A stretch of 14,786 bases of DNA from Candidatus Heimdallarchaeota archaeon. GTDB lineage: Archaea > Asgardarchaeota > Heimdallarchaeia > Heimdallarchaeales > Heimdallarchaeaceae. The stretch is taken from positions 1 through 14,786 of the forward strand of contig DXJF01000129.1 of the NCBI GenBank assembly GCA_019057375.1, written 5' to 3'. The position numbers and the translations under genes are program-made. Shown here one piece after another: positions 1-14,786 of this stretch; positions within the stretch are counted from its first letter, which is position 1; each line of letters begins with the position of its first letter. The notes beneath the pieces are model-generated. The model had not been told where the DNA came from, did not search any database, and saw nothing but the letters and a program-made list of their open reading frames with translations.

Positions 1-1
1 C

Positions 2-946
2 TAATGTTGTTAATTGTGTTATTTTTCCTAGTATTTCTATTAATCCATGTTTCCCCATTAGTTGCAATATTTCTTCACTTACAGGTTCATTTATTTCTAT
101 TTTTGAAACTAATTCTGTTCTTATCTGGATTTTTTCCCTTACTATTTTGCTCATCTGTTCTACTTCTTCTGTTGAGTAATAGATTGGATCTAATGTTCCT
201 ATTTTTTTCTCTCTTTCTAGTTTCTCTACTTTTTCTTCTAGTTCATCTCTTTCTTTGTTTAGTATGTATACATATCTTATTACTTCATATACCATACCTA
301 TTACAAATCCCCCGAACATAGTATAAATTGTCCAGAATAACCTCCCTACTCCTGAACTCCAGATGACTAGTTTTATCTCTACCTCTTTTTCTTGTGTTGG
401 TGCATAATAAACAAAATAGTACATTCTCTTTTCTTCTAACCTAAACGTTTCATTAAATCCTCCCTGCGTTACTCTGAACTCTTGTACTTCATTTAATAAC
501 ACATATCCTGCATCTATCCAGTTTACGAATTCTTCATTTGTTGTATAGAAATAAACTATTGTTCCATCTTCAGATAGATCTACATCCATATCTATCCAGT
601 TATTTTCATACTTGTTTTCGTACCACCATACATAATATTGGTTCTGTTGTAAATTTATTGTTTCTTTGATTAGAGTATTTTTCCCATATGCTGCCACAAA
701 CATTAAAACAATTACACTAATCAGTATCACTCCAGAGATTTTTTCTCTATTCTTGTCAAGTTTTTTCAGTATTTTTCTTATTTTTTTGACTGTTCTTCTT
801 ATTCTTTCTTTCCATTTCTTTGGAATTTCAAACTCTACTATGAACCTCACCACAACTCCTTTTCCCCTCATTGTATTTCTACAATCTATTAAGAATAATA
901 ATCCCAAAATAGAAACTGAACTTTGTATTAGAATTTCTTTCCACAT
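2..946 (-). CDS. Hypothetical membrane protein, >315 aa, 3' end runs off the window (not in ORF track)
   Basis: Hand translation shows 315 codons without a stop, from ATG 946 (MWKEILIQSSVSILGLLFLID...) to the window edge. Strong SD GGAGGTGA at 951-958. Three hydrophobic segments, an aromatic-rich beta-type segment and an E/K coiled coil (LNKERDELEEKVEKLEREKK). Confidence 0.85.
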   Translation of the reverse strand, partial: MWKEILIQSSVSILGLLFLIDCRNTMRGKGVVVRFIVEFEIPKKWKERIRRTVKKIRKILKKLDKNREKISGVILISVIVLMFVAAYGKNTLIKETINLQQNQYYVWWYENKYENNWIDMDVDLSEDGTIVYFYTTNEEFVNWIDAGYVLLNEVQEFRVTQGGFNETFRLEEKRMYYFVYYAPTQEKEVEIKLVIWSSGVGRLFWTIYTMFGGFVIGMVYEVIRYVYILNKERDELEEKVEKLEREKKIGTLDPIYYSTEEVEQMSKIVREKIQIRTELVSKIEINEPVSEEILQLMGKHGLIEILGKITQLTTL

Positions 947-950
947 ATCC

Positions 951-1040
951 TCACCTCCCTATCCTTTTAATTCCATTGTGAAATATTAATTCTGAAATTC
1001 CATTGCAAGTTTTTTTCTCTCTGTTTTCTTTTTTATTCAT
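951..1040 (-). CDS. Possible 29-aa peptide (MNKKENREKKTCNGISELIFHNGIKRIGR)
   Basis: The ATG overlaps the end of the upstream 51-aa ORF, and its TGA lies in the SD of the next gene. It fills the operon gap exactly but is very short. Confidence 0.35.
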   Translation of the reverse strand: MNKKENREKKTCNGISELIFHNGIKRIGR

Positions 1041-1188
1041 TCCCTTCCCTCTTTTTCCATTTCAAACCCAAACCTATTTTTTCTCTTAATTTCCTCTCCA
1101 ATGAGCTTTCTTTGATTTGAATACCTTCTAACACAATTATACACCAAACCAACCCTAAGGTCAAAGCTACTCCTAATAGATCTATCAA
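1033..1188 (-). CDS. 51-aa single-pass membrane peptide (not in ORF track)
   Basis: TTG start preceded by GGAGGGG, with a TTGA overlap with the stop of 1185..1499. Translation: MIDLLGVALTLGLVWCIIVLEGIQIKESSLERKLREKIGLGLKWKKREGNE. Confidence 0.6.
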   Translation of the reverse strand: MIDLLGVALTLGLVWCIIVLEGIQIKESSLERKLREKIGLGLKWKKREGNE

Positions 1189-1499
1189 CTTATCCCCTCC
1201 GCTAACAAGTGTCCTATTGTCCTTTCTGTCATCTCGAACACTTTTATTATCTCTTCACTCTCATGGATCAGTTCATGTAGTTTCTTCAGTTTTATTTCCC
1301 TTCCCATTGTGTCCACGAATACTATCTCATAACTCCATGCTCTCTTCTCACTCTCTTCTATCATCCATCCCTTCTGTTCCTCGAAGAAGTTCTTCAAGAA
1401 GAATTGTAATCCGTCTACTGTTTTTATCTTCTGTCTTTTTAGTTCTATCCTTCCCTCTTTCCCTTCCACATAGATCACAAAGACCATTTTCCAGTTCAT
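1185..1499 (-). CDS. Hypothetical protein, 104 aa
   Basis: ORF track. Natural-looking composition; first gene of the coupled operon, downstream of a TATA-containing motif. Confidence 0.75.
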   Translation of the reverse strand: MNWKMVFVIYVEGKEGRIELKRQKIKTVDGLQFFLKNFFEEQKGWMIEESEKRAWSYEIVFVDTMGREIKLKKLHELIHESEEIIKVFEMTERTIGHLLAEGIS

Positions 1500-1530
1500 T
1501 TTGTCTCTATTTCATTTATTAGCACTTTTG

Positions 1531-1573
1531 TTTATAAATGTGGGAAAGTTTTTTTCTCGAGTTTATAAATCAA
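1531..1573. promoter_or_regulatory. Copy 1 of ~44-bp repeated promoter-like motif (two TTTATAAA boxes)
   Basis: TTTATAAATGTGGGAAAGTTTTTTTCTCGAGTTTATAAATCAA; similar to 3693-3736. Confidence 0.55.
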
Positions 1574-1583
1574 TTTACGAATT

Positions 1584-1672
1584 AGTGGTTGAAGCTGGCA
1601 AACCCTTAAAATTCATTCTCAATCATATAACTTATCATACTTCTTAGCTGGCTTCAACTCACTCTTTTTTCT
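1584..1672 (+). ncRNA. Stem-loop plus U-tract; candidate small RNA or terminator
   Basis: GTTGAAGCTGGC (1588-1599) pairs with GCTGGCTTCAAC (1647-1658): 12 bp with two G-U pairs on the plus strand, extended by AGTG/CACT and followed by CTTTTTTCTT. Confidence 0.35.
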
Positions 1673-2692
1673 TCATCTTATTCCTTGAAAAATCTGCTTA
1701 ATTTTCTCAAACTCAATATTTTTTCCATGTTTTTCGATTAGCTGTAATTTTGGTTTTTCATCTAGTTTTGAATGATCTATGAGTAACCCTACAAGTGTAT
1801 TAGATTTTTGAATAATGTAGGTGAATATCAACGAATTGGTCATATATTCTTTAATTTTGTCATCTGTAAGCTTGTTTCTTCTATAAAGGTCAACATTACC
1901 TCCAATTGACATCAGCACTTCATGATGCTTTTGTTCTTGAATTATTTTCTCTTGATTTATAAGATTATAAAATTGTTTTCTAGTTAAGTCTTCTAAATCC
2001 TTACTCGCTTTTTTGTAATTTTTCAGACTAACATCCCTTTCCAGTGATTTTAAAAGATAATCTACTGTATCCCACTTACTGCGATCAGAAGTGATCTCAT
2101 ATTGATATGGGTAGTTTATTATGTCATTAAAGTCAACTGAATCGAGACTAAAACCATTTTTAGGATACCAAAAATAAATTATGAAAGGCTTTTGTATTTC
2201 TTTACATGCTTTCCTTGCTAATGCTTTTCTTATGGTCCAATGAGCATAAGAAGAATTTACTATTCCTACAGCTTCATCTGCTTTTATTTTTGCTTCTTTT
2301 TCATTAAAAGAATCATCACTTCTTAGAGTAGTTTTTTCATCAAATTGTTTCATTGTTTTTCTTAAAGAATGTGTGCATTCAATTTCAAATTCCAAAATTG
2401 GATTCTTTATTTCTATATCTGTAGTTTCATCTGAGCTTGTTTGAACGAATTCTGGATTTAATGATATTAGATAATTGAATAATCTTATCTCTAACAATAT
2501 ACCTACTACATTTTCTATTTGATCGTTTAGAGTAATCCATGAAACTAATCTGTTATGAAATTCTGATTTTCTATCTTGACAACTAATTCCCTGACATTTG
2601 GATAAACATTCAGAGACAAACCCAATATTATTGTAGGCATATTTATTTTGAATTAAGTATTGTTCAAATCTTGTTAGAGAATGGTTATTCAT
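1673..2692 (-). CDS. Hypothetical protein, 339 aa; possible PD-(D/E)xK-fold nuclease-like
   Basis: ORF track. The motif LEIRLFNYL...TDIEIK...EIECT resembles the E...(P)D-x10-12-ExK/T spacing of restriction-endonuclease-like folds (inference). Confidence 0.8.
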   Translation of the reverse strand: MNNHSLTRFEQYLIQNKYAYNNIGFVSECLSKCQGISCQDRKSEFHNRLVSWITLNDQIENVVGILLEIRLFNYLISLNPEFVQTSSDETTDIEIKNPILEFEIECTHSLRKTMKQFDEKTTLRSDDSFNEKEAKIKADEAVGIVNSSYAHWTIRKALARKACKEIQKPFIIYFWYPKNGFSLDSVDFNDIINYPYQYEITSDRSKWDTVDYLLKSLERDVSLKNYKKASKDLEDLTRKQFYNLINQEKIIQEQKHHEVLMSIGGNVDLYRRNKLTDDKIKEYMTNSLIFTYIIQKSNTLVGLLIDHSKLDEKPKLQLIEKHGKNIEFEKIKQIFQGIR

Positions 2693-2713
2693 ATCCTATT
2701 ATTCTTTCTTTAA

Positions 2714-3181
2714 CTATTTAATTTGTCTGCTTTGTAACATCAATTTAATTCTTTTCCAAAAGGGAAGATATCTTTTGGTCAACTCAATATTTAGTGATAC
2801 ACTACTTTCTTCAAAAATAGGCTTATAACCACATAAAACAAATATATTATTAACTTGAGTTCCCCAATTGAGTAATACATTTCTCTTCTTTTCATCTTCT
2901 AGATTAGAATATGCTCTTGTTGAATATGAATAATTAATTTTATTTACCAAATCTGAATATATTGCCCTATGCATTTTTGTGGGTTTATATAAATGAGCAG
3001 TTAAGCTTAAAATTGTTACAACTAAATCCCGCATATAATCATAATCAAGTAAGTTTGGTTTTTCCAGTAAAGTTTTGTATTTATCTTTCAACTCTTCTGG
3101 GTAGTTCAAGCATTCTTTGACTAACTCTTTAAGGTATTCCGTTAGTTCTTCTTTACTCCCTTTCCATCCAAACCACTCCAC
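2714..3181 (-). CDS. Hypothetical protein, distal part of a longer frame (open without stop up to 3427)
   Basis: The track start is a GTG, but the frame continues 82 sense codons upstream (EIEEVKEFYKFYKSKKG...IGIGPF) to the single TGA at 3428-3430. Confidence 0.7.
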   Translation of the reverse strand: MEWFGWKGSKEELTEYLKELVKECLNYPEELKDKYKTLLEKPNLLDYDYMRDLVVTILSLTAHLYKPTKMHRAIYSDLVNKINYSYSTRAYSNLEDEKKRNVLLNWGTQVNNIFVLCGYKPIFEESSVSLNIELTKRYLPFWKRIKLMLQSRQIK

Positions 3182-3427
3182 GAATGGTCCTATTCCTATC
3201 TTTATCTCGTATCCTGATGAAGCCCAATAGACTATTTCTATTAAGTAACTCTTTATATTCCACTTCTTCCCATATTCGTTCAGTTCTCGCTCTATTTCTT
3301 TCCCTATCTCCCAAACTTTTTTTCTTGATGGTAAATTTAATGCTTTATACCTTTCTTTTATTTTCTTGCTCCTTATTCCTTTCTTTGATTTGTAGAACTT
3401 GTAAAACTCCTTTACTTCCTCTATCTC

Positions 3428-3673
3428 TCATTCTTCCTCTTTCATGCTTTCTAGAAATTCTATCGGTCTTTTCACCCATCCCCATTTACACTGGAATTTC
3501 TTGTCAAATCCTTTCTCTTCGCATCTGTTTATAACTTTTTTTAGAAACTCTTCTTTGTCTTCTATCACTTTTGGAAAGTTCAAACTTGTTTTATCCATTA
3601 TATGAGCTATGATCCTTTCATATGCTTGCTGTCTCTTTAATCCTTTTTTTGGTAAATGTAGTTCGCTCATCAT
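3428..3673 (-). CDS. Hypothetical protein, 81 aa; possibly N-terminal part of an interrupted 319-codon gene
   Basis: ORF track. Same frame as 2714..3181; the ATG lies ~21 nt from a TTTAAATA box (possible leaderless mRNA). Confidence 0.6.
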   Translation of the reverse strand: MMSELHLPKKGLKRQQAYERIIAHIMDKTSLNFPKVIEDKEEFLKKVINRCEEKGFDKKFQCKWGWVKRPIEFLESMKEEE

Positions 3674-3692
3674 CTAGTTATTTTTCATTTTC

Positions 3693-3736
3693 TATTTAAA
3701 GGTGGAAAGTTTGTTTTTCTCTAGTTTATATATCAA
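3693..3736. promoter_or_regulatory. Copy 2 of ~44-bp repeated promoter-like motif
   Basis: TATTTAAAGGTGGAAAGTTTGTTTTTCTCTAGTTTATATATCAA; its last 19 nt match copy 1 at 17/19. Confidence 0.55.
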
Positions 3737-3777
3737 ACTGCTTATTATCATTCGAGACCTAGCAAATGGTTTCAAAG

Positions 3778-3983
3778 CATATTGGATCAACCTTGCTAAG
3801 GTTGTTTACCCTTAAGCCAGTGACTTAACGGGTAGGAAGTACTGCTGAAAAAGACCCATAAGAAAACAAATCAAGCAACTAGGTAGTGGTTGCAGATTCT
3901 AGTATCTCTTTCGGTAAAATTTGTTTGACTTCTCACAAACGAAATAACCGATGGTTCCAATATGATGGGTCTAAGCAGCTTCC
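3778..3983 (+). ncRNA. Unidentified multibranched, pseudoknotted structured RNA candidate
   Basis: Helices read by eye: CAACCTT/AAGGTTG; TACCC-TTAAG/CTTAA-GGGTA; GGAAG/CTTCC; CTGCT/AGCAG; AGACCCAT/ATGGGTCT; GCAAC/GTTGC; AGAT/ATCT; TCGGT/ACCGA; GTTTG/CAAAC; pseudoknot CATATTGGA (3778-86)/TCCAATATG (3956-64). Strand inferred from the flanking TATA and U-rich tail. Confidence 0.6.
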
Positions 3984-4082
3984 ATTACTTCTTTTATGAC
4001 ACTAGTTTCCTTCTTGATGTGTTTTTATATTCTCTTTTGATTGAATCTATAAGTCGAATAAGAGTCAATCGAAAGTGATGAG

Positions 4083-6761
4083 ATGAAGGATTCCAAGAAT
4101 TTTAAAAAGAAGAAAAGTGGATTCTCTTCACTATCGTCTCATAAACCTCCTAATTATGCAAGAAGTTCTATCTTTCTCACCATATTACCATATTTTTTTG
4201 TTCTATCAGTGGGGGTGGCTACTTTTATCTTTCTTTTCCCAGAAGTTATATCAAGAGTATTTCCTTCTTTTTCATTTGATTTAGTTGCTTTTTTCACCAA
4301 TTTAGGACAAAAAATCAGTGATCCAATTCAAAGAATATTCTCAAAGGTAGGATTGACTATTATTGCAATCTCAGGAAGTTTCATTTTGGGCTGGTTCTTT
4401 TCTCCATATATAATGTCAAAAAGTAAGAACACTTTTTGTCAAAGAAAATTGTTTTTTCCTTTTTATTATAAAGTTACAAGTGTTCTATTTGTTTCTAATA
4501 CAGATACTGAAGTGTTAAGACAACCTCATCATTCTACTCTTTTTCATGCTGAATTCTTTCCATTTATTGCTGCGAGTAGCAAGACTATTCAGATGATAGT
4601 ACTGAAATATAAATCAACAGTAGGGATCTATTTCACTATTACAATGAAAGGTTTTTCCAGTAAGAAACTTACTAGTGCCATTCAACGTAAAATGCTGTAT
4701 ATAGCAAACTACCTAGACACCTATTATTCTAGAGCTAGTGAAATATTATCAGCTGAGCAAACAAAGATGCTTCTTGAGGTTTTCCATAAAATGAAATTCA
4801 AATCCTCTCTTGCTATACATCTTGAAGATATATCTCTAATGGATTTAATATACAGCACTCTCTCAAAAGAAGCTTTTACTGACAATTTTTACATATCACT
4901 TATTGCTAATAGAAAGATAAAAGGTTCAGATACTTTTCTTTTCCAGTTTGATTCCTTTTCTGATAATAAGAAAGCTTTAGAGTATTTCAGACATGCTACA
5001 GGTTTTTCTAAAAAATCCTCTTTAAGCAAAAAACAACTTGTAGAAACCGAGACAATGTCAAGGTATATTTTCATCCCTTTAAACTATCAAGGAACGTTTC
5101 CTCTTTATTCTAGTAAGATAACAACCTCTCAAGAGGATTCTCAATCCATTCTTTTAGGACATGAGAGTAGAAGTGGATTTACAGTAGATGAAATTTCAAT
5201 TGAAGCTTCCCAACTCCTATACAATACTGAAATTTATGGAATGATAGGTCAAGGAAAAACTAGATTAGTAACTAGTATTATTGACCAACTCTTGCAATAC
5301 AGTATCCCATGTTTGATATTTGATATCAAGGGAGAATATGCTGCAACTTTCGTTAATGAACCTGGTGTTGAGATCTTTACAATGGGGGAACCTCACCCTT
5401 TGTGCATCAACCTTTTTGATACTGCAAATGAAGATGATGTACGAAGCACTCTTCTCATCATTGAAGAGATGATGGCAACCTCAAATCAAGAATTCAGTCC
5501 ATCGATGAAGAATCTCTTTGAAACAGCTCTCTTCAAAACTCACCAAGACGAAGAGCGCTCCTTAGAAACTTTTGTTAACCACCTACTTACACTAGCTAAA
5601 CAAAACCGTCATATTTCCTCCATCCAGCACACTCTAGACGCAGTTCTTAACAGAATAAATTTTATCTTCAATCCAATCAATTTTGAGGTTTTAGGAGTAA
5701 ATGAAACCACCTTAGATTTTGATCTCTTAAATCAAGAAAAGAGTATCATTCTTGATCTAAGTCAATTTCAAAGAAGAGCAGCAAGACCCTCAGATATTTT
5801 TCTCATATGCAATTTGATTCTCAAGATGTTCTATCGTTTTGCTTCAGCTCAAGAGCTTACGAGTAAGTTACGTTATGTTGTCGTTTTAGAAGAAGCAATC
5901 AATATTATCCCTCATTTCTACAGAACTGAAAGTTCTGCTTCACTAATTACTGCTGAAAACAGTTTCTTACTTGGTAGATCTTTAGGTATAGGTCACGTGA
6001 CTATTTCTCAGATGTGGGACAGTGTTAGTCAAATTGTTCATGCTAATTCAGCAACAAAGATTGTTTTTCGTTCAGGAGGAAGGATTGATAAACTTACCTC
6101 AGCTTTGAATCTGCAAGAGAAAGATTTCAGTAGACTAAAGATTCTTCCAAAAAGACATTGTTTTGTAAGTGGTGATCATCAGACAATAGAAATAGTCACC
6201 TTAGACTTTTTGAAAGAACCATTGAATAGACAACAATACACTGTTTCTCTCAAGAAAAAGTATCACTATAGTAGCTATCCGTTGTTATACTCTAGTTTTA
6301 TAGCTATGAGAACATCTCTTTATGAAAAGATCTCAGAATCGAAAAAACAACCTAAGAATAAAAGTAAGCAAGAGAAATCAAAACCTACCAATGCGAATCT
6401 ACCAAATAGAAAGACTCTACAAAGTAAAAGAGATAACAAGATTGAAAATCAGGAAGCCATCATATCTTCAAGTATTCCTAAATCTGAGGAAGACAGTGTC
6501 TGTAATACTTTTTGTTCATTAAAATCACAAGAACAAACTTGTTTTGACACCAGATCCAGTGCACAAATTGTTTATTCTGTTGTATTGAAAGAATTTTCAA
6601 TGTTTGAAATTGAGCAAGCTATTCTTGGAACAACACATATTACAATAGAAGATTTGCTGAAAAAAGTTACTTTGGAGAAAAAACTGCCATATAACAGAAA
6701 TGTACTATTTTGTGCACAAAGAGAATTGATTAATTTTCTGATGGAAAAGGACTTGTCATAA
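4083..6761 (+). CDS. Membrane-anchored HerA/FtsK-superfamily (DUF87/VirB4/TrwB-like) P-loop ATPase, 892 aa
   Basis: Two N-terminal TM segments; Walker A GMIGQGKT (5238-5261); FDIKGEY; Walker B VVVLEEA; GRSLGIG..TISQ and NSATKIVFR motifs typical of HerA-family helicase-like ATPases. Confidence 0.85.
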   Translation: MKDSKNFKKKKSGFSSLSSHKPPNYARSSIFLTILPYFFVLSVGVATFIFLFPEVISRVFPSFSFDLVAFFTNLGQKISDPIQRIFSKVGLTIIAISGSFILGWFFSPYIMSKSKNTFCQRKLFFPFYYKVTSVLFVSNTDTEVLRQPHHSTLFHAEFFPFIAASSKTIQMIVLKYKSTVGIYFTITMKGFSSKKLTSAIQRKMLYIANYLDTYYSRASEILSAEQTKMLLEVFHKMKFKSSLAIHLEDISLMDLIYSTLSKEAFTDNFYISLIANRKIKGSDTFLFQFDSFSDNKKALEYFRHATGFSKKSSLSKKQLVETETMSRYIFIPLNYQGTFPLYSSKITTSQEDSQSILLGHESRSGFTVDEISIEASQLLYNTEIYGMIGQGKTRLVTSIIDQLLQYSIPCLIFDIKGEYAATFVNEPGVEIFTMGEPHPLCINLFDTANEDDVRSTLLIIEEMMATSNQEFSPSMKNLFETALFKTHQDEERSLETFVNHLLTLAKQNRHISSIQHTLDAVLNRINFIFNPINFEVLGVNETTLDFDLLNQEKSIILDLSQFQRRAARPSDIFLICNLILKMFYRFASAQELTSKLRYVVVLEEAINIIPHFYRTESSASLITAENSFLLGRSLGIGHVTISQMWDSVSQIVHANSATKIVFRSGGRIDKLTSALNLQEKDFSRLKILPKRHCFVSGDHQTIEIVTLDFLKEPLNRQQYTVSLKKKYHYSSYPLLYSSFIAMRTSLYEKISESKKQPKNKSKQEKSKPTNANLPNRKTLQSKRDNKIENQEAIISSSIPKSEEDSVCNTFCSLKSQEQTCFDTRSSAQIVYSVVLKEFSMFEIEQAILGTTHITIEDLLKKVTLEKKLPYNRNVLFCAQRELINFLMEKDLS

Positions 6762-6767
6762 AATTTC

Positions 6768-6862
6768 TTTGGGGTTTTTAAGGTGAAGTGCATTCTAGTA
6801 TGCAGATAGGCAAGAATTACACTCAAAACCCAAACCCGTAATTCTTCGCTTATCACCTAAAA
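6768..6862. other. Structured element upstream of tnpB (candidate left end or ncRNA)
   Basis: AGGTGA/TCACCT encloses TGCAT/ATGCA and AAGAATTAC/GTAATTCTT hairpins; the loop CCCAAA/AAAACCC can pair with upstream TTTGGGGTTTT. Confidence 0.4.
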
Positions 6863-6944
6863 GGAAAAGGAGATGAAAAAAGAGATTAGGTAGTTCTTCT
6901 GAAATCTTATTCGAATTCCTGGAGCAATTGTACACGTAGAAACT

Positions 6945-6997
6945 ATCGTTGGTTCCTCTACTAGTTTCGGATTGAGTCTAGAAGAGGAACCAATGAT
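6945..6997. repeat. Long inverted repeat/hairpin
   Basis: ATCGTTGGTTCCTCT-A-CTAG...CTAG-A-AGAGGAACCAATGAT, with a perfect 11-bp core. Confidence 0.7.
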
Positions 6998-7057
6998 TTT
7001 GATTTTTCGAAAGAGGTTCAGTGTTTATCAACACTTACAATTTTGGAGGTAAAAATC

Positions 7058-8617
7058 TTGAAAATTGAAGAAAGTAAACAAGAAGAACTACTATTTGAAG
7101 ACAAGAAACTTGGAGAAAATGGAAAAGTCAAAAGCACCTCTCAAGCACCATTAGTTACATTCTATGAGACTGTTTCTCTGAGAATCAAGACGGAACTGAT
7201 GTCTGTTAGAGAATGCGAAAGGTTGAAGAGAATAACCGCAAGAGATACAAGGATCATCAGAGACTACCTCAGAATCATCAATCACAACGAGGAAAAAATT
7301 CTGAAAAAAGACGGTAAAGTCAACATATCCCTTTTGGATAAACTGACTTTAACTACTTCAAAGAAAAATGAGAACGAGATAAGGTCATCTGTTCCTCATG
7401 ACTTGAAGAAGCGTTATCCCCGTTGTTCCCATGATGAATTCCAAGAATGCAGTAGTAAAGCCATCTCGACTTATGAAAGCTGGAAAGCAAAACAGGATGT
7501 TTCCAAAAAGGAACTGAGTAGACCAGAATTCAAGAAGAAAACTCCCCGACCCATGTTCAAAGGAACTGGAAGTAGAGGTACGATCAAGGTACATTCAGAA
7601 CCTGAAAATACCGAAGCTATACTTTGGCTGGATATAAGGGATTCGCTTGACACAAGAAGATCTGACGAACGAACTGATTCGAAAAAATCTGGTACAAAAA
7701 ACCATAACAGACTATGGTTACCTTTAGCTTTCTCCCCTTATCACGAGAAGAAGCTGAAACCAGAGAACATCAAAAAGGTGGAACTCATACATAAATCCAA
7801 AGAACAACAGTGGTGGGCACATTTCACCCTCATGTATTCTGTCCCCAGCTACCACTCTACTAACCCTCCCGCAGTGTTAGGAGTAGATCTAGGGATAAAG
7901 AAGACAGCTGTTGCAGTATTACTTACACCTACGGGGAAAGTAATAATGGATGAACTCCGCTTCATTGTCAATAAGGAGAGACAGTCTAAAATTTGGCAAC
8001 TAGAAAAACAGATCGGAGATACTCAGAGGAAGTTGAACAAAAGTCTCAACAATGGTCAGCACACTGAACAGCTTAACGCTACTCTCTTTCTTCTGCGTAA
8101 AAGACTTCGTTCTGTTACTGAACAAGAACTGGGGCATGCAGTTAATCAATTAGTTGATTTCATTCTCCAGCTGAAGAAGAGTTATAATCTGTTTGTAGCT
8201 GTTGGCTATCCTAAAAACATCCGAAAGAGTCAACCTCTGGGCAGTGGAAACAAATCCCACAGAAGACGTCTACATAAATGGTGTTATCGTCTCTTTACTA
8301 CTAAACTTAAGTACAAGCTTAAACACCATGGATTTGAATCCCATCGAGTAGTAGCTGTTAATGAAAGCTGGACTTCTCAGACCTGTTCCAGGTGCAATTC
8401 TACAAATACTACCCGTACAGGACAAGGACAATTCAATTGCCATGATTGCAACTACGAACTAGATGCAGATCTGAATGGAGCAAAGAATATAGGGAAGAGG
8501 TTAATCAAATATGCGTTGAAAACAACTTTCAATTTCATATTCGATACACTAACAGAAGAATGCCACACGCTACTACACTACAACTGTTTCGAGCCCTTAG
8601 GCCAATGGCTTGAGTGA
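7058..8617 (+). CDS. tnpB: RNA-guided endonuclease TnpB, large (519 aa), rearranged RuvC-II
   Basis: RuvC-I LGVDLGIK; RuvC-II position VAVGYP (G instead of E); downstream E in VNESWTSQTC; Zn finger CSRC..CHDC; RuvC-III DADLNGAKNI. Start moved from 7043 to the TTG at 7058 because GGAGGT lies at 7045-7050. Confidence 0.92.
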   Translation: MKIEESKQEELLFEDKKLGENGKVKSTSQAPLVTFYETVSLRIKTELMSVRECERLKRITARDTRIIRDYLRIINHNEEKILKKDGKVNISLLDKLTLTTSKKNENEIRSSVPHDLKKRYPRCSHDEFQECSSKAISTYESWKAKQDVSKKELSRPEFKKKTPRPMFKGTGSRGTIKVHSEPENTEAILWLDIRDSLDTRRSDERTDSKKSGTKNHNRLWLPLAFSPYHEKKLKPENIKKVELIHKSKEQQWWAHFTLMYSVPSYHSTNPPAVLGVDLGIKKTAVAVLLTPTGKVIMDELRFIVNKERQSKIWQLEKQIGDTQRKLNKSLNNGQHTEQLNATLFLLRKRLRSVTEQELGHAVNQLVDFILQLKKSYNLFVAVGYPKNIRKSQPLGSGNKSHRRRLHKWCYRLFTTKLKYKLKHHGFESHRVVAVNESWTSQTCSRCNSTNTTRTGQGQFNCHDCNYELDADLNGAKNIGKRLIKYALKTTFNFIFDTLTEECHTLLHYNCFEPLGQWLE

Positions 8618-8902
8618 TTCTGCAAGGAATGCATCATTTAGTAAAATTTGATGTGCGAGGTCAAGAGTCAGTTATCTCTTTAGTTTGACTGATTCGGTAA
8701 TGAGTGCCCTTAATCAGCGATATGAACCCTTTGGACTGCTTACAGCAATGTAACTATCCCAGAAGACTGGTACTGTAACTTTACAGTTATACACCCTTGC
8801 TTACCCTTAGCGACGCCAGTTTAGGGGGAGTCCTGAAAGGATCTTCTTTAAAATCTAATGGATTTTGGAAGAGAATAACTCATCCCCAGAATTTACTTAC
8901 AT
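8618..8902 (+). ncRNA. Putative TnpB omegaRNA (right-end RNA) with candidate guide ~8883-8902
   Basis: Position 3' of tnpB matches the established omegaRNA location. Serial hairpins (GTCA-AGAG/CTCT-TGAC, TGATT/AATCA, CCAG/CTGG, CTGTA/TACAG, TCTTCTTTAAAATC/GATTTTGGAAGAGA) are followed by a U-tract. The 5' end may overlap the CDS. Confidence 0.6.
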
Positions 8903-8949
8903 CTTCTTTCCTTTTTTTTTCTACTAAAATCCCCAGAATTTGCTTACAT
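8882..8949. repeat. Imperfect direct repeat of the infB 3' end (8882-8902 vs 8929-8949, 20/21)
   Basis: ATCCCCAGAATTTACTTACAT vs ATCCCCAGAATTTGCTTACAT. On the minus strand the copies read KRKEDVSKFWG* and KRKNVSKFWGF*. Confidence 0.9.
8903..8920 (+). terminator. Oligo-T tract, candidate archaeal terminator for the tnpB/omegaRNA transcript
   Basis: CTTCTTTCCTTTTTTTTT immediately after the candidate guide. Confidence 0.45.
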
Positions 8950-10732
8950 TTTTCCTCTTAATCTCTGCAAATTCCTCGAGCACTTTTATATCGTCTGGGG
9001 AAATCATTTCACTAAATTTTTTCATAAGCAAAACAGCATGTTTCTCAGGAACATCAACAAATAATGAATCTCCTTCTTTGATCTGTCTCCCCACAGTAGG
9101 ACCTCTGATAGAAATAGCAACTTGTTTTCCTTTAGTAGCTTCTCCGATTGTTTCCTGATTATCTTGTATTTGACGAATTCTTCCTACCCTCTGTCCATCA
9201 TCACGTATAAGCATTTGAGTAGTTTTAATACGACCGCCTACAACCTCTACACCAACAATAGCAGGTTTATTTGCTCGAAAAGTGTGGTTAGGTAAAATGG
9301 TTATTTTACCAGGCATTGTTAAATCTTTAAGAGATTCAGATTTAATAGCATCTTTTGTATCAATCATCCATCTTTCAAAATTATCAATAAGATTGTAAAT
9401 GACTCTTTCATTAAATACTTGGATACCATTCACTTCTACTTCTTCTTGTGCACCTGGAAGTACATCTACATTAAAACAGAGAATTGCTGCAAATTCAGGT
9501 GTTTTGTTTGCAACTATTGCTGCATCAATTACGTCAATCTTTGTGACATCACCGATATCAGCTTTCTGAATAGGAATATTTTTCTCTTTTATCATATCTA
9601 CTAATGCTTCTAAACTCCCCAAAGTGTCTACTTTTAGAATAACACCATTGGTTTTTGTTTCAATTCTAAAGCTTTCTAATTCTGCTTCAACTTCTTTGAA
9701 TACTTCATCTTCTTTGCCTACAGGTGCCACTCGTAATGGGGCTCCTGCTAAAGCATCCTCAAGACCATGTGCTGCAATCTTAACACCAGCTGAGGCATAA
9801 ATTTTGTCTACTCCTTTGAATTTATCCTTTGGATCTCTCATTTCATCCAGTTCTTTGGGTTCAAGAAGAGCACGAATCTTTAACAAGGCTGGTTTTTCTC
9901 TTCCACCAACAACGATTTTATCCGTCTTCTTTATCACACCATCATAAAGAATGACATCAATTGTTGTTCCTAATCCTTCTTCATCTTTCACTTCTAGAAC
10001 TGTACCTATTCCAGGTCCTTCACTATATTCTAGTTTTCGCATCATAAATTGCTGTGTTAATCCAGCTAACACTAAGAACAAATCTGGTATTCCTTCACCA
10101 GTTTTAGCACTAGTTGGAACAATAGCAATAGCTTTTTTGAAGTCCTTGACCTGATCATATCTGAAACCTTCCATCCTCAATGCAGATAATTCACCCATGA
10201 TATCATAGATTCTATTATCCATGTCCTCTTTTGCTTTTGGAATTTGCTTGGAATAAGTTTCAGCAAAAGTAGCTCCAGGAATAGATTTCCAAGAAGAAAT
10301 TCTATCAATTTTGTTTGCAGCAATAATGAAAGGTGTTTTACGAGCACGTAAAATATCGAGAGATTCATAAGTTTGAGCTTGAAATCCTCTTGTAACATCG
10401 ACAACAAGGATTGCTATATCCGCAACAGAAGCACCTCTTTTTCTAAGATTCATAAATGCTGCGTGACCGGGAGTATCAACAATCAATAAACCAGGAATGT
10501 CAAGTTTAATTTTTGAAGCCTTCATCAAAGGACCACAAACATCAATTATTGTTTGAGATGGAAAGAAAGATGCCCCAACGTGTTGGGTTATTCCTGCAGC
10601 TTCTCTAGCTTGAACAGCAGTCCCCCTGACTATATCTAATAAACTTGTTTTACCTGAATCTACATGTCCTAGAATAACACCAATAGGACTTCTCAATCTT
10701 TTACCACTATCTGCATCTATTACTTTTGACAT
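8924..10732 (-). CDS. infB: Translation initiation factor aIF5B (IF-2)
   Basis: LRSPIGVILGHVDSGKT, GITQHVGA, DTPGH, NKID and C-terminal FWG are diagnostic. ATG 10732 is preferred over GTG 10744 because GGGAGA lies just upstream of it. Confidence 0.98.
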   Translation of the reverse strand: MSKVIDADSGKRLRSPIGVILGHVDSGKTSLLDIVRGTAVQAREAAGITQHVGASFFPSQTIIDVCGPLMKASKIKLDIPGLLIVDTPGHAAFMNLRKRGASVADIAILVVDVTRGFQAQTYESLDILRARKTPFIIAANKIDRISSWKSIPGATFAETYSKQIPKAKEDMDNRIYDIMGELSALRMEGFRYDQVKDFKKAIAIVPTSAKTGEGIPDLFLVLAGLTQQFMMRKLEYSEGPGIGTVLEVKDEEGLGTTIDVILYDGVIKKTDKIVVGGREKPALLKIRALLEPKELDEMRDPKDKFKGVDKIYASAGVKIAAHGLEDALAGAPLRVAPVGKEDEVFKEVEAELESFRIETKTNGVILKVDTLGSLEALVDMIKEKNIPIQKADIGDVTKIDVIDAAIVANKTPEFAAILCFNVDVLPGAQEEVEVNGIQVFNERVIYNLIDNFERWMIDTKDAIKSESLKDLTMPGKITILPNHTFRANKPAIVGVEVVGGRIKTTQMLIRDDGQRVGRIRQIQDNQETIGEATKGKQVAISIRGPTVGRQIKEGDSLFVDVPEKHAVLLMKKFSEMISPDDIKVLEEFAEIKRKNVSKFWGF

Positions 10733-10910
10733 TTTATCTCCCACAGAAGTTTATCTGATGATATGCTCTATTCTCAAAGAATTCTTGATTATTTTAAATA
10801 AAAAGAAATTGGTTGAACATAGTTTTTTAACTAAGAATCATCTAGCACCAGAAAATTGGAGAAACATGCTTTAATATATTGGAAGGTTAGATTATCGGGA
10901 AGGGTTCTTT

Positions 10911-13127
10911 ATGAAAATAAAAAAGAGAAAATTAAGTTTAATCGTGTGCACTCTTCTTGTAGTTCAATTCATGATTGTAATAGAAAATAGTGAAATCAAA
11001 GCTGCAAGAGAGGAAGGCAACTATGATCCAGTTCTTAGTTCACTAAAACCAATAGATAATATTACGATAAATTCAGATAGCGACTTCATAACATATGGTT
11101 TCCCTGGATACGGAAATGAAAGTCACCCATATTTAATTGATGAATACAACGTCACTTCAAGTGATCAAAGAGGGATATATGTTAGACAAACTACGGCATA
11201 TTTCATCATACAGAATTGCTACGTTAATGCTGATAATGATGGGATATCATTTTCCTATGTTGAAGCAAATACTGCTACGATCAGAAACAATACTATAGTT
11301 CATAATAGTAATCGAGCGATACAATTGATGTGGACAGAAGGGTGTCTTATTGAAGAAAATACCTTCTTTGATAATAGTCAAGCGTTATATACAAGGGAAG
11401 CACATAATACAATTTTTAGGGATAATATTATATCAGAATGTACTTCAGAAAGACCAGTTTTCATATTCAATTCCCAGTACTGTGTAATTGATAACAATGA
11501 AATCAATGGGAACGAATATGATGATTGTATTGGGTTAAGATTAGCTTTTAATACAAACATAACAAACAATAGAGTCTATAATGGTGGGATGTATATTGAA
11601 GAATATGATTCTGAAAGTTTTCTTCTATACTCCTTTGAAAACAACTATGTTAATGATAAACCACTGGGTTTCTTTAGAAATTTACAATCACTTACACTAA
11701 ATCAAGATTATTATGGACAGATACTCATTTTCAATTGTACAAATGTTGAAATTTCCTATCAAGATATTGGAAACACCAATTACGCAGTCAAGATAGCTGG
11801 TTCTAATTATGTGGAAGTACATGACTGTTCTTTCACAGAAAATGAAGAGGGTATGGACATTCAGACATCAAATTACACACATATATACAACAATCTTTTC
11901 AGTGATAACAAGATAGGATTGGATTTAGAAGATACTTGGTTTATCGATATAGAGAACAATGATTTTATTAATACTGAAAATACATGTGTGGGAATCTCAC
12001 CAAGCGAAAGCGATTACATGGAATATTCAATAGTGAGGGGAAACAATTTCTTACACTGCAAAACAGGAGTAAATCTTTATACACAGCACTATGCAAAGGT
12101 AATAGATAACTTGTTTTTGAACAATAGTATCAAAGGAATTTATATCACAGAGAGTGAAAATGCAACAATTGAAGGGAACGATTTCTATGATAATGCTATT
12201 GCAATAGATGCTCAGGACGATATAAATTGTACAGTTATCAGTAATAATTTCTATGAGAATTATGAAACAGGCGTCTATTTCCAGAATGTCTACAATAGCA
12301 CCATTAAGTATAATATCTTTGTAAGTAATTCAGAAATTGTTGATGACCAAAATTATGCAGTTTTTCTAGATTTCAACGCAGAAGGTAATAGTGTACATCA
12401 CAACATATTCTATAACAATAGTATAAGTCATTCCTCACAAGCAAGAAATGAAGGGGCAAACAACACATGGTACGATATGGCAACTCTTGAAGGGAATTAC
12501 TGGTACGATTGGACAGGAATAGGAAGTTATTATATCTATAGCGAAGGAGCCCCTGTTTTTGATTATTACCCACTCAATGATACTGATAACGATAGAATTG
12601 ATGATATAGAAGAGATATTTGACTACTATACAGACCCATTTGATGAAGACAGCGATGATGATCTTTTAACAGATGGGGCAGAAATTATCGATTACGAAAC
12701 TGATCCAACAAGTGAAGATAGCGACGGAGATGGGTTAACTGATGGCGAGGAGGTTATAAATCACAATACAGACCCACTTTCTAGAGATACAGATGGTGAT
12801 TCATTAGATGATTACTGGGAAGTTACTTATGGAACAGACCCATTCTCTAACGATACTGCAGAAGATCCAGATAAGGATAAACTTACCAATTTACAGGAAT
12901 TTTTCTATGGAACTGACCCCTTTAACGAAGACAGCGACAGCGATGGTCATTCTGATGGTAAAGAAGTGAAGAAAGGTACTGATCCACTTAATGCAAGCGA
13001 TTATCCTGCTTTTCCAGTCGGAGCTCTTGTTGGTGGTTTGGTTGGTTCAACTGTAGTTTTGGGTGGAGTTACCTTTGCTGTATTTTATATGCGTAAAGAA
13101 GAGATACTCTTCTTCAAGAAGAGCTAA
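10911..13127 (+). CDS. Secreted, C-terminally anchored right-handed beta-helix (NosD/pectin-lyase-like) protein with Ca-binding DxDxDG repeats
   Basis: Signal peptide MKIKKRKLSLIVCTLLVV; many I.NN.F..N repeats; GNYWYDW motif; six D[TSP]DxDxxx[DN]xxE repeats; TM GALVGGLVGSTVVLGGVTFAVFYM plus a charged, Lys-rich tail. Confidence 0.9.
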   Translation: MKIKKRKLSLIVCTLLVVQFMIVIENSEIKAAREEGNYDPVLSSLKPIDNITINSDSDFITYGFPGYGNESHPYLIDEYNVTSSDQRGIYVRQTTAYFIIQNCYVNADNDGISFSYVEANTATIRNNTIVHNSNRAIQLMWTEGCLIEENTFFDNSQALYTREAHNTIFRDNIISECTSERPVFIFNSQYCVIDNNEINGNEYDDCIGLRLAFNTNITNNRVYNGGMYIEEYDSESFLLYSFENNYVNDKPLGFFRNLQSLTLNQDYYGQILIFNCTNVEISYQDIGNTNYAVKIAGSNYVEVHDCSFTENEEGMDIQTSNYTHIYNNLFSDNKIGLDLEDTWFIDIENNDFINTENTCVGISPSESDYMEYSIVRGNNFLHCKTGVNLYTQHYAKVIDNLFLNNSIKGIYITESENATIEGNDFYDNAIAIDAQDDINCTVISNNFYENYETGVYFQNVYNSTIKYNIFVSNSEIVDDQNYAVFLDFNAEGNSVHHNIFYNNSISHSSQARNEGANNTWYDMATLEGNYWYDWTGIGSYYIYSEGAPVFDYYPLNDTDNDRIDDIEEIFDYYTDPFDEDSDDDLLTDGAEIIDYETDPTSEDSDGDGLTDGEEVINHNTDPLSRDTDGDSLDDYWEVTYGTDPFSNDTAEDPDKDKLTNLQEFFYGTDPFNEDSDSDGHSDGKEVKKGTDPLNASDYPAFPVGALVGGLVGSTVVLGGVTFAVFYMRKEEILFFKKS
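12579..12996 (+). repeat. Six tandem thrombospondin-type-3-like DxDxDG / TDP repeats (protein level)
   Basis: DTDNDRIDDIEE, DSDDDLLTDGAE, DSDGDGLTDGEE, DTDGDSLDDYWE, DPDKDKLTNLQE and DSDSDGHSDGKE, each followed by xxTDP. Confidence 0.85.
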
Positions 13128-13132
13128 TCTCA

Positions 13133-13151
13133 TTCTCTTTCTTCTTTTTTT
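13133..13151 (+). terminator. T-rich terminator candidate between convergent genes
   Basis: TTCTCTTTCTTCTTTTTTT directly after the stop at 13127. Confidence 0.5.
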
Positions 13152-13183
13152 AAATGTTGAAAAATTAGATTTATGAAGTTTGA

Positions 13184-13633
13184 TTACTCGTACAGCCATT
13201 CTTCATCTATTTTTGAGTAATTTGCAAATTCTGATTCATCGAAATAAATCTTGTATTCTACAATTGCATTCTCTGGTGTATCTCCAGCATGTATAATGTT
13301 TCTCCCAATTTCTAGAGCATAATCACCTCTAATTGACCCCGGTTCTGCATCCGTTGGATTTGTCGCACCTACTATTTTTCTAGTAATCTTAACTGCATCC
13401 TTCCCCTCGACTACCATTGCAACAACTGGTCCACTTGTGATATACTTCAACAAACCTTCGTAGAATGGTTTTCCTTTATGAATCGCATAGTTCTCCTCTG
13501 CTTGAGCCATAGTAACAGTAATCATTTTCAATCCAATAACTTTGAACCCTACATTTTCAATTCTTTGGATTACTTGCCCAACAAGCCCTCTTTGAACACC
13601 ATCAGGTTTAATCATAATAAACTCTCGTTCCAA
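13184..13633 (-). CDS. ndk: Nucleoside diphosphate kinase
   Basis: MIKPDGVQRGLVG, GPVVAMV, GSIRGDY and RNIIHAGD (catalytic His). TTG 13633 gives the canonical MERxFxMIKPD start, with AGGTG 6 nt upstream (track start 13642). Confidence 0.97.
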   Translation of the reverse strand: MEREFIMIKPDGVQRGLVGQVIQRIENVGFKVIGLKMITVTMAQAEENYAIHKGKPFYEGLLKYITSGPVVAMVVEGKDAVKITRKIVGATNPTDAEPGSIRGDYALEIGRNIIHAGDTPENAIVEYKIYFDESEFANYSKIDEEWLYE

Positions 13634-13763
13634 CTTATACACCTTTTATTTTGTAACAGATTTCTACTGTGATAATAAAAATTAATTGATTCAACCATAT
13701 TTATCTTGAAAATTAAAAAAAACAAAATTTCGAGTTTAAAAAAAGAATTAATAGAGAAAGGGA

Positions 13764-13952
13764 TTACACAAATTTCCTTTCGTATCTCTCTGTCCATTTC
13801 AACTTTTTAGGATCTCGTTTTTGAACTATTTGTGATTTTTTACACTTGTTTGAACAGAAATAGAGTACTGATCCTGTTTTTTGAACAAAGAGCATACCAC
13901 AACCAGGTTCCATTTCTTTTCCACAGTATGAGCATTTTTGTGTTCGTGGCAT
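13764..13952 (-). CDS. rpl24e: 50S ribosomal protein L24e
   Basis: CSYCGKEMEPGCG...YFCSNKC...RDPKKLKWT; conserved synteny. Confidence 0.97.
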   Translation of the reverse strand: MPRTQKCSYCGKEMEPGCGMLFVQKTGSVLYFCSNKCKKSQIVQKRDPKKLKWTERYERKFV

Positions 13953-13962
13953 TGTTAATCAC

Positions 13963-14184
13963 TTATCTTTTACGTATTTTTTTAGCTTCCCTTTCGGTTT
14001 CTCGGAGCATGATGACATCTCCTTTCCTAACAGGACCTTTGAGATTTCGTGTTAAGATTCTGTTTTTATCTCTACCATCAAGAACCTTAACTCTTGCTTG
14101 GGTAACTTCCCCAACACTTCCAGTTCTTGCTAGTACTTGAATAACTTCAGCAGGAGTTGCCCTATCGTCGTCTCGTGAGCTCAC
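13963..14184 (-). CDS. rps28e: 30S ribosomal protein S28e
   Basis: [26 protein letters not shown]...[11 protein letters not shown]...[11 protein letters not shown] 14184 is preferred, with SD AGGTGA 5 nt upstream (track start 14193). Confidence 0.97.
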
Positions 14185-14198
14185 TTTTTTCACCTAGA

Positions 14199-14558
14199 TT
14201 ATTTCTTAAGTTCCTTCAATTTGTTGCTTAACCCTTTAATAGATTGTTTAGCTTCTCCACCATCTACAACAGCAATTGAAGCTGAACCTACTTTTAAGCC
14301 AGCGGCTTTGCCTAAATCATCTTTTGTGGCTACATAGGTATAAACAATATTATTCTCTTCACACAGAAGAGGTAAATGCATTACAATTTCAGGAGGGTTC
14401 ACATCTTCAGCAATATATACGATTAAAGCAGTCTTTCTTTCAATTGCTTTTGTAACTTCATTAGTTCCTTTTCGTATTTTACCAGTTTTAGAAGAAGTTT
14501 CTAAGATGCTTAAAGATTCTTTAACGACTTCAGCAGGAATATCAAATTTCTTGTACAT
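14199..14558 (-). CDS. rpl7ae: 50S ribosomal protein L7Ae (K-turn-binding)
   Basis: GKIRKGTNEVTKAIER, IAEDVNPPEIVMHLPLLCEE, LGKAAGL. Confidence 0.98.
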   Translation of the reverse strand: MYKKFDIPAEVVKESLSILETSSKTGKIRKGTNEVTKAIERKTALIVYIAEDVNPPEIVMHLPLLCEENNIVYTYVATKDDLGKAAGLKVGSASIAVVDGGEAKQSIKGLSNKLKELKK

Positions 14559-14563
14559 TTTTA

Positions 14564-14609
14564 TTTCACCTCGGGCACACAGACAATTGTGCCTTCATTA
14601 GGTATGAAA
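14564..14609 (-). promoter_or_regulatory. Kink-turn in rpl7ae 5' UTR overlapping the Shine-Dalgarno (autoregulatory element)
   Basis: Minus strand: TTTC-AT-ACC-TAAT-GA-A-GGCAC-loop-GTGCC-C-GA-GGT-GAAA, i.e. tandem sheared G.A pairs, a bulge and C/NC stems. SD GAGGTGA (14566-14572) lies inside it. Confidence 0.75.
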
Positions 14610-14625
14610 ACAAAGTTTGGATTTA

Positions 14626-14633
14626 GTTTAAAA
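14626..14633 (-). promoter_or_regulatory. TATA box candidate for the rpl7ae operon
   Basis: TTTTAAAC, ~24 nt upstream of the K-turn C-stem. Confidence 0.5.
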
Positions 14634-14636
14634 GAC

Positions 14637-14786
14637 TTATCTTTGAGTAGATTTTTCACCCAATATGGTTGTACTTACCACTTCTTCATTATTTAGAATA
14701 GATCTTAATCCTCTAAGGAAGGCCGGTCTTTTAACCCGTGATCCCAGGGTGAAGGAGAGGAAAAAACCAGGACTAAGAGGAGCCAG
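14637..14786 (-). CDS. C-terminal fragment of an upstream gene (partial, unidentified)
   Basis: The frame is open from the window edge to TAA 14637: LAPLSPGFFLSFTLGSRVKRPAFLRGLRSILNNEEVVSTTILGEKSTQR. Confidence 0.55.
   Translation of the reverse strand: MAPLSPGFFLSFTLGSRVKRPAFLRGLRSILNNEEVVSTTILGEKSTQR

Follow-up and report, generated by a model that had tools for sequence, protein, structure and literature searches.

The window analysed here, a stretch of 14,786 nucleotides from a Candidatus Heimdallarchaeota genome (G000; 3.47 Mb in 159 contigs, 89% complete), carries at 3737–3995 an intergenic region flanked on the left by a minus-strand ORF that starts at 3673 and on the right by a plus-strand gene for a membrane HerA/DUF87-type ATPase that starts at 4083 (4083–6761; Pfam DUF87 and TrwB_AAD_bind), in agreement with the divergent gene arrangement given in a preliminary description of this DNA. 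The ATPase gene is cargo between this region and a TnpB element of the same strand (6745–8885, delimited by the bounded homology of its genomic copies), which comprises a 5′ UTR of about 300 nt (6745–7042), an ORF of 524 aa (7043–8617; Pfam Cas12f1-like_TNB) and an omegaRNA region of about 265 nt (8618–8885) that ends with AATAACTCAT at the homology boundary; the relatives of this element are the probable source and presumed target of the RNA described below. After TnpB, the window is annotated with infB/aIF5B on the opposite strand. The ATPase gene has its own promoter and leader (4012–4053, plus strand, TATA box at 4022–4030), as had been proposed, which lie outside the RNA and are kept before ATPase copies or remnants on three other contigs (C72, C65 and C159). 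Note that the window contig begins inside a variable region. In the following, ‘window RNA’ means the plus-strand gene at 3714–3991 and ‘RNA family’ its nine copies, C numbers without a genome prefix are contigs of G000, and G004, G007, G008 and G024 are related genomes.

On the basis of a genome-wide motif and of its conservation in the family, we identified a plus-strand promoter at 3714–3748, composed of a BRE-like TTTTTCTCTAG and the TATA box TTTATATA (3725–3732). Its consensus (TTTTTCTCgAGTTTATAwA-TCAAAcT) precedes many unrelated ORFs of G000, 20–34 nt before their start codons, and the motif is kept in 9/9 members of the RNA family, where it constitutes the left edge of the repeated unit. 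The stretch 3715–3748, which recurs in many relatives and, weakly, throughout G000, was also considered as the end of a mobile element, a reading that was rejected because the sequence is the generic promoter consensus found before unrelated genes. Since the promoter is directed into the flagged region on the plus strand, the transcription start was placed near 3755 (+/− 5), using the TATA-to-start spacing of leaderless ORFs at other promoters. A copy from another species (G024a) shares 94% identity with the window over 3714–3991 only, its flanks being unrelated, which implies that the unit boundaries are sharp and that the loci are not syntenic. The 3′ end of the transcript is predicted either at the unit boundary (~3991) or in the TTTT run just past it (3992–3995). 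A consensus promoter and a T-run are thus conserved features of the putative transcription unit, and the predicted product is a structured ncRNA of about 235 nt (3755–3991; fold z −3.5). The 10-mer TGTCATAAAA at 3992–4001 is not common to the other copies. As far as the sequence can tell, the interval 3714–3991 is a self-contained gene, in which an archaeal promoter precedes a structured plus-strand ncRNA of ~235 nt. The preliminary description had spoken of a standalone ncRNA of the island, a claim which is supported by this consensus promoter, by the sharp boundaries (3714 and ~3991), by the recurrence at non-syntenic loci and by the strand-specific G·U variation of the helices described below.

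The plus strand of 3737–3995 folds with a minimum free energy (MFE) of −70.1 kcal/mol, compared to −53.8 +/− 4.6 kcal/mol for 200 dinucleotide shuffles (z −3.52), and in this control, which had been suggested beforehand, 0/200 shuffles fold as well. The MFE architecture consists of two or three 5′ hairpins and a long interrupted trunk with three hairpins inside it, which reproduces the multibranched fold of the preliminary description. Hairpin H1 (GAGACC / GGTTTC, with one G·U pair; MFE fold) occupies 3754–3773, an AACCTT/AAGGTT hairpin lies at 3789–3803, and H2 (ACCCTTAAG-CCAGTGA-CTTAAcGGGT), traced by nhmmer and BLAST, spans 3808–3833. In the trunk, the 5′ arm (3835–3859; MFE and centroid folds) is composed of GGAAG (3835–39), CTGCT (3842–46) and AGACCCAT (3852–59) with an A-rich internal loop, while the 3′ arm (3965–3983; MFE fold and comparison) is composed of ATGGGTCT (3965–72), AGCAG (3974–78) and CTTCC (3979–83). 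Within the trunk, inner hairpins i and ii are located in 3881–3917, and inner hairpin iii lies in 3907–3958 together with the GGUUCCAA motif (3953–3960; also given as GGUUCCAAUAU), which is predicted to be exposed (P(unpaired) 0.73), as is the H2 loop (P(unpaired) 0.87). The elements named in the preliminary description (the TATA box at 3725–3732, the trunk arms, the pseudoknot complement, the T-run and the ATPase TATA box at 4022–30) were all recovered where it had placed them. A bulge-helix-bulge (BHB) or circular-RNA reading of the trunk was discarded, as its bulges misfit the bulge-helix-bulge motif and the type B helix is continuous. Note that the minus strand of 3737–3995 (z −3.44) folds as well as the plus strand, and the strand is thus not chosen by folding energy alone.

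Searches against known families agree with the earlier statement that the RNA resembles none of them. Indeed, cmscan against Rfam, also among the checks proposed beforehand, returned nothing at the gathering score for the window RNA, and a permissive search (E<=10) only noise with E>1; ARAGORN detected no tRNA and no tmRNA in it; the region has no ORF longer than 38 aa; and the group I intron covariance model (Intron_gpI) found no match in 3600–4120, even at E<=10. The window RNA is thus best described as a predicted structured-RNA gene that is uncatalogued. Its former label of ‘unassigned’ remains true with respect to Rfam but no longer holds for its origin, which can be named as a reversed and internally deleted TnpB element on the following evidence.

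When the region was compared by BLAST with G000 itself and 60 relatives, short, very strong matches appeared within a TnpB gene of the 550-aa class. The TnpB-like genes of G000, 27 in all, fall into three size classes, and the TnpB element concerned (~2.1 kb) is present there in six full copies and one partial copy, including the window copy 3 kb downstream of the RNA. Matches to the C81 copy of this gene extend over 28/28 and 35/37 nt on the opposite strand, and the two matched stretches are 1.2 kb apart in the TnpB gene and 90 nt apart in the window RNA. In addition, all matches obtained by nhmmer between a profile of six TnpB copies and the RNA family are on the minus strand, and short-word BLAST against the TnpB element gave 56 minus versus 11 plus matches, with every plus match falling within a palindromic hairpin. 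Plus-strand word matches between the window RNA and the tnpB flanks consist of 9–10-mers at chance level; those that reach significance are without exception antisense.

Mapped onto the TnpB element, the window RNA is a largely colinear antisense mosaic. The 5′ arm and loop of H1, GAGACCTAGC (3754–3763), are antisense to GCTAGGTC(G/T)(A/C)G, located ~40 nt past the TnpB stop codon at the start of the omegaRNA region, of which only ~10–15 nt are represented, in antisense. An inserted segment (3765–3811), antisense to TnpB coding nt +1397..+1443 (the 28/28 nt match to C81) and carrying the AACCTT/AAGGTT hairpin, breaks the order of the TnpB sequence and is missing in C159; it also contains the proposed pseudoknot's 5′ half (3778–3786). 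The H2 region (3808–3843) is the complement of the hairpin at the end of the TnpB gene, which comprises its last codons and the stop (CCCTTAGGTCAATGGCTTAAG). The inner segment (3881–3917), which forms inner hairpins i and ii, is antisense to coding nt +179..+215 (35/37 nt to C81 and 26/26 to G007:C73), and the segment that forms inner hairpin iii (3907–3958) is antisense to positions −74..−23 of the TnpB 5′ UTR (52-nt local alignment, 65% identity, colinear). In this part, GGAACCATCG is an exact complement within the TnpB 5′ UTR and ATGGTTCC is conserved in both subtypes of the family (types A and B, defined below), and in type B, UUUUACCUCCU..GAAUUUA stands opposite the TnpB Shine-Dalgarno region. 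The extended complementarity to tnpB therefore comprises the two coding stretches shared with C81, the stop-codon hairpin and GGAACCATCG in the 5′ UTR. On the other hand, nhmmer --max and alignments found no counterpart in the window RNA for the first ~150–200 nt of the left end of the TnpB element, nor for the last ~200 nt of the omegaRNA scaffold (ending AATAACTCAT), and neither the left terminus (GATTTGKCAYAAAATTTC... and the GCAAGAATTAC hairpin) nor the right terminus of the element has a match in the unit. From this pattern of homology we infer that the RNA gene arose from a reversed, internally deleted TnpB element that lost both termini.

The RNA family comprises nine copies, each with promoter and structured RNA in a unit of ~245–280 bp, distributed over 5/25 genomes of one Heimdallarchaeota genus and 0/58 other genomes of the class. 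Three copies belong to type A (window, G024a and G000:C159) and six to type B (G000:C117, G024b, two in G004 of which one is partial, G007 and G008), and the two types can be aligned over the promoter, H1 (GAGAC-loop-GTCTC), the H2 core AAGCCAkTGACTTAA and the trunk 5′ arm. A covariance model built on this 5′ module and run over 31 family genomes and 83 class genomes recovered just the nine known copies; an extra match in G030 was rejected, as it sits within an ABC-ATPase ORF. Two pattern scans of JGI metagenomes gave zero matches to the family, and a loose pattern scan of genome contigs gave mostly chance matches and a real one. It should be noted that the sample is small, with nine copies, some of which are orthologous.

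Comparison among these copies bears on both the helices and the strand. For type B (six sequences, 75–87% identity), RNAalifold gives H1, H2 and a 13+6-bp trunk in which 99.5% of 197 cells are paired, versus 30–45% when the partners are slid, and this pairing includes 14 further pair types; the shuffle control was not significant because most type B pairs never vary. The helix columns of type B contain 12 positions with G·U on the plus strand versus 1 with A·C (binomial p 0.002), with the caveat that the helices themselves were predicted on the plus strand. In the five full type B copies (5/5), the plus-strand MFE beats that of the minus strand by 5–15 kcal/mol, and the consensus fold reaches −46.3 kcal/mol on the plus strand versus −37.7 kcal/mol on the minus strand. 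H1 reads GAGAC-loop-GTCTC in C159 and in all type B copies, and its variants form G·U pairs only on the plus strand. H2 shows one double change from G-C to A-U in type B, while inner hairpin iii shows one from U-A to A-U between the window and G024a. Moreover, the 5′ arm of the trunk is kept in all full-length copies, and its 8-bp core varies across types A and B as U-A/U·G/C-G at two positions and as G-C<->U-A at a third. Altogether, the G·U bias, the better plus-strand folds and the series of trunk pairs argue for an RNA product read from the plus strand. The search for homologues and the covariance model, both proposed beforehand as checks, thus provided nine copies but true double compensatory changes that number only one or two per subtype. 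The H2 core is conserved in both subtypes, yet it is folded in different registers in A and B, which fits selection on sequence (complementarity) as well as on fold. As for the 9-bp pseudoknot of the preliminary description, its complementarity (CATATTGGA at 3778–86 with TCCAATATG at 3956–64) was confirmed in the sequence, but its halves are identical in G024a, the sole close copy, and absent from the other seven, the 5′ partner being missing in C159 and type B, so that the pairing is without comparative support. A complement of 9 nt is close to what chance alone would yield within an AT-rich sequence of 260 nt.

We tentatively favour the hypothesis that the window RNA is an island-borne antisense regulator of TnpB. 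Under this hypothesis, the scaffold made of H1, H2 and the closing trunk would bear a mosaic of antisense segments (to the 5′ UTR, two coding stretches, the last-codon hairpin and the omegaRNA start), and the RNA, once expressed, would pair with the TnpB mRNA and/or the omegaRNA precursor. Pairing may begin at exposed motifs such as the H2 loop and GGUUCCAA, and in type B also through the anti-Shine-Dalgarno stretch. As a result, TnpB may be translated less, transcripts may be less stable or the maturation of omegaRNA may be reduced. The exposed motifs, the long perfect coding complements, the anti-Shine-Dalgarno stretch of type B and the published precedents (see below) make antisense control the most economical function. 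In its favour, too, 3/9 copies have a 550-class TnpB gene or fragment downstream on the same strand within 3 kb (see below), and the TnpB subfamily is found in 4/5 RNA-bearing versus 5/20 other genomes of the genus, a comparison in which the kin are not independent. Several observations speak against it, since the best match is the C81 TnpB copy and not the neighbouring one (C80) or those of G024, the window subtype has lost the Shine-Dalgarno/start-codon part, G008 bears the RNA and has no TnpB of the subfamily at E<=1e-30, and five genomes possess the TnpB subfamily but not the RNA. In addition, the complementarity to TnpB may just be inherited from the parent element and not selected. Whole-length RNAduplex energies were uninformative. 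A bolder version, which we regard as doubtful, would see in this gene a dedicated ‘anti-OMEGA’ RNA, that is, a natural structured inhibitor of an RNA-guided nuclease made from an inverted and whittled TnpB element, acting as a built-in island brake or as a weapon against rival islands; if true, its logic would make it the prokaryotic equivalent of silencing loci derived from transposons, e.g., piRNA clusters.

The genomic context raises another explanation, which we hold to be unlikely, in which a composite mobile island (RNA - cargo/ATPase - TnpB - omegaRNA) has the RNA as its left-end module, which would serve the island life cycle without repressing TnpB, for instance through cis pairing with the TnpB 3′ end/omegaRNA start in a long read-through transcript, whose two ends would thereby meet as in an IStron-like arrangement, or as a left-end mark for mobilisation. 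In three or four copies, TnpB follows the RNA in the same orientation: a 550-class TnpB gene or fragment lies within 3 kb downstream on the same strand in 3/9 copies (window, G007:C140 and G004:C1), and the C159 copy is followed by a remnant of the ATPase start and then by the contig end. The ATPase and TnpB genes are likewise neighbours in C65 and C72, and ATPase 3′ remnants precede TnpB in C81 and G007:C140, which indicates that ATPase–TnpB is an old, ancestral unit. The genes left of the RNA are not common between copies; IStrons also provide a precedent for TnpB elements that bear a structured RNA on the left (PMC4227781; 10.1101/2023.11.20.567912). Against this explanation, 4/9 copies (G024a, G024b, C117 and G008) have no TnpB within 6–8 kb downstream, the ATPase–TnpB islands of C65 and C72 are devoid of the RNA, the group I intron signal is absent even in the permissive search reported above, and the unit has a promoter and a terminal T-run of its own. 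Likewise, no empty site that would fix the left edge of the island was found, the closest relatives at infB (G009, G011 and G013) sharing nothing with 1–8930. The copies are located in variable regions, with neighbours as diverse as L44e/sucC, RING, SAP, S9 peptidase, NACHT-LRR, TPR, methylase and CHAT fragments.

It is similarly improbable, in our view, that the RNA is a functionless relic, i.e., a decayed inverted TnpB copy (e.g., one arm of an old composite transposon, now degenerate) that came to lie behind a promoter and whose fold is inherited from a hairpin-rich parent. Such a relic would account for the fact that every part is traceable to TnpB sequence, for the narrow and patchy distribution, for the equal folding of both strands of the window copy and for an interior that varies freely between copies (C159 and the window have little in common across 3872–3936). 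It fits poorly with a promoter conserved in all nine copies, with the 12:1 excess of helix substitutions toward plus-strand G·U, with the greater stability of the plus strand in all type B copies, with a trunk maintained through U-A/U·G/C-G changes across subtypes, and with sharp common unit boundaries at unrelated loci.

As a discrete, TnpB-derived repeat at non-syntenic loci, whose RNA 3′ end coincides with the unit boundary so that flanking DNA could in principle act as guide, the unit might also be a minus-strand non-autonomous mini-element of the IS200/IS605 type (MITE/PATE) or a ‘guide-only’ mini-transposon made of promoter and omegaRNA, a possibility that we consider remote. Indeed, a minus-strand MITE of the TnpB element was our first reading and was rejected in view of the absent termini and of the conserved promoter on the other strand, which reads opposite to TnpB and omegaRNA. 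Moreover, Y1 TnpA (PF01797) gave no match in the 89% complete G000, with positive controls, and among the 83 class genomes searched, no TnpB gene has a family member at its 3′ end. The same facts count against the orphan guide scaffold that had been suggested in the preliminary description, since the TnpB-homologous pieces are all antisense and include only ~10–15 nt of the omegaRNA region; with the element termini and most of the guide scaffold missing, the unit would be neither a MITE nor an orphan guide scaffold. Lastly, the multibranched fold and the location upstream of the ATPase gene would also suit a catalytic or regulatory RNA of a known class (a group I intron, a riboswitch or a fragment of RNase P or SRP) or an ATPase 5′ leader, an explanation made most improbable by the Rfam result, by the unrelated genes downstream of the other copies and by the separate ATPase promoter.

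The antisense reading finds its closest parallel in RNA-257(1-4) of Sulfolobus solfataricus, which are transposon-derived paralogous trans antisense RNAs shown to regulate the mRNA of a host phosphate transporter via its 3′ UTR (PMC3674436). RNA-257 and the present family are alike as archaeal, intergenic, multi-copy ncRNA genes with a core homologous to part of a transposase-type gene, and extended trans base-pairing is shown for the former and predicted for the latter. Unlike RNA-257, a family member joins multiple stretches complementary to the TnpB element itself in one conserved multibranched scaffold and is often found beside a TnpB gene. Other precedents act in cis: art200 is an antisense RNA against tnpA of IS200/IS605 elements according to its citation in PMC10278001, an asRNA occurs at the 5′ end of a TnpB gene in Halobacterium (10.1101/2022.08.31.505529), and control of TnpB by antisense or mRNA pairing has been proposed (PMC10278001). 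These RNAs act as a brake by pairing with the 5′ part of a transcript of the IS200/IS605 family, which is also predicted for ours; however, cis-antisense RNAs come from the opposite strand of the gene they control, whereas each member of the RNA family is a gene apart, driven by its own promoter at a distance of kilobases or at an unrelated locus, with both ends of the element among its presumed targets. Like the omegaRNA, reRNA or sotRNA of TnpB (PMC8612924, PMC4615843), the window RNA is structured, a few hundred nt long, associated with and derived from TnpB, and ends at a repeat boundary, but it is opposite in sense, lies 3 kb upstream of tnpB rather than at its 3′ end and lacks the guide-proximal scaffold, having ~10–15 nt of the omegaRNA region only. 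IStrons, in which a group I intron occupies the left end of IS605/IS607 elements with TnpB (PMC4227781; 10.1101/2023.11.20.567912), also place a structured RNA to the left of an element ending in TnpB and omegaRNA, with potential interplay between left-end RNA and right-end guide. In contrast to IStrons, the RNA family has no group I intron signature, possesses its own promoter, is intergenic and includes solitary copies.

Transposon-derived antisense RNAs are thus already known, and what differs here is the multi-segment mosaic on a multibranched scaffold, the RNA-guided nuclease element as presumed target and the frequent carriage together with the element. TnpB is the ancestor of Cas12 and of the eukaryotic Fanzor nucleases and is very abundant in Asgard archaea; to our knowledge, little is known on how cells or elements restrain it. 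In this context, a promoter-equipped and structurally conserved antisense mosaic provides a concrete candidate for TnpB control and, if it works in this way, would represent a possible natural off-switch for TnpB-based genome editors. Whatever its function, the predicted RNA would constitute an uncatalogued structured RNA family for Heimdallarchaeota, suitable for Rfam, and would illustrate the birth of a new RNA gene from transposon debris.

In every informative copy, the TnpB 5′ UTR comes directly after HerA-like ATPase sequence, either the gene's 3′ end or what little is left of it, as observed in the window (6603–6761, followed by the UTR at 6745–7042), on contig C81 of the same genome, G000 (8095–8259), and on contig C140 of the related genome G007 (2166–2279). 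It follows that the ATPase and TnpB travel as a single unit, and a genuine transposon end may be lacking at what has been called the ‘left end’ of the 2.1-kb TnpB repeat. Contig C159 of G000 (6815–6900, locus L040) has kept the ATPase promoter and start codon region (ATGAAGGATTCC) but no long ORF follows it, and thus the gene at this site is probably decayed; the order there is an RNA copy, then a NACHT-LRR/nSTAND gene block, and then the ATPase promoter/start remnant.

TnpB translation appears to begin, in truth, at window position 7043 and at the homologous sites, where a Shine-Dalgarno (SD) motif (GGAGGT or GGAAGT) is followed after 7–8 nt by ATG or TTG. The apparent protein similarity given by tblastn upstream of this start (IESRRGT...) is located in the structured 5′ UTR. 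This UTR also carries a conserved perfect hairpin, GGTTCCTCTAC...AGAGGAACC (window 6945–6997), located ~60 nt upstream of the SD and start codon and without variation in all six TnpB element copies compared; its 3′ arm is complementary to the conserved GGUUCC motif of the RNA family. Across the whole G000 genome, 27 TnpB-like (PF07282) genes were identified, which fall into three size classes (about 420–460, 520–570 and 640–750 aa), while no Y1 TnpA was detected in this assembly (89% complete).

The promoter motif occurs a second time in the window (TCTCGAGTTTATAAA at 1554–1568, within 1528–1672), where the promoter part displays 76% identity to 3690–3747. Behind it come a long-range helix of 12 bp, GTTGAAGCTGGC ... 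GCTGGCTTCAAC (G.U pairs included), and then a T-run; this stretch is a candidate + strand gene for another, separate small RNA, ~95 nt in length. In addition, a multi-copy repeat of ~270 nt (G000:C117:37985–38257, i.e., L039 4986–5258) is, in two species, convergent with the gene for the type B RNA; read by eye, the repeat amounts to a short ORF on the minus strand, encoding roughly 78 aa. Further copies are found at C77:12163–12433, C132:2656–2925 and C84:4999–5253, partial ones at C81:11701–11797 and C153:25480–25575, and one in another genome (G024:C23:9884–10153).

G009, G011 and G013 are the three genomes closest to this one, with infB 95–97% identical to that of the window, yet no nucleotide counterpart of window 1–8930 was found beside this gene in any of them. 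Since this applies to all of the contig's left-hand 8.9 kb, the variable region is larger than the RNA-ATPase-TnpB block.

Follow-up and report, generated by a model that had tools for sequence, protein, structure and literature searches.

A TnpB unit in an archaeal genome is followed directly by a short copy of the 3′ end of the neighbouring infB gene. This raises the question of whether the copy is a guide, which target it would then specify, or whether it is only the trace of a past event. The window, that is, the whole stretch of DNA analysed, comprises 14,786 bp of Candidatus Heimdallarchaeota archaeon (contig DXJF01000129.1) and belongs to a metagenome-assembled genome of 159 contigs (3.47 Mb, 89% complete). 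In ISDra2-type OMEGA systems, guides are taken from DNA immediately flanking the element on its right, as described in published accounts (PMC10055086, PMC10690162, PMC10097598).

The tnpB gene (7043–8617, plus strand) was intact and encoded a protein of 524 aa of the rearranged-RuvC-II (RIIr) type, as determined by Pfam, structure matches and alignment. The C-terminal TNB/zinc-ribbon domain was present (PF07282, E = 2.3e-17, residues 415–483), as was a CxxC...CxxC zinc finger, and the protein matched chains of solved TnpB/Cas12f structures. Alignment of 17 relatives showed that both catalytic Asp residues were kept (GVDLG and NADLN), that the canonical Glu slot of RuvC-II was occupied by Gly (VGYP), and that a conserved Glu occurred in NESWTS. 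The RIIr arrangement is regarded as active (PMC10691335), and the residues retained here suggest that this TnpB is a nuclease. A metagenome scan for close relatives of the protein returned distant or fragmentary loci only.

To the right of tnpB, the omegaRNA scaffold (8618–8883, plus strand) was delimited by alignment and folding of 13 copies, which gave 62 pairs, 21 of them with compensatory changes. The final 6 nt (ACTCAT, 8878–8883) pair with an invariant ATGAGT ~235 nt upstream within the covarying structure. The terminal sequence, ...AATAACTCAT, was common to 8/8 copies in the genome and to about 20 in congeners, and divergence set in immediately beyond it. Since the scaffold ended at the same point in all copies (...AACTCAT, 8883 in the window) and its end took part in covarying pairing, the guide is taken to start at 8884. 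An earlier sequence-only reading had placed the guide at 8883–8902, directly beyond the omegaRNA. That location stands, with the start corrected to 8884 by the scaffold end of ~30 copies. The segment that copies the infB end spans 8884–8904 (plus strand) and reads as a pseudo-frame ...DVSKFWG on the minus strand.

The infB/aIF5B gene itself (8924–10744, minus strand, 606 aa; Pfam GTP_EFTU, IF-2 and EFTU_D4) was 91–98% identical to its closest relatives. The first 22 nt of the guide matched the last infB codons, the resident target-like site (8931–8952, given on the plus strand), except at positions 12 and 20; a single mismatch at position 13 had been reported before. The resident site thus presents a perfect 11-nt seed followed by the position-12 mismatch, an A/G difference that is synonymous (AGT/AGC). 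Taken as a direct repeat, 8882–8905 and 8929–8952 were 22/24 identical and lay 47 nt apart. The local alignment scored z = 9.6 against shuffled guides, and a genome-wide search with the 20-mer at ≤3 mismatches found one other match only, a 3-mismatch site on another contig. No third copy of the infB end occurred in the 3.47-Mb genome. The match between guide and infB is not due to chance, and the claim that the guide copies the infB 3′ end is upheld by the repeat, its uniqueness in the genome at this closeness and the z score. The frames were also as earlier described, with infB ending ...KRKNVSKFWGF-stop and the pseudo-frame ...KRKEDVSKFWG-stop; the TGA of the latter falls in the element end.

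The similarity was shorter than first proposed. A 'codon-conserving' extension containing a 3-nt indel was not borne out: the first 24 nt held 2 mismatches and the next 23 nt held 11 (Fisher p = 0.003), so that homology to infB ends near 8905 and what follows is the polypyrimidine tract of the subfamily. Between guide copy and resident site, 6/7 third-codon positions were identical, and the adjacent sequence was unrelated. Nor do the differences prove that another infB allele was the source, as had been argued, with only ~21–24 nt homologous and one synonymous and one non-synonymous change in the guide. A third-codon excess among differences (8/13, p = 0.035; three guide copies) was considered as evidence for another allele and rejected as too weak, because constraint on real genes alone predicts the same. 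Among known alleles, none matched the guide better than the resident infB.

The polypyrimidine tract (8902–8922, plus strand), recognised by comparison of subfamily copies, contains a T9 run (8912–8920), which corresponds to the U-tract previously noted after the guide. Such tracts occurred 14–127 nt beyond the scaffold in 7/7 copies in the genome and in most copies in relatives. They were missing after 18/20 other TnpB-like loci, the remaining two having short, weak T-rich runs only, and just 89 were found genome-wide. Judged by these counts, the tract is specific to this TnpB subfamily, and the T9 run is a probable archaeal terminator of the omegaRNA.

Comparison of infB C-termini showed that the resident protein ends ...SKFWGF-stop, where the genus-wide ending is ...WGW-stop. 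Directly 5′ of the resident target lies TAAAAT (8925–8930, plus strand), which on the minus strand encodes the terminal Phe of infB together with some of the TAG stop; relatives have TTACCA(N) in its place. In 14/14 uninserted infB alleles of the genus, CCA(T/A/G) stood directly before the target, compared with AAAT in the resident gene. A sister family with recent copies had CCATG at the left junction and TCATG at the right end. These patterns point to a probable TAM of the CCAT type, of which CCA, the complement of the final Trp codon, is probably part. TAAAA had been put forward as the TAM, and the hexamer TAAAAT does occur at both 6759–6764 and 8925–8930. It is nevertheless the weaker candidate, given that the left TAAAAT lies within a CAYAAAAT block common to all copies, the CCATG of the sister family and the CCA(N) of the 14 alleles. 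If TAAAAT were the TAM, the vacant sites of relatives would remain uncut and a TAM would stand beside the resident target. The bases leading up to that target (TTTTTCTACTAAAAT) were also considered as a repeated element end, and showed no enrichment over control.

In two further species, G017 and G005, remnants of the element family were fused to infB at the identical nucleotide, with the element providing the stop codon. These remnants belong to another lineage, being 77% identical to loci L099/L101 and 69% identical to the present copy. Remnants of a different lineage at the same nucleotide indicate that the infB end was used more than once; by this comparison, the last infB codons are a landing site used repeatedly by this TnpB family. 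No empty infB–tiaS allele of the same species was found among available sequences.

The unit forms the edge of a larger insertion. Synteny with five close relatives stopped exactly at 8929–8931, and left of this point there was no similarity to relatives G013, G009, G011, G006 and G018. The infB-proximal part of a strain-specific island thus occupies 1–8928 (no strand assigned), where close relatives have an infB–tiaS spacer of ~115 nt. The island runs on into contig C88 (1–7536) of the same assembly and totals at least 16 kb; it crosses a contig break, and part of it lies outside the assembled sequence. The relatives' downstream neighbour, tiaS, was located at C88:7531–8886, preceded by 7.5 kb of unrelated genes. 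The tiaS-side junction on C88 showed neither a third copy of the infB end nor an element-like end. A 10-nt word, AACTCATCCC, occurred there in inverted orientation; similarity did not extend beyond it, and it was treated as chance.

On its left, the unit adjoins a gene for a HerA/DUF87-type ATPase (4083–6761, plus strand, 892 aa; PF01935, PF10412), whose stop TAA (6759–6761) lies inside a conserved block at the left boundary of the element. HerA-like paralogues or 3′ fragments were likewise found directly 5′ of tnpB in C72, C65, C81, C63, L096 and L098–L102. Comparison of copies placed the left-end region of the unit at 6747–7042 (plus strand), similarity starting at 6747. The region contains TAAAAT at 6759–6764, identical to the hexamer beside infB, and a 20-nt inverted repeat at 6945–6997; 6759/6760 and 6764/6765 are candidate positions for the left cleavage site. 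All copies had CAYAAAAT before TTCYKTGG, and conservation continued leftward into the 3′ part of the HerA-like gene. The conserved block left of TAAAA at 6759 may represent a target context provided by the 3′ ends of HerA-like genes, and this TAAAA need not lie simply 'inside the element'. Tails beyond the polypyrimidine tract in C44, C79 and L053 resembled the HerA-like 3′ context and ended at AAAA(C/T). Rfam, at gathering thresholds, gave no family match within the window.

Paralogues were examined for signs of activity. The tnpB gene was intact in six paralogues in the genome at 20–40% divergence; copies were 66–81% identical in DNA and 60–79% in protein, and near-identical copies were absent. 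No TnpA (PF01797) was matched in the 89%-complete assembly. Together, the lack of TnpA there and the age of the paralogues make current mobility of the element doubtful. Four serine recombinase genes (PF00239) were present in the genome, none of them adjoining a tnpB from this family. For the C65 and C44 copies, no orthologous empty site was found in five close relatives, the flanks not being conserved together. In C72, a truncated second right end lay 182 nt beyond the first, which indicates that local rearrangements of such ends do occur.

The guides of the paralogues were mutually unrelated, and a nearby copy of the unit's own guide was present in only 3 of ~30 units. The two other cases shared the layout seen here: the C44 guide copies a segment of an OTC-like gene at +458, and in L097, from an independent assembly, a 45-nt copy occurs at +275 (z scores 6–7.7). 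In C44 the first 11 guide positions were perfect and the first mismatch was again at position 12; in L097 the resident site mismatched at guide position 2. Across the three cases the copies started exactly at the element end and varied in length (21, ~35 and ~45 nt).

The guide copy most likely marks the landing site of the element and aids its persistence there. We give a probability of roughly one half to the reading in which the guide is directed at the vacant infB end, for homing or retention, and the resident infB is shielded. The segment 8884–8904 would be the guide belonging to an intact TnpB/omegaRNA unit of RIIr type that forms the border of the island towards infB, and the omegaRNA would probably terminate at the T9 tract directly after it. 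The TnpB–omegaRNA complex would recognise an infB end that lacks the island and is preceded by its TAM, as canonical OMEGA elements do. Cutting of this vacant site, followed by homologous repair from an island-bearing copy of the chromosome, would restore or spread the island; homing upon vacant-site cleavage is described for OMEGA elements in two reports (PMC10690162, PMC10055086). The resident infB would be a poor target, the change from WGW-stop to WGF-stop having removed the CCA of the probable TAM. Its mismatch at position 12 would also fall at the edge of the ~12-bp TAM-proximal pairing that ISDra2 TnpB requires for cleavage (PMC10097598). Of the uses for a programmed TnpB that the sequence-only reading had offered, homing to vacant infB-adjacent sites is best supported, by the synteny break and the G017/G005 fusions, and is the function we infer; self-targeting or regulation appears unlikely. 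Three routes to the second copy each failed on at least one observed junction: a tandem duplication of 47 nt that decayed uniformly, integration of the Campbell type through the target, and precise excision combined with tandem duplication. More speculatively, and doubtful as a generalisation, Heimdall-group archaea might hold a class of TnpB-tipped islands at the termini of genes that are essential or conserved, infB in this instance. Their homing guide would be an internal, terminator-bounded cassette and the adjoining host gene would be rebuilt to be uncuttable, giving a natural drive that cuts the vacant allele, preserves a resistant one and works without transposase or integrase.

A scar, or 3′ transduction, is a live rival as the source of the copy, and a wholly inert scar, though the less probable account, deserves serious weight. 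The 21 nt would then be left from an earlier element–infB junction, with no present target or function, and TnpB would be a slowly decaying passenger. Such a scar could have arisen by a flank carried in a local hop, by gap repair between two copies of the element that overran into the flank of the template copy, or by tandem duplication then excision. The old paralogues, the lack of TnpA in the genome and the decay of the element to a remnant at the infB site of G017 and G005 are all consistent with this, as are the second end in C72 and a copy that begins exactly at the element end yet is guide-like with variable length. However, six intact tnpB genes at 20–40% divergence imply purifying selection, and the agreement at third-codon positions beside unrelated sequence suggests that the copy is recent or maintained. 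The resident site, moreover, differs precisely at the TAM position and the seed edge. It is unlikely that the complex instead binds the resident infB end with inefficient cutting, as a roadblock or sensor. This use would fit TAAAAT before the resident site and at the left boundary, the 11 perfect guide positions before a first mismatch at 12 both here and in C44, and the reported conversion of an ISDge10 TnpB from cutting to repression by shortened pairing (PMC13507860). It would fit poorly with the kept catalytic residues, which TldR-type repressors lack, and with a site at the 3′ end of infB and not at a promoter. Unrelated guides among paralogues, the L097 mismatch at position 2 and the CCAT-type TAM favoured by the sister family, missing at the resident site, also argue against it.

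It is common for integrative elements to duplicate the 3′ terminus of the gene they target, and the strain-specific island and the four serine recombinase genes elsewhere in the genome would suit a duplication of att type, produced as a site-specific recombinase integrated the island into the infB 3′ end. An att-like remnant had been offered earlier and is now disfavoured as very improbable: instead of bracketing the island, the two copies both lie to one side of it, the genome contains no third copy, the island ORFs scanned showed no integrase or recombinase domain, and one copy starts exactly at the scaffold end. Least probable of all is an artefact of assembly in which sequences from two strains were fused within the repeat as a chimera. 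The genome is a metagenomic assembly in 159 contigs, and the contig of the closest relative breaks 90 nt inside infB; yet the longest exact word common to both copies is 13 nt, too short for a mis-join at usual k-mer sizes, and the same architecture recurs on contig C44 and in the independent assembly of L097.

Should the reading as a scar be correct, the last infB codons would still be a repeated insertion site of this TnpB family, and infB would tolerate loss or replacement of its final Trp. Should the guide be active, a natural RNA-guided nuclease would be directed against the terminus of a translation gene that is essential and whose host copy is resistant, and multi-gene islands could hold a chromosomal site without an integrase. 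A guide placed between scaffold and terminator also bears on how flank-derived guides could give rise to spacer-like guides that are fixed, which would be a step in the direction of CRISPR arrays.

The locus resembles IS200/IS605 OMEGA systems in the order of tnpB and structured omegaRNA, in the pairing of the last nucleotides with a distant upstream segment, and in a guide that starts where copy conservation stops and equals insertion-site sequence. It differs in that no TnpA and no recent copies were found, the unit forms one margin of a multi-gene island, a family-specific terminator-like tract separates the guide copy from a complete target standing in tandem with it, and the resident target lacks the probable TAM. 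With the RIIr TnpB clades it shares a Gly in place of the RuvC-II Glu, a conserved Glu at an alternative position and the RuvC-III motif NADXN (PMC10691335). Altae-Tran et al. (2023) described TnpB loci of Asgard archaea in which conserved flanks enclose a hypervariable segment (PMC10691335); a variable spacer-like segment after the scaffold, a conserved T upstream and a conserved motif downstream are common to both, although the downstream motif here is a polypyrimidine/T-run and not GTTCACTCA. No Asgard Cas1 gene was found near the present locus. TldR repressors are likewise TnpB relatives with guides matching a host gene (PMC10705468), whereas here catalytic residues are kept, a gene 3′ end is targeted and guides differ between paralogues.

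Islands at att sites offer a further parallel, in that a strain-specific island adjoins a conserved gene at its 3′ end, a short stretch of that end is directly repeated, and the gene is still functional. Unlike in those, the island here is not bracketed by the repeats, the ORFs scanned contained no integrase, and one of the repeats is a guide for an RNA-guided nuclease. In synthetic home-and-rescue or cleave-and-rescue drives, the guide addresses the wild-type end of an essential gene and the chromosome bearing the element retains a version meant to escape cutting. An active guide at infB would follow the same logic as the home-and-rescue gene drives, the element-bearing chromosome keeping an infB version that the guide should not cut; unlike them, however, the present case is natural, its cutting is only putative, and the resistant version may be a survivor of selection.

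The assembly (3.47 Mb, 159 contigs, 89% complete) was searched for copies of the window's tnpB gene (7043-8617, plus strand, 524 aa, PF07282). Six full-length paralogues with 60-79% amino-acid identity were found, together with a tnpB fragment on contig C44 and a right-end remnant on contig C153; in all, the genome holds 27 TnpB-like (PF07282) loci of several families. The right end, ...AATAACTCAT, was common to all genome copies and to some 20 further copies from congeners and other Heimdall MAGs, and was followed directly by unrelated sequence. Alignment of 13 copies gave a shared fold of 62 pairs, with compensatory changes at 21. The scaffold-terminal ACTCAT pairs with an invariant ATGAGT ~235 nt upstream, resembling the closing pseudoknot found immediately ahead of the guide in the ISDra2 omegaRNA (PMC10097598). 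The non-coding stretch after tnpB (plus strand) runs to ~8883, and the conservation limit and the pairing place the scaffold end at 8883 and the guide start at 8884. The sequence-only reading had located the guide correctly, directly after the scaffold, but had begun it one base too early.

The direct repeat reported earlier between 8882-8905 and 8929-8952 was borne out, with 22 of 24 positions identical and the copies 47 nt apart. Guide positions 1-22 (8884-8905) are the same as 8931-8952, at the 3′ end of infB (aIF5B; 8924-10744, minus strand), except at positions 12 and 20; the mismatch at position 12, A versus G, falls in a synonymous Ser codon. The guide-infB local score was z = 9.6 relative to shuffled guides, and the only other 20-mer match with up to three mismatches in the whole genome was unrelated and had three. 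Past ~8905 the similarity collapses: mismatches rise from 2 over the initial 24 nt to 11 over the 23 that follow (Fisher p = 0.003). The earlier argument for a codon-conserving copy is therefore not supported, as homology ends at ~8905 and the stretch that was read as KRKED with a 3-nt indel consists of a polypyrimidine tract containing a T9 run (8902-8922). Decayed infB sequence was ruled out as the source of this tract because such tracts typify the window's TnpB subfamily.

A polypyrimidine tract follows the variable segment, 14-127 nt beyond the scaffold, in 7/7 genome copies and in most copies in relatives. Of the genome's 20 other TnpB-like loci, 18 lack it and two have only short, weak T-rich runs; such tracts are rare genome-wide (89 in total). 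These data indicate that the tract is a feature of the subfamily; most simply, it would end omegaRNA transcription as an oligo-T terminator of the archaeal kind. A spacer-like guide delimited at either end has a precedent in PMC10691335, which reports Asgard TnpB loci whose hypervariable segment lies between a conserved T on the upstream side and a conserved motif on the downstream side. On contig C72 (10077-9890, minus strand), the right end is followed 182 nt later, behind a polypyrimidine tract, by another right end that is truncated to the final ~45 nt of the scaffold and has a flank of its own, forming a miniature tandem unit.

The first 24 nt after the scaffold were compared with the 4-kb downstream flank in each of ~30 units. 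Significant same-strand matches occurred in three only: the window (+47), C44 (+458) and, in another species, locus L097 on G004:C27 (+275), the latter two with z scores of 6-7.7. The C44 repeat (C44:14138-14162 and 14596-14620, equivalent to L007:2194-2218 and 2652-2676) is 21/25 identical, and its distal copy falls within a convergent carbamoyltransferase-like gene. In that unit tnpB is truncated, the guide position holds a diverged copy of the gene segment 458 nt downstream, and the first mismatch is at guide position 12, as in the window. In L097 the guide position (5870-5915) holds a ~45-nt copy of the 3′ region of a convergent gene, whose own segment (~6145-6190) lies 14 codons before the stop; between copy and gene, IFEEYGITRVDRSY versus FFEENGIARVDRSY, 5/7 differences are at third codon positions. 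In all three units the copy begins at the exact scaffold end, a polypyrimidine tract comes next, and the gene that was copied is itself undamaged.

Five close relatives (83-97% DNA identity) align with the window across infB and its right-hand neighbours ndk and rpl7ae, the similarity ending exactly at 8929-8931. In these relatives ~115 nt follow infB before a convergent tiaS. In the window's assembly, tiaS is found on contig C88 (7531-8886), behind 7.5 kb of unrelated genes, comprising an ABC ATPase and two ~900-aa ORFs without a Pfam family. The synteny break and the placement of tiaS indicate that the spacer has given way to at least 16 kb of DNA specific to the strain (C80:1-8928, C80 being the window's contig, plus C88:1-7536), an island with the TnpB unit as its infB-side edge. 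In the closest relative (G018:C70, L048; 97% identical) the contig breaks off 90 nt short of the infB stop codon, and the junction region was not matched anywhere in the assembly, which may reflect strain heterogeneity at the site. A NosD/beta-helix/TSP3 protein gene (10911-13127, 738 aa), absent between infB and ndk in G013, G011 and G006, looks like a second strain-specific insertion on infB's other side.

The infB end has served as an insertion site more than once. All uninserted alleles of the genus (14/14) end in ...WGW-stop, with TTACCA(T/A/G) on the plus strand directly before the target; the resident infB, the complete copy in the window, ends in ...WGF-stop, with TAAAAT there. In two other species (G017 and G005), a remnant of the window's element family is fused at the identical infB nucleotide, and infB ends in ...WG-stop, the element end contributing the TGA. 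Among 31 family genomes searched by pattern, the fusion junction occurred in these two and the window's genome only. The remnants belong to another lineage of the element, being 77% identical to L099/L101 and 69% to the window copy. Islands at infB in other species have small pieces in common with the window's, and the islands of the three species may be related: a 130-nt stretch (1373-1499) is 73% identical to L043:2325-2454 (G005), in DNA adjoining the remnant, and a G017 ABC ATPase is 46% identical to that on C88.

A HerA/DUF87-type ATPase gene (4083-6761, plus strand, in the window), or just its last 39-120 codons, lies directly 5′ of tnpB in most units (window 4083-8883; C72, C65, C81 and C63 of the same assembly; loci L096 and L098-L102), its stop codon falling within the conserved left-boundary block. 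The window and L101 HerA-like proteins are 90% identical and the TnpBs only 62%, which suggests independent recombination of the two genes. In the structured non-coding region 5′ of the HerA-like gene, 3767-3794 (28 nt, 100%) and 3881-3917 (37 nt, 95%) match the C81 unit interior.

TAAAAT was confirmed at both 6759-6764 and 8925-8930, but three findings argue against the TAM role (motif next to the target) proposed for it. The left hexamer sits in a block (CAYAAAAT and further left) kept in all copies, and that block doubles as the 3′ terminus of the HerA-like gene, whole or as a remnant. A sister TnpB family (L103-L112; 35-40% protein identity), whose many near-identical copies in two closed Heimdallarchaeum genomes are recent, has an invariant CCATG left junction and a TCATG right end homologous to that of the window's family; no polypyrimidine tract was found in it. 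That junction fits the CCA(N) at the vacant infB target, and CCAA precedes the homologous site in the C44 case. From these sequences, a CCAT-like TAM, since lost by the resident infB, is rather probable; TAAAAT is a less likely candidate. Tails past the tract in C44, C79 and L053 are like the left-boundary context and end in AAAA(C/T), as does the window's. The sister family would be a good model for defining TAM and ends experimentally.

The six full-length paralogues of the genome and the full-length relatives have an intact TnpB over the length aligned. Both aspartates (RuvC-I and RuvC-III) and the zinc finger are conserved; Gly takes the place of the RuvC-II Glu, and another conserved Glu stands ~53 residues further on. 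This is the rearranged-RuvC-II (RIIr) arrangement considered active by Altae-Tran et al. (PMC10691335). A Y1 transposase gene was not found in the 89%-complete assembly, and the genome's sole Cas1 gene is away from the unit.

By position and sequence, the guide is the predicted address of the infB-end landing site. Canonically, such a guide directs TnpB to the vacant site and repair restores the element (PMC10690162, PMC10055086). Here TnpB would likewise be led to the vacant infB site, with repair then restoring the element, and conspecific strains would have their vacant alleles cut. The resident infB departs from the expected target at the probable TAM position and at guide position 12, the edge of the ~12-bp region that ISDra2 TnpB needs for cleavage (PMC10097598); these differences would spare the host gene. 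We give this reading, cutting of vacant alleles with the host gene spared, a probability of about 0.5.

The main rival, that local rearrangement left the guide copy as a scar without function, seems unlikely, though it is the strongest of the alternatives. Regulation, through weaker binding to the resident site, is improbable; an att-type origin of the copy is more so, and an assembly artefact would be the most surprising of all. Several simple models for the origin of the tandem arrangement were also tried, and each fails at one junction or another.

TnpB, omegaRNA, a flank-type guide and homing are all of known kinds. What is new here is the tandem of a guide copy and a complete host target, with a family-specific, terminator-like tract between them, and its position at the edge of a multi-gene island, adjoining an essential protein-coding gene.
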